Source: Thermoplasmatota archaeon (lineage in GTDB: Archaea > Thermoplasmatota > Thermoplasmata > UBA10834). Taken from it: 64,000 bases of DNA. Of this stretch, positions 1 through 64,000 are shown in pieces (positions within the stretch are counted from its first letter, which is position 1; each line of letters begins with the position of its first letter). A program made the position numbers and the translations under genes. The notes beneath the pieces are model-generated. The model was not told the DNA's origin and made no database searches. It saw only the letters and a list, made by a program, of their open reading frames with translations. The stretch is from NCBI GenBank assembly GCA_963818745.1, contig CAWFTI010000003.1, forward strand, positions 565,876 to 629,875, in the 5' to 3' direction.

Positions 1-2105
1 CGACCGTGGTCGCCACCGGGGACAAGCCCGTCAAGAAGGCCGTCGAGAAGCTCATAGGCATGGACCACAAGTCGTTCTTCACGTCCGTGTTCGCGCGTCA
101 GAAGGAGCTGAACGCGCTCCAGAACGTCGCCGCCGGGGAGAGGAAGAAGGTCGTGCTCAGGATGCTCAGGATAGACGGCGTGGACGCCGTCGTGCAGCTG
201 ATACGGACCGACGCCAGGGACATCAAGGAGCGCATAAAGGGCGCCGAGAGCACGCTCGTGGACGAGGACGGGAGGGACAGGCAGAGCGTGCTGTCGGATA
301 GGCTCCCGAAGCTGCAGGGACAGCGCGAGGAGGCCGAGGGCCTGCTCAAGGAGGCCGAGGCGAAGGAGGCGGTCGCGCTCAAGGCGGTCGACGAGGCGAG
401 GAGCAGGCGCGACCTGCTCAAGAAGGATGTGGACGCGTACAACTCGTCCTCCAGGGACCTCACCGCGAAGCGCTCGGCGATCTCCGAGCTGAGGAAGCGC
501 GAGGAGCGGCTCGCGGCCAGGGTCGCGGACGCGAAGAAGAAGCTGGAGAGGCTGCCCGAGCTGGAGTCCGCCGAGAAGGCGTGGTCGGAGAACGTGCGTT
601 CGAAGGACGCGCTCGAGGCGGAGAGGAGCAAGGGCGAGAAGGCGAAGCACCTCGCGGAGGACATCGCGGTCATCTCGAAGGACGAGACCAGGGCCGTCGA
701 GGAGATCTCGAAGCTCAGGGCGGCCCTGACAAAGCCCTCGGACATCGTCGGCCAGATAGACGAGCTGGAGAAGGCGAGGTCGGAGTCCGAGGCGGCGAAG
801 GCGGAGATCTCCGGCAGGATCGGGGAGCTGAAGGCGAAGCGGAAGGAGCGCGGGGAGTCGGCAGCCAAGGACGCGAAGAAGCTCTCGGAGATAGAGAAAG
901 TGGGCAAGGAGGGCGTGTGCCCGACATGCGAGAGGACGCTCGAGGATGCCTACGAGCTGCTCATCGACAAGCTGAGGGAGAGCTCGGAATCAGCGTCGAA
1001 ATCCGCCGAGGAGGCCGCGAAGGCCATACTGGCGCTCGAGGGCGAGCTCCAGGGCCTCGCCAGGAAGGACGAGGCGTTCAGGAAGAAGCGGACGAGGCTC
1101 GACCAGGAGCTGACCATGCTGAGGCAGGCCGAGGCGTCCGTCGAGGGCGCGGAGAAGGAGCTCGCGCGCGTCAGGGCGAGGCTGCTGCAGAAGAGGACCG
1201 ACCTGTCCGGCCTGGGCGAGGTCAGGTTCTCGGAGCAGGAGTACGCGAGGGTCAGGGCGGAGCACGAGAGGCTCAAGCCGCTCCACGACGAGTTCGTCAG
1301 GGTCAGGGGAGTGCAGGAGGAGCTGGGACGGTCGGAACACGAGCTCGGGGACGTCAGGGACACGATCCAGAAGAACTCCATGGAGGAGGGGGCCATCAGG
1401 AGCCTCGTGGACGTCCTTGAACCAAAGAAGGCGCAGTACGAACTGATTATCAAGGAACTTGACGATAAAATGGCAGTGCTGAACTCTGCCAAGGACCACA
1501 CGAGGAAGCTGCTGAGCGCGAGGGAGGCGGCGAAGGCCGAGCACGACCGCGTGACCAAGGAACTGGAGAACATCGCGCGCGTGAAGAAGAACATCGAGTC
1601 GGAGCAGAAGAGGGCGGAGGCGCTCGCCATGCTCGACTCCGTAATGGTCTCCTTCAGGGACCACCTGATAGGGAAGGTGGCCCCGGCGCTCTCCGAGCTC
1701 ACGTCGAAGATCATAGGCTCGATGACGGACGGGAAGTACTCCAGGATAGAGCTGGAGGACGACTACGAGATACAGATCGACGACCAGGGGGAGCTGCACC
1801 CGATCGCCCGGTTCTCGGGCGGGGAGGCGGACCTCGCGAACCTCGGGCTCAGGCTGGCGATATCCAGGATCATCGCCGAGCGCACTGGCGCGAACCCGAT
1901 CAACTTCCTCATACTGGACGAGATATTCGGGTCGCTGGACCCCAACAGGAAGCGCAGCGTCATGACCGCCCTGACGAACCTGTCAAGCCAGTTCAGGCAG
2001 ATGTTCCTGATCACGCACATCGAGGACATCAAGGACCTCATGAACTACGTGATAAGGGTCGAGGAGGCGGAGGACGGCACCAGCAAGGCGACGCTCGTCA
2101 CCTGA
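1..2105 (+). CDS. rad50: DNA double-strand-break repair ATPase Rad50, C-terminal ~700 aa; the 5' end lies upstream of the window
   Basis: Long K/E/R-rich coiled-coil ORF with a CPTCERTL zinc-hook (CxxC) in the middle. The C-terminal ABC ATPase lobe has the signature FSGGE, Walker B LILDEIF and an H-loop ITHIED. The ORF reaches the window edge with no start codon. Confidence 0.85.
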   Translation, partial: TVVATGDKPVKKAVEKLIGMDHKSFFTSVFARQKELNALQNVAAGERKKVVLRMLRIDGVDAVVQLIRTDARDIKERIKGAESTLVDEDGRDRQSVLSDRLPKLQGQREEAEGLLKEAEAKEAVALKAVDEARSRRDLLKKDVDAYNSSSRDLTAKRSAISELRKREERLAARVADAKKKLERLPELESAEKAWSENVRSKDALEAERSKGEKAKHLAEDIAVISKDETRAVEEISKLRAALTKPSDIVGQIDELEKARSESEAAKAEISGRIGELKAKRKERGESAAKDAKKLSEIEKVGKEGVCPTCERTLEDAYELLIDKLRESSESASKSAEEAAKAILALEGELQGLARKDEAFRKKRTRLDQELTMLRQAEASVEGAEKELARVRARLLQKRTDLSGLGEVRFSEQEYARVRAEHERLKPLHDEFVRVRGVQEELGRSEHELGDVRDTIQKNSMEEGAIRSLVDVLEPKKAQYELIIKELDDKMAVLNSAKDHTRKLLSAREAAKAEHDRVTKELENIARVKKNIESEQKRAEALAMLDSVMVSFRDHLIGKVAPALSELTSKIIGSMTDGKYSRIELEDDYEIQIDDQGELHPIARFSGGEADLANLGLRLAISRIIAERTGANPINFLILDEIFGSLDPNRKRSVMTALTNLSSQFRQMFLITHIEDIKDLMNYVIRVEEAEDGTSKATLVT

Positions 2106-2107
2106 GC

Positions 2108-3001
2108 TCATGTGAACCCGCCGAGGGTCATCTGGTCCTGTATGTCGATGTCCTTCTCCTCGTGTGGTATCCCCAGGATGTCCATCATCTGGAAGGCGTT
2201 CTTGACGGCCTTGGCGCGGCCGTGGTTGTTGAAGTATATCCAGGCGGTCTCGCAGTTCGATATCATCTCGGACAGCCGGGGCTCCCACGCTGCCAGCTGG
2301 TCGTGGGAGTAGAGGTAGTCGTACCTGTTGATCCTGTAGTCGTCCTCGCGCTCCTCCTTGAACCAGATGTCGTAGTTCCTCCCGTGGAACCGGACATACG
2401 CGTGCTTGGCCGTGAGCGAGCGGGTCATCGGGAACCCGGGGCCGTCTATGATGACGTTCGCGACCTTGAACTCCTGGAGCATCTCGATGACGTCGGAGGC
2501 GATCTCGTTCCCCTTCTCGTTCAGCCACGACCTGTGCCTGAACTCGACCGCGTACTTGTACATGTCGGTGTCGAGCATCTGGAACAGCGTCCGCAGCTTG
2601 CCGAGGCTGCCCTTGTCCTCGAACCTGAAGTGCGGCGAGAGCTGCACCAGCACGCCCCCCAGCAGGTTCGCCTCGGCCAGGGGCCTGATGCATATGTCCT
2701 CGAAGCTGGACGCCTGCGCGGCGGCCTTCTCGGGCGCGTCCTTCAGGATGGATTCGTGGGTGACGATCTGCGGGAGCTTCACGGAGAACTGGAACCCCAG
2801 CCTCTGCCGCCCCTTCTCGATCCACGACTTGACCATGAACTCGTTCGGCACGCGATAGAAGGTCGAGTTGATCTCGACCGTGGGGAAGAACCTGGAGTAG
2901 TAGTGGAACCACTCGCCCTTCTTCGCGGCGAGCTCCGTCGGATAGAACCGGTCCACCCAATCGTCGTACGACCAGCCAGAGCAGCCGATCAGCGCGGCCA
3001 T
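2108..3001 (-). CDS. DUF72 family protein (YecE-like)
   Basis: N-terminus MAALIGCSGWSYDDW matches the DUF72 start (IGTSGWxY). Its stop is convergent with rad50. The ATG at ~3001 is preferred over the upstream in-frame extension. Confidence 0.75.
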   Translation of the reverse strand: MAALIGCSGWSYDDWVDRFYPTELAAKKGEWFHYYSRFFPTVEINSTFYRVPNEFMVKSWIEKGRQRLGFQFSVKLPQIVTHESILKDAPEKAAAQASSFEDICIRPLAEANLLGGVLVQLSPHFRFEDKGSLGKLRTLFQMLDTDMYKYAVEFRHRSWLNEKGNEIASDVIEMLQEFKVANVIIDGPGFPMTRSLTAKHAYVRFHGRNYDIWFKEEREDDYRINRYDYLYSHDQLAAWEPRLSEMISNCETAWIYFNNHGRAKAVKNAFQMMDILGIPHEEKDIDIQDQMTLGGFT

Positions 3002-3023
3002 CGTATTTTCAGATGCCGTATGG

Positions 3024-3033
3024 CTATAAAAAT
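3024..3033 (-). promoter_or_regulatory. TATA-like box (reads atttttatag on the minus strand) ~25 bp upstream of the DUF72 ATG; suggests a leaderless transcript
   Basis: AT-rich octamer in an otherwise GC-rich stretch, at archaeal TATA distance from the start codon. Confidence 0.3.
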
Positions 3034-3332
3034 GATTGTGCTGGGTGTCAGCATGTGGCACACCGGGATACTGGCAGGGTACGGCCGTCGCACTGGCCAA
3101 CGGGGGAAAGGACTATATCGGGGCAGCCGCCTAGTATGACTGCCTGGAATACTATGCTGCTGATCTACGTGATGCAGTGTTCCGACACCAGGCTACAGTG
3201 CGCCCCTATGGGTCCCTCTATGAACATTCGGTGAGACACCGGAGCGTGTGTAGGGGACAACGCGGCGCACAACACCAACCCCCAGGAGGGTCAGGGCGGC
3301 GAGAGTGCGTCCGCATGCTGTGAACCGCGCTG

Positions 3333-4091
3333 TTACGCCTGGGGGACAATCCCCTGCTGTCTCGTCTTCTTCCTGCCGGCCCTCGCCAGCCTGGACAGCC
3401 ACTTCTCAGCGTCGTCGTACATCGAGAACTCCTTCTCCCGCTCCCTGAACCCCTTCGTGTGGTGCAGCCTCCTGGTCGGGGTGCCCATGGGCTCCATCAC
3501 TCCGTGGAGGAGCTCGTGGTAGACCACGAACTCGAGCACGTACCTCGGAACCCTCTCCGAGTCGAGGCTCCTGTTCGCCGCGAGGATGTTCAGTGGCTCG
3601 AAGTAGAACCCCAGCCTGGTCGCTGGGGATTCCCTCGCCCATGCGAGGTCCGGAAGAGCGATCCGGCCCTTGAAGTAATAGGAGTTCACGTAGTCGAAGA
3701 CCGTCCGGAGGTCCCGGGCCTCTCCCCTCGGCCTGAAGCTGAGGTGCCGCGCCCTGCTGATGTAGACGTCCCTCTTGGGCGCCCAGAGGTCCTTCGAGCG
3801 CGCGTGCATCAGGTACTTCTCCGCCTTGCCGGTCGGGCATTCTTTCCGCTTCGCCCTGCAGAGCAGGTACCACGCGAGCGCCTCGACCACATCCTCCGGC
3901 GAGCGGTCCAAATAATCGCTGACCTTGAACGAGAGCACTCCCTTCTGCGACCTCCAGGTGTGCTTCAGCTCGGTGTACGGATAGAAGGAGGCTGATATCC
4001 TCCCGCCCGCGAGCTGCTTGTTCACGCCCTTGAATACCCCATCCAAGTCCACGGGCGAAGTATGGCCGAATCTCTTTATATGGTTGACCAA
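3333..4091 (-). CDS. HExxH metal-dependent hydrolase, DUF45/YgjP-like (M48-like)
   Basis: The motif VVYHELLHGV...H...F...E...E..WL matches the YgjP/DUF45 pattern HExxH..H..FW...WL. Apparent TTG start. Confidence 0.5.
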   Translation of the reverse strand: MVNHIKRFGHTSPVDLDGVFKGVNKQLAGGRISASFYPYTELKHTWRSQKGVLSFKVSDYLDRSPEDVVEALAWYLLCRAKRKECPTGKAEKYLMHARSKDLWAPKRDVYISRARHLSFRPRGEARDLRTVFDYVNSYYFKGRIALPDLAWARESPATRLGFYFEPLNILAANRSLDSERVPRYVLEFVVYHELLHGVMEPMGTPTRRLHHTKGFREREKEFSMYDDAEKWLSRLARAGRKKTRQQGIVPQA

Positions 4092-4139
4092 TCTTCATGC
4101 CGCAGTTGTGGCATGGCCCCAGCGGCAGGATGGTGCAGG

Positions 4140-5220
4140 ATGTCGGCATGTAGGACGGTCGCATTCGCGGTCGCCATCTCATTCCTCGTCCCAGGATTCG
4201 TCCCTTGCTCGTCATCGGGGTCGGCGGAGGATGATTTTGTCGCCCTCGTCGAGTCCGTCTCCGCGGCCGACATGATGACCACCGTGGAGGACCTGCAGGC
4301 GTTCGGGTCGAGGGAGTTCCATCTGGAATCCTCTCGCGAAGCCGCCGAGTACATCTACGGAAGGCTCGTCGAGACGGGCCTCGCGGTGGAGTACCAGGAA
4401 TTCGAGCTCGACGGGATCAACATCTCCAACGTAGTCGCCATCAAGGAAGGGGGCGACCCCGGCGCGGGATGCTTCCTCTTCGGGGCTCACTACGACTCCG
4501 AGAACCGGCTGGTCGACAGCCTGTCGGCAGCGGAGAACATCACGGCCCCGGGAGCGGACGACGACGCCTCCGGCGTGGCCGCCGTCATCGAGCTCGCACG
4601 CCTGCTGTCCGATGTTGCCCTGAGGAACACCGTGAAGTTCGTGGCGTTCGCCGCCGAGGAGTACGGATACGACAACTCCGGCGGTCTCAAAGGGAGCCAT
4701 CACTTCGTCGCGAGCGAGGTGGAAGGGAAACGTGAGCTACGAGGGGACGGCCATACTGGACATGATCGGCTACAGGTCCGGGCTGGAGAACCGCGCGGTC
4801 ATCGTCACCGAGCAAGTCGGGGGACCGGATGGCGGAGGCGACCGTCGAGGCGGTCAGGGAGGTACGCGATCGACCTGGACATCGAGAACATCGTCGAGCC
4901 GAGGATCAGCTACAGCGACCACTCCTCGTTCTGGGGGGCGGGCTACCCGAGCATGCTCGTGATCGAGGAGCTCTCCGAGGAGTCGAACCTCCCCCTGAAC
5001 CCGTATTACCACACATCGATCCGATGTGGCCAGCAGTCTGTCCGAGGGGCAGATGGCCGCGGTCACCCAGGCACTCCTGGGAGGGGTGCTGCAGCTGGCG
5101 GCGGGGGAGGATGGATTAGGCATATCGTCATACGTCGCAATCGCTTTAGCATCGTCTGCTTGTGCGGCCGCAGTCGCCGCGTTCGTGATCCTTCGGAGGG
5201 TCAGGACGGAGAGAAGATGA
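4140..5220 (+). CDS. M28-family zinc metallopeptidase (aminopeptidase-like), secreted with a C-terminal TM/basic anchor; interrupted by three frameshifts
   Basis: Signal peptide MSACRTVAFAVAISFLVPG. M28 motifs GAHYDS and GADDDASGVAAVIELARLL, then ILDMIGY in frame +1 (4732-4962), SDHSSFWGAGYP back in frame 0, and the tail SLSEGQMAAVTQALLGG...YVAIALASSACAAAVAAFVILRRVRTERR in frame +1 (5026-5220). The first shift sits at the A-run gggaaac (~4722). Confidence 0.75.
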
Positions 5221-5672
5221 CGGAAGAGACCAGAGGACAAGTGAAGAGGGAATACCCGGAGGCGCCCCTCGTGGGCGTCGGGACGGTCACGGTCAACAAC
5301 GGGAAGATACTGCTCATCAAGCGCGCCTTCGACCCCGGCGCCGGCAAGTGGAGCATACCCGGAGGGCTAGTCGAGGTCGGGGAGAAGCTCTCCGAGGCCG
5401 GCAAGAGGGAGACTGAGGAGGAGACTGGCATCAAGGTCGAGATACTCGAGCTGATCAACGTGTTCGACATGATCGACCTGGACGACTCCAAGAAGGTCAA
5501 GTACCACTACGTCCTGGTAGATTTCCTGGCCAAGCCCGTCGGAGGGAAGGAACGGCTCAGCAGCGAGGTCACGGAGATCAAGTGGGCCGGGTGGGAAGAG
5601 GCGAAGACGATGGACCTCACGCGCACGGCGAGGAAGGCGCTCGAGGAGCTGTTCGGCGGGGTCATGACCTAG
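5217..5672 (+). CDS. NUDIX hydrolase
   Basis: NUDIX box GGLVEVGEKLSEAGKRETEEETGI. The ATG overlaps the M28 stop (ATGA), indicating translational coupling. Confidence 0.85.
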   Translation: MTEETRGQVKREYPEAPLVGVGTVTVNNGKILLIKRAFDPGAGKWSIPGGLVEVGEKLSEAGKRETEEETGIKVEILELINVFDMIDLDDSKKVKYHYVLVDFLAKPVGGKERLSSEVTEIKWAGWEEAKTMDLTRTARKALEELFGGVMT

Positions 5673-5685
5673 GCGCGCCGCATCC

Positions 5686-7963
5686 CTACGCCTTCGGGAA
5701 GCCCATGTGGGCCTGTCCCGGGGGACCCTTCTCGACCCTCGAGGTCCTCAGGACCATGACGGGCACATCGACCGACCTGATTATCCTGTCGTAGACCGAG
5801 CCGAAGAGCGTCCTCTCGATCGCGGTCTGCGGCCCCGCGCCCATGACAAGCAGGTCGCTCTTGGCCGCGTGTTCCATGACGGTGCTGACCAGGGACTTCG
5901 ACCTTATCTGCTTCACCTCGTAGGGCACCTTCACGCGCTCGCACATCTTGGCCAACCGCTCCGCGTTGCCCCTGACGAGCTCCAGCTGCTTCTCGTCTGT
6001 GATCACTGCGAGGATGTCTATCTTCGCGCCGTACTCCCTCGCGAGCGGGCAGCGCCAGCAGGAGCGCCTTCCTGGTCTCGAAGTAGCCTCCGGAGACCAC
6101 CAGGATGCTCTCGATGCTCTTGGTGAGCCTCGTGGTCTTTATGATGGCCAGGTCGCAGGGCGCCCTCCGGACCACCTCGTCCAGGTTCCTCCCGAGGACC
6201 GTCCCGCCCCTCCTCCTGGTGCCCTTCCAGCCGACCACCAGGAGGTTCGCGGCCTCGTGCCGGGTCTGGTCGAGTATCGCACCCGCGACATCGTACGAAA
6301 CGGACACCACGGGCCGGACCTTGACGGTCGACGGGGCGACCTTGACCACCTTCCGGAGCCCGGATGAGATCTCGTCGACGTAGTCCTTGCTGATGGCCTC
6401 CAAGGGCATCGCCCTCGGGACCTCGACGATCTTGTTGACCGTGAGCTCGCCGTTGAAGTACCTCGCGAATATGCCGGCGGCCTCGACGAGCCTGAGGTCG
6501 CCCACGTTCTCGAGGGCCAGGAACACCCTGTACTTCGCGATCTGGTCCTTGGTGAGCGGCCTCTGTGGGACGCGCTTCCTGTCGACGATGGACGCGACCT
6601 CGAGCTCCTCGGGCTTCGCGAACACCGAGAGCGCCAGCCCGAGCCCTATCCATACCGCGGCGATGTACCAGGCCATGGGCATGAAGTACCAGAGGTACGC
6701 GGCCATGCCCAGCGTGGACACCAGCCCCACCACGGGGAAGAGCGGGAACAGCGGCGTCTTGAACACGAGGTCTATCTCGGTGAGCCTGCTCCTGAGTCTG
6801 ATAGAGGCCACGTTGGCGAGAGAGAACAGGAGAAGGAACATGATGGAGGTCGCGCCCACGATCACCTCGAGCGGGAACAGTATCGCCATGAACAGCATCA
6901 TGCCGCCCGTGATCAGGATCGCGTTGTGCGGTATGCGCCTGGTCGCGTGCACCTTGCCGAACGCCTTCGGGAGCGACCTGTCCCTCCCCATCGCGAAGCT
7001 CACCCTCGAGGATGAGAAGACCGTGGCGTTCAGCGCGGCCATCGCGGAGAGTATGCCGCCGAATATCAGGACCGGGGCGCCCAGGTACGGTATCCTGTTC
7101 AAGGCGACGAATATGACCGCGTTCTCGCCCTCCGCGCCTATCTGGTCCGGGGTGTAGTTGACCAGGCACGCGAACGCGACGGCGAGGTACAGGAGCGCCG
7201 CGACCAACACCGAGATGAATATCGCCCTCGGGATGTTCTTCTTGGGGTTCTTGACCTCCTCGCCGCACTGGACGATGATCTCGTACCCCTCGAACGCGAT
7301 GAATGTGAACCCCATCACCATGAAGACGTTGGCCAGGCCCTTGTCCTCGGGGAAGATCGGGTCGAAGTTCTGGAGCAGGTGCACGCCGTTCATGTCGAAC
7401 GCGAATATGACGACGAAAGACACGAAGAACGCGATTATGAGTATCTGTATGAGCGTGAGCATGTCGCCCGCCTTGCCCGTCGCGCCGACCCCCGCGTAGT
7501 TCACGCCCACGAAGAAGACGATGGCGAGCGTCGCGAAGAGCTTGATGAGGAGGGCGTGGGAGAGGCCGAATATGTCGATGTCGAAGTGCCCGACGAGGGC
7601 TACCATCGCGAACCCGAATCCCAGCGAGTAGTAGCTGCATGCCACCGTGTGGCCGAACCAGGACATCCAGCCCGACATGAACGCCGCGGGATGCCTGAGG
7701 GATTTCTTGGCCCACAGGTATCCCCCGCCCGCTTCGGGGAAGGTCGAGCCCAGCTCGGCGTAGGTGCCCGCGGTGAAGAGCGTCATGACCGCGTTGAGGG
7801 CGAACACGAGCATGACCGCTGACCCGACCTCGCTCGTGATGACCCCGATGAGGACGAAGATGCTCGTGCCTATCATGGCACCGACGCCGATCATCGTCAC
7901 ATCGAAAAGGCCCAGGTCGCGCCTCAGTGTGACCGTTACAGACTGGTCTTTCGGACCCGACAT
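5686..7963 (-). CDS. APC-family amino-acid permease fused to two C-terminal universal stress protein (UspA) domains; one frameshift at ~6010-6050
   Basis: About 12 TM helices with APC-type motifs (GVGAMIGTSIFVL, FEGYEII), then two USP folds: LVVGWKG...DLAIIKT and ILVVSGG.../LLVMGAGPQT...VPVMVL. The last USP continues in the 5686-6006 frame. Start MSGPKDQ at 7963. Confidence 0.8.
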
Positions 7964-8099
7964 CTGGGTCCAAGTGATGAGACGCTCAGCGTATAAGCCT
8001 TTCTCGAGGGCATTCGGAGGTGTTCGGGAGTACTGGCGCACCGACCAGGGGATGGCTTTGTTAGTAGCGGTCCGAGGGCGGTTTTCTCGTCTCTGATAT

Positions 8100-9400
8100 A
8101 TATGCATTTGGTTCTGTTGCGAAATTAGGAAGCGGCTCTTCACGCCGGAGCCTCCTCGCAACTCGCTCCATTCGGCTCCGACCGTGCGCCCTTCTCAGGG
8201 TCGTAGAGGATCATCATCACGTCATGCTGGAGCGCGCCGGGGTCGAACCGTAAACCCCCCACCATCTCTTTCGAGACGGCTGTCTGCAGCAGGTTGAGGC
8301 TGGCGTTGATGTGCCTGTCGAGACGCCAGCCGCACTCGCATACTGAACTCGGTGCCCTTTCGGGAATCCTGTAATCTCCCACACACCGGGCACTTCCTGC
8401 TGCTGTTCCTCGGGTCCACCTTGTGGACCGGTATTCCTCTCCACCTGGCCTTGTACTCGATGAACTGGTGGAGCTTCCTCCTCGGCCACATGCTCAACCG
8501 TCTGTTGAGGGCCTTGTCCTCCCTCGGCTTGAAGACCCCCTTCGAGGTCCTCGAGCACTATCGCCGCCGTGTTCTCCTCGGCGAAGTCGAGCACGGCGTT
8601 GGCCACCTGATGCATCCGGTACTCGACCCGGTCATGCTCCCTCTTACCCTCCCTCCTGCACAGACGCCTCGAAGTTCGCCGGTCGCGGGACTTCTTCTTC
8701 TGGAGGCGCTTCCGTCGGTCGTGGTGTTTCAGCTGTATCGCGGCCACTCGCGGGAAGGGTGCCTTCACGGGGGTACCTTTCCCTTCACTGACGAACACCC
8801 CGTCGAGGCTCCTCTCGTTCGTGTCGAGAGATACGACCGATTCCGGGACATACGGTCGTGGCTCCGTCTTCCGGAAGGCGATCACGACCCTGTCCGGGAA
8901 GAGCGCCAGGGAGCCGAGGGAGAGGGAGGGGTCGTCCAGGAATCCCTTGTGATACTCACTCAGGACCAGTTTGAGCTCGACGTGGCACCCGGCCCGGATA
9001 GGCAGGTCGATCACGCCTCTCTCGCGGTCGAGCTTGTACGCTTGATTCACCGTTTTCATGAACAACCTCTTGACATACGGTATCCGGTCCGTCTCCCCTT
9101 TCCTGACCTTCCTCCGATGGTTCTTGAGGACGCTTGCGGCGATCTCGAACACAGACACGAGGTGCTGAGCGTACATTCCGGGGTGCTCGGTCCTGAAGTC
9201 CTTGTATGCGAGCTTGTGTAGGGCGTACCTCGATGTCAAGCGCGTCTGCAGTCCCGCCCTTATGGCACGATTCACAGCAAGGCGGAAGTCCTCGAGAAGG
9301 AACCTGGCATGAGCGGGCAGCTCACCCTCGAGACGAAAAGACACCGCCTTGACGAGCATCGGGTGTTCCTAGGCGGTCGTGGTACTTCGGACTCATCCAC
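8100..9400 (-). mobile_element. IS200/IS605-family (IS1341-like) element carrying only tnpB; boundaries approximate, no tnpA and no terminal repeats recognised
   Basis: Contains the fragmented TnpB ORFs below. Flanked by a non-coding region (7964-8140) that would hold the right end and any omega-RNA. Confidence 0.5.
8140..9359 (-). CDS. tnpB: TnpB (IS605 OrfB, RuvC-like RNA-guided endonuclease family), split across three frames
   Basis: N-terminal 380 aa is OrfB-like. The zinc finger CPVCG lies in a second frame (8222-8497), and CECGWRLDRHINASLNLL (second Cys pair plus RuvC-III) in a third (8140-8382). Confidence 0.75.
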
Positions 9401-9705
9401 TGCATGTAGCATCTGCCCTTTCACGCTCTCCTCGGAAGGCCCCTGCGGCCTCGGGGACGTTCCGAGGGCATCCGTAGAGAGCGCAAAATGCCTCGAGAAA
9501 ACGACCTGCCGCGTTGTCCTGACCACGGAACGAGCATTCTCTGCAGACGGTCCTCTCGCATGATCAGCACCCTGATAGGAGGGTCGGAGAGGATGCGGTG
9601 AGACACAGGGCGGAAAACGGTGCACGAACCAGGCACCGATGGTCCGACATCGTTCAACTGGCTCGGATTGGGAGGTTTCAATCGCCGGAGTTCTGCAACA
9701 GAGCC

Positions 9706-9716
9706 GCATTTATATG
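9706..9716 (+). promoter_or_regulatory. TATA-like box gcatttatatg ~27 bp upstream of the DUF885 ATG (leaderless-type spacing)
   Basis: AT-rich box at canonical archaeal distance from the start codon. Confidence 0.35.
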
Positions 9717-9739
9717 CCGGCAAAGCATCCCAAGCAGAA

Positions 9740-11440
9740 ATGGCCACGAATTCCTTCCTCACGCTCACCGAGTCGATCATGGAAGAGATTCTATCATGGA
9801 ACCCCTCATACGCGACCCACCTGGGCGTTCACAAGTACGACCATCTTCTGCCAGACCCCAGCCCTGAATCGTACGAGCACCAGGTCAAGCGCCTCGGGGA
9901 GTTCATCGAGATGATGCAGGGCACGTCGGAGTGCACGATGGCTTCCGAGGAGATACTGGACAGGGACCTCGCCGTGCACCTGTTCGAACTGAGGCTGCAC
10001 GAGATCCTGGCCCTGAGACACCACGAGCGGATGTCGCTCGTCGCAGACGAGATCGGCAGCTCCCTATTCTACCTGTTCGCGAGGGAGCATCTGAAGATCG
10101 AGGACAGGATGGAAAGGATCGCCTCCAGGCTCGATAAGGTCCCGCGGTTCGCGCAGGACTCGATGAGGTGCCTGGTCTCACCGTACCGCCTCTGGAACGA
10201 GGTCTCGCTCCAGACTGGCGCCGCGTTCCCGTCTTTCCTCAGGGTGATCGAGGGGATGGCCTTCGAGAAGCTGGGCGATTGCGACCTGACCAAGCGGCTG
10301 GCCGCAGCGTCCGCGAAGGCCGAGAAGGCGCTGGAGGAGTACGACAGGTGGCTGAAGGAGCAGGTGATGCCCAAGGCGGTCGACAGATACTCCGTCTCTC
10401 GGGAGGCCTTCGACCGATACATGGACCTGAAGCAGCTGGGCGTCACCGCAGAGCAGGCGCTCGAGATCGGCCAGGAATCGATCAAGGTCATCAACCGCAT
10501 GAAGGCAGACCTCGCGCGGAGGATAGTCCCCTCGGGGGATGTGCACGAAGCGATGGAGAAGGTGAAGGCAGACCATCCGACCAACTTCGAGGGAGTCCTG
10601 AAGGCGTACCGCGACTCGATCCGCGCCGCGCGTGAGTTCGTCATAGAGCACGAGATCGCGACCATGCCCATCGGGGAGAAGCTGGTCGTCATCGAGACCC
10701 CCGAGTTCATGAGGCACACCACGCCTTTCGCGGCCCAGATAGAGCCGGGCAAATTCACCACGGACAAGACGGGGCTGTTCCTGGTCACCCCGGACGATTC
10801 GAACCCCGCCCTCCTGAAGGAGCACTCGTACCGGGGGATAGCGAACACCAGCGTCCACGAAGGCTATCCCGGACACCACCTGCAGGGCATCTGCGGGAAC
10901 GAGAACCCGTCCTATGTGCGCGTCTTGAGCGGCGCGACCGACTTCGCGGAGGGCTGGGCGCTGTACTGCGAGGACATGATGCTGTCCCTGGGATACAACG
11001 ACACACCCGAGGGCAGGCTCGCGCAGCTGATCGACCTCAAGTTCAGGGTGGCCCGGGTCGTCGCCGAGGTCAAGCTCTCACGAGGCGAGATGACCGTGGA
11101 CGACGTCGCGGACATGCTCGTGAGGGAATGCTGCATGGAGGAGAGGGCGGCCCACAACGAGGCCGTGTGCTACGCCTACAGCCCCACATACTACATGTCG
11201 TACTACCTCGGCAAACTGAAGCTGATGCAGCTCAAGGACGATGTCGAGAAGGCCATGGGCCGGGAGTTCTCGCTCAGGTTCTTCCACGACACCATGCTCT
11301 ATGCCGGCTGCCTGCCGATCGACTACATGAGGAGGGTCCTCGCGATCAAGCTCAGGGAGGACTACGGGATAGAACTCGGGCCGGCATCGGAGCCGTTCTA
11401 CGAGTACTCCATGCGGAGGATACGCGCGGGGCTCGTCTAG
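9740..11440 (+). CDS. DUF885 family protein (putative metallopeptidase-like)
   Basis: Signature HEGYPGHHLQ and overall length (566 aa) typical of DUF885. Start MATNSFLTL. Confidence 0.8.
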   Translation: MATNSFLTLTESIMEEILSWNPSYATHLGVHKYDHLLPDPSPESYEHQVKRLGEFIEMMQGTSECTMASEEILDRDLAVHLFELRLHEILALRHHERMSLVADEIGSSLFYLFAREHLKIEDRMERIASRLDKVPRFAQDSMRCLVSPYRLWNEVSLQTGAAFPSFLRVIEGMAFEKLGDCDLTKRLAAASAKAEKALEEYDRWLKEQVMPKAVDRYSVSREAFDRYMDLKQLGVTAEQALEIGQESIKVINRMKADLARRIVPSGDVHEAMEKVKADHPTNFEGVLKAYRDSIRAAREFVIEHEIATMPIGEKLVVIETPEFMRHTTPFAAQIEPGKFTTDKTGLFLVTPDDSNPALLKEHSYRGIANTSVHEGYPGHHLQGICGNENPSYVRVLSGATDFAEGWALYCEDMMLSLGYNDTPEGRLAQLIDLKFRVARVVAEVKLSRGEMTVDDVADMLVRECCMEERAAHNEAVCYAYSPTYYMSYYLGKLKLMQLKDDVEKAMGREFSLRFFHDTMLYAGCLPIDYMRRVLAIKLREDYGIELGPASEPFYEYSMRRIRAGLV

Positions 11441-12015
11441 CCTTCCTTGTCCAGGATGTCGACCCACTCCTCCTCGCCCAGGGTCTCCTCGGCCTGCCAC
11501 GCGCCGGGCTTGTAGGAGTCCGCCATGAACGACTGGAGCATCGGCTCGACGCCCTTGACGGTCCTGCCGGTGCCGTTCCAGCGCTCGATCCTGCCCTTGT
11601 AGCGCTCCTCGATGTCCCTGAGGAGCATCGTGAGCGACTCGAAAACATCCTTCCGGGGCCATCCGGAGTATATCATCGCGATGTAGGCCGACTGCCCCTT
11701 CTCGATCATGACGTTCTTGTCGCCTATCTCCAGCTTCTTGAGCCCGACCTCTCCCGCCTGGAACGAGTCCTTCACGAACTCCTGCACGGCGGTGAACATC
11801 GCGCTCACGATGTCCTTGTCGATGCTGGTGTTCTCCTGCTTGGTGACATGGGCCATGAGCCTTCCGTCGTTGTGTATCAGGAAGATGTTCTCGAGCGCGT
11901 AGGGCCTCGGGATCCTGCTCGCGAGGAAGTACGCAGCCACGCCCGCGGCCAGCAGGAGCAGCGGGAACGAGTACGGATATCCGATGAGCTCGGCCATGGT
12001 CTTCTTGACGCCCAC
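11437..12015 (-). CDS. Membrane-anchored Roadblock/LC7-like domain protein; possibly the C-terminal part of the adhesin immediately upstream
   Basis: TM helix AELIGYPYSFPLLLLAAGVAAYFL, then the Roadblock-like alpha-beta pattern IFLIHNDGRLMAHV ... DKDIVSAMFTAVQEF ... GLKKLEIGDKNVMIEKGQSAYIAMIY. The reading frame is open only from a GTG, 1 nt out of phase with the end of the adhesin. Confidence 0.45.
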   Translation of the reverse strand: MGVKKTMAELIGYPYSFPLLLLAAGVAAYFLASRIPRPYALENIFLIHNDGRLMAHVTKQENTSIDKDIVSAMFTAVQEFVKDSFQAGEVGLKKLEIGDKNVMIEKGQSAYIAMIYSGWPRKDVFESLTMLLRDIEERYKGRIERWNGTGRTVKGVEPMLQSFMADSYKPGAWQAEETLGEEEWVDILDKEG

Positions 12016-15000
12016 CTTCGAAGGTCACGACGTTCGATTCGGCGCCGTCCGCGTCCCTCGCATATATCGTCACGGTGATGACGTCCACGCCGGCGGGCAG
12101 GCTGATGTAGAGGTAGTTGCCCACGACGGCCACGCTGGCCCCCGGCTCCGCGACTATGACGAGCTCGGAGAAGGGCGTCTCGCTGTCGGTGAAGTACATG
12201 TCGATCGCGTAGTGAGCGTTCCTCGGTCCTCCGGCGATGATGTGGTCGGGGATCGGCAGAGCGACAGGCGCGTCGTTAACGGGTATTACATACACAGTGA
12301 CCTGCCACGACGCCCACGCCCCGTGCGGGTCGAACACCTTGAACACGACGGCTTCGAACCCTGACCAGTTCGCCAGCGCGGTGAAGTTGACCACGCCCGA
12401 GGAGTAGATGGTCACCTGGATGTTCGTGTTCCCCGAGAAGAAGTAGCTGAACTCTTCGTCGTCCTGGTCGTAGAAGAGGAGGCTCAGGTCGATCGAGTTG
12501 TTCAGGTAGGTGTCCTCGGGGAATGAGACCAGATCGTAGTATGGCACCGGGTCGACCACCGCGGGGGAGTAGTTGTCGCTGACGAGCACCTCGAACTCGT
12601 TCGCGCCGGACGCCCCGAGCGGGTCGCTGACCTCGATCGCCACGGTGACGATGTACGGCTCCGTGAAAACGGCGCCGGTGAGGTTGGCAGGGAACAGGAG
12701 CTCCAGGAATCCGTCGGCGTAGGTGACGTAGGAGCTGCTGAGGTCGAATGCGAGTTCGTCCAAGGTGTGATCCGCATCGGACACGTAGAGCGCGACGTCC
12801 AGATACGTCGCCGTGTCGTACCTGACATGCACGGTCTCGATGTCGGCAACGACAGGCGCGTCGTTCACCGCGATGACGGTCACCACTATCGTGTCCGTCT
12901 TGAGGGCGCCTATCGGGTCGGTGGCCGTGAGGGTGCCCTCGGTCGAGCCCGACCATTCCGTCGGCGCGGATATGTACACCTCGTGGTTTTCGAGTATGTC
13001 GATGACGATGTTGACGAAGCCGTATGTGTAGACGAGGTACTCGCTGTCGATGTCGAAGAAGTAGAGGTCGAGGTCGAACGCGAAGTGGTCGACCTCGCCC
13101 TCGTACAGCGTCACGTCGGGGAGCGACTCATTGAGGGCCGGGGGAGTGTCCTCCGTGACCCTTACCACCGTGTTCAGAGAGTCAGAGTTCGTGCCGTCCA
13201 CGGTCTCGCCCTCGAGCGCATCGGTCAGGGTGAACTCGACTATCTCGAAGTAGGTCTCCTCCTGGGGGTCCTTCGGGAAGATGAAGGTCCCGATGAGCCT
13301 GTCGAAGAAGACGTTGTCCGGGAAGTCGGAGAGCATCCTCAGCTCGTCCCTCGGGTTGTCGACGTCCTTGACATAGTAGTCGTAGTCGAACGTGTAGGCG
13401 GTGTCGAACTTGACGTACAGCTCCGTGGGCGGGCTGTTGACGAACCGCGGCCTGTCGTTCACGGGCTGGATGCTCACGGCGACGTCCTGGTACGTCGAGA
13501 AGCCCTGAGGGTCCCTGACCCACAGGCGGAACTCGTCGTCCCCGAACGCGTCGGGCTGCGTGAGGAACTTCATGAGCGATTCCGAGGTGCTGTCGTGGAT
13601 GACCAGGTAGAGGGATGTGTCGACGCCCTCGACATACCACCTGAGACTCGAGCGTGCCGTTCGCGTGGTGCCAGTATGTCGACAGGCTGAAGGTCCAGTT
13701 GCTGTCCTCGGTCGAGATCTGCATCGGTATCGTGCCAAGCCACGGGCCGTCGAGAGCGTTGATTACCGTGACTGCGAGGGTGTCGCTAATGCTGCCCACG
13801 CGCACCTCGACCGATCCGACCTCTGGGATGTAGCCCGCCGTGTAGACCGCATTCGGGCCGATCCCGGTCACCTGGCCGGAGGTGTTCGTGCTCCAGATCG
13901 CCCCTGGGATGGCCACAGGATTGCCGAGGTTGTCGTACCCGAACGCCTCGAGCTCCTCGCTCTGTCCCTCGCGTATCGTCAGGGGCCCTGCAGGCACTAT
14001 CTCGATGCGCGCTAGGATGCCCGGGTTCACGGTGATCAGTGCGGTGTCCGAAGCGGAGGTCTCGTCGTCTGTGCATGTGATGGCTCCGACGCCGATCCCG
14101 AGCGCGGAGAATGTGATCGTAAGGCCGGACCCTGCTATCGACCCGATGTCCCCCGCGAGGGTCCAGTTGGGGGTCCAGCTGTTGTTCGTGAAGCCGGAGG
14201 AGTCCCTGCCGACCGCGGTGAACTCCTGCGAATCGCCCGAGAATATCACGAGGGACGAAGGAGATATCTCGATGTCGACGACCGGCCCCGCACGGACAGT
14301 GACCGGAGAGCTCCAGCCGAAGTGCGAGTTGCTGCTCGCCCTGATCAGTATCGTCTCCTCGGCGTAGTCGTACATCTGATCCGGTATCAGTCACCTGGCC
14401 CCCGTCGGAGGCGGTGATGTCCACCGATGTCACGGACAGGGAGCCCGCGCTCGGCGAGACGGCGTCCTCGAGATAAGATGCAAGGGACACGGTCCCGACC
14501 CAGTTCGGTATGACGGCGTCCGAGGCGTCGCGGGCGCTCACGGTCATCGTGAAGGCGGTGTCCACGAGCACGGAGGACGGGGCCGACACTGCGAAGTGGT
14601 CGGCCGTGACCACGTAGATGCTGCAGCTCAGCCAGGTCGGAGAGCCCTGGGGATCGTACGCACGAATGGTGATGTCGTATGTCCCGTTCTCCAGGCCGAC
14701 AAGGAGCGTGCTGAACACGGACCACGCGGGATTGGAGGAAGTGTCCGTCCTGGAAAGCGTCATCGACACTGGCCCGAGGACCACGGTGCTGTTCGAGGAG
14801 TACGCGACCTCGGCGTCCACGCCGACGATCTCGTAGGTCCCGAACGGGTTCGACACGTTGGCGAGCACGGTGACGTCCTCGCCGTCGGAGAACACGCTCC
14901 TCGCGGACCCGGTGGAGTCCTCGGTCCAGACGGCGTCGGCAGAGATGAACGTGGTCGTGGGGAACCGTATGTAGGAATCGTAGATGTTCTGGTCGTACAT

Positions 15001-15639
15001 GACCTGCAGGGCGTCGTTCAGGGAGTCGCCCCGCCTGATGGTCATCACGAGCTGGTGGTCCGGATCGAGCAGGTAGTCCACGCCCGCCACGGTCGCGTTG
15101 TAGAGCTTGAACTCGGAGTATATCGGCCCCTGGAGAGGTATCGTGACCGTCCCGATCTCGGTCCACAGAGACGGGTCGGCGAGCTGGCCGGGGGCGCAGT
15201 CGGAGAAGATGACAGTCATGAGGGTCGCGGACTCGTTGTCCCTCGACTTGGCCCAGACGTACGCGCTCATGTCCCCCAGGATCTGGACCTGGGAGTTCAC
15301 CGCGGGGTCGAGCACCCAGAAGTGGCGCCAGTGCTCAGAGGGGTTCCACTTCCTGATCGATATGCCCATCGAACCGTCGCCGTCGTAGTCCGCCCAGGAA
15401 GGGTTGTACGGGCCCGAGGAGTTCAGCCAATCGTAGTAGCTCGTCGAGTAGACCGCGCCCTCGTGGAGGTGGAAGGTCCTGGTCCAGGAGGGCAGCGATT
15501 CGGCAGAAGCATCGTTGGAGAGCAGTCCGGAGGGGGGGACCATGGACGAGGCTAGCATGACGAGTGCGAACAGCGCTGTCAACAGCCTCGCGGCCATTGG
15601 AACTCCCTTGGTGTTCTTCGCTATAAGTGCGTTTTCCAC
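12016..15639 (-). CDS. Large secreted surface adhesin with cadherin-like (VNDAP) and Ig-like repeat domains, ~1,200 aa; frameshifts at ~13640 and ~14385; no in-frame stop at the 3' end
   Basis: Signal peptide MAARLLTALFALVMLASS. Repeated domain starts IQPVNDRPRF, VIAVNDAPVV and VIPVNDAPVA, with a Thr/Ser/Val-rich beta-sandwich composition throughout. Three ORFs (13786-15639, 13182-14375, 11078-13738) join colinearly. The last credible residues are ...ESNVVTFEGG at ~12010. Confidence 0.7.
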
Positions 15640-15759
15640 CTGAGTCTGCCCCTACGACCTAGTCTCTCGCACACCGTTTATAGCCGATGCTGGGGTTATA
15701 AGCATTCTCAGGTCGTTATCAGTGTTGGGAACGGCCACTGGCGCGTATACTGGCGGGGG

Positions 15760-16317
15760 CTACTTCGAGCCCATCTTGTCGGCTATCGCCACTCCGAGCG
15801 CCTTGAACAGGGGTTCGACGTTCTGGCCGGTCTTCGCGCTCGTCATGAACGCCTTCGACTTGTACTTGGCCGCCAGCTCCTCGATCTCCGCGTCCTTGAC
15901 CACGCGCTCGTTCTCCATGTCCGCCTTGTTCCCCGCGAACACGATCGGGACATCGCCCGCGACATCCGTCAGCGCCTTGATCCAGTACCTCAGCTCTTCC
16001 AGGGACTCCTTGTTGGTGAGGTCGCATACGGCGATCGCCCCGTGCGCGCCGAAGAAGTACGCCTCCCTGAGGAGCTCCCTGAACCCCTTCTGGCCCATGA
16101 TGTCCCAGACGAGCATCATGACCTTGACGTTGGACCCGGGCTCCTGGACCTCCACGATCTTCTTGGTGACCTTGGTACCGATAGTAGCGATGTATCTGTC
16201 ATCGAAAACGTCGAGCACGAACCTCTTGATGAGGCTGGTCTTTCCAACGCCCGCGTCCCCGATAAAGCAAACTTTGACTTTCATCAGGTCGTCTTCATTC
16301 ATCCAAGTACCCTCCAT
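15760..16317 (-). CDS. Small GTPase, Ras superfamily, Rab-like
   Basis: G1 GDAGVGKTS, switch I YIATIG (the Rab/Ran TIG), G3 WDIMGQ, G4 NKAD, G5 SAK; 185 aa. Confidence 0.85.
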   Translation of the reverse strand: MEGTWMNEDDLMKVKVCFIGDAGVGKTSLIKRFVLDVFDDRYIATIGTKVTKKIVEVQEPGSNVKVMMLVWDIMGQKGFRELLREAYFFGAHGAIAVCDLTNKESLEELRYWIKALTDVAGDVPIVFAGNKADMENERVVKDAEIEELAAKYKSKAFMTSAKTGQNVEPLFKALGVAIADKMGSK

Positions 16318-16719
16318 CTGGGGGCTCGAAAGCTGTTCATTCAGGTAAATACTCGGTGCCTTTTAAGCCTTTGGTACTTGACCTGGCCAGACGGGAGACA
16401 GCCAGCATGCGTTTCCGGGAACGGGCGGAGCCCGGAGTAAGGGGCCAAAGCTATTTACCCCAGATGCGCATAGGAGGTTCACACAGGAGAGTGAAGTATA
16501 GTGTGCGACGAGCCGGTCGCTGAGCCTCTGGATTTTGATATCCAGAAACTCTTTGACGACGACGTATCAGAAGATCGCTGGCTGGAATTCAAGGACAAGT
16601 AAGGGCCTATGGGTTCCGACAGTTCAAACCTCTTAAGATTCCCGGGTTTTTCGTACTGCAAATGACGGACATTTCGTGCGATGGCTTTTTCATCCGGTAC
16701 GTTCGTCATCCTCCCCGTG

Positions 16720-17496
16720 ATGGAGCCCAAGAAGCTGCTCGAGCGACTGCGGGGATCCGTCCGCGACATCATCGCCGACTCGAAGGAGGTGGCGGTCGCA
16801 TGGTCCGGCGGATTGGACAGCTCCGTGGTCGAGGCGTTGGCGAGGGAGACCGCCGAGGTCACCTGCTACATATGCGCCGTCAGGGGCGCCCACGACTGGA
16901 ACCTGATACAGGACCTGAAGCGGGCCGGTCGTAAGGACACCGAGGTGCTCGAGATCTCCCACGCGGAGATACTGCGCCTGATACCGAGAGCGGCTGACAT
17001 TCTGGACAGCGTCAAGCCGGTCGAGATCGCATACACCATTCCCATCATCCACGTGCTGGACGAGGCGAAGGAGAGATTGATCCTCGCGGGCAGCGGCGCG
17101 GACGAGCTCTTCGGCGGGTACGCGAAGTACGCTTCCGCGGACGACCCTCGAGAGGCGATGCGCGGCGACCTCGACAAGATGCTGAAGGAGGCCGAGAAGC
17201 TCCATAAGGCCGCGCGGTCGATAGGCAAGAGGCTCGGGTTCCCGTTCGTGGCGGAGGACGTGGTCGAACTCGCATCGGTGTTGCCCACGCGCGACCTGCT
17301 CGGCCCGGGCGGGAGGAAGCTGGTGCTGCGCGAGGTGGCGGTCCTGCTCGGCCTGGACGCCCACGACAGGCCCAAGAAGGCCGCGCAGTACAGCTCCGGG
17401 ATCATGAGGGAGATGGAGCGGCTCGCGAAGAAGGATGGCCTGACCATGTCCGAGTGGACGGAGAGGACGGCCAGGGCGAAGCGCGCAACTGATTAA
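16720..17496 (+). CDS. Asparagine synthetase (AsnB) C-terminal-domain-like PP-loop ATPase lacking a glutaminase domain
   Basis: PP-loop WSGGLDSS and the AsnB signature LAGSGADELFGGY. An alternative start is at 16681. Confidence 0.7.
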   Translation: MEPKKLLERLRGSVRDIIADSKEVAVAWSGGLDSSVVEALARETAEVTCYICAVRGAHDWNLIQDLKRAGRKDTEVLEISHAEILRLIPRAADILDSVKPVEIAYTIPIIHVLDEAKERLILAGSGADELFGGYAKYASADDPREAMRGDLDKMLKEAEKLHKAARSIGKRLGFPFVAEDVVELASVLPTRDLLGPGGRKLVLREVAVLLGLDAHDRPKKAAQYSSGIMREMERLAKKDGLTMSEWTERTARAKRATD

Positions 17497-17521
17497 TATC
17501 CGGGCGCGTCTGTCCCCAGCC

Positions 17522-18895
17522 ATGGGCTATTCCGACCTCGTCGGCTGGATGTTCAACCTCGAGCGGTTCGGCATCAAGCTCGGCCTCGAGAACATGAGGG
17601 AGTTCTCATCGAGGATCGGGGACCCGCACCTCGATTTCAGGACCGTGCACGTGACGGGCACGAACGGGAAGGGCTCCGTGTGCGCGTTCACCGCGGAGAT
17701 CCTGAGGAAGCACGGGCTCAAGGTCGGGCTGTACACCTCCCCGCACCTGGTGGATTTCAGGGAACGGATCAGGATAAACGGCCAGGACATCCCCGAGAAC
17801 GACGTCGTCCGCCTGGGCGAGGAGCTCAGGGGCGAGATGGAGGAGATGGCCGCGGCTGACCCCGAGAAGCAGCTGACTTTCTTCGAGTTCACGACCGGGC
17901 TGGCGTTCAAGCACTTCAGCGAGAAGGACGTGGACATCGTGGTCACGGAGGTCGGCATGGGCGGGAGGCTCGATGCGACCAACATCATCACGCCAGAGGT
18001 CTCGGCCATCACGCGCATAGGGCTCGAGCACACGAACTACCTCGGACGCACGATCCCGGAGATCGCGAGGGAGAAGGCCGGGATCATCAAGGACGGAGTG
18101 GGGGTGGTCACCTGCGAGAGGGCGCTCGAGGCGCTCTCGGTGATAGAGGGCGCGTGCAGGAAGCGGGGATGCGCGATGAGGAGGCTCGGGAAGGAGTTCG
18201 ACGTCGCCAACATCGCCCGCACCCTGAAGGGGACCACGTTCGACTACCGAGGGACCAGGACCCTCCCGAGGCTGGAGACCAGGCTGCTCGGGGCGTACCA
18301 GGCCGAGAACGCCGCGGCCGCGATCGCGATGGTCGAGGAGCTCGCGACGAAGGACCCGCTGATCTCGGAGGAGGACATCAGGAAAGGACTCGCGGCCACC
18401 AAGTGGCCCGGGAGGCTGGACGTCGTCTCGAAGAAGCCGTTCGTCATGTTCGACGGGAGCCACAACCCGGACGGCGTGGCGGCGACCGTGAAGGAGCTCA
18501 CGACCCTCGGGGTCGTCCCGATGACCTACGTCGTTGCATGCATGGACGACAAAGACGCGAGGGGCATCGTGCGGGCTTTGGCGCCGACGGCGGAGAGGAT
18601 CATAGCGACGCAGGCGATGTACAAGAGGGCGCTGCCGGCCGCCGCCCTGGGAGCCATCGTCAGGGAGGAGTTCTCCGGGAGCAGCGAGGTGGTCACTCCA
18701 TCGGTCAAGGCCCTGGAACTCGGCCTCTCGGACATCCGGGGCAAGGGTCTGTGCGCCATCGGTTCGCTCTACCTCGTCGGCGAGGCGATCCAGTGGTGGA
18801 GGAACAGGAGGAGGACGGGGCCGCCCACAGTCCTCCGCACAAGGTATAAATCGCCCCTGTGTATTGAGCCTCAGCAGCACGCGGTGGTAGTGTAG
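17522..18895 (+). CDS. folC: Folylpolyglutamate synthase / dihydrofolate synthase, Mur-ligase family
   Basis: HVTGTNGKGS P-loop, Mur-ligase middle and C-terminal domains, DGSHNP. The Arg-rich C-terminal tail overlaps the tRNA and may be an artefact. Confidence 0.85.
   Translation: MGYSDLVGWMFNLERFGIKLGLENMREFSSRIGDPHLDFRTVHVTGTNGKGSVCAFTAEILRKHGLKVGLYTSPHLVDFRERIRINGQDIPENDVVRLGEELRGEMEEMAAADPEKQLTFFEFTTGLAFKHFSEKDVDIVVTEVGMGGRLDATNIITPEVSAITRIGLEHTNYLGRTIPEIAREKAGIIKDGVGVVTCERALEALSVIEGACRKRGCAMRRLGKEFDVANIARTLKGTTFDYRGTRTLPRLETRLLGAYQAENAAAAIAMVEELATKDPLISEEDIRKGLAATKWPGRLDVVSKKPFVMFDGSHNPDGVAATVKELTTLGVVPMTYVVACMDDKDARGIVRALAPTAERIIATQAMYKRALPAAALGAIVREEFSGSSEVVTPSVKALELGLSDIRGKGLCAIGSLYLVGEAIQWWRNRRRTGPPTVLRTRYKSPLCIEPQQHAVVV
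18843..18853 (+). promoter_or_regulatory. BRE/TATA-like box aaggtataaat ~28 bp upstream of tRNA-Gly, lying inside the folC coding sequence
   Basis: A purine-rich BRE-like dinucleotide plus GTATAAAT at canonical archaeal promoter distance from the mature tRNA 5' end. Confidence 0.45.
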
Positions 18896-18954
18896 CCTGG
18901 TTATCACTTGAGCTTGCCAAGCTCAAAACTCGGGTTCAAATCCCGACGACCGCA
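18881..18954 (+). tRNA. tRNA-Gly (anticodon GCC), no encoded CCA
   Basis: Cloverleaf folded by hand: acceptor GCGGUGG/CGACCGC with one G-G mismatch at 6:67; anticodon stem UGAGC/GCUCA; loop UUGCCAA (U33, GCC, A37); T-arm UCGGG-UUCAAAU-CCCGA; GG in the D-loop; discriminator A. Confidence 0.8.
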
Positions 18955-19076
18955 CTCCGATTCTCTGCACCTCGGTCCCCCCGAAGGCGCCATCGACTCC
19001 AGGAAGGTTCTCGTATGAGATGCGCGATGTCACTAGGCGATTGCGGACCGCGGGTCCCGCACCCTGGTGATGATCG

Positions 19077-20702
19077 ATGACTGATGACCTGAACGGATGC
19101 ATGCCGGCGATCGAGAAGTACATCGGGCTCTGGATGAGGGCTTACAATGTCCCCGGGCTGTCGGTCGCCATCACCGACAAGAGGAGGCTTCTCAGGGCCT
19201 CGAGCTACGGCTTCTCCAACATCGACTCCAAGAGACGCGTCACCGGGGACACGCTCTTCGAGATAGGCTCCATATCCAAGTCGTTCGCGTGCGCGTGCCT
19301 GATGCAGCTCGCGGACGAAGGCAGGCTGGACCCCAGCGACCCTGTCGAGAGGCACGTACCTTGGCTGCGCCTGAGGTTCAAGGACGAACCGGTCACGCTC
19401 CACCACCTGATGAGCCACACCGGAGGGATCATCCAGGGCACGGAATCCGCGCTCTCAGGGGTCCCCGAGGTCTGGACGCTGAAGGACCTCCAGCCGTCGG
19501 TCCGGCCCGGGACGTACTACCACTACTCGAACGTGGGCTACAAGGTCCTGGGGCTCGTGCTCGAGAGCCTGGAGGGGAAGAGCGGGGCGGAGGTCGTGAA
19601 GGAGCGCGTGCTCGACCCGCTCGGCATGGGCTCGAGCCACACGACGATCACCACGGACCTGAGGAGGCGTTTGGCGACCGGGTACGAGCACACCTACGAC
19701 GACAGGCCGGTCCCGCTGGGCGCGCCCGTCTCGCCCGCGACCTGGATCGAGAGCGAGACGGTGGACGGATCGATCTGCTCGACGCCGAAGGACATGGCGC
19801 GGTACGTGCGCATGCTCCTCAACGGGGGCAAGGCGCCGGGAGGCAGGGTGATCTCCGAGAAAGGCTACCGGCTGATGACCCAGCGTGTGATCGAGACGGA
19901 GGACGGCGACGGAAGGTCGTACTACGGCTACGGGCTGTCGACGCAGGAGCTGGACGGCCGGACATACCTTTCGCACACGGGTGGCATGGTGGGATACCAC
20001 TCGTCGATGATGATGGACCTGGAGGAAGGCGTGGGAGTGTTCGCGACCATCAACGGGCCAGGGGCCCCCTCGATGGTCTCAGCCTACATACTGGGGGCGT
20101 TGCGGGCGCAGCCCGGGGCAGGGGACGACCCGATGCCCGTGGCCTTGCCCGACCCGGCAAAGGTCCCGAACGCGAAGGAGTACTCGGGGACCTTCGGAAG
20201 GAAAGGTAGGAAGCTGGAGTTCACTCCGAAGGGAGAGCGGCTGATGCTGAAGGTCGGCCGGCGCTCCATCGCGCTGGAGCCGAGAGACGAAGGACCAGTT
20301 CTTCGTGGACCACCCGGAGTTCGACATGTTCCTGGTGAGGTTCGCCCGGAAGGAGGGTGTCGTCACGGAGGCGTTCCACGGAACGGAGTGGTATCCAGGA
20401 ACACGCGCACAGGGGATCTGCCGGAGCCGAAGCACCCGAAGGGATGGGAGGCGTTCGCCGGCCACTACAGATCCTACAACCCCTGGACCTCCAACTTCCG
20501 GGTGCTGCTCAGGAGGGGAGAGCTGGTCTTCGTCAATTCGTCCGGTGTGGAGGAAGCGATGAGGCCACTCTCCAAAGGGGAGTTCCAGGTTGGAGACGAC
20601 ACGCGCTCGCCGGAGAGGATCTGGTTCGACATGGTCGTGGACGGCAAGGCGCACCTAGCGGTCTACTCCGGAGGAACCTACTACAGGACCTTCACGCCTT
20701 AG
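19077..20702 (+). CDS. Beta-lactamase-family serine hydrolase (class C/PBP-like) with a C-terminal extension; a compensating frameshift pair at ~20290 and ~20420
   Basis: SxxK motif IGSISKSF, YxN motif YSNVGY, and HTGG. The internal segment reads correctly only in the 20305-20562 frame. Confidence 0.8.
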   Translation: MTDDLNGCMPAIEKYIGLWMRAYNVPGLSVAITDKRRLLRASSYGFSNIDSKRRVTGDTLFEIGSISKSFACACLMQLADEGRLDPSDPVERHVPWLRLRFKDEPVTLHHLMSHTGGIIQGTESALSGVPEVWTLKDLQPSVRPGTYYHYSNVGYKVLGLVLESLEGKSGAEVVKERVLDPLGMGSSHTTITTDLRRRLATGYEHTYDDRPVPLGAPVSPATWIESETVDGSICSTPKDMARYVRMLLNGGKAPGGRVISEKGYRLMTQRVIETEDGDGRSYYGYGLSTQELDGRTYLSHTGGMVGYHSSMMMDLEEGVGVFATINGPGAPSMVSAYILGALRAQPGAGDDPMPVALPDPAKVPNAKEYSGTFGRKGRKLEFTPKGERLMLKVGRRSIALEPRDEGPVLRGPPGVRHVPGEVRPEGGCRHGGVPRNGVVSRNTRTGDLPEPKHPKGWEAFAGHYRSYNPWTSNFRVLLRRGELVFVNSSGVEEAMRPLSKGEFQVGDDTRSPERIWFDMVVDGKAHLAVYSGGTYYRTFTP

Positions 20703-20728
20703 CGCCTGTCAGACCTCGGATGTCGAGC

Positions 20729-21367
20729 CTACTTCCTCATGAGCACCCTGATCAGGTCCCTCTTGCCCGCAGTCGTGCCGAAGGACACACGCTTGATGGA
20801 GCCGATCTCCGCAACGGTCTCGAGGCCGGTGAACAGCGCGGGGATCTCCCCCTCCCTGAAGTAGTGCGTCAGTATGCCGTTGCCCCTTAGGAAGGTCGCG
20901 TCCTCGACCTCCTCCCCGCTCCCGAACCGCACATCGCCCCTGCCGAACCCCTCCACGAACATGTATCCCCCGCGCCTGAGCACGCGCGAGAGCTGCTCCG
21001 CCGCCCTGAACCTGTCCGCCTCGAGCATGTGCGAGAGCGTGTGGACGGCCAGCGCGGCATCGAACCTTTCTGATTCAAAAGGCAGATGGACTATGTCACA
21101 CTCTACCAGATTTACAGGATGCTCGAACTCCCGCTGGGACCTCAGAGTCCTGAGCCCTTCCCGGGAGAAGTCGCACCCCACCACCTCGGCCTTCCTCGCC
21201 ACGGCCTCCGTCGTCTTCCCCTCTCCGCACCCCGCGTCGAGCACGAGCATCGAGCTCTTCAGGACTGGCTCGATGAGGCTGAGCTCACCGGTGCCCCCGT
21301 ACTGGAGCCCGCGCTTGGAGTACAGCTTGTCCCATGCCCCGCGGTCTTCCGACCCATCCTTCTGCAT
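20729..21367 (-). CDS. Class I SAM-dependent methyltransferase
   Basis: Motif I VLDAGCGEGK and motif post-I VGCDFS; about 210 aa. Confidence 0.8.
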   Translation of the reverse strand: MQKDGSEDRGAWDKLYSKRGLQYGGTGELSLIEPVLKSSMLVLDAGCGEGKTTEAVARKAEVVGCDFSREGLRTLRSQREFEHPVNLVECDIVHLPFESERFDAALAVHTLSHMLEADRFRAAEQLSRVLRRGGYMFVEGFGRGDVRFGSGEEVEDATFLRGNGILTHYFREGEIPALFTGLETVAEIGSIKRVSFGTTAGKRDLIRVLMRK

Positions 21368-21471
21368 CTGTCCAGTCCACCTAGTACATGCACCGTATGG
21401 GTTAAAATAGTACAAATAGGCTAACTCGGCACTGTCGCAGAAGAAAAAGGACGCAAGGAAGACTGGGAAGG

Positions 21472-22885
21472 ATGGACTTCACATCATTGGTAAAGAACGA
21501 GCGGATACTGAAGGCGATCAAGGAGCTCGAATGGGAGGAACCTACCCCCGTTCAGGAGCAGGTCATACCGATCGCCTTCGAGGGAAAGGATGTCATGGCC
21601 CAGGCCCAGACGGGCACGGGCAAGACGGGAGCCTTCGCGATACCGGTCATCGACAGGCTTCAGAGGAACAGGCGCATCCAGTGCCTGGTGATGACGCCGA
21701 CGAGGGAGCTCGCGGTGCAGGTCACGGGTGACTTGGCGGACATGGCGAAGCACTCGGACATCAGGACGGTCGCCATCTACGGTGGGCAATCCATCACCAT
21801 GCAGGTCGACAAGCTGCGCCAGGGGGTCGAGATCGTCGTCGGGACCCCCGGGAGGCTCATGGACCTGATGCGCAGGGGAGAGCTCAACTTCGACGGCGTC
21901 TCGGTCGTCGTCCTGGACGAGGCCGACCGGATGCTCGACATGGGGTTCATAGACGACATCGAGTGGATACTCCAGAGGGTCCCGAAGAAGAGGCAGACCA
22001 TGCTCTTCTCGGCCACCCTGCCGTCCGCGATCAGGGAGCTCGCGCTCCGGTACATGAACTCCCCCAAGGAGGTCATCATCAGCGCGGAGACGCTGACGGT
22101 CGACGCGGCGGAGCAGAGCTACATCAACGTCGGCCGGAAGAACAAGCTCTGGGCCCTGTGCAGGATACTGGACATCGAGAAGCCGCCGCAGGCCATGGTC
22201 TTCTGCTCGACCAAGCGCATGGTCGACATGCTCGCGCACAAGCTGCGCGCGTACGGCTACTCCGCGGACGGAATCCACGGGGACCTGTCGCAGACCGCCA
22301 GGGACAAGGTCATGTCGAAGTTCAAGTCGGGCAAGATGAAGATACTCATAGCCACGGACGTCGCGGCCAGAGGGCTGGACATAGAGGGCGTGACGCACGT
22401 GTTCAACTACGACATCCCGGAGAAGCCGGAGGATTACGTCCACAGGATAGGCAGGACCGCGAGGGCCGGGAAGACCGGCAAGGCCATAACGTTCGTGACG
22501 AAGGAGGAGCAGTACCTCGTCAAGGCCATCGAGAACTTCGGCAGGACGAAGATAGAGCAGGACGAGGTGCCCGAGGCCACCGGCAGGGACACGGTCAGGA
22601 GACAGCTGGACTTCGAGGAGTACTCGGACCACTTCGGCATGGTCCCCTTCGAGATCAACCTGGGCAAGGCGGACGGGATCGACATGGTCAACCTCGTCAC
22701 GTTCATCGAGCGGAAGACGAGGATATACGAGCACCTGATCGGGAGCGTGCAGATCGGGGACCGGATCGAGCAGGGTGGAGCTGCACAAGTCGGTCGCGTT
22801 CGGGGCGATGAAGGACCTCGAGAACTGCTATGTCCACAACAAGCGCGTGAAGGTCGAGCTGATGAGGGACCAGATCAAGCGTTGA
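21472..22885 (+). CDS. DEAD-box ATP-dependent RNA helicase with a DbpA-type C-terminal RNA-binding domain; frameshift at ~22765
   Basis: Q-motif, AQTGTGKT, PTRELA, DEAD (VLDEADRM), SAT, HRIGRTARAG. The C-terminus continues in the +1 frame to ...KRVKVELMRDQIKR-stop at 22883-22885. Confidence 0.85.
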
Positions 22886-23154
22886 CGGCCCTGTTTATTT
22901 CGTCCGCGCGCAGGTGCCCGACGACCTTGATGTTGACCTTCTTGACGCCGGCGACCATTAGAATCTGTTCCTTGATGGCCTTCGCGAGCTCCGTCGCCGA
23001 CGGGGCAGAACGGGCTCGTGGGCATGAAGGTGAGGCTGACGGAATCCTCCGACACGACGAGCTCGGAGATGAGGCCCATGTCGTAGACGCTCACGCCCGT
23101 GTGAGGGTCGAGGACCCCACGCAACGCCTCGACCACGATGTCCTTGCGATCCAT
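22875..23154 (-). CDS. DUF59 / MIP18-family Fe-S cluster assembly protein (SufT-like); frameshift at ~22990
   Basis: The N-terminus MDRKDIVVEALRGVLDPHTGVSVYDMGLI...TSPFCP is typical of DUF59. The C-terminus ATELAKAIKEQI...NRAVNA is recovered in the +1 frame. Convergent overlap with the helicase. Confidence 0.7.
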
Positions 23155-23216
23155 GGCCAGAACTCAAACGCGAACTCAGTATTAAGAACTGTCGAGAATC
23201 CCGCCAGGCCACGCGC

Positions 23217-25852
23217 TCACTGGTACACGAGCACCGACAGCCCGGCGACAGCTGATCTGACTCGAGCTCGCCCCGCTCCGATGCTCAGATTCCTCTCGAC
23301 CTCGTAGAACTCCGGCGACAGCTCGATGGTCCTGCCGTCGCCCATCGTCGAGCTCGATCCCCTTGTCCAGGCCGGCCAGCTCGGATCCGCTGAGGCAGCT
23401 CCGGCGAGCCTTTCGGCTATCTCCTTCGCATCCTTCTTGAACGCCGGGCCGAGCTTGGCGTGGACAGGCTTCACGCGGGAGACCGTCTCCTTCAAGGTCG
23501 ACGTCTTCTCCAGGATCTCGAGTTCCGCCGCCTTCAACGTGGCTTTGATGTCCTCCTCCGACCCGGCCATCAGCCTGGTCGCCTCCTGGCCCACGATCTC
23601 GATCCTCGCAATCTCGGCGTTCAGGGACAGTGCCCTTCGCGGCCTTCCACGCCCGGACCGCAGCCACCACTCCCTTGACCGCCTCGCCCTTCTCGTTCGC
23701 CTGTGCGATCCGCAGGAGGCGCCTCGGGCCAGTCCGACACATGGATGCTGATTGCTGGCTCGGACTGCCTGAAGTTCAGCTGATAGGCGTCCTCCGCGAC
23801 GTGGGGCAGGAACACGGACATCATCTTCAGCAGGCCCAGGCCGACCGTGTAGAGCGCGTACTTCGCGCCCTCGTCGTTCTCGGAATAGGCCCTGTGCTTG
23901 ACGAGCTCGACGTAGTTGTCCGCGAACTCGTGCCAGAGGAAGTCCTCGGTGATCGCCATGGACTGGTCGAACCTGTACTTGTCCGCGCTCTTCTCGAACT
24001 CCCGCACCGCGTTCCCGAACCTGCTCAGGATCCAGGCGTCCACGGGTCGGATGGTCTCCGGCATCGTCGGGCTTCACCTTGCAGACCGAGCCGACCATCC
24101 TCATCACGTTCCAGGTCTTCGTTGCGAGCCTTCCCCCGCGCACGAGCTCCTGCTCCTTGAAGGCGTGGTCGATGCCCAGGGAGCAGGTCGCCGCGTAGTA
24201 GCGCATCGCGTCGCTCCCGTACTTCTCGAGCAGAGGGATCGGGTCGATCGCGTTGCCGGCAGAGGCGTGCATCGGAGAGCCGTCGGGGGCCATGATGAAC
24301 CCGTGTATCATCGTCTCCTTCCACGGCTTCTCGCCGATTAGGAGCATCTCTCTCAGGATGGTGTAGTACGCCCATGTCCTGATGATCTCAAGGCCCTGAG
24401 GGCGCATCGACATCGGGTAGAGCTTCTTGAACAGCTTATCGTCCCGTTCCCAGAAGGTGTTGTACAGTGGCGAGATGCTCGAGTCCATCCACGTGTCGAA
24501 CACATCCGTGGAGCCGATGTACTCGCCCCCGCAGACCGCGCACTTCTCCTTCCTCGGCGGCCGGGATGTCGGGTCGACGTAGCATTCGTCCTCCTCCGCG
24601 AGCAGGACTTCACCGCAGTCCTGGCACTCCCAGAGCGGGATCGCGGTCGCGAAGTACCGCTGCCTCGAGACGACCCAATCCCAGGCGAGGGAGTTCACCC
24701 AGTTCTGTATCCTGACCTTCATGAACTCCGGGTTCCAGGTGATCTTGTCTATCATCGCCAGGACCTGGTCCTTGAACTGGAGGCTCCTGACGAACCACTG
24801 GGGGACCTTGAGGAACTCGATGGGCGAGTGGCATCTCCAGCAGACTCCGACGCTCTGGTCCAGATCCTCCTGCTTCACGAGCAGCCCTGCGGCCTTCATG
24901 TCCTCGATGATGGCCTTCCTGGCGTCGGCGACGGTCATGCCAGCATACTTGCCGGCGAGCTCCGTCATCTTCCCGGACTCGTCTATGCCCTTCTCGAGCG
25001 GCAGGTTGTACTTCATGATCCACTCGAGGTCGCCCTTGTCGCCGATCGAGCATATCATCACGGTCCCAGTGCCGAAGGCCGGGTCGACCTTGGGGTCCGC
25101 CACAACCTTGACCTTCTTGTCGAACACGGGCGTGACGAGCTCCTCGCCTACGAGATTAGCCTTGGATGGGTCGTCTGGATGCACGGCCACGAGTAGGCAC
25201 GTGCAGAGCAGCTCCGGACGCGTGGTGGCGATCTGCACCTCGCGGCCGCTCCCAGCAACGCGGAACTTGATGTAGTTCAGCTTGGTCTTCCTGGGCTCGT
25301 ACTCGACCTCCGCCTCCGCGAGCGCGGTCCCGCACCGCGTGCAAAAGTTGATCGGGAAGTGCCCCTTGTAGACGAACCCCTTCTTGAACATGCGTATGAA
25401 GGAGACCTGGGTGAGCCTGCGGTAGTACTCTGCGTCCGTCTGGTAGTATATCGTGGGGTCCATGCTCTCGCCGAGCATCTCGAACTGCTTTGTCATCTCC
25501 CCGATGTGCTTCTCCGCGAACTCGCTGCACATCTTGACGAACTGCTGTCGGGGCACCTCTGAGGCCTTGATGCCCATCACCTGCTCCACCTTCACCTCGA
25601 CGGGCGTGCCGTTGACATCGAAGCAGAGCGGGAAGAACACGTTGTACCCTTTCAGGCGCTTGTACCTCGCGGCGAAATCTATCACTGTGTATCCGTACGC
25701 GTGACCGAGGTGCAGCGCGCCCGAGGCGTACCTGGGCGGGGTGTCTATGCTGTAGACCTCCTTGTCGGACTCAGGGTCGAAGCGGTATATCCCCCACTCC
25801 TTCCACTTCGCCTGCCACTTCGGCTCGCCTCGCGCCAATCGTACTGGGCCAT
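23217..25852 (-). CDS. valS: Valyl-tRNA synthetase; at least three frameshifts (~25830, ~24070, ~23715)
   Basis: The N-terminus MAQYDWRE(shift)PKWQAKWKEWGIYRF matches the ValRS start. HIGH-type HLGHAYGYT, editing domain, KMSKS region, and anticodon-binding region (23621-24064 frame: WILSRFGNAVREF...FLWHEFADNYVE). Confidence 0.9.
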
Positions 25853-25925
25853 GACTTCACGGACAGAAGAATGGGCCTAGATAAACCTTGTTCAGACGGG
25901 CAGGGCCAGGCCCGGGAGCACCCCG

Positions 25926-26468
25926 CTATCTGGCTTTCCTCTTCTTCCGGAAAACGTTCGCGAGTATGAGGTCCTCGACCTCGGGGGTCATCGGCCCCGT
26001 CCACTGGTCCAGGTCGAACAGCCCCTCGGACAGGCATCTGACGAGCACGGACATCTGGTGCGGGCAGAAGTAGCCCTTCTCCCTGAAGTCCACGCACTCG
26101 CAGACAGTGTCCACGTCCTCCGTGGTCTGGTTCACGAACCTGATGTTGTACACCTCGTACCCGTCCGAGCGGCGCATGGTGAACACGGCGTTCACGATCG
26201 TGTGGTCGCTCTCGGGGTCCAGCTCGACGATCCTCTTGTTCGAGGCCCACTTGATCGCCTTCGCCATGTTCTCGACGAAGTAGATGTCCTCCTGGGCCCT
26301 GAGGAAGTCCTCGAGCGCCTTGCGGTCCACGTTCTCCTTGACGAACCTGACCAGGTCCTCCTTCAGCAGGTTCGAGGCGCCCGGGACGTCCTGAGCGTCG
26401 CACAGGTTCCTTAGGCTCTCGACCGTCTGCCTGGAGATCCTGAATTCCAGCGGCAGTTCCTTCCGCAT
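25926..26468 (-). CDS. Hypothetical protein with a C-terminal SWIM-type zinc finger
   Basis: CECVDFREKGYFCPHQ fits CxCx(n)CxH; no other recognisable domain. Confidence 0.55.
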   Translation of the reverse strand: MRKELPLEFRISRQTVESLRNLCDAQDVPGASNLLKEDLVRFVKENVDRKALEDFLRAQEDIYFVENMAKAIKWASNKRIVELDPESDHTIVNAVFTMRRSDGYEVYNIRFVNQTTEDVDTVCECVDFREKGYFCPHQMSVLVRCLSEGLFDLDQWTGPMTPEVEDLILANVFRKKRKAR

Positions 26469-26572
26469 GTTCCCATCCCTTCGAGAGAAACATAATGCGC
26501 GGTCACATGATTAAGTTGACGATTGCGCCCGAGGCGGCTCCCAGATGCTGGTACCGCCCGGAACAGCGTCCG

Positions 26573-27229
26573 TCAGGTCCCCGGTCTCTGAGGGCCGGAG
26601 TGGTGCGTCAGAAGAGCCGCCAGGATAGACGCGACGACCTCCATGCTCCGCATGACCATCGGCACGGGGAACCTGCCCGCGGTCGTGCTCGAGTACTCGA
26701 TCCAGCCCAGGAGGCTGTCGTCCGGCCCCATGATGAGGGCGTTGATGAAGTCCGCCTCGAGCGTCTCGTCCTGGAACATGCGCCTCGAGCCCATGAGCAC
26801 GGGCCTGTTCAGCACGGAGACGTCCTGGGCGCCTAATGGGTTGTCCTCGGACAGGTAGACCCTCGTGAGCTTGCTGATCTCCCCCGCCTTGTACTTGCCC
26901 GAGACCTCGATGTCGAAGTCGCTCAGCTTGTACACCCTGACCCTCTGGCTGTCCCACGCGTCCTGCCTCATGCCCGAGTGGACGGTGTACCTGTAGTTGC
27001 CGTCGTCTCCCCTGAGGCCGATCATCACCCACCTGAGCCTGTACTGCTTCTGGAGGTGGTTCGCGACCTCCTGGACGAGGTCGTTCTTGGGCATGACGGG
27101 CTTGTGGAAGTACGATAGAAGGAAGAGGAAGCTGTCGGACGCCTGGAAGGCGGGGTCGTTCTTCGCCTTCAGGTAGTCGAACTTGAGCCTGCGCTTGACC
27201 GATTCTGGATCAACGAATTCTATCGGCAT
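26573..27229 (-). CDS. Hypothetical protein
   Basis: 218-aa ORF with genome-typical codon usage and no recognised motif. Confidence 0.5.
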   Translation of the reverse strand: MPIEFVDPESVKRRLKFDYLKAKNDPAFQASDSFLFLLSYFHKPVMPKNDLVQEVANHLQKQYRLRWVMIGLRGDDGNYRYTVHSGMRQDAWDSQRVRVYKLSDFDIEVSGKYKAGEISKLTRVYLSEDNPLGAQDVSVLNRPVLMGSRRMFQDETLEADFINALIMGPDDSLLGWIEYSSTTAGRFPVPMVMRSMEVVASILAALLTHHSGPQRPGT

Positions 27230-27413
27230 GTTCCACCCGGTCCGAGGATGCCAAACCTAGCCCGCCGCAGCGTCTCCCCGTCCCGCATGACCGTGTGATG
27301 ATATTGTCTTTTCCAGTCCAGAACGGGTGCAACGACAGGCCCGGCCAACCACCGACGCTTTTTCCGTACACCGCAAGGCGCTGCCAGCAGATAAAGCCGA
27401 TGAACGACCGACG

Positions 27414-28097
27414 TCAGGCCGTCTGCTTCTTCCGACCCTTGGCCCGAGCCTTGGCCGGTGGCTTCTTCGTGCGCGTCCCTGGAGGGAGGTGGATGACGAA
27501 GCTGCACCGGTCATCGCCCTGAAGGACGGTCTTGACGACGTCCACCCTCACCGGCTCCCCGAGGATCCCCTCCCAGAGGGACCTGTACCATCCGGAGCTG
27601 CAGTAGCAGAACGTCCTGGATATCCTCTGCTCCGGGTGCCGTATCAGCTCCTTGACGAGCGGGCAATGGCAGTAGTGGTATCTCCTCTCCAGCTCGTCTG
27701 CGGCGTCCTCGCACCCCTTCGGATTGAACGGTATCTTCGTGACATGGATCACGCGCCCCTTCCGCTTGGGGGATTCATAGTACGACAGGCCGTACCATGA
27801 CCTGTCCTTGTCCATGACCGGGAAGAGAGCGTCCACGCTGCCCGACTCGAGATAGAGGTCCCTCAAGGCCTCGACCTTGTCGCTCGGGAACCTGTCCGAG
27901 CACACGTACAGTATCTCCCTGTTCGTGTCCTCGTCATTGAGCTCGTCCAGCTTCGTTATGGCCCCGCTCACCCACTTGGCGACGGCCATCGGGTCCGGGG
28001 AAGCACCCAGCTTCTCCCTGCCGGCCAGCACCTTCTTCTTGGCCGCCTTGCCCGCATACCGTTCCACACCCTCGCCCAGCTTGTCGCTCCACTTCAT
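27414..28097 (-). CDS. Hypothetical Cys/His-rich protein (possible metal-binding; weak resemblance to ATC-hydrolase-like proteins)
   Basis: Start MKWSDKLGEG; clusters HYCHCP and CYCSSGWY; basic C-terminal tail. Confidence 0.5.
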   Translation of the reverse strand: MKWSDKLGEGVERYAGKAAKKKVLAGREKLGASPDPMAVAKWVSGAITKLDELNDEDTNREILYVCSDRFPSDKVEALRDLYLESGSVDALFPVMDKDRSWYGLSYYESPKRKGRVIHVTKIPFNPKGCEDAADELERRYHYCHCPLVKELIRHPEQRISRTFCYCSSGWYRSLWEGILGEPVRVDVVKTVLQGDDRCSFVIHLPPGTRTKKPPAKARAKGRKKQTA

Positions 28098-28132
28098 TGT
28101 CACACCTCGCTCGCGACGGGAAACGCCTGCAA

Positions 28133-28612
28133 TCACGCCTTGAGCTTCGCCGCCAGGGTCGCGACGCGCTTGCCGAGCTCCTTGCACATCTCCAGTTCAT
28201 CCTTGTTCGGAGCCTCGATGGCGGTCGGGCCGTAGTGCTTGTCGTCCGGCCGTCCCTGGACGACCATGCCGTGCACGAGCATCGCGTTCAGCATCGAAAG
28301 GAGGGTGGTCTCCGCGCCGCACGCGGTTCCTCCCGAGCTGGTGAAGGCGCCTCCGACCTTCCCCTTCAGCTTCCCGTGTATGACGAACGTGGTGTCGATG
28401 AACGTCTTGAGCTTCCCGGACATCTGCCCGTAGTACGTCGGGGAGCCGATGATGATCCCGTCCGAGCCCAGGAGGTCCTCGTGGGTGGCCTTGCCGACCG
28501 CCTTCAGCACGACCACGGCCCCTTTCACCTGCTTCGCACCCGCGACGACCGCGTCGGCCATCTTCTCCGTGTTCCCTGTCATCGAGTCGTATATCACCAG
28601 TATCTTCGCCAT
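28133..28612 (-). CDS. Flavodoxin-like / WrbA-type NAD(P)H:quinone oxidoreductase
   Basis: MAKILVIYDSMTGNTEKMA and GSPTYYG are FMN-binding flavodoxin motifs. Confidence 0.8.
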   Translation of the reverse strand: MAKILVIYDSMTGNTEKMADAVVAGAKQVKGAVVVLKAVGKATHEDLLGSDGIIIGSPTYYGQMSGKLKTFIDTTFVIHGKLKGKVGGAFTSSGGTACGAETTLLSMLNAMLVHGMVVQGRPDDKHYGPTAIEAPNKDELEMCKELGKRVATLAAKLKA

Positions 28613-28719
28613 CGTGGTTCACCCGTTTCCTTTCGGACGGTGATGGTAATACAGGTATTTGGGTCTTTCAACCGTCCGTTTTAAAAGCCTCTGCGGCGCA
28701 CGGATGCGCTATACCCGGG

Positions 28720-30039
28720 TCACAGGCAGGAGAACGATGGCTTGCCCGCCCTGCGCAGGACCAGTATGTAGTCGCGCTCGATCCTGCTGTCGTTCCAGCG
28801 GGGGATGTCCAGGTGGCGGTTGATGACGTCGTACACGAACGCGTCCTCGAGCTCGAACCCGGCCCTCGCGGCGATCTTGGACAGGATCGAGTAGGTCGGT
28901 ATCCTCACCTTCTGGAAGGTGTTCTCTCCGACGACCATGCAGTACCTGCCGTTCCTCTTCAGGACCCTGTTGACCTCTTCGAAGCTGCGCCTCATGTCGT
29001 CGAAGTACTTGTACACGATGAACGCGCTCTTCTTCTCCTTCTCCATGAGCTCGTCCATCACGGACCGGATCTCGGGTATGCCGGTCCTGGGCTCCCAGGG
29101 CCTGTACTCGCTGACGTACGCCCTCGATGTGCCCACGATCCTCCCGTCGAGCTCGGATATGTCCTTGACGAGGTCGCACCAGAACATCTCGAGCTTGTGC
29201 ACGCTCGCGTAGTGCACGGCGCTCGCGTATGGCGGAGAAGTGATCGCGAGGTCGACGGAGCCATCCTTAAGCAGTAAGTCCCGCGCGTCGTTGCCGATTA
29301 TGTGCACCTCGGGATGCTTCCTGAACTTCTTCTGGACGTCCTGGGAAATGTGCCACAGCTCCTCGGCGTCTATGATCTTGTTCCCGACGGTGTTCTCGAA
29401 CTTCGCCAGGGCGTCGAACGACGTCTTCCCCTGGGCGTCCAGCTTCTTCCTGAAGGTCGTGACCTCCGGGATGAGGGAGTCGCTGTCCGAGTTGGACATC
29501 TTGCGGATGATCGACGAGAAGCATATCTTGAAGAAGTCCTGGGTGTCCCCCTTCCTGAGGGCGAACACGTGCTTCTTTATCGTGGCGAGCTCGCGGAGCA
29601 CTTCGGGCCTGAACCAGTGGTCCCGGTTGGGTATCTCGGGGACCCAGTCGGCGTTCTCCGAGCTGTCGGCGCGTATGTTGGCCAGCAGCTTCTCGGAGAC
29701 CGCCCGGAGCCGTGAGGGCTCCAAGGGGGTCGTCTTGACCTTGGCGATGAGCTTGGCGAGCGGGTGGATGTCCACACCGTAGCTGTCCCTGCCCGTGATG
29801 TACGCCTCGAGCAGCGTCGTGCCCGAGCCCATGAACGGGTCGAGCACTGTGTCGCCGACCTTGGACCACGACTCGATGCAGAACCTCGGTATCTGCGGTA
29901 TGAACTTCGCGGGGTACCTGTGGATGCCGTGAGTGGCGTAGCTCACCTGCTTCCCGATGTACTTCCCGAACTCCTCCGAGAGGTCCCTGGGCTTCCCCAC
30001 GGTCCCTCTGGGCGGGCTCCTGGATCCTTGAGGATTCAT
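28720..30039 (-). CDS. DNA methyltransferase (N6-adenine or N4-cytosine), alpha-like motif order, with no adjacent restriction enzyme
   Basis: Motif I DPFMGSGTT near the N-terminus, ~200 aa variable region, then catalytic SPPY (motif IV). Start MNPQGS at 30039. The upstream part of the long ORF 28720-30948 is antisense junk. Confidence 0.8.
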   Translation of the reverse strand: MNPQGSRSPPRGTVGKPRDLSEEFGKYIGKQVSYATHGIHRYPAKFIPQIPRFCIESWSKVGDTVLDPFMGSGTTLLEAYITGRDSYGVDIHPLAKLIAKVKTTPLEPSRLRAVSEKLLANIRADSSENADWVPEIPNRDHWFRPEVLRELATIKKHVFALRKGDTQDFFKICFSSIIRKMSNSDSDSLIPEVTTFRKKLDAQGKTSFDALAKFENTVGNKIIDAEELWHISQDVQKKFRKHPEVHIIGNDARDLLLKDGSVDLAITSPPYASAVHYASVHKLEMFWCDLVKDISELDGRIVGTSRAYVSEYRPWEPRTGIPEIRSVMDELMEKEKKSAFIVYKYFDDMRRSFEEVNRVLKRNGRYCMVVGENTFQKVRIPTYSILSKIAARAGFELEDAFVYDVINRHLDIPRWNDSRIERDYILVLRRAGKPSFSCL

Positions 30040-30059
30040 CTCGGTTCTTACGTCCCCCT

Positions 30060-31763
30060 TCAAAGTCCTTTGAGCGCTCCGAGGCCCTCGCCGGAGACCA
30101 GCTTCGCCACCGCCGTCGGAACGTTCTCCTTCCGGACCCGCACCTGCTCCGCGCTGTCCCTCTCCCTGATCGTGACCGTGCCGTTCTCCTTCGTATCGTA
30201 GTCGACCGTGACGCAGCACGGGGTGCCGACCTCGTCCATGCGGGCGTACCTCCGCCCGATCGAGCCGCCGTCGTCGTAGAACGTCGCGAGCCCGGCGCAC
30301 GCGAGCGAGTCGTGTATCTCCATCGCGATCTCGTCCAGGCCGTCCCTGGGCATGAGCGGGAACACGCCCGCCTTGATCGGAGCGACCAGGCCCTTCAGCT
30401 TGAGCGTGACGTAATCGTCCTTCTTGTGATACGCGTGCTCGAGCACCGTGTACAGCATCCGGTCGACGCCGTAGGACGGTTCGATCACGTGGGGCACGAG
30501 CTTCCTGCCCGAGACCTTCTCCTTCCTGAGCACGACCTCGAAGCACGAGGAGGGCACGGTGTGCTTCTTCCCCTCGACCTCGACCTGGACCTCGCCCTTG
30601 CCTTTGACCGATGCTGGCGGGAGCTTGGAGAGCGCGTCCGCGATCTTCTTCGTCTCGCCCTTGAAGAGCTTGCCCATGACCTCGAACTTGGGCTTGACTA
30701 CCTCCTGCTCGACCTCCTTCGGCTCGTCGAACCTCTCGAAGGCCATGAGCTCGGCCCCCGAGTGCTCGATGTGCGCTGAGAGGTCGTAGCAGCCCCTGTC
30801 GGCGATGCCCACGAGCTCCATCCAGCCGTAGCCTATCTCCGCCTCGAGGTCCCAGCAGTCGGAGGCGTAGTGCGCCATCTCGGTCTTCTCGTGCTGCCTG
30901 AACCTGAGCCGCTTCGGGTCCATGCCTATGTCGACTGCGTACTTCCATGTGAGCCAGATGTAGTAGGCGAGGACCTCGTTGACTATGACCTTCCTCGCGA
31001 CGGCCTCCTCGAGCGAGAGCGTGACCGGGTCGCCGGAGTTGGGCACCAGGGGCAGCTTCTCGTGCTTCACGCGCTTGAACCTGGGCCAGGTCTTGTCCTC
31101 AGGGTGGACGAACAGCTCGGCCTCCATCTGGTGGAACTCCCGCAGGCGGGTCAGGCCCTGCCTGGGGGAGATCTCGTTCCTGAAGGCCTTCCCGATCTGG
31201 ACCGCGCCCACGGGCAGCTTGTCCCTGTTGTACCTGTACACCTGCTCGAAGTTGACGAACATGCCCTGGGCGGTCTCGGGCCTCAGGTACCCCGGCTTCG
31301 CGTTGCCCGCGCCGACCGAGGTCTTGAACATGAGGTTGAACCGCCTGGGCGGCGTGAGCTCGCCCTTGCACTGGAGGCACACGACGCCGTTGTCCTTGAG
31401 CAGCTTCCCCAGCTGCTCCTCGTTGAGGGTCGCGGGGTTGTCGTGCATCCCCGCGGCGAGATGGTCCGCCCGGTAGGTCTCGCCGCACTTGGTGCACTCG
31501 ACGTACATGTCGGAGAACGCGTCCAGGTGCCCCGAGGCCTTGAACACGGGCTGCGGGGCGATGACCGGGCACGATATCTCGTGGAAGCCCTCGCCCAGGA
31601 CGTAGAGCCTCCTCCAGTGGTTCTCCATGTTGTTCTTGAGGGCCGTCCCGAGAGGGCCGTAGTCGAACATGCCGGCGAAGCCGCCGTATATGTCGTACGC
31701 TGGCCATAGGAACCCTCGGCGCTTGCAGAGGGACAGTATATCCTGCGGATCCATGGACATCAC
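30060..31763 (-). CDS. glyS: Glycyl-tRNA synthetase, archaeal/eukaryal alpha2 type
   Basis: Class II motifs, the N-terminus MSMDPQDILSLCKRRGFLWPAYDIYGG, and the C-terminal anticodon-binding domain are typical of this GlyRS type. Confidence 0.9.
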   Translation of the reverse strand: MMSMDPQDILSLCKRRGFLWPAYDIYGGFAGMFDYGPLGTALKNNMENHWRRLYVLGEGFHEISCPVIAPQPVFKASGHLDAFSDMYVECTKCGETYRADHLAAGMHDNPATLNEEQLGKLLKDNGVVCLQCKGELTPPRRFNLMFKTSVGAGNAKPGYLRPETAQGMFVNFEQVYRYNRDKLPVGAVQIGKAFRNEISPRQGLTRLREFHQMEAELFVHPEDKTWPRFKRVKHEKLPLVPNSGDPVTLSLEEAVARKVIVNEVLAYYIWLTWKYAVDIGMDPKRLRFRQHEKTEMAHYASDCWDLEAEIGYGWMELVGIADRGCYDLSAHIEHSGAELMAFERFDEPKEVEQEVVKPKFEVMGKLFKGETKKIADALSKLPPASVKGKGEVQVEVEGKKHTVPSSCFEVVLRKEKVSGRKLVPHVIEPSYGVDRMLYTVLEHAYHKKDDYVTLKLKGLVAPIKAGVFPLMPRDGLDEIAMEIHDSLACAGLATFYDDGGSIGRRYARMDEVGTPCCVTVDYDTKENGTVTIRERDSAEQVRVRKENVPTAVAKLVSGEGLGALKGL

Positions 31764-32602
31764 TTGGTGAGTGTGGATACCACATCTATGTCATAAATCA
31801 TCGCCACGAGGTTGTCCTTGGAATCGCGCACGGGCAGCTGCCCGAAGTCGTGCTTCCTCATCAGCCTCGCCGCGTCCCCGACGAGCGTCTTCCTGAAGAC
31901 GGTCATCGGGCTCTTGATCATGATGTCCTTCACGGTGAGCTTGGGCAGGTCCACCCTGGAGACCTCGTACCAGAGCTTCATGACGTTCCTGAGGCCCTCC
32001 CAGGTCCAGTTGTCGTCCTCGTCGCTTATGCCCAGGTCGCTCATCACGACGCTGCTGTCGACCACGCTCTGGTTGAATACGTCCCTGTCCGTGATGATGC
32101 CCACGAGCTTGGCATCGTCGTCCAGGACCGGGAGCGCGTACACCTTCGCCGCCCTGAAGGTCGCGAGCGCAACGATGAGCGGAGCGTTCGCGTAGGTCGG
32201 GATGCAGGGCGACCGGACGATCTCCTCGACCGTGATCTGCGGGTTTGTCTTCTCCACCACTATCAGGAGGTCGGTGGGCGTCAGGATCCCCACGAGCTTC
32301 CCCTTCTCCACGACGGGCAGATGGCTCAGGACCTGGTCCACCATTATCCTCGCGGCGTCCTTGACGCTCGCGTTCGGGCCTATGGTGGGGTAGTCCCTCC
32401 TCATCACGAGCGCGAGCTGCTCCTCCTCGGGCTTCGAGAATATGTCCTGCCTGGTGACGAAACCCGCGAGCGTGCCGTCGCTCGACTTCACGACCGGCAT
32501 CCCCGTGACGTTGTTCTTCACCAGCTGCTTCAGGACCTCGGTCCTGGTGCCGGGAAGCTCCGCCACTATTGGGTTCTCCGTCATGACTTCCTTGACCTTC
32601 AT
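31760..32602 (-). CDS. CBS-domain protein (two CBS pairs)
   Basis: Four CBS-type repeats (VTGMPVV, LSHLPVV, ALPVLD, QLPVRD); stop overlaps the glyS start. Confidence 0.8.
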   Translation of the reverse strand: MKVKEVMTENPIVAELPGTRTEVLKQLVKNNVTGMPVVKSSDGTLAGFVTRQDIFSKPEEEQLALVMRRDYPTIGPNASVKDAARIMVDQVLSHLPVVEKGKLVGILTPTDLLIVVEKTNPQITVEEIVRSPCIPTYANAPLIVALATFRAAKVYALPVLDDDAKLVGIITDRDVFNQSVVDSSVVMSDLGISDEDDNWTWEGLRNVMKLWYEVSRVDLPKLTVKDIMIKSPMTVFRKTLVGDAARLMRKHDFGQLPVRDSKDNLVAMIYDIDVVSTLTK

Positions 32603-32609
32603 CTGGGGA

Positions 32610-33047
32610 TCACCTCTTCTTGGCCCTCACTACCAGAACGGGGCACGGCGCGTATCTGGTGACCCTCTCGGCCACGCTGCCCATGAAGAGCTTCGATATC
32701 GCGGACCTGCCGAGCGTGCCCATGACCACCAGGTCGAAGTCCGCGGCCATCTCGACGATCTTCCTCGTCGGCGACCCCTCGACCACGACGGGGGTGACCT
32801 TCACGCCCATCTGGTCCCCCTCGGTCTTGACCTCGTCCACGGCCCGCTTGCCCTCGTTCTCGAGCAGGGAGTAGACGCTGACGATCGTGGAGTCCATCGG
32901 GAAGCTGACGAAGGAGGTCTGGTCGATGACGTACAGCGCGGTGACCTCGGCTCCCAAGACCTTCGCGAGCTTGAGGCCCTTGGACACGGCCTCCTTGGTG
33001 TACTCCGACCCGTCCGTGGCTATGAGTATCCTCTTGATGTCCTCCAA
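32610..33047 (-). CDS. Universal stress protein (UspA family), TTG start
   Basis: ILIATDGSE...LVVMGTLGRS...PVLVVR. A GGAGG is 7 nt upstream of the TTG. The longer ORF to 33146 is Arg-rich junk. Confidence 0.75.
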   Translation of the reverse strand: MEDIKRILIATDGSEYTKEAVSKGLKLAKVLGAEVTALYVIDQTSFVSFPMDSTIVSVYSLLENEGKRAVDEVKTEGDQMGVKVTPVVVEGSPTRKIVEMAADFDLVVMGTLGRSAISKLFMGSVAERVTRYAPCPVLVVRAKKR

Positions 33048-33048
33048 T

Positions 33049-34119
33049 CTAAGGCCTCCGTAACCTTCCTCCGCGGATGACCGCCGATATGTCCCCCGAC
33101 CTCGCCGTCGTGACCACCTCGAGCAGCGGGTCAGCGCCGCCCACATCCACGGCCACGAGGTCGTCCGAAACGCCTATTTCCGTAGTTATCTTGCCCTCCG
33201 CATTTAATACTTTGCGCCCGCCGAACGTCGCCAGTTGTACTGTCTGGGCCGGTGTGAGCCCGCCCTTGGGGAGGCTGAGCCTGTACGCAGCCTGCAGCTC
33301 CGAGAGCATGTCAGGGCTGCTTATCATGCAGTTGTCCGTCCCGAGGGCGACCGTGAGGCCGGCCCGGAGCATCCGGGGGATGTCGGGTTTGATCCCGAAG
33401 AACTCGTTCGAGCGGGGGCACACGACCACGGGCACATCATTCTCCGCGCATCTGCGCAGATCCTGGTCCGTCGCGGCCGTCATGTGCACCAGGAAGTCCG
33501 GCTGGAGCGCGAGGACCCTGTCCAGGTTCTCGTGCAGCGCCTCGCTCGCGTGCAGCGCGAACAGCTTCCCCCGCGATTTGGTGATCCTGCACATCTTGGT
33601 CAGGGAGTCCAGGGGCCAGTCCCTGACGGCGCTCAGCCCGAGCCCCTGACAGTGTTTCAGGAGGGATTCCATCTCATTGACGAGGACGCCGTCCCCCACG
33701 GGCCTGCCCAGCACGACCGCGCGGGGGGAGTCTTCGTCCAGGGCCTCGGCGACCATCTTGACACCCTCGACGCCCTCCTCCCGGAAGTCTATGAACGCCG
33801 CCGTCCCGGTCGACCCCATGGTCCTGATGGAGGCCCTCATCGAGGACACCTTCTCATCCCTGGGAGAGGCCTTCAGCACGCGGTGCTTGTACCCGTCCGG
33901 AGGACCGACGATCTCCTCGACGGTCCCCTTCGGGGCTGGATATGCGATGGAGTCGCCCACATGGGTGTGAGCGTTGACGAACGCTGGAAGGATGACCGAC
34001 CGCGTCGATTCCCGAGGTGCTGCCCCGAGACAGACCTCCTCCAGGACTCCGTCTTCGAACCTGAGATACCCCTCCACAACTCCTTCGGGGGTGTACAACC
34101 ACCTGCCCACGTATTCCAT
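33049..34119 (-). CDS. Amidohydrolase-family metal-dependent hydrolase (chlorohydrolase / deaminase-like)
   Basis: Motifs FVNAHTHVGDS (HxH), HASE and GTDN are typical of the amidohydrolase fold. Start MEYVGRW. Confidence 0.75.
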   Translation of the reverse strand: MEYVGRWLYTPEGVVEGYLRFEDGVLEEVCLGAAPRESTRSVILPAFVNAHTHVGDSIAYPAPKGTVEEIVGPPDGYKHRVLKASPRDEKVSSMRASIRTMGSTGTAAFIDFREEGVEGVKMVAEALDEDSPRAVVLGRPVGDGVLVNEMESLLKHCQGLGLSAVRDWPLDSLTKMCRITKSRGKLFALHASEALHENLDRVLALQPDFLVHMTAATDQDLRRCAENDVPVVVCPRSNEFFGIKPDIPRMLRAGLTVALGTDNCMISSPDMLSELQAAYRLSLPKGGLTPAQTVQLATFGGRKVLNAEGKITTEIGVSDDLVAVDVGGADPLLEVVTTARSGDISAVIRGGRLRRP

Positions 34120-34284
34120 CCTCAAGCCCTCTGACGGCGAATCGCGGACTCCCATCTAATAACTATCCGAGCGGTATCCGAACGGAACGGGGCGCGAGGG
34201 TCGAATCCTGCCGCGGGGGGCATCCAGCACTCTGCGAAGGCGATGAAAACCGTCCAAGAAAGCATTGTTTTCGGTCGCGAAGCT

Positions 34285-34291
34285 TTATATT
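34285..34291 (+). promoter_or_regulatory. TATA-like box (ctttatatt) ~45 bp upstream of the ferredoxin ATG; GGAGG RBS at 34323-34327
   Basis: An AT-rich box plus a Shine-Dalgarno-like GGAGG 7 nt before the ATG. Confidence 0.35.
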
Positions 34292-34334
34292 GAAGGAGGC
34301 ATTCACGAAATATATCAGATCCGGAGGCTGTCAG

Positions 34335-34511
34335 ATGCCAGCGAAGATAACAAAGGATGAGTGCGTTGCTTGCGGCGCATGCGTGGATGTCTGCCCTGAG
34401 GGTGCGATCACCTGCGAGGATGTCGCGATTGTGGACGAGAAGAAGTGCCTCGACTGCGGCGCCTGCGTGGACGAGTGCCCGAATAACGCGATAAAGCTCG
34501 AAGACAAGTAA
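34335..34511 (+). CDS. 2x[4Fe-4S] ferredoxin
   Basis: Two CxxCxxCxxxCP motifs (CVACGACVDVCP, CLDCGACVDECP); 58 aa. Confidence 0.85.
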   Translation: MPAKITKDECVACGACVDVCPEGAITCEDVAIVDEKKCLDCGACVDECPNNAIKLEDK

Positions 34512-34651
34512 GGCTCACCTCTCGCTTTCCACAGATCGAGACCAAACCACTGAAACCACTTCCCGCATAATTCTCTCTGAATCGTCGTTTCATGAATCCA
34601 GCCGACCAACCTTGAAATAAGCGCTTCCCAATCCCATCCTCAGGTGAATGA

Positions 34652-35416
34652 GTGGACCCCAGGGTCGTGGACGCGGTCGTGATTGTGCTCGTGGCCTTCG
34701 TCCCGTCCCTGGTGTACCTCGTGTGGATTCGGAACACCGAGAAGTACTCGAGGGAGCCGTGGGGCAGGCTCCTCAGGGTGTTCGCCTACGGCGCAGTGTT
34801 CTCCGTCGTGATCGCCGTCGTGCTCGAACTCATCCTGATGGCCCTGTACGACCAGAACATCGAGAGGGTGTACCAGGCCCTTGGCGAGAACCCCAACCTC
34901 ACGATGCTCGTGCTCGCCTGCGTCATCGCCCCTTTCGTCGAGGAGGCCACGAAGGCCCTGGGCGTGTTCCGGGCGAGGAGGATGATGGGCGAGATCGAGA
35001 ACGGCATCGTCTACGGCGCCGCCGCCGGCCTGGGCTTCGCGGCCACGGAGAACCTCCTGTACGAGGGCACCGCCTTCCTGACGGACGGCGCGGAGGCGTG
35101 GATCGCGACCGCCGTGGTCAGGAGCCTCTCGTCGGCGCTGCTGCACGCGAGCGCGTCCGCGGTCGTCGGCCTGGGCATCGCGAAGAGCGTGAGGAACGGG
35201 AGCAGCTGGGCCCCGTACTATCTCGGCGCTGTCGTCATGCACGGCTCGTTCAACTTCGCAGCGTCCTTCGGCGTCCTGTACGCGGACGACATCGGGGACG
35301 TGGCGTACCTCATCGGGCTCGCCGCAGCCTTCCTGATAGCCATCGTGGGCATATCCTCCATGCGGTCCAAGATCAGGGCGCTCGAAGGAGGGCGCTCCAG
35401 AAGGGTCCGCCGGTGA
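34652..35416 (+). CDS. PrsW-family intramembrane metalloprotease
   Basis: Motifs FVEEATKAL, GFAATEN and HGSFNF within a multi-TM protein. Confidence 0.75.
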   Translation: MDPRVVDAVVIVLVAFVPSLVYLVWIRNTEKYSREPWGRLLRVFAYGAVFSVVIAVVLELILMALYDQNIERVYQALGENPNLTMLVLACVIAPFVEEATKALGVFRARRMMGEIENGIVYGAAAGLGFAATENLLYEGTAFLTDGAEAWIATAVVRSLSSALLHASASAVVGLGIAKSVRNGSSWAPYYLGAVVMHGSFNFAASFGVLYADDIGDVAYLIGLAAAFLIAIVGISSMRSKIRALEGGRSRRVRR

Positions 35417-35471
35417 GACCCGGGGCGCTCTTCGGAAAGACATATGATGCCCGTCGCCCAATGCGGACTCG

Positions 35472-36035
35472 TTGAAGTTCAGGGCTTTCATATCAGCGGA
35501 CATCGTGCCAAACAAGGCGCTCGACTCGCTCCTCAGAGAGCTAGCCATGTCCCGGGCGGACCTCAAGGTGGTCAGGCCGGAGCTGCTCCACATCACGCTC
35601 AAGTTCCTCGGGGACACCGACGAGGCGCTGGTCGAAGAGATAGGTTCTGGGATAGAGAAGGCCACCGAAGGGGTGGGGCCGTTCACGATGCGCCTCGTAG
35701 GGATGGGTGCCTTCCCATCGATGTCGAACATCCGGGTCGTGTGGGTGGGGATCGAGGACGGGAACGCGCTCGGCCAGATCGCCTCCGGGCTCGACACCGT
35801 CATGGCCCCTCTCGGGTTCGAGAGGGACAAGAAGGGCTTCAAGCCGCACCTCACGCTCGCGAGGGCCAGGAGCGGGAGGAACATCGCCAAAGTACAGGAG
35901 ATCATCAGGGCGAACGCAGCCACCGAGTACGGTGAGTACTCCGTCGACCGGATACTTCTCAAGAGGAGCGTGCTGTGCCCCGAGGGCCCGACTTACTCCG
36001 TCGTGCGCGAGGTACTCCTGAGCAAGGGCGCTTGA
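35472..36035 (+). CDS. thpR: RNA 2',3'-cyclic phosphodiesterase (2H phosphoesterase, LigT/ThpR)
   Basis: Two HxT/S motifs (HITLKFLG, HLTLAR); 187 aa. Confidence 0.8.
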   Translation: MKFRAFISADIVPNKALDSLLRELAMSRADLKVVRPELLHITLKFLGDTDEALVEEIGSGIEKATEGVGPFTMRLVGMGAFPSMSNIRVVWVGIEDGNALGQIASGLDTVMAPLGFERDKKGFKPHLTLARARSGRNIAKVQEIIRANAATEYGEYSVDRILLKRSVLCPEGPTYSVVREVLLSKGA

Positions 36036-36059
36036 AGAGGATCGTCCTCTGCGACCGCC

Positions 36060-38078
36060 TCATTTCCGATCGGACCGTACGGAGCGCTCGATGAGCTCCA
36101 CGAGGTCCAGGACCTCGATGCCGCCGTTCCCCTTCTGGCATTCCCTGAGGCTCTGGACGCACCAAGGGCACGCGGTCACAAGGGTCTTGGCGCCTGACGC
36201 CCTCGCCATCTCGACCCTCTCGAGCGCGATCGCGTCCGCGAGGTCCGGATACCCCGTCCTGACGCCGGCCCCAGAGCCGCAGCACGCGCTCTGGTTCCTC
36301 GAGCGCGGCATCTCGATCGGGGCGGCGCCCGAGACCGATTCGATCAGCCTCCGGGGCTCCTCGTACACGCCCAGCTCCCTCCCCAGGTCGCACGGGTCGT
36401 GGTACGCGAGCGCGCCCAGGCCCTCGAGCTTCGCGAGCCGGAGCCCGGGCATCCGCTCGCCTAGGAACTGTGATATGTGCTTCACATCGACCTTGTACTT
36501 CTCCCTCAGGTCCTTGTGCCTGCTCAGGGCGGAGGCGCAGCCGGGGCAGGACGTGACGACCGTCTTGGCGCCGGCCTCCTTGAAATCCTTGAAGCATCCC
36601 TCGGCCTTCTCGCGGGACAGGACATCGTCGCCGAGCTTCCTGGCCGTCGATCCGCAGCATCTCTCGGCCTGGCCCAGGTACGCGGGCTCCACCCCGATGG
36701 AGCGGAGGATGGTCACTACCTTCGAGGCGTTCTCCGGGAACAGGAGCGAGGTCGAGCATCCGGCGAAGTACAGCACATCCCCCTTGGGCCTCAGGTCGAG
36801 CCCCTTGGACCACCGTGCCTTCTGCGCCCTCGGGACCTGCCACGGGTTGTCGTAGTTCCGCACGCTGGAGAGGGCTATCGTGTGGTCGAACACCTCGCCC
36901 TTTTTGGCTTCTCTCGCCTTCTTCCTCGTGGCTATTACGCCCTTTTTGGTGTCTATCTTGGACGGACAGACCTCGGTGCACGCCCCGCAGGCCGTGCAGA
37001 GGTAGAGTCCCCCCTCGAGGGACTCGTCTAGCTTGCCCGTCGAGCCCGCGAGGTGAACCCCCTGTCCGCCCATGTGCCCCGGGCTGCCGTACACCGGGCC
37101 GATGATGTTGTACACGGGGCACCTGAGGAGGCACATGCCGCACCCGATGCAGCGCTGCGCCTCCTTGTCCTCAGCGTCGAGCCGCCCGTCATCGACGAAG
37201 ACGATGACGACCTCCTTCGGCCCGTGCATCCCCTTGTACACCTTCTTCTCGATGTCCGCGGTGTAGCTCGGGCCGGTTATGACGTTGATGTACGAGCTGA
37301 CGATCTTGCCGGTGGAGAGGTATGTCTGGAGCTTGGTCACGTTCACGGCGTCGTCCAGCGTGGGCACGACCTTCTCCGGTGTGGTGACTATGATGTGCTT
37401 GTCCGGGAGCATCGCGCACTTGGCCGCGTTCCCCTCGTTGTGCACTATCACGACCGCGCCCTCGGCCGCGGTGACGGCGTTCGCGCCCGTGATGCCGACC
37501 TTCGCGCGCGAGATGTAGTCCGCGATCTCCTCGCGCATGACGGACGTGAGTTCCGCGGGGTCGTCGGAGATCTGTCTCCCGAAGTGCCCAGTGAACAGCT
37601 CGGCGATCTGCTGCCTGGTCATGTGGCACGCAGGGCCTGTCGGATGCGACGCCGCGCACCCGGCGAGCTGCACGATCCTGTCCCCCAGGTCGGTCTCGAC
37701 GACCTCGACCCCCTGGTTCTTCAGATGGTCCGCGAGGTGCAGCTCCTTGGTGACGTTGGACTTCGACTTCACGACGAGGCGGTAGTCCCTGACCTCGTCC
37801 GAGATCGCTCTCAGGGCGCCCTCGGCCGTCCTAGCGAGCACGACCCTGAACCCGTTCGAGCGCAGGACGGCGACGGCCTCCTGGAAAAGCTCCTCGTTGC
37901 CGACCGAGGATTCCTTGGTCTTGCGGAGACGCTCCTTGCGGTCCTCGAGGTCGGGTATCCGGCGGGCGTTCTCCCTCTGCCTCGCCTCGATGGTCTCGAA
38001 CGACCTCCTCATGCCATCGAGAGACGACCTCTCGGCCACGGCCTTGCTGACGCGTTCCTTGAGTTCCATAATCCTCAA
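36060..38078 (-). CDS. LUD-domain / 2x[4Fe-4S] / tandem CCG-domain iron-sulfur oxidoreductase (LutB- or HdrD-like)
   Basis: N-terminal LUD/DUF162 domain; CIGCGMCLLRCP and CTACGACTEVCP ferredoxin motifs; two Cys-rich CCG domains (CCGS...PCDLG, CCGSGAG...CPWC). Confidence 0.8.
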   Translation of the reverse strand: MRIMELKERVSKAVAERSSLDGMRRSFETIEARQRENARRIPDLEDRKERLRKTKESSVGNEELFQEAVAVLRSNGFRVVLARTAEGALRAISDEVRDYRLVVKSKSNVTKELHLADHLKNQGVEVVETDLGDRIVQLAGCAASHPTGPACHMTRQQIAELFTGHFGRQISDDPAELTSVMREEIADYISRAKVGITGANAVTAAEGAVVIVHNEGNAAKCAMLPDKHIIVTTPEKVVPTLDDAVNVTKLQTYLSTGKIVSSYINVITGPSYTADIEKKVYKGMHGPKEVVIVFVDDGRLDAEDKEAQRCIGCGMCLLRCPVYNIIGPVYGSPGHMGGQGVHLAGSTGKLDESLEGGLYLCTACGACTEVCPSKIDTKKGVIATRKKAREAKKGEVFDHTIALSSVRNYDNPWQVPRAQKARWSKGLDLRPKGDVLYFAGCSTSLLFPENASKVVTILRSIGVEPAYLGQAERCCGSTARKLGDDVLSREKAEGCFKDFKEAGAKTVVTSCPGCASALSRHKDLREKYKVDVKHISQFLGERMPGLRLAKLEGLGALAYHDPCDLGRELGVYEEPRRLIESVSGAAPIEMPRSRNQSACCGSGAGVRTGYPDLADAIALERVEMARASGAKTLVTACPWCVQSLRECQKGNGGIEVLDLVELIERSVRSDRK

Positions 38079-38115
38079 CGACGGACTTGGAATGCGTGAA
38101 TGCTGGGAAGAAGCA

Positions 38116-38490
38116 TCAAGGTTCGGCCGTCTGCAGCTTGTCGTACTCGACCACGTGAGATATCCCGCCCTTCTTCAGGATCTTGCTCAGCCTCTCGGAT
38201 ATCCTCACGATCTCGGTGGTCTTGGAATCGGCCCTGATGTAGAACTCCTTCTTCGCCCTTCCGAGCGGGAAGACCAGCTTCATCCTGCCGCGCCTGGTGT
38301 AGCCCTCGGGCTTCCTGTTCTTCTCGATGTCCATCATGTTTATCCGCAGGAACATCTGGAGAACCTCGTCGTCCTCGGGCACCTGGTCGGTCTCCTCGAA
38401 GAACGCCTTCAAGAGCTCCTCGAAGACATCGCTCAGGTCCTTGTACTTGAACTTCTCCTTGAATACGATGTGCCCCGACTCGGCCTTCAT
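38116..38490 (-). CDS. Hypothetical protein
   Basis: 124-aa K/E-rich ORF with genome-typical GC3; no motif recognised. Confidence 0.5.
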   Translation of the reverse strand: MKAESGHIVFKEKFKYKDLSDVFEELLKAFFEETDQVPEDDEVLQMFLRINMMDIEKNRKPEGYTRRGRMKLVFPLGRAKKEFYIRADSKTTEIVRISERLSKILKKGGISHVVEYDKLQTAEP

Positions 38491-38595
38491 AGCGGGCGTT
38501 CAGATTGGCTCTCGCGTATTTAACGATAGTGCCAGGAGAGTCGGGCCACTGGATGGGCACAAGTGCTTTATCGGAATTAGTCCATCAAGAGCAGG

Positions 38596-39915
38596 ATGGC
38601 TAACGCTCTTACGATAGCCGGCTCGGATTCCGTGGGAGGCGCAGGGCTCCAGGCCGACATCAAGGCGTTCGAGGCAGTCGGCGTACACGGATGCTCGGTC
38701 GTCACCTGCGTCACATCGCAGAACACGCGCGGCGTCTCCTCCATCTTCCCGATCCCTGTCAACGAGATAGCGAGCCAGATCCGGTCGGTCCTGGAGGACG
38801 TCGAGCTGGACGCGGTGAAGACGGGCATGCTGTACAGCGCCGACATCGTGAAGACGGTCGCGTCCGCCCTCAGGGGCCTGGACGCTCCGATCGTGGTCGA
38901 CCCGGTGATGGCGGCCACGACCGGGAGCGAGCTGCATGTGAGCGGGTTCGTCGAGGCGATGATGACGAAGCTGCTGCCCATGTGCGCGCTCGTCACGCCG
39001 AACCTCAGCGAGGCTGAAAGGCTCTCCGGGATCAAGGTCAAGGATGAGAGGAGCGCGCGCAAGGCCGCACTCGAGATACTCGAGCTGGGGCCGGAGGCCG
39101 TGCTGGTCAAGGGAGGGCATCTCAAGGGTCCGGAGTCCGCGGACTACCTGTGCACGGACGGCAAGGTCGTCAAGCTCTCCTCCCCCCGGGTCGATGTGGA
39201 GGTCCACGGGACCGGGTGCGCGCTCGGGTCTCTGATCGCCGCGAACCTGGCCCTCGGGCTCGAGCTCGAGGAGGCCGTGAGGACGTCCAAGGGCATGATA
39301 TACAAGGCGATCCTGGCAAGGGAGATCGTCGGCAGAGGGGTGCCGTGCGCCAACCCGCTCGCGGTGCTCCGGATAGAGGCGCAGAAGGCAACGGTCCTCG
39401 AACAGCTCGAGGACGCAGGAAGGGAGCTCGAGCAGATACTGGACGCTGCTCTCCTTCCGGAGGTCGGGACGAACATGGGATATGCCGTGATGGGCGCCCT
39501 CGACCCTCAAGAGGTCGCGGCGTTCGACGGGAGGATAGTCAGGGTCGGCACCAGGGCGAAGCGCGTCGGGTGCGCCAGGTTCGGCGGCTCGAAGCACGTC
39601 GCGCGGATCGTGCTCGCGGCTTCGTCGAAGGACCCGGAGGTCAGGTGCGCCATGAACCTGAAGTACAACGACGACAACGTGGCCGCGTGCAGGAGCGCCA
39701 AGCTCTCGGTCGCCACATTCGACAGGGCGAGGGAGCCGAAGGGCGTGTCATCTATGACCTGGGGGGTCCTGTACGCCATCGATAGGCACGGCAGGGTGCC
39801 CGATGTGATATTCGACAAGGGCGGGCCGGGAAAGGAGCCCATGATACGGCTCCTGGGAAGGACCCCGGAAGACGTCGTGATGAAGTTGAAGCGTATCGTC
39901 TCCAAGCGGCAGTAA
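38596..39915 (+). CDS. thiDN: Bifunctional hydroxymethylpyrimidine/phosphomethylpyrimidine kinase and thiamine-phosphate synthase (ThiD-ThiN fusion)
   Basis: ThiD motifs (IAGSDSVGGAGLQADIKA, VKGGH) followed by a ThiN-like C-terminal domain. This fusion is characteristic of archaea. Confidence 0.8.
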   Translation: MANALTIAGSDSVGGAGLQADIKAFEAVGVHGCSVVTCVTSQNTRGVSSIFPIPVNEIASQIRSVLEDVELDAVKTGMLYSADIVKTVASALRGLDAPIVVDPVMAATTGSELHVSGFVEAMMTKLLPMCALVTPNLSEAERLSGIKVKDERSARKAALEILELGPEAVLVKGGHLKGPESADYLCTDGKVVKLSSPRVDVEVHGTGCALGSLIAANLALGLELEEAVRTSKGMIYKAILAREIVGRGVPCANPLAVLRIEAQKATVLEQLEDAGRELEQILDAALLPEVGTNMGYAVMGALDPQEVAAFDGRIVRVGTRAKRVGCARFGGSKHVARIVLAASSKDPEVRCAMNLKYNDDNVAACRSAKLSVATFDRAREPKGVSSMTWGVLYAIDRHGRVPDVIFDKGGPGKEPMIRLLGRTPEDVVMKLKRIVSKRQ

Positions 39916-39925
39916 GGGTGATCAC

Positions 39926-41074
39926 TTGAAGGTCGCGATGTTCGCAGATTCGTTCTATCCGATGATAGACGGTGCCGTCGTCGCGATGGAGAACCAGTCG
40001 AAGGGACTGGAGGCGAGGGGGCACGAGGTCGTGGTCCTGGCCCCGGACACCAAGCAGAGGCCGAAGACCACCAGGACCGTGCACTACCTGCCCTCGATGG
40101 AGTTCAGGTGGTACAAGGGGTACAGGGTCGTGGTGTCCGCTTCGGACATGCTGGAACGCCTCCGACAGGAGAAGGTCGATGTGCTCCACTGCCACGGGCT
40201 CGCATCGATGGCGATCCTCAGCCTCACGGCCGCCAGGGCCCTGAAGATACCGCACCTCATCACGTTCCACACGATGGCCAACGAGGCGGTGAAGTACTAC
40301 TCTCCGCTGCCGATCAGGCAGGACATGATCGAGCCGATGGTCTGGCTGTACCTCAGGAACATGCTCAAGAGGTCCGAGGTCGTGATCGCGCCCTCGCAGC
40401 CGATCAAGGACGAGCTCCTGGACAACCGCGTGAGGATGCAGGCGTGCGAGGTCATCCCGACGGGCGTGGACTGCAAGCGCTTCACGCCCGAGAACTACGA
40501 CAAGGGCTTCCTGGCGAGGTACGGCCTGGAGGGCAAGCGGGTCGTCCTTCACGTAGGCCGGCTGTCCCTGGAGAAGCGCCTGGACACCGTGCTCGAGGCG
40601 ATGGTCAGCCTGGCCAGGGAGGAACCCGACCTGAGGCTCCTCGTCGCTGGCCATGGTCCCTCGTCGGAGCACTACAAGGCTATGGCGAAGTCCCTGGGGG
40701 TGTCCGACCGAGTGGTCTTCGCGGGGTTCATGTCGGATGACGAGCTGGCGAAGGCGTACGCGAGCGTCGAGATGCTCGTGATCGCCTCGACCTTCGAGAC
40801 CCAAGGGCTCGTGGTGCTCGAGGCGCTGGCCTCGGGCACGCCCGTCGCGGGCATCAGGTACAGGGCGATCCCCGAGTTCGTCAAGGAGGGGAAGAACGGG
40901 TGCCTGTTCGAGCAGAGCACGTGCGCCGAGGCGGTAAGGAGATGCCTGTCGCGCTCGAAGTCGATGAAGATCAACGCCCTGGCCAGCGCCAGGGAGTACT
41001 CGATCGACTCGTGCACCGCCAGGCTCGAGATGGCCTACTCCCTGGCATCCGACATACTAGCGAAGAACCTGTAG
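39926..41074 (+). CDS. Glycosyltransferase family 4 (GT-B, group 1)
   Basis: The N-terminus MKVAMFADSFYPMIDG and the C-terminus E..LEALASGTPV are GT4 hallmarks. Confidence 0.8.
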   Translation: MKVAMFADSFYPMIDGAVVAMENQSKGLEARGHEVVVLAPDTKQRPKTTRTVHYLPSMEFRWYKGYRVVVSASDMLERLRQEKVDVLHCHGLASMAILSLTAARALKIPHLITFHTMANEAVKYYSPLPIRQDMIEPMVWLYLRNMLKRSEVVIAPSQPIKDELLDNRVRMQACEVIPTGVDCKRFTPENYDKGFLARYGLEGKRVVLHVGRLSLEKRLDTVLEAMVSLAREEPDLRLLVAGHGPSSEHYKAMAKSLGVSDRVVFAGFMSDDELAKAYASVEMLVIASTFETQGLVVLEALASGTPVAGIRYRAIPEFVKEGKNGCLFEQSTCAEAVRRCLSRSKSMKINALASAREYSIDSCTARLEMAYSLASDILAKNL

Positions 41075-41146
41075 GCCCCGCACACTGGCCCGAAGACCAG
41101 GAAAGTATTTCTATCGCGAGCCCAGATGCGATTCCGGGAGGACGAG

Positions 41147-42005
41147 ATGCCTTTCTCTTACGAGCTGTTCTTCGCACTGTACATAGTGTCGATGGTAGTG
41201 GGCATCTTCATCGGCCTCCTGGTGTTCGTCGGATGGAAGGACCTGTTCTGGAGGAAGGCGCTCGAGTCCGCGAGATACAACGTGCTGTACATCGCCCTGG
41301 TCGTCGGGCCTGCCGGTGCTCATGCTGATCGAGCACATCTTCAGGGACCCGGGGGAGTCCACGCGCGAGATCATCTACACCAACTGGATATTCAGCATAA
41401 GCGGGAACGCGATCCGCATACTGCAGGACAGGCTCGACTACCAGCTCCTGGTGGACTTCTTCATACTGGTATACGTCTGGGTGTTCACGTACATCATCTA
41501 CTTCACCCCGGTCCTGCTCCTCGCCAAGGACGACCGCTCGACCCTGAGGAGGTACGCGATCGCGCTCATGTTCAACTACATCGTCCTGCTCCCGTTCTAC
41601 ATCTTCTTCCCGGTGTCAGTGACGGGGTTCTACGCGGACTCGGGGATCACGCCGTTCCTGTACATCAACACGAACTGGGGCAGGATGGTGACCAGCGTCG
41701 ACCCCCTCGACAACGACTTCCCGAGCGCCCATGTCAGCCTCATCCTCACGGGCCTGCTGGTGCTCTTGGCCGCCGGACAGGACTACAAGAGGTACAGCTA
41801 CTTCCTGGCGGCGGCAACCGTCGGGATCACCTTCTCGGTCCTATACCTGGGCGTGCACTGGCTCGCCGATGTTTTCGGGGGCTTCCTGCTGGCCGTGGGC
41901 GCGGTCCTGTTCTCGGGCAGCGAGAGGATACAGATGGCCTTCGACAGGTACGTCAGAAAGATAACGAGGAAGTTGACGAAAGAGAAGGAAGGCCGCGCGG
42001 TCTGA
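41147..42005 (+). CDS. PAP2-family membrane phosphatase; frameshift at ~41305
   Basis: PSAHV and SVLYLGVHWLADV (PSGH and SRxxxxxHxxxD motifs). The N-terminal TM (MPFSYELFFALYIVSMVVGIF) is in the 41126 frame and the rest in the 41316 frame. Confidence 0.7.
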
Positions 42006-42006
42006 C

Positions 42007-42984
42007 CTAGGCGTTGGACTTCACGACCAGGACCGTGACCTCGAAGTACAGAGTCCTGCCGTATATCTCGCCGTTGTACCCGCTCGTCGTGTCTATCTTG
42101 TGTATCGTGAACGTGCCAGCAGTCGCGTTGAAGGCCGATATCACGAACGACAGGCCGTCCGAGTCGGTCCCCTGTACCTTGTACACGTCCTCGGCCGACA
42201 CATCGTGATTCACGACGATCTTGCCGATCCCGCCGTCAGCGGACGGGTCGTAGGACTCGACCTCGCATGCCCAACCCTGGGGGTCGTCGTAGTCCTTCGG
42301 ATCCCCGAACGGATATACGATCTGTCCCACGGTCGGTATGTGCTTGAAGGTGATGAGGCCGCCGATGTTCTCGACGACCATGACGTCCCACTGCCACATG
42401 TAGTGCTGGACGGTGTCCATGAGGACAGGGTCGGTGTTGAAGAGCGACTTGAAGTCCGTTTCGGAGATCGTCTCAGTGGCGGGTATCTCCTCCTCGAGGG
42501 CGATGTCAGTCATCATCGCGGGGTCTACCGCGTACCCGTCCTCCGGAGCGACCTCGATGATCTTCCTCTCGTTCTGCTTCATGCCTATGACGCCCAGCGC
42601 GAACCCCTTGATGGTCCCGCCGGACTCGCCGTACAGACCGGCGGTCATCTCGAAAGGCACATAGGAGTCGTTCTCGCGCTGCGAGAATGTGAAGGACTTC
42701 GGGTAGAGGACGTTGTCCCAGGCCACGTCGAGAATGCTGGTGTCGAATACCCTGCCGTCGGAGAACATGCCGATGTAGTTCATCGTGACGCTGTCGCCCG
42801 ACGCCACGACCGGGGTCTCCTCGAGAGGACTGCCGCTCGTGTTGTCGTACAGCACGTACCCGACGATGCTGACCGACACGACGATGGCCGCGGCGATCAG
42901 CACGAGTACTATGCTCAGAGGGTCTCTCGGCTCCCTGGGCGCCTTGGGCTCCTTCTTCGGCTCTTCCTGGGGCTCGCTCTCCAT
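42007..42984 (-). CDS. Membrane-anchored FKBP-type peptidyl-prolyl isomerase domain protein
   Basis: N-terminal TM (LSIVLVLIAAAIVVSVSIVGYVL), then the FKBP core GDSVTMNYIGMFSDGRVFDTS. Confidence 0.7.
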   Translation of the reverse strand: MESEPQEEPKKEPKAPREPRDPLSIVLVLIAAAIVVSVSIVGYVLYDNTSGSPLEETPVVASGDSVTMNYIGMFSDGRVFDTSILDVAWDNVLYPKSFTFSQRENDSYVPFEMTAGLYGESGGTIKGFALGVIGMKQNERKIIEVAPEDGYAVDPAMMTDIALEEEIPATETISETDFKSLFNTDPVLMDTVQHYMWQWDVMVVENIGGLITFKHIPTVGQIVYPFGDPKDYDDPQGWACEVESYDPSADGGIGKIVVNHDVSAEDVYKVQGTDSDGLSFVISAFNATAGTFTIHKIDTTSGYNGEIYGRTLYFEVTVLVVKSNA

Positions 42985-43099
42985 TAGGACTCCTGGAGCG
43001 CGGTTATGGCCTGACCCGATATAAACCTTATCGCACTCACATCAGCGGGGCCAGCGAGAACCAGTCGGGTGCGCGGACCAAGCCGACCCCGCACTGACG

Positions 43100-43376
43100 T
43101 CATCCACCTGACACAGGCGGAAACACGGCCACATCGTCGCCGTCCCTGAGCGGAACCTCGTCCATCGGGACGGCCCCTGTGTTCCTCCCGTTGACGAGCA
43201 CCACCACACGGTCGCGCTCCGAGCCTTTGGCTGCCCAGGGCCGCGGCCATCCCCTTGCCGAACCGAGTCCTCAGGCTCTCCAGCAGCTCGGAGAGCGTCG
43301 ATGCGTCAAGCTCGGTCTCGCTCACGCCAGCGGCCTCTCTCACGGTCGCGAACATCCTCACGCGGACTGTCGCCAT
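43100..43376 (-). CDS. MoaD/ThiS-family sulfur-carrier protein; frameshift at ~43235
   Basis: MATVRVRMFATVREAAGVSE...ELLESLRTRF; the +1 frame restores ...VLVNGRNTGAVPMDEVPLRDGDDVAVFPPVSGG-stop (C-terminal Gly-Gly). Confidence 0.65.
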
Positions 43377-43800
43377 GTCTTCGCGGTTCCTATCACGGGC
43401 GAGGTAGATAAACAATGCCCGCGCGGCCGCGCAAGCAGGAAGTGACCGCAGTGCGGGCACTTGTGGCCGATTGGGTCATGCCCCGTGTCCGCACATAGTA
43501 TCGGCTCGGTGATATAGGATGAGGAGACCAAGACCGAACAGGGACCAGCCCTTGCACTTGTACCATCTGCAGTTTGAGCAACGGTTTCGAATCCGGTAGA
43601 GGGCAGGTTCTGTAGCCCGACGGAATGCAGCGCCTTTTGCTTCATTCCGCACGTTTCACACTATTTGACAAGAACATTTATTCAACAATCGACTGTACGT
43701 GACCCCTGCCACGATTTCCGTCCGTCAGACGCGGGCTGCGGTTGCACGGGACAACGGATATCAATGCCCAGGGCGATGAGCACTTGGGCGAGGTGTCGAG

Positions 43801-46257
43801 GTGGTTGACAAGAGGACGGCCAACAGGTCGAAGCGGGAGGCGACGGTCAGGATAAAGGGGATGCACTGCGCCACCTGCACGACGGCTGTCAAGGACTCGC
43901 TCGACGCCCTCGAGGGCGTAGAGGACGCCAGGGTCAACCTGGCGACCGAGAAGGCGACCTTCGTGTACGACCCGAAGCTCGTCTCGATGGGTGCCATCGA
44001 GAGCGCCGTCAGATCGGCGGGGTACGACCTGGCCAAGGACGAGATCACGCTCACGGTAGGCGGGATGCACTGCGCGGTCTGCGCCACCACGATCGCCGAC
44101 TCCTTGAAGGGCGTGCCGGGGGTCTCCGATGCGAGGGTCAACTTCGCGCTCGGGAAGGCGGTAGTCGAATACGACTCCAAGCTCGCCACGCACGCGGACC
44201 TGAAGGAAGCTGTCGAGAACGCCGGGTACAAGGTCCTCGAGGTCGAGGGCGTGATGGCCGAGCAGATCGCGAGGGCGGAGGAGCTCAGGGAAGGCTACAA
44301 GACCCTCGTGCTCGCGGCGGTCCTCAGCGTCCCGATCGCGATCATCACGATGACATACGACCTCTGGCCAGAGGGCATCCTGGGCATGGAAGCGAGGAAC
44401 TGGCTCCTCCTGGTTCTGGCCGCGCCCGTCCAGTTCTACGCGGGGCGGAGGTACTACCGGGGTGCATACAGGGCGCTCTTGAACAGGCGCGCGAACATGG
44501 ACACGCTCGTGGTGCTCGGCACCACCGCGGCGTTCGCCTACAGCCTCGTCGTCATGCTGATGCCCGGTTGGACGGGTTCCATGGAGGTCTACTTCGACAC
44601 CTCGGCCGTGATCATCACGCTGGTCCTGGCGGGGAAGTACCTGGAGCTGAGGTCCAGGGGCGCGACCTCGGAGGCCATCGTCAAGCTGATGAACCTCCAG
44701 CCCCCGAAGGCCATCGCGGTCAGGGACGGCAAGGAGGTGGAGGTCGGCGTCGAGGAGCTGGCCGAGGGGGACATCGTGCTGGTGAACGCCGGCGAGAGGA
44801 TACCGGTGGACGGAGAGGTCGTCTCGGGGGAGTCCGCGGCGGACGAGTCCCTCGTCACGGGCGAGTCCATCCCGAGGGAGAAGGTCGCCGGGTCCCAGGT
44901 CACTGGGGGCACTGTCAACCTCGGAGGAGTCCTCAAGGTCAGGGCGACGAGGGTCGGCAGGAACACGACCCTGGCCCAGATCGTCAAGCTCGTGGAGGAC
45001 GCTCAGAGCACGAAGGCGCCCATCGAGAGGCTCGCGGACACCGTGTCGGGCTACTTCGTGCCCGCGGTGCTCGCGATATCATTGTCGACCCTTCTGTTCT
45101 GGTACTTCATAGGCTCGGGGCTCTGGGACGTGGGGGACGCGCTCACATTCTCCCTGACGACGTTCGTCGCGGTGCTCGTGATCGCGTGCCCATGCGCCCT
45201 GGGGCTCGCGACCCCGACCGCAATCGTTGTCGGGACTGGCAGGGGCGCACAACTGGGCATACTGATCAAGGACGCCGCTGCGCTCGAGACGGCCCACAAG
45301 CTCACGACCGTGCTGTTCGACAAGACGGGGACGCTCACGCAGGGCAAGCCGAGGGTCGTCAGGACCGAGCTGGGCTCGGCCAAGGACGACAGGGAGCTCA
45401 TGCTCTACGCGGGGAGCGCGGAGAAGGGCTCGGAGCATGTGCTCTCGAGCGCGGTGATATCCGCTGCCGCGGAGAAAGGGATCGAGCTCGGCACGCCGGA
45501 GACCTCGCAGGTCGTGCCCGGGGAGGGCGTCTCGGCGGCGGTCCTGGGCAGGGTCGTCGCCGTCGGGAACAGGAGGATGATGCAGCGCATCGGGGCCCCG
45601 CTGGGCGCCCTCGAGGACAGCATGGCCCGGATGGAGGACGACGGGATCACGGTCATGGCGGTCGCATCGGACGGGAAGGTCCTCGGGCTGATCGGCGTCG
45701 CCGACACGCTGAAGCCCATGGCAAAGGACACCATCGGCCAGCTGAAGGCGCTCGGGCTCAAGGTGGTCATGATCACAGGGGACAACGAACGCACCGCGAA
45801 GGCGATCGCCTCTCAGGCGGGAATAGACGAGTTCAGGGCCCAGGTGCTCCCGGCTGACAAGGTGGGCGCGGTCAAGGGATACCAGGACGAGGGCGAGGTG
45901 GTCGCGATGGTCGGGGACGGGATCAACGACGCGCCCGCGCTGGCACAGGCGGACATCGGGATCGCCCTGGGGAGCGGCACGGACATCGCGCTCGAGTCTG
46001 GCAACATCGTGCTCATAGGAGATGATCTGAAGGGGGTGGTCTCCGCGATCAGGCTGAGCAGGCGCACCTTCAGGAAGATCAGGCAGAACCTCTTCTGGGC
46101 GCTGTTCTACAACACGGCATCCATACCCATAGCCGCGGGCGTGCTCTTCCCGCTGACGGGCTGGCTCCTGAGCCCCATGATAGCCGCCGGGGCGATGGCC
46201 TTCAGCTCTGTCTCGGTGGTCACGAACGCGTCCTTGCTCAGGCGGTTCAGGCCGTGA
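43801..46257 (+). CDS. copA: Copper-translocating P1B-type ATPase with two N-terminal HMA domains
   Basis: Two HMA domains (GMHCATC, GMHCAVC); CPC in TM6; DKTGTLT, GDGINDAP, and the rest of the P-type core. Confidence 0.9.
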   Translation: MVDKRTANRSKREATVRIKGMHCATCTTAVKDSLDALEGVEDARVNLATEKATFVYDPKLVSMGAIESAVRSAGYDLAKDEITLTVGGMHCAVCATTIADSLKGVPGVSDARVNFALGKAVVEYDSKLATHADLKEAVENAGYKVLEVEGVMAEQIARAEELREGYKTLVLAAVLSVPIAIITMTYDLWPEGILGMEARNWLLLVLAAPVQFYAGRRYYRGAYRALLNRRANMDTLVVLGTTAAFAYSLVVMLMPGWTGSMEVYFDTSAVIITLVLAGKYLELRSRGATSEAIVKLMNLQPPKAIAVRDGKEVEVGVEELAEGDIVLVNAGERIPVDGEVVSGESAADESLVTGESIPREKVAGSQVTGGTVNLGGVLKVRATRVGRNTTLAQIVKLVEDAQSTKAPIERLADTVSGYFVPAVLAISLSTLLFWYFIGSGLWDVGDALTFSLTTFVAVLVIACPCALGLATPTAIVVGTGRGAQLGILIKDAAALETAHKLTTVLFDKTGTLTQGKPRVVRTELGSAKDDRELMLYAGSAEKGSEHVLSSAVISAAAEKGIELGTPETSQVVPGEGVSAAVLGRVVAVGNRRMMQRIGAPLGALEDSMARMEDDGITVMAVASDGKVLGLIGVADTLKPMAKDTIGQLKALGLKVVMITGDNERTAKAIASQAGIDEFRAQVLPADKVGAVKGYQDEGEVVAMVGDGINDAPALAQADIGIALGSGTDIALESGNIVLIGDDLKGVVSAIRLSRRTFRKIRQNLFWALFYNTASIPIAAGVLFPLTGWLLSPMIAAGAMAFSSVSVVTNASLLRRFRP

Positions 46258-46428
46258 CCCCGCTGGCGGTCCCGTGGCGCACCGCCACCCCTTGCAGAAA
46301 AGGTTATGTTCAGGCGGCCCGATAACAAGGCCTGAGTTTGAAGGGATGCGGGAGTCGCGCCCCTCGCGAGGAATTAACATCTCCCGCATGCCGCAGACCC
46401 GTACCTCTACCCCCTAGGATGTGGTCTA

Positions 46429-48664
46429 ATGTTTGGAAAGAAGCTCTTGAAAGGGTTCCTGGTGGAGCCCAGCGGCGGTCTCGTGAAGGAATTCGTCTTC
46501 AGCCCCAAGGCTGAGGTCACATTCGACCAGGTGAAGGCGGCGTTCCAGGGCAAGGGGGACATCGCCGCCCTCGGCGCGTTCGAGGTGGGCAGGTTCGTCG
46601 CATCGATCGCGAGAGGGGAGAAGCTCCATTTCATCGTCGTCGGCAAGGATGTCGCGGAGGAGGAGGACCTCTGGTTCCTGAAGGAGATGCTCAACTCCAT
46701 CGAGAAGTCCTTCGACGCCACCGTGGAGGCGCGCATCAAGAACGCGACCGAGGCCGAGGCGCGGGCGAAGCAGGAGCAGGAGACCGCCAAGAAGGCCGTC
46801 CAGGACCTGCAGACGGAGAAGGACGACCTCGGCCAGGAGGTCTCCGAGCTCGACAAGCTCAGGAACGAGCTCGACAGGCTCAGGAAGGAGACCGAGAGCT
46901 GGCAGGAGGAGCTGAAGGGGTTCGAGACCCAGGTGAACGACAGGCACTCGCAGATCAACGAGCGCGTCACCCTGCTGCTCGAGCGGGAGCAGGCGCTGGT
47001 CAGGAACCAGCAGGCGTTCGAGACGGCCACGGAGGCGAAGCGCGGGCTGGTCAGGAAGCTCCAGGAGGGCGTCGCCGAGCAGGTCAACGAGTACGAGTCC
47101 GGGTTCGCGAAGCTCGTGCATGAGAGGGCCGATCTCGCGGCCAGAGAGATGGACTACTCGTCGAGGGCGCAGAAGCTCGCGGACGACCAGGCCGCGTGGG
47201 CCAATGAGGTCGAGGAGACCAAGGTGCGCATAGCGAGCCTCGACAGGGACCGCGAGGAGCTCAGGGCGGAGAAGAAGAGGCTGGACGACACAGAGGCGTC
47301 GCTGAAGGACCTGGAGTCGCAGCTCCAGGGCCGGCGGAAGGACCTCGACACGTCGATAACCCAGCTGGAGGCCGAGAGGACCTCTTTCACCGACGAGAGC
47401 GAGCGCATCAGGGCAGACTTCGCCGAGATGGAGACCCAGTTCGCCGAGCGCGAGAAGAAGGCCGCCGAAGAGGACCAGGCGCTCAGGGCGAGGAAGGAGG
47501 AGCACGAGAAAGCCGTCGCGGAGCTGAAGCCCCGCAAGGAGCTGCTCGAATCACAGGTGGATGATATCGCGAAGCGCGTCGCGACCCTCGAGGAGAGGGA
47601 GAGAGGGCTCGCGGTGGAGAAGGAGGAGGTCGAGCACAGGCGCGCGGAGATGGACAAGAACGCCGAGGGTCAGCAGGCTGAGCTCGCCTCGCTGCTCGCC
47701 AAGATCGGCAAGGAGAACGAGGAGGTCCAGGCGAAGATGAGGGACCTGGACGCGAGGGACGCCCAGATGAGGGACAAGGAGGCGAAGGCCATCGAGTCCG
47801 AGCAGAGGGTGGAGGCGCTCCTGCGCGACCTCGACAAGCGCGAGAAGGACCTCGGGAAGAGGGAGGGCGCGATACAGGACTCCATCGGCATACAGCAGAA
47901 CGCCGCGCAGTCGATCACCCAGCGCGAATCCTCGTTTGCCGAGAGGGAGAGGGCCGTCCTGGCCAAGGAGGCGGAGGTGGTCGAGCTGAGGACGAGGCTG
48001 GATGCACAGAACGACGAGCTGGCGAAGGCGACGGCAGAGACGGAGGCCGCCAGGGCGGAGCTGTCGCGCAAGGAGGCCGAGCTCGCCGAGGAGAGGAAGG
48101 CGTTCGAGGAGTCCTCGGCCAGTTTCGCCGAGGACAAGGATAAGCTGGAGAGCGGCAAGAAGAGGCTCAAGGAATCACATGCGGACCTGGAGGAGAAGCT
48201 GAAGGCGCTCGACGAGCGCAGCAGGGCCGCCGACGAGGAGGCCTCCAAGGCCATGGCCAAGGTCGAGGAGGAGATGACCAGGCTGGACGCGGAGCGGAAG
48301 CACGTGGCGACCAGGCTCTCGGAGCTGGAGGAGCAAGGAGAAGGCGCTCGCGGACCGCGAGGAGGGCATCGCCAAGGCGCAGTCCGACCTCGCCGGCAAG
48401 GAGACCGCATTCAGGGAGAAGGGCGAGGAGATGGAGAGGCGCAAGGCGTCCCTCGCGGAGGAGTCCGACAAGCTGGCCCTGGAGAGGCAGAAGGTCGAGA
48501 AGACCAAGGAGACCCTCGACAAGCGCAGGCAGGTCATAGGCGAGCAGGTCGACAGCATCTCCGAGATCACGAAGAAGCTCGAGGAGCTCAGGGCGAGGTC
48601 GAAGCGCAGGAGCGAGGAGTCACAGACGGCTCAGGCGCCGCCCGCGGAGCAGCCGAAGCAGTGA
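46429..48664 (+). CDS. Large coiled-coil protein (~745 aa) with a ~100-aa N-terminal globular domain; frameshift at ~48335
   Basis: About 640 aa of uninterrupted heptad-rich E/K/R/L sequence. The C-terminus continues in the 48431-48664 frame. No Walker motifs, so it is not an SMC ATPase. Confidence 0.65.
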
Positions 48665-48689
48665 GCCTCACGGTATTTCTGAAGGCGCA

Positions 48690-49424
48690 TCAGGCCAGCC
48701 TGGGCCATCCCCTGCGCAGGCCGGAGGCCACCTGCGAGAATGTCCGCCGGAACAGCGGCTTCGAGAAGGACGCCTGCTCCAGATGCTTCGAGACATATGG
48801 CCTCACGCTCTCGACGACCTCCATGCCTGACTGCTTCTCGTAGCCGAGCAGCATCCGCCTGGCCAGGTCGAACTTGATCGGGATGAAGTAGGGCTCGCTG
48901 CCCAGGATGGAGGTCGCGAGCTGCCCGAGGTCGTCCAACGGCTCTCCCCGGCCGGAGGACTCGAAGTCGAACCCGTACACCTCGCCCTCGCGCATGACGA
49001 AGTTGGAGAGCACGGCGTCGGCCATGATCGTGTCGGAGTCAGAGTCGCTCATGGACTCGTGGAACCGCGCGAGCCACACTCCCAACTTCTCGGCCGCCTC
49101 GAGGCTGAACATGTGGTTTATGAGCAGGTCGCACGGCTCCCCCGAGATGTACTCCATGACGAGGTACCCGTCCTCCATGTGCATCGGGAACGGCACGTTG
49201 AGGTCCTTCCTCTTGCCGCGGATGAGGAACTCGAACTCGTCAGGGGCCTTCCCCGACAGGGACAGCTTCACCACGACGGGCCGCACATCCGTCTCGACGA
49301 TCCATACGCGGTTGTGCCTGCTGGGGACCAGCCGTTCCTTGACGACGACCACGCGCTGGTTGAGGGACTTCTTGATCGCCTCCCAGCCGTGGGCGTCCAT
49401 GAACGTGAGGTCGTAATGCAACAT
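48690..49424 (-). CDS. Atypical protein-kinase-like fold protein (Bud32/RIO/APH-like)
   Basis: Hinge LVMEYISGEP, catalytic-loop-like DAVLSNFV, DFG-like VYGFDFESS; 244 aa. Confidence 0.5.
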   Translation of the reverse strand: MLHYDLTFMDAHGWEAIKKSLNQRVVVVKERLVPSRHNRVWIVETDVRPVVVKLSLSGKAPDEFEFLIRGKRKDLNVPFPMHMEDGYLVMEYISGEPCDLLINHMFSLEAAEKLGVWLARFHESMSDSDSDTIMADAVLSNFVMREGEVYGFDFESSGRGEPLDDLGQLATSILGSEPYFIPIKFDLARRMLLGYEKQSGMEVVESVRPYVSKHLEQASFSKPLFRRTFSQVASGLRRGWPRLA

Positions 49425-49484
49425 CTGATACGCTTACCCGCATCCTTTGATATGAACCCTGTGCCCGCCTTCTCAGCAAAAAGA

Positions 49485-50399
49485 CTAGAAGTGGTTGTCG
49501 GAAGCGGTCGGTCCGCCCTTTCCCCAGGAGACCGAGTCCTCCCTCAGGATATCCATGAGCTCCTTCGTGAGCCGCAACGCCTCGTCCGGGTCGTCGGCCT
49601 GCAGGGAGTGCATGGCGCTCTTTATCCTGAGGACGTACTTCGAGATGTCTATCCCGGCGGCCTTCGCGTCGGTCAGGTACTCCCTCGCCTTCGAGAGCTC
49701 GGACCTGACCAGGTCCGGTATGCTGGGAGACATCAGCTCCTCAGTCTGCCGAGCGAGCGCAGAGACCAGGTTCCAATCACCCTCCCTGCACGCTTCCCAC
49801 GCGCTCCCCACGAGCCTGCGGGCCCTAGTGGTGTCCTTGCCCAGGGAGCTCACGTCCGAGATCAGGTGCTCGATCTCCTCGAGAAGCCTAGCCGACCCCG
49901 CGAACCCGTTCAGTGCTTCCTGGTACAGGAGGTCGCGGGACCTCGTTCTGGCCTTCAGGAGCGCGAACAGGTCGAACTTCTCCGGCCTGACGAACTCCTG
50001 CCTCTCGACTGGCTTCTCCGTTGCCGGCGTCTCAGCCGCTTCCTCGGCCGCCGATTCGTCGGCGAGGGGGCCGTCCGCGAAAATCGCACCGCAGAAGGGA
50101 CAATAAGGGTCCGATCCCTTCACGATCATGTCGCACTCGGTGCACTGGAACAGCACACCCTCGTCCTGGGGGGCCGATGCAGCCATGACCAGCTCGGGCG
50201 AGAGCGTCGCCGCCTTCTGCTGCGGGGTCATCCGTCCGGACGGCGCTGGCCCTGTCCCTCCGGAGAGGCCTGGGCCGCCGACGTCCGTGATCCGGAGGGT
50301 CCTCTGGGTGCGCTTGCGGTTCTTCTCCAGTTGGGATTCGTTTTGCCGCGAACCCACGGACCTCGCGTCCGATCTTGACCTCGCATCCGAACTTGACAT
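49485..50399 (-). CDS. Zinc-ribbon protein with a Ser/Arg-rich N-terminus and an alpha-helical C-terminal domain
   Basis: CTECDMIVKGSDPYCPFCG is a CxxC...CxxC ribbon. Start MSSSDARS at 50399. The longer ORF upstream is Arg-rich junk. Confidence 0.5.
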   Translation of the reverse strand: MSSSDARSRSDARSVGSRQNESQLEKNRKRTQRTLRITDVGGPGLSGGTGPAPSGRMTPQQKAATLSPELVMAASAPQDEGVLFQCTECDMIVKGSDPYCPFCGAIFADGPLADESAAEEAAETPATEKPVERQEFVRPEKFDLFALLKARTRSRDLLYQEALNGFAGSARLLEEIEHLISDVSSLGKDTTRARRLVGSAWEACREGDWNLVSALARQTEELMSPSIPDLVRSELSKAREYLTDAKAAGIDISKYVLRIKSAMHSLQADDPDEALRLTKELMDILREDSVSWGKGGPTASDNHF

Positions 50400-50524
50400 C
50401 TGGTTCTCACTCTGCCGGTTTTTCGCTGCGGTAATACTTCTGCATTCTGAGTATTTGAAGCACGTTCCATCGCTATCATCCAGTGCAAGAAATCGTTCGG
50501 GCGGGCTGCGGCTTTGTTGATATA

Positions 50525-54255
<3,731 letters not shown>

Positions 54256-54307
54256 GTGACCTCCTGGAACCCCCTCCAAATCCCCAACAGCAGGAATATA
54301 TGTTTCC

Positions 54308-55334
54308 ATGGATGGCGCCCGCGACAAGCCGAGGGATTTTATGCTACGATTGCATGCGCCCTTCGGGGGTAGCCAAGTGAACGTTCAGAAGCCTGCGAAG
54401 CTCAGGAAGAACTCGACCGTCGCCGTGATCTCGCCTTCGAGCAACCCGGACCATGTCGGGATACAGCTGGGGATAGACCTTCTGAAGAAGATGGGGCTCA
54501 AGGTCGTCCTGGGCGACACGACCAGGAAGCTCATGACCGTCAGGACGCTGGCCGCGGACGACGAGATGAGGGCCAAGGACATGAACTGGGCCTTCGAGGA
54601 CGACTCCATCGACGCGGTGCTCTGCGCGACGGGCGGCTACGGGTCGCTCAGGGTGCTCGACCTTCTGGACCTGGATATGATCAAGGACCACCCGAAGATA
54701 TTCCTGGGGTTCAGCGACATAACGGCGTATCACATGGCGTTCAACCAGTTGTGCGGCATGGTCACCTTCCACGGACCCGTGATCGACATCGACCCATCGA
54801 AGGGGCAGGAGGAGATCAGGACGCAGACGGAGGACCTCACGAGATGCATCCGCCAGCTGATGGGCCAGGAGCCGGTCAGGGAGATCATGAACCCCCCTGA
54901 AGGGATGATGCTCATGACCATAGACGAGGGGAAGGCGTCCGGGAGGCTCTGCGGAGGCAACCTTACGCTGGTCACTGGCACCCTCGGGAGCAGGTACGAG
55001 ATCGACACGAAGGACAAGATACTCATGCTGGAGGAGGTCAAGGAGACCTACTACTACATCGAGTTCCACCTGACCCAGCTGCGGCTGACCAGGAAGCTCG
55101 ACCAGGCCAGGGGGATCATCATCGGCGAGATCTCGGACACACTGAAGCCCGAGGGACCGCATCCGAGCGTGGAGGAGATCGTCCGCGAGAGGGTGGGCAG
55201 GAACCCACAAGCCAGCGATATGGGGTCTCTGCTGCGGACACGGCAAGCGCAACATGCTTCTGCCGATGAACGCGAAGGTGGCCCTGGACGCGACCAAGAG
55301 GGAGATAACCGTCCTCGAGTCCGTGTTGGAGTGA
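54308..55334 (+). CDS. LD-carboxypeptidase (S66 family, LdcA/MccF-like); frameshift at ~55215; start uncertain
   Basis: Motifs VAVISPSS, GFSDITAYH, EE.KE.YY.IEFHL; the C-terminus CGHGKRN...VLE is recovered in the +1 frame. Confidence 0.7.
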
Positions 55335-55431
55335 CGCCGTACCCCACTAATGTTTCTTTTTTCGTGATTGCTGGCTGTGCTTATGCGTCGTCATTTTATA
55401 CCATGAATGATATATCCATACCAACAGAGGT

Positions 55432-56025
55432 ATGATTCACGTGCTGTCGGTCGATTTCCTGAAGATACTGGCCAAGAGGGGAAGGGTCGAGGTGATCCGC
55501 ACTCTGAAGGCATATTCGGACCGGGATTTCACAATCAACGAGCTCGCGAAGGCCGCCAAGATCCCCACGATGACCGTGTGGAGGGCCGTCAAGGACCTGA
55601 AGAAGGTAGGCCTTGTGAGGACCAGGAAGGTCGGGAACGCCACAAGTGTATCCATCACCGATGACAGGGACCGGTTGAGAACCCTGAGGCTGATACCGGA
55701 AACGGACCCTCAGCGAATGGCCGCCCGCCTTTTTGCGGGGAAGCTGGCGGAGAACGGCTGGCTCGAGGAGTGCAAGCTCTTCGGCACCGTCGGCCGCGGG
55801 GAGCATTCGCCCGGAGAGGAGGTCGATGTGGCTGTCGTCTACGACGACAGCAAGGTGACCGAGGCCGATGCGAAGGAGGCGTCCGCTTCGGTCGCTGGCT
55901 CCCTGAAGTCCGAGACCAACGTGACGATCGTGCCCCTCTGCATAGCGCAGAAGGACATGGCTAGGAGGGGAGGGCTCGGCTCCGAGCTCAGGGACAAGGA
56001 ATCGATTTGGAGGCGAAAGATTTGA
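55432..56025 (+). CDS. Winged-helix DNA-binding domain fused to a minimal nucleotidyltransferase (Pol-beta superfamily MNT-like) domain
   Basis: N-terminal wHTH (FTINELAKAAKIPTMTVWRAVKDL); C-terminal GTVGRGEHSPGEEVDVAVV is the GSx9-13DxD NTase motif. No HEPN partner lies adjacent. Confidence 0.65.
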   Translation: MIHVLSVDFLKILAKRGRVEVIRTLKAYSDRDFTINELAKAAKIPTMTVWRAVKDLKKVGLVRTRKVGNATSVSITDDRDRLRTLRLIPETDPQRMAARLFAGKLAENGWLEECKLFGTVGRGEHSPGEEVDVAVVYDDSKVTEADAKEASASVAGSLKSETNVTIVPLCIAQKDMARRGGLGSELRDKESIWRRKI

Positions 56026-56117
56026 GAGAGTCTTCTCCGTGAGCCCGACCCGCGCACACTTGAAATAAGCGGCAGGACATTCGGAACCTGAGACGACTTC
56101 TCGCAGGTGGGTTCGAC

Positions 56118-57387
56118 TTGGAGCTTCCGAGAACCAATCGTGGGTTGTTCCTCCTATCGGTGCCGTTCGTCCTGGCGGCTTCGTCAGTGATTCTGCTCAT
56201 GGACGGGGAGACCGCGGCCGACTTCGTGAACATCGTGGTCCCGATCATGGCGGCCATCGTGGCCTTGCTCGTCGTTCCTGCTCTTCTGGTTCAACAGGAA
56301 GACCCCTTTCAAGAGCCTGGGATTTGTCTTCCTGGTGACTTTCACCCTGTTCGCCCTGGGATGGGCGACATGGACCATCTATACCGAGTATGTTGGAGAG
56401 GTCTCTGGCATCATCATCTCCGACGTTCTGTGGCTCACCGGATATGTGATGATGATCTTCATTTTCGCCCAGGTCATCAGGAAGACCGAGATCGACATCT
56501 CGAAGCGCTTGCTGCTCGCCCTGGCGGTCTATTGGGTGGCGATGATCGCGATCCTGTGGTGGGCCATAGCCCCCACCGTATCGCCTTCGGACCCGCTCCT
56601 CTGGCACAACGTCGCATACAGCCTCTACCCGATATTCGACTCGATCCTCCTGAGCGAGCTGATATTCCTGTTATGGATCCACAGGAAGGGACAGCTGGAG
56701 GATGTCTGGCTCTTCATCTCCACGGCGGTCGTGTTCTGGACCGTGGGGGACGTCATCTACCTGATAGAGGAGGCTTCGGGCAACTACTTCGTCGGCTCGC
56801 TCCCAGACGTGTTCTACCTGTGCAACTACTCCCTGCTGGCGATCGGCTTCGGCCTCATCGTGTCAACGAGGGTGAAATACACATCGATCGTGCCCGTCGC
56901 AGAGACAACGGTGCGCCGAGTCGAGGGCACCACCCTCGCGCCGATGAGGACCTACGTCGTCTACGGAGCAGACTCGAAGGCCGCATACGACATGGTGGTG
57001 AAGAACCTCAACATGGGGCTCGAAGGGCTGATAGTGGCGAGGCGGTCGCCGAACTCGATCAGGAGCGCCTACGGCCTCAAGAAGACGGCCATCGTGTGGC
57101 TCTCGACCACCCCGGGGCTCGAGGTCGTCCACCCGTCGAACCTCGGGATACTCACGGACGCGATAGTCCGGTTCCTCGAGCGCAGCACCAACGCCGTTGT
57201 GCTGATCGACGGCTTCGAGAGCCTGGTCACGTACAACGATTTCAGGAGAGCGCTTCAGGCGGTCGAGCACATCAAGGACACCGCCCTCACGCACAACTCC
57301 AGGCTCGTGCTGGCGATCGACAAGCGCACGCTCGACCCGAAGGAGGTCGCCCTGCTCGAGAAGAACTCGGTGATCGTCGCGGGCTGA
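56118..57387 (+). CDS. Multi-TM membrane protein with a C-terminal DUF835 domain; frameshift at ~56275
   Basis: About 8 predicted TM helices, then a DUF835-like domain (GLIVARRSPNSIRSAYG...VVLIDGFESLVTYN...LVLAIDKRTLDPKEVALLEKN). Confidence 0.7.
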
Positions 57388-57394
57388 GACGCGC

Positions 57395-58438
57395 CTACAT
57401 CGGGTTGCGCGAGAAGTAGTCGAACACCAGCCGCGCGATCTCGGCCTGTGCCCGTATGGCCCTCTGCGTGTCCCCGTCCCCCAGATTCTTGAAGAACGAG
57501 CTCAGGACGACATGGGACTTCGTCGACACGAAGATTATTCCGGCGTTCGTGAGGCTCGCTGCGCTCACGCCGGATTTCAGGGCGACAGGTATGTCGGGGG
57601 ACAGGAGGCACGACATGGACTGCGGGTCCTTCTGCCTCATCAGAAGGCTCAACATCTGCTCGCAGGCCTTGCGCGAGACCACCTCGTGCTTCAGGATCTT
57701 CTCCATCAGCATCGCGACCTCCCTGGGGGTCCCCAGGTTGTCGAAGGCCTCGTCGTACACCCGCTGCGTCTTGAGCTTCTTCTCAGCCTTGAACCCGTAT
57801 ATGCTCTCGTACTTGCTCCTGAAGTCCTCGATCGAGAGGCACGCGGCCTCCCGCTCGGTCTCGTTGAGGGCCTTCATCCGCTCCATGTCCGAGAGGCTTT
57901 TCCACTTGCGCGCGGCATCTGGGATCGGGAGCGCCTTGTAGGGCCCGTACCCCATCGACATCAGGAAGCTCTCCCGGTACGGGATGTATATGGACATCTT
58001 CGCGAGGCCGAGCTCCTTCATCAGCATCCCGACCCTCTGGATGCCTATCCGCTTCCAGAGCATCTCGGACGCTGTGTTGTCGGTCTCTAGGATCATGAGC
58101 GCGAGGAGGTCCTGGACGGTCGGCTTGAGCCCTGGCGACAGATACTGCAGCACGCCCTCGCCTATGCAGTAGTGCCTAGGCTCGAGCTCTATCCTCTCGT
58201 CGAGAGATATCAGCCCGTCCTCGACCTGCCGGTAGGTCTCGACCATCACCGCGAGCTTGAACACGCTCGCGAGCGGGTAGGTCTTGTCAGCGTCTATGGC
58301 GACCTCCCTGCCGCTCTCGACGTGCTTGAGGTACAGCCCCACCTGGCCCTTGACCTCCTTGGCCGCCTTGATGATGTCCGCGCGAAGCCTGACCAGCTCC
58401 GGGGAGGCATATGACTGCTTCTTGTGGTCGGTCGTCAA
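57395..58438 (-). CDS. Class A beta-lactamase-like serine hydrolase
   Basis: SxxK (ASVFKLAV), SDN-like (ETDNTA), KSG (LKSGVS); 347 aa. Confidence 0.7.
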   Translation of the reverse strand: MTTDHKKQSYASPELVRLRADIIKAAKEVKGQVGLYLKHVESGREVAIDADKTYPLASVFKLAVMVETYRQVEDGLISLDERIELEPRHYCIGEGVLQYLSPGLKPTVQDLLALMILETDNTASEMLWKRIGIQRVGMLMKELGLAKMSIYIPYRESFLMSMGYGPYKALPIPDAARKWKSLSDMERMKALNETEREAACLSIEDFRSKYESIYGFKAEKKLKTQRVYDEAFDNLGTPREVAMLMEKILKHEVVSRKACEQMLSLLMRQKDPQSMSCLLSPDIPVALKSGVSAASLTNAGIIFVSTKSHVVLSSFFKNLGDGDTQRAIRAQAEIARLVFDYFSRNPM

Positions 58439-58706
58439 GTTCCAGCTCCATGTAGCGCGTTGAACGGGTTTCCAGGGGGTAGAATTCCCAGTGGATGCTC
58501 GCCCTACTGCGCTCGAAAGGATTGCCTCGTCAATATTTAGGTACTTCTATGCCACGGAGCGTGGACGCGCGTTCCGAGAACGCACCACGTCTGGCACGGC
58601 CATGAAGGCCGGGCAACGATGTTCGATAGACTGACAACGGTGAATCGCCACGACATGTACAGGGGGCCAGTGGGCCAGAGGGGCAGACACAAAATGAGAG
58701 ACAACG

Positions 58707-58817
58707 GAGATTGGAAGAAGGCTTGTGGACCCGTTCAGGGGGATTAATTGGGGGGGGAGGAGAGTATAGCTGACCCGGGTCCCGAAGGAAAAACCTTGTG
58801 TTCCTTCTTCCAATCTC
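58707..58817. repeat. Perfect 15-bp inverted repeat (gagattggaagaagg / ccttcttccaatctc) flanking an 81-nt spacer that contains a G8 tract, inside a ~500-bp low-GC intergenic region
   Basis: Seen directly in the sequence. Arms at 58707-58721 and 58803-58817; the G8 run is at ~58750. Confidence 0.6.
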
Positions 58818-58939
58818 TTGTCAGAGGCATCGCGGACGTCCGCTCATATAGCTATGTCCCCTGGAATCACCGCTGATAACATCCTCTGATTCCTAGGACG
58901 ACAAAAAGGTTATCGGCTGGCTGACGATACTGGCACCGG

Positions 58940-59665
58940 ATGGAATCGCGCCGACGGAGCAACCACGACCGGGGCCTGCCCGAGCGGATAAGGGCGGTCG
59001 TGTTCGATCTCGATGACACCCTCGTGACGTCCACCGTTAACTACGGCAAGTTCAAGTCCTTGGTCATCGACAGGATCGTCTCGTACGGCGAGGACCGGTC
59101 TTCCTACAGCCCGACCGAGACGGTGGTCAGCATCATATCCAGGTACGAGAAGAGGCTCATGGAGGAAGGCGCGGCCGAGGGAGAGATCCGCAGTAGGCTC
59201 TCGGAGCTGGACAGGATAATGGACGAGGTCGAGCTCGAGAGGGTCAACGAGACCGTACCCATCGAAGGCGCCGCGGGCCTGCTCAGGACCATCAGGGCGA
59301 AGGGGGTCAAGGTCGGCGTGCTGACCAGGGGGTGCCAGGCATATGCGGGATCGGCCCTTTCCGTGAGCGGTCTGGCGGACCTCGTCGACGCGATCGAGTG
59401 CCGCAACTCCGACACGAAGCCGAAGCCCGACCCGGAATCCTACCTCAGGCTCGTGGAGATGCTCGGGGTGAGAAAGGAGGAGACCGTGTTCGTCGGCGAC
59501 CACCTCATAGACGCGAAGTGCGCTTCGAACGCGGGCGTGCCCTTCATAGGTGTCCTCACGGGGGATGTGCCGGAGGAAGAGCTGCTGAGGGGCGGGAGCG
59601 TCAGGGTCTTCAGGGACGCGGGGGAGATGGCGTCCTGGCTCGAGGAGTCCTTAAGAGTAGCACAA
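58940..59665 (+). CDS. HAD-superfamily hydrolase (3' end uncertain)
   Basis: Motif I VFDLDDTLV, motif II-III region, motif IV GDHLIDAKCASNAG. The ORF reads on without a stop into the antisense strand of the next gene, so the true end (~59650-59700) is probably masked by an indel. Confidence 0.65.
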
Positions 59666-59716
59666 ATGTTCTGTCACATGTGGCACTGGCTCGAGATTAT
59701 GGCCTATAAAAGCGCA

Positions 59717-60355
59717 TCATCTGTGCCCGGCGTCCAAGAGCCTGATCGCGCCGTTCGAGGTGTCGAGGATGCCCTCGTCCTGTATGTCGACCTCGGGCCT
59801 CGGAGCGACCGGTTCCAGGTTCCTCTCGAGCAGCGCCAACTCCCGCTCGCTCAGGGTCCTAGGGTCTACGGGGACGAAGAGCGTGCAATCGTTGGTCACC
59901 ACGATGTCCCTGAGCTGATTCATGAACTGCAGCATGCGGTCGTACGTGTTGAGCGAGACCAGGTACTCGAACCCGTCGATTATCACGGCGCTCTTCGGGT
60001 TCGATTCGATGAACGCCCGGACCTGGCTCATGAGTATGCCCACCGCCGTGGGGTTGATCCTGCCGTCGCCCACGAGGTTCGTGAGCCAGACCAGCCTGCA
60101 CGCGCCAAGCTCGCGGTCGGTCAGGAGCTTCTTCGGGAAGTCGCGAGTGATGACCATGCCGCAGCAGCCGGATGAGAGCATCTGCTCGAAAAGCTCGTAG
60201 CTGAACTTCGGCCGCTTCTCTTCGACCAGGTAGACGTTGCCTGGCTTCGGCTCAAAGGCTATGGCACTACCTGAGTAACCATTGGCCAACGACGCATCCC
60301 ATCCGTTGTGTAGGTATACATATTTCGCGTTATATAATACTGTTGATGCGGGCAT
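59717..60355 (-). CDS. DUF835 domain protein (stand-alone)
   Basis: GMVITRDFPKKL...LVWLTNLVG...AVIIDGFEYLVSLNTYDRMLQFMNQLRD...TLFVPVDPRTLSERELALLERN; a paralog of the C-terminal domain of the 56118-57387 product. Confidence 0.7.
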   Translation of the reverse strand: MPASTVLYNAKYVYLHNGWDASLANGYSGSAIAFEPKPGNVYLVEEKRPKFSYELFEQMLSSGCCGMVITRDFPKKLLTDRELGACRLVWLTNLVGDGRINPTAVGILMSQVRAFIESNPKSAVIIDGFEYLVSLNTYDRMLQFMNQLRDIVVTNDCTLFVPVDPRTLSERELALLERNLEPVAPRPEVDIQDEGILDTSNGAIRLLDAGHR

Positions 60356-60390
60356 GCCAGTGGAGAATTATTCGGACCGTCAGGAGCGCG

Positions 60391-60654
60391 TCATGCCCTG
60401 CCGCAGAAGACCCTCGTCCGGTCGGCGCCGATCTCGCCGTGGCCGCATCTCTCGCAGTCCTCTATCGTCGCTGCGGCCTTGAAGTCGTAGGTGCAGGGGG
60501 TCATGAAGAACTTGGTCTCGCCGGCGCAGAGCACCCTGCTCTTGTCGCTGATCAGGGTCCCGTGGGGACAGCACTGGCATTCGAGCGCGGTCACGGAGCG
60601 GGACTCGCCGAAGTCGCACCGGGTCAGGAAGAGCTTGTGGACCTTCGCGGACAT
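60391..60654 (-). CDS. Small Cys-rich protein, two CxCCPHG...C / CxxCGHG...C knuckles (possible zinc ribbon)
   Basis: 87 aa with two similar Cys/His clusters (CQCCPHG...C, CERCGHG...C) and genome-typical GC3. Confidence 0.45.
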   Translation of the reverse strand: MSAKVHKLFLTRCDFGESRSVTALECQCCPHGTLISDKSRVLCAGETKFFMTPCTYDFKAAATIEDCERCGHGEIGADRTRVFCGRA

Positions 60655-60921
60655 GTTGACACTGCGACGGCCAATCGTTATCGTAGTTGATATTGATTTA
60701 GGAAGCTGGGCCTGGGTCCGGGCGAACGGGGTCGGCGGGGAATCCGGCCCCGGGCAGACTTACTGACCTGGGCTCCGGGAGCCCTCGGACGGTGCCTCCA
60801 GCCCGTCGACGTCACGCCTGCGAACCTCCCCGAAAGCTTTTATCACATGGAAATCGTTGAGGTCGGGAACAGGGTGCACTCGGCCTTTTAGGTCAGGCGA
60901 GGGACTGCTCGGAGAAGTCAG

Positions 60922-63037
60922 ATGCCAGATTCACCGGTGATCGACAAGGAACTCCTGGTCTCGTCGCTCCAGGACGGAGTCTTCGTATGCAAGAAGACGG
61001 GCGAGCTGCTGTGCTTCAACCCCGTGATGGCGAAGATGCTGGGATATCCGGCCGACAGGTTCGCCAGCAGGAACATGGCGAAGGACCTCGCGGAGAGGGA
61101 GCTCGAGTGGAGGGCGCTGATATCCCTCATCGAACAGGGCAGCCCGATAGCAGACTACGAGATGAAGTTCAGGAAGGCCGACGGGACGACCGCGCACATA
61201 GCGCTCTCGGCGGTCACGTACAAGGACCCCAGTGGCATGCCCATCGGCATCGCCGGCGTGCTCAGGGACATATCCACGCGCAAGGGCGTGGAGATCGACC
61301 TCAGGGAGAAGGCGTTCAGGATAGACATCATGAACAAGATCGCCAAGCTCGCCGGGGCGAACATAGACGTCAGGCGGGTGCTCCTGGGCATCAGCGAGGA
61401 GCTCAGGAAGCTCATCAACTTCGACCAGCTCAGCATGTGCGTGACGGAGGAGAAGGGACGGCATGTGGAGGTGTACGTGCCGGACCCGGGGAACTCCGCC
61501 GCGGCGAAGGTGCTCGGCCGGGTGCCCTTCGAGGGCAGCCTCGTCGAGAAGCTGAAGTACGGCGGCAAGGCGGTCATCATCGAGAAGGACGCGAACAGGA
61601 AACTGTTCTCCGAGTTCGGGGTCCTCGACACGACGAAGACCAGCTCCATGATCGCCGTGCCCCTCACCAGCAGAGGACGCGTGCTCGGATCATTGAACAT
61701 ATCGCACTCGAAGCAGGGGGAGTACAACTGGGAGAGCGCCGAGGTGCTCCAGATGGTTGCCGACCAGGTCGCGGGCCTGATCGACAACATGGTCCTCCTC
61801 ACGACCCTCGAGAACAAGATCAAGCTCCACGAGACCCTGCTCAAGTCCGGGGTTGAGCTCCAGAAGGCCATCAGCACGGAGCAGATATACGGCGCGATAG
61901 CGGCGCACATAACCGAGGTCGTGCCGTGCAAGGACCTGTCGTTCTACATGGTCGACTGGCAGAAGCGCCTCATATACCCCGTGCACGCGGTCGGCACATA
62001 CACGGACGAGATCATGTCCGCCCCGGGAGGGCTCGACGATGGCATCGTGGGCGTGGTGGCCCAGACGGGCAAGGCGGAGTTCGTGGACGATGTCGACTCC
62101 GACCCGAGGGCTGCCGACGTGCCCGGCACACCGTACGAGCACAACTCGATGCTGGCGATCCCGCTCACAGGCAGCGAGGGCGTCCTGGGCGTCCTCGAGC
62201 TGTACAGGGACAGAGGCCAGGTCTTCTCGATGAGCGACCTCGATGCGGGGATGCTGTTCGCGCAGCAGGCCGCGATATCCCTCCAGAACTCCAAGCTCCT
62301 GGCGAGGATACAGGAAGCCAAGAAGGAGATCGAGATGCTGAACGACCTCATGTTCCACGACATCAACAACTACAACTTCGCCACGCTCAACTACGTCGAG
62401 CTGATCGCCAAGAGCCCGGACGTGCCGCACGCGTACAAGCCGTACCTGGACAAGTCGCTCCAGCTCATCAGGCAGAACGCGAAGCTGATCGAGAACGTCA
62501 AGAAGCTGACCAAGATAGGCGCCATGGAGACGAAGAGCTTCGTGCCGGTCAACCTCTCGGACGTGCTCAGGAAGATCATCGTCCGCCGTGAGCAGCGCCT
62601 CGCCATCGAAGAGGGTCAGCATCACGTGCAACGTGCCCGAGACGGGCGCGTTCATCATGGCCAACTCGCTCGTCGACGAGCTTTTCGTGAACCTGCTCAA
62701 CAACGCCGTCAAGTACGACCCCCACGAGGAGGTCGAGGTGGAGGTCGACTGCTCCAAGGTCCTGGAGGACGGCAAGCCCTGCTGGAAGGTGTGCGTCGCC
62801 GACCACGGGTACGGCATCCCGGACGACAAGAAGGCCAGGCTCTTCCAGAAGTACGTCCGCCTCAAGCCCGACTCGAACGTCGCGGGGACCGGCCTCGGGC
62901 TGTCCATATGCCGGGCGCTCTCGGACAAGTTCGCCGGGCGGATATGGGTCGAGGACAGGGAGAAGGGCAAGAGCGAGCTGGGGGCGAAGTTCTGCGTCGT
63001 GTTCCCGGCGGCCAGGCACCAAGAGGAGAAGGCATAG
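60922..63037 (+). CDS. Sensor histidine kinase: PAS, GAF, GAF, HisKA-like, HATPase_c; frameshift at ~62585
   Basis: N-terminal PAS (FVCKKTGELLCFNPVMAKMLGY); two GAF-like domains; H-box FHDINNYN; ATPase domain (N-box LLNNAVKY, G1 DHGYGI, G2 GTGLGLS) in the 62588-63037 frame. Confidence 0.8.
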
Positions 63038-64000
63038 TGCCCATCGATCCGAGAGCGACCCCGTCGGACCACGGCGCTGCGGACAAGCGGTTCACAGTCT
63101 CCGTTTCAAGATGTTCTTCCTACGAGCCAGTAGTTGTCGAACGCGCGGTCATGGAATCCGTCAAGGCGCTCGGCGGCATCGAGAGGTTCGTGAAGCCAGG
63201 CGAAACGATCCTGGTCAAGCCCAACATGCTCTCGGCGAGGGCGCCCGAGGACGCGGTCACGACGCATCCGGAGGTCGTGAGAGCGGTCATAAGGATGGTA
63301 AAGGCCGCAGGGGCGACGCCGATAGTCGGCGATTCCCCCTCGGGGCTCTCGACGGACGGCATCCTCGACAAGCTCGCGGAGAGGACCGGGATAGCGAGGG
63401 TCTGCGAAGAGGAGAAGGTCGAGTTCGCCCATTTCACCGAGTCGAAGAACGTGCGGTTCGAGCGCGGAGTGGTCGCCAAGTCGTTCGAGCTCACGACCGT
63501 CCTGGACAGGGTCGACGGAGTCGTCTCCGTCGCGAAGATGAAGACCCACACGCTCACGGGGATCACGGGCGCCGTCAAGAACCTGTTCGGGCTCATCCCC
63601 GGCCTGAAGAAGGCGGAGTACCACTTCAGGATGAAGGACAAGGAGGCGTTCTCGGCGATGCTGGTCGACCTCGCGGAATGCGTCCGGCCGAGGCTGACCG
63701 TCATGGACGCCGTGCGTCGGCATGGACGGCGACGGACCTTCGGGGGGCACCAAGAAGGACATCGGCCTGGTGATCGCCTCGGACGACGTGCACGCCCTCG
63801 ATGCGTTCTTCCTGCACTCCGTGGGGGCGGATGTGTCATCCGTCCCGACGGTGAGGATCGCGAGGGAGCGCGGACTGGGGCCGAAGGACATCGATGAGGT
63901 GCGGGTCGTCGGGGACGGGCGCGCTGCGGATGAAGCTGCGACGGCTTCAGGATGCCCTCGACCGCGCAGCAGTACGGCCGGATACCGATGGCGCTCGGGA
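63038..64000 (+). CDS. DUF362 domain protein (3' end beyond the window); frameshift at ~63715; start uncertain (GTG at 63038 or ATG at ~63150)
   Basis: FTVSVSRCSSYEP...VMESVKALGG...FVKPGETILVKPNM and TVMDAV(shift)GMDGDGPSGG...ASDDVHALDAFF follow the DUF362 pattern. Confidence 0.65.

Follow-up and report, generated by a model that had tools for sequence, protein, structure and literature searches.

Pairs of small GTPases and longin or Roadblock platforms underlie membrane identity in eukaryotes (TRAPP, Mon1-Ccz1, Ragulator) and polarity in bacteria (MglA/B), and the Roadblock/longin superfold is a known platform for small GTPases. Longin domains also serve functions unrelated to GTPases, as in SNAREs and in the σ/μ subunits of adaptor complexes. 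In prokaryotes, the genes of Roadblock/LC7 platforms and GTPases are often neighbors (PMC4316618), and the Streptomyces conservon consists of a membrane sensor kinase (CvnA), a Roadblock protein (CvnB), a DUF742 protein (CvnC) and a GTPase (CvnD) (PMC4316618). The discussion of archaeal longin/Roadblock–GTPase pairs has so far centered on Asgard lineages, in which the genes of GTPases and of their putative regulators lie apart, so that partners cannot be assigned (PMC10933270). For archaeal Rab-like GTPases, neither a membrane anchor nor a targeting mechanism that works without lipid anchors is known (PMC4915359).

Here, we analyzed a stretch of 64,000 nucleotides of Thermoplasmatota DNA (the window), in which two genes on the minus strand encode a Rab-like GTPase and a large membrane protein (Table 1). 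We lean towards reading this locus as a two-component module, in which a type-I surface glycoprotein with a longin tail is combined with a soluble Rab-like GTPase that the tail would dock or regulate. A preliminary description of this DNA knew of no described prokaryotic module with such an architecture, and our literature search likewise found no paper describing a module of a GTPase and an ectodomain–TM–longin protein.

Table 1. Features of the GTPase–longin locus (positions are those of the window)
Feature	Position	Strand	Evidence or remark
Rab-like GTPase gene, called length 185 aa	15760..16317	−	Pfam Ras 6.2e-38
Conserved intergenic block, between GTPase stop and large gene	15677..15743	−	13 orthologous intergenic regions aligned
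Type-I membrane protein gene, 1,385 aa once corrected	11437..15596	−	window copy split over four frames
Signal peptide MAARLLTALFALVMLASSMVPPSGLLS	15516..15596	−	hydrophobic 19-mer; the whole protein has just one other
Frameshift 1, one extra base vs L089 (~14389)	14386..14392	−	tblastn, GC3 frame plot, L089 alignment
Frameshift 2, one extra base vs L089 (~13653)	13650..13656	−	tblastn, GC3 frame plot, L089 and L009 alignment
Membrane-proximal ectodomain, three ~197-aa cadherin/Ig-like modules	12020..13645	−	Pfam, motif positions
Frameshift 3, one extra base (~12019)	12012..12024	−	window ACCTTCGAAGGTGGG vs L089 ACCTTC-AGGGTTGG
Single transmembrane helix PYSFPLLLLAAGVAAYFLAS	11917..11976	−	hydropathy; helix 16-34 in first AF2 model
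Cytoplasmic longin-like domain, β1β2α1β3β4β5α2α3α4	11443..11898	−	motif FLIHxDGRL...D.DI.S.MFTAVQEFVKDSF...GLKKLE.G...W.G

The GTPase had been described before as a Rab-like member of the Ras superfamily, and our data bear this out. It scored 130 bits against Pfam Ras (cut-off 21.6) and 69.5 bits against the NCBIfam model small_GTP TIGR00231 (2.8e-19, cut-off 42.5), and all G1-G5 motifs are present and intact in a single ~20-kDa G domain (G1 GDAGVGKT, the switch-I threonine in YIATIGT, G3 WDIMGQ, G4 NKAD, G5 SAK). The best 60 sequence matches in the PDB were all Rabs (top match Ypt6, 3.6e-29), NCBI names the orthologues "Rab family GTPase", and by eye, the segments IGTKV, MMLVW, GFRELL, YFFGA, and AVCDLT partly resemble RabF1-5. 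In the MglA family, G3 is non-canonical and lacks the Asp (TxxGQ-type). We rejected an MglA identity, since G3 is canonical here (DIMGQ) and neither adjacent gene encodes a Roadblock protein. Translation probably begins at ATG 16302 and yields a protein of 180 aa: the orthologues begin with M[ASN]D[ED]DLMK and a GGAGG is located 8 nt before this codon. A short acidic stretch forms the N-terminus. In contig L089, the protein is 100% identical, and by inspection of the sequences it is very highly conserved among the orthologues. Rabs in the strict sense carry prenylatable C-terminal cysteines and a hypervariable tail. The GTPase ends with ...IADKMGSK and has no such Cys, as has been reported for other archaeal Rab-like proteins (PMC4915359).

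Three consecutive genes, the GTPase gene among them, had been counted in the preliminary description, together with the suspicion that the adhesin and the following TM-Roadblock frame form one polypeptide. The count has to be corrected to two genes, and the suspicion proved right. Metagenome contig L089 (JGI 3300036985), which is 98.6% identical to the window over the 7.1 kb compared, carries an unbroken large gene encoding one 1,385-aa protein (containing ...NVVTFRVGVKKTMAELIGYPYSF...). Ectodomain, TM helix, and cytoplasmic domain also form one polypeptide in P0001-P0012, in P0020, P0023, and P0027 and in more than 30 orthologous genomes. P0020, P0023, and P0027 are collinear with the four frame pieces of the window (tblastn), full-length orthologues measuring 1,402-1,409 aa, and the tail-containing ORF is uninterrupted over 3.8-4.3 kb in almost every orthologous locus with a complete gene (it is broken in L019 and L054). 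The stitched window protein aligned with the intact L009 without gaps at two of the three junctions and with a single-residue gap at the first.

The window and L089 differ by only four single-base gaps. Three of these are extra window bases, and they lie exactly at the three frame junctions. Only the third had been proposed before; the GC3 plot, tblastn, and the comparison with L089 added the other two. A homopolymer origin had been assumed, but in the L089 alignment the three indels are located outside homopolymer runs. As had been noted, the adhesin frame stays open beyond ~12010 (it runs to 11078), whereas the TM frame opens at 12024, right after a TGA (12025-12027), with GTG 12015 as first start codon. 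Deleting any one base from 12024 to ~12010 restores the frame. The single extra base suspected at this junction was confirmed, but instead of the run ggtggg, the G of ttcGaagg (~12019) is its more parsimonious position. A window-wide scan for GC3 frame switches was noisy because antisense frames mimic the signal, and two candidates were verified by Pfam instead. Elsewhere in the window, the essential gene for leucyl-tRNA synthetase (LeuRS, break near 24064) is also frameshifted, as is that for a histidine kinase (both Pfam-verified). Because the essential LeuRS gene is affected too, the three frame breaks are most likely single-base assembly errors and not biology.

Two other readings of the frame breaks were considered. 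True decay of the copy in this strain through three +1 insertions is very unlikely, and we rejected it. It is true that all three window-specific indels of the 7.1-kb comparison hit one gene outside homopolymer runs, but the chance that three out of three fall within 4.2 of 7.1 kb is about 0.2, LeuRS is frameshifted in the same window, and the large gene is free of stops once the three extra bases are removed. Moreover, 48 of the 73 substitutions that separate it from L089 are at third codon positions (47 synonymous, 22 non-synonymous codon changes), and TM helix, tail, and GTPase are all free of amino-acid changes. From these codon changes, it can be concluded that the gene is under purifying selection. 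The other reading, a secreted adhesin closed by a stop and followed by a separate TM-Roadblock protein starting from GTG 12015 or ATG 11997, was practically eliminated. A TGA of the downstream frame is located 4 codons before GTG 12015, a GGTGG precedes ATG 11997 by 14 nt, and some metagenome gene calls (P0005, P0010) do start with MAEL... However, no stop ends the adhesin before the TM segment in L089 or in dozens of orthologues, which all read straight through, and the uninterrupted L089 gene refutes a separation. In addition, the tail domain ends within 40 aa of the C-terminus in 130 of 168 family proteins (19 homologues of the first search plus the best representative matches), and most of the best matches are 800-2,400 aa long.

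The large protein starts at ATG 15596, which is preceded by a GGAG 6 nt upstream, and consists of the signal peptide, a fast-evolving Ig/cadherin-like ectodomain of ~1,170 aa, one TM helix, and a highly conserved cytoplasmic domain of ~155 aa. The VNDAP cadherin-like repeats and the single TM helix of the preliminary description were recovered. Each of the three membrane-proximal modules ends in VND[AR]P. In the reconstructed protein, these motifs are found at residues 713, 911, and 1107, and their codons begin near 13462, 12868, and 12280. The ectodomain matched Pfam Big_9 above the curated cut-off (3.8e-8, 34.5 bits, cut-off 23.6). A Cadherin_4-like match (7.5e-5, 23.6 bits) remained under its cut-off of 25.1 but reached 30.5 bits in orthologue P0020, and a "tandem-95 repeat" match (64 bits) was under the cut-off of 90. 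The ectodomain carries 17 N-x-S/T sequons. Compared with L009, it is 62% conserved and the tail 79%.

The cytoplasmic tail gave nothing significant in Pfam, NCBIfam, and PDB sequence/profile searches (the best PDB match was the unrelated MotA, E=0.1), and we therefore turn to its predicted structure. A first AF2 model (shallow alignment of 20 close homologues, pLDDT 64) was left out of the fold search. A second model, based on a diverse 38-sequence alignment, reached a pLDDT of 90, and DSSP assigned the elements E7-15, E20-25, H34-51, E58-64, E67-73, E77-84, H89-105, and H123-131. In this model, the tail has the longin topology β-β-α-β-β-β-α-α with a five-stranded sheet between helices, and its best structural neighbors are longin domains, including those of SNAREs and adaptor complexes. 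The model thus suggests that the tail is a longin by structural class, with sequence homology to known longin families not found. The domain had been taken for Roadblock/LC7; the superfold was correct but the subtype was not. Neither the tail nor 10 family members matched PF03259 in Pfam at E<=0.1, and the order α-β-β-α-β-β-β(-α), in which an N-terminal helix packs on the sheet, is not that of the model, so we rejected true Roadblock/LC7 membership.

The tail domain belongs to a family of more than 2,300 clusters (E<=1e-10, representatives at 50% identity). Its named members all come from Thermoplasmatota, and in most cases the domain forms the C-terminal tail of a giant surface protein. A second homologue search with the diverse alignment gave 33 matches, all annotated as "hypothetical protein", the named ones again all from Thermoplasmatota. 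There are also soluble proteins that lack a TM helix and carry the domain twice or three times. Among the 168 family proteins, we found no Rosetta-stone fusion of a GTPase with a tail domain. Family-wide, helix α1 and the β1-β2 hairpin are most conserved, and the corresponding helix face is given as the GTPase-binding site of longin/Roadblock platforms where PMC10933270 cites Levine 2013. A universally conserved Arg finger was looked for in the tail family but none was visible; thus, a classical GAP role is not indicated. Since neither Pfam nor NCBIfam has a model for this family, a hypothesis on structure and function would become available for a sizeable share of archaeal "dark matter".

When we compared the tail with the longin platforms of eukaryotes and Asgard archaea (TRAPP Bet5/Trs23, Mon1-Ccz1, DENN, FLCN-FNIP, GATOR1 NPRL2/3, Lokiarchaeal longin 8yqg), sequence similarity was undetectable. 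Unlike these platforms, the tail follows a TM helix at the end of a giant extracellular protein, it occurs in Thermoplasmatota and not in Asgard archaea or eukaryotes, and the GTPase gene is next door, whereas no such operons have been reported in the Asgard archaeon MK-D1 (PMC10933270). The signal-recognition-particle receptor (SRX domain of SRα with SRβ) is built the other way round: its TM anchor belongs to the GTPase and its longin-like domain is soluble, whereas in our locus the anchor is on the longin-like domain and it is the GTPase that is soluble. The longin SNAREs (Sec22b, Ykt6, VAMP7) have the opposite order (longin–SNARE motif–C-terminal TM) and no large ectodomain; a SNARE heptad region is absent here. 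In MglA–MglB and Rag–Ragulator, Roadblock/LC7 platforms of the same superfold regulate or scaffold a Ras-superfamily GTPase. The conservon resembles our locus as a prokaryotic module in which a small GTPase is linked to a membrane sensor and a protein of the Roadblock superfold (PMC4316618), but here a single polypeptide would combine sensor and platform, the platform has a longin instead of a Roadblock fold and the organism is an archaeon.

Genes for FolC, an Asn-synthase-like protein, and a DUF885 protein are found in the neighborhood. Since these are the neighbors, and no histidine kinase or DUF742 gene is there, we rejected a conservon. The preliminary description had suggested looking for the gene pair in relatives, and the GTPase neighbor is indeed co-conserved: of 38 orthologous loci, 32 have it immediately upstream in the same orientation, and so do L001-L004. 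Five of the remaining six loci are cut by contig ends, and L019 has the GTPase at the expected place next to a broken large gene. Thus, the GTPase adjoins the large gene in every orthologous locus open to evaluation. Because the whole neighborhood is syntenic, adjacency alone within this orthologous group is weak evidence. Among distant paralogues, however, the 96.9 kb that lie no more than 1.5 kb from the tail-domain gene contained 9 GTPase genes, against 1 in the 290 kb farther away (~27-fold enrichment), and the GTPase is found upstream, divergent, downstream or doubled. Such enrichment despite rearranged gene order argues against plain synteny.

A less likely reading is that the tail works independently of the GTPase, as a module for dimerization, sorting or anchoring that would connect giant surface proteins with either a cytoplasmic scaffold or the machinery of secretion and S-layer assembly, and that adjacency reflects inherited synteny or co-regulation rather than direct contact. 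No GTPase was found within 10 kb in 35 of 42 paralogue-type loci; with the soluble multi-copy forms, this means that the domain needs no dedicated adjacent GTPase. Longins of SNAREs and adaptor complexes, which do not regulate GTPases, are among the best structural matches. Against an independent tail stands, besides the enrichment among paralogues, that the Ras-like GTPase is the most recurrent neighbor family of tail-domain genes and that V4R/Bet3-like genes join the cluster at two loci (only L008 and L064 among 88 loci and the window searched).

If the tail does act on the GTPase, as we prefer to think, a physical interaction may be inferred, in which the membrane-anchored longin domain, probably dimeric like other longin/Roadblock platforms, would dock the GTPase at the membrane and might serve as its GEF, GAP or nucleotide-state-specific anchor. 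In an outside-in mode, binding or clustering of the ectodomain would be coupled to the GTPase switch; in an inside-out mode, the surface protein would be controlled by the state of the GTPase. Docking would explain how an unprenylated archaeal Rab-like GTPase arrives at the membrane, and the locus thus offers a plausible targeting mechanism that works without lipid anchor. Through the giant ectodomain–TM–longin architecture, a prokaryote would have its cell surface connected with a GTPase switch. More speculatively, the longin tails of a large, so far unnamed family of receptor-like surface proteins in Thermoplasmatota, archaea outside the Asgard lineages, may recruit and regulate dedicated Rab-like GTPases, with a V4R/Bet3-like protein joining in some lineages. 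If true, this would represent a prokaryotic plasma-membrane counterpart or relative of TRAPP-type longin–Bet3–Rab logic and would answer how unprenylated Rab-like proteins are targeted. The locus provides a defined, syntenic pair of one GTPase and one longin tail, and with about 155 aa and 180 aa, this pair is compact enough for direct biochemistry.

The ArvA/ArvB/ArvC system of Haloferax volcanii also involves an archaeal small GTPase at the cell membrane with conserved neighbor genes; it drives the formation of extracellular vesicles and has homologues widespread in archaea (PMC10927574). A vesicle-forming or membrane-remodeling GTPase of this kind, with the giant protein as cargo or marker and not as regulator, would fit the occurrence of longin domains in vesicle coat and SNARE proteins, but we consider it improbable. 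By description, on which our comparison is based, ArvA is Arf-like with an N-terminal amphipathic helix and has a small ArvB and a Zn-ribbon ArvC as partners, whereas our GTPase is Rab-like by its best matches, begins with a short acidic stretch and has no small arvB/arvC-type genes between or after the pair.

Between the two genes, the intergenic block contains GCTTATAA (15696-15703) and GGCTATAAA (15677-15685). This TATA-like block suggests separate promoters for the GTPase and the large gene, and such a promoter-like element of its own would also suit a tail that acts without the GTPase. The block probably represents the BRE/TATA promoter of the large gene together with an upstream operator-like element, and it is conserved across the 13 orthologous regions, whereas identity in the adjoining coding DNA drops to about 67-73%.

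The minus strand between 11437 and 16317 carries a 185-aa ORF at 15760-16317, which encodes a Rab-like small GTPase. Behind it come four overlapping ORFs, distributed over three frames, and each of these four translations is protein-like over only part of its length. In the GC3-minus-GC2 frame plot, the coding signal was continuous across the big gene but its phase changed at about 14380, 13650 and 12010. At the third junction, the adhesin frame reads ...NVVTFEGGRQED and then stays open as far as 11078; the other frame shows a TGA at 12025-12027, a GTG at 12015 and then MAELIGYPYSFPLLLLAAGVAAYFLASR. The locus as first observed (GTPase, adhesin and TM-domain frames) was confirmed.

A contig from a near-identical strain (L089, JGI 3300036985; 7,141 nt, 98.6% identical to the window) contains the exact GTPase sequence and, downstream of it, an uninterrupted gene of 1,385 aa. 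The nucleotide alignment of window and contig involves only four gap columns. Three of them are extra bases in the window, at about 14389, 13653 and 12019, which are exactly the three junctions. The fourth (window 10791, L089 ~6282) is a base absent from L089 in a G run inside DUF885, and because of this missing base the DUF885 gene falls into two called parts of 174 and 292 aa in L089; in the window it is intact (606 aa). When the three extra bases are removed, the big gene of the window is stop-free. Relative to L089, 47 of its codons carry synonymous and 22 carry non-synonymous changes, and TM helix, tail and GTPase are free of amino-acid changes. The preliminary description had assumed three genes and a single frame break at the last junction. 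This break is real at base level when compared with L089, but it is one of three indels, and L089 and the orthologues indicate two genes.

Related sequences gave the same picture. The stitched protein aligns with its intact orthologue at locus L009 gap-free at junctions 2 and 3 and with a single-residue gap at junction 1. For the 192-aa piece we found 19 metagenomic homologues (67-78% identical), many of which continue upstream in frame into Ig-like sequence; one of them, P0002, reads ...NEVTFEIGVKKTMAQLIGYPF there. An exhaustive profile search retrieved full-length orthologues (1,402, 1,406 and 1,409 aa) in which the domain stands at the very C-terminus, and in tblastn these are collinear with the four frame pieces of the window. 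Taken together, these data show that adhesin, TM helix and cytoplasmic domain are a single protein, as had been proposed.

The indels are unlikely to reflect pseudogenisation of the big gene and are best read as assembly errors since L089 and the orthologues are intact, the corrected gene is stop-free and other genes of the window are broken too. In the leucyl-tRNA synthetase gene, the catalytic domain is out of frame with the anticodon-binding domain, and because this gene is essential, its frameshift suggests that assembly indels occur throughout the window. The first frame of a sensor histidine kinase continues stop-free into a DUF362 domain and therefore at least one further frameshift must be present there. 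A TnpB-like ORF, which has a low-complexity translation beyond about residue 270 and a frame-plot switch near 8530, is probably also frameshifted or decayed. Among the related loci, the big gene is also interrupted or C-terminally truncated in L019 (ORF restarts at 8258) and L054 (tail match ends at residue 54).

Coordinates of selected features in the window
Feature	Position	Strand	Remarks
Overlapping ORFs of the big gene	13786-15639; 13182-14375; 11078-13738; 11437-12015	−	ORF list
Conserved ~65-nt intergenic block, GTPase stop to big gene	15677-15743	−	13 orthologues
Leucyl-tRNA synthetase, split	23217-25838 and 23621-24064	−	tRNA-synt_1 (1.5e-83) and Anticodon_1 (4.2e-27) in different frames
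PAS-GAF sensor histidine kinase	60922-63897 and 62588-63037	+	HATPase_c in another frame
IS605 OrfB/TnpB-like ORF	8217-9359	−	Weak Pfam match (8.8e-4)
tRNA-Gly (GCC)	18881-18955	+	Directly after FolC-like gene; sole RNA gene detected in window

The corrected protein involves only two hydrophobic segments, a signal peptide (residues 1-27) and a TM helix (~1208-1229), and this arrangement suggests that the N-terminus is outside and the C-terminus inside. The N-terminal ~650 aa are without any domain match. The ectodomain matches Big_9 and, more weakly, Cadherin_4; it carries 17 N-x-S/T sequons and three modules of ~197 aa, each closing with VND[AR]P (residues 713, 911, 1107). The last ~12 residues (window 11440-11475, minus strand) form the acidic motif EEEWVDILDKE, which in alignment A1 of the orthologous group is near-invariant (W184, V185, I187) but not conserved family-wide, and which may be a lineage-specific binding motif. 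The JGI name 'OOP family OmpA-OmpF porin' on the C-terminal fragments P0005, P0013, P0015 and P0016 finds no support in the sequence.

Searches with the tail domain against Pfam, NCBIfam and PDB sequences gave no match. A tail profile search retrieved 4,169 cluster representatives at E<=1e-3 (2,304 at E<=1e-10), and the best matches are mostly 800-2,400 aa long. Of 168 proteins examined, namely the 19 homologues from the first search and the best matches among the representatives, 130 have the domain ending at most 40 residues from the C-terminus. An AlphaFold2 model based on 38 diverse family members (pLDDT 90.2, pTM 0.83) has the topology β-β-α-β-β-β-α-α-α. Its best structural matches were Sec22b (13.2), Ykt6 (12.9), AP-3 σ (12.8) and VAMP7 (12.4), followed by TRAPPC2L (11.9), sedlin (11.5) and a Lokiarchaeal longin domain (8yqg, 11.0), with Lst4, SRα, NPRL2/3 and Mon1-Ccz1 lower down; Foldseek agrees, with top TM-scores (0.6-0.7) to Ykt6 and Sec22b. 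Longin and Roadblock domains are told apart by an N-terminal helix and extra C-terminal helices (PMC10933270). The modeled tail lacks the former and has the latter, so that it is predicted to be of the longin type and fits the structural definition of this domain; sequence homology to known longin families was not found. At the superfold level the earlier assignment as 'Roadblock/LC7-like' thus holds, but not at the level of the fold, and the test for Roadblock/LC7 membership was negative. Family-wide, helix α1 (D.DI.S.MLTAVQ.FVKDSF) and the β1-β2 hairpin are best conserved, and no invariant arginine was found in the tail.

The GTPase has canonical G motifs throughout, and the catalytic Gln is present (WDIMGQ). 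In the PDB, its best 60 matches are Rabs without exception, and NCBI names its orthologues 'Rab family GTPase'. Inspection of the orthologous sequences indicated very high conservation, and the L089 protein is identical. The true start is probably the ATG at 16302. C-terminal cysteines or another obvious membrane anchor were not found in this GTPase, and archaeal Rab-like proteins in general lack them (PMC4915359).

When one genome per species was scanned, 180 relatives were found, and the best 80 all come from Thermoplasmata/Thermoplasmatota MAGs. Of 38 orthologous loci, 32 have a GTPase immediately upstream in the same orientation; five of the others are cut by a contig end, and at L019 the GTPase is where expected and the big gene broken. 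Loci L001-L004 share this arrangement. Orthologous adjacency alone is weak evidence because the whole neighbourhood is syntenic. More telling are distant paralogues, which have 32-44% tail identity and unrelated genomic contexts. Around them we counted 9 GTPase genes within 1.5 kb (96.9 kb) versus 1 in 290 kb farther away, which by arithmetic on gene counts is a ~27-fold enrichment (Poisson P ~1e-10). The GTPases are arranged as upstream tandems of two (L070, L083) or three (L008), divergently (L005, L060, L078) or downstream (L064, L079, L082), and these partly phylogenetically dependent cases make up roughly four or five distinct types. All-against-all clustering identified the GTPase as the most recurrent neighbour family. 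Against pairing count the 35 of 42 paralogue loci with no nearby GTPase and the existence of TM-less soluble proteins with two or three domain copies. The linkage is statistically strong and rearrangement-tolerant, and the GTPase neighbour recurs in relatives. At two loci only (L064 10843-11328, L008 3808-4254), a V4R/XylR_N gene stands directly beside Rab-like GTPase(s) and a longin-tailed giant protein. V4R is a prokaryotic superfamily related to TRAPP Bet3/TRAPPC3 (PMC10933270), and longin, Bet3-like and Rab-like folds are here together in one prokaryotic gene cluster.

The intergenic block is conserved far better than the surrounding coding DNA among the 13 orthologues and reads GCCAG-TAC-CCGTTCCCA...TGATAAC...GAGAAYGCTTATAA.CCCAGC....GGCTATAAA. 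It includes GCTTATAA and GGCTATAAA and probably consists of a BRE/TATA promoter with, upstream of it, an element that is operator-like or structured. This conserved block suggests that the big gene is driven by a promoter of its own, so that the two genes may be neighbours without being co-transcribed.

The locus thus encodes a type-I membrane protein with a predicted longin-fold cytoplasmic tail beside an intact Rab-like GTPase, and we class the system with the longin/Roadblock–small GTPase pairs, here with a receptor-like ectodomain fused on. From the preliminary interpretation, the fusion and the GTPase linkage stand, but the Roadblock fold and the gene and indel counts do not. The tail, probably dimeric, would dock the GTPase at the membrane and bias its nucleotide state, be it as GEF, GAP or effector, and events at the cell surface would in this way be linked to a cytoplasmic GTPase switch. 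We consider such functional coupling plausible and lean slightly toward it. Similar logic is seen in Rag-Ragulator, in TRAPP and Mon1-Ccz1 with Rabs, in SRα-SRX with SRβ (anchoring reversed), and in MglA/MglB and the actinobacterial conservon; membership tests for the latter two were negative here. The conservon unites a membrane sensor with a Roadblock protein and a GTPase (PMC4316618). Our search of the literature outside subscription journals turned up no account of archaeal surface proteins with a TM-anchored longin tail or of such tails being paired with Rab-like GTPases, and public annotations call these proteins 'hypothetical'.

P0025, P0028 and P0035, and likewise loci L046, L049, L053 and L059, represent proteins of 1,300-2,400 aa with two or three domain copies ~500 aa apart; they are without a clear TM helix (P0035 alone has a borderline hydrophobic stretch, which lies within its second domain), and some also match CARDB, TPR or DUF5915. 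In L046, L049 and L059, the multi-copy gene lies directly downstream of FolC and a GTPase is absent; in the window, FolC stands two genes from the GTPase. DUF835 recurs with the tail family, as a separate gene beside the GTPase in L005 (4344-5267) and fused C-terminally to the TM–longin-like unit in P0065 (L007 1-1648). Linked GTPases are sometimes extended (L078 278-1285, minus strand; L079 10492-11373; L060 951-1799), one by an N-terminal TPR-repeat region and the others by ~100-aa C- or N-terminal extensions.
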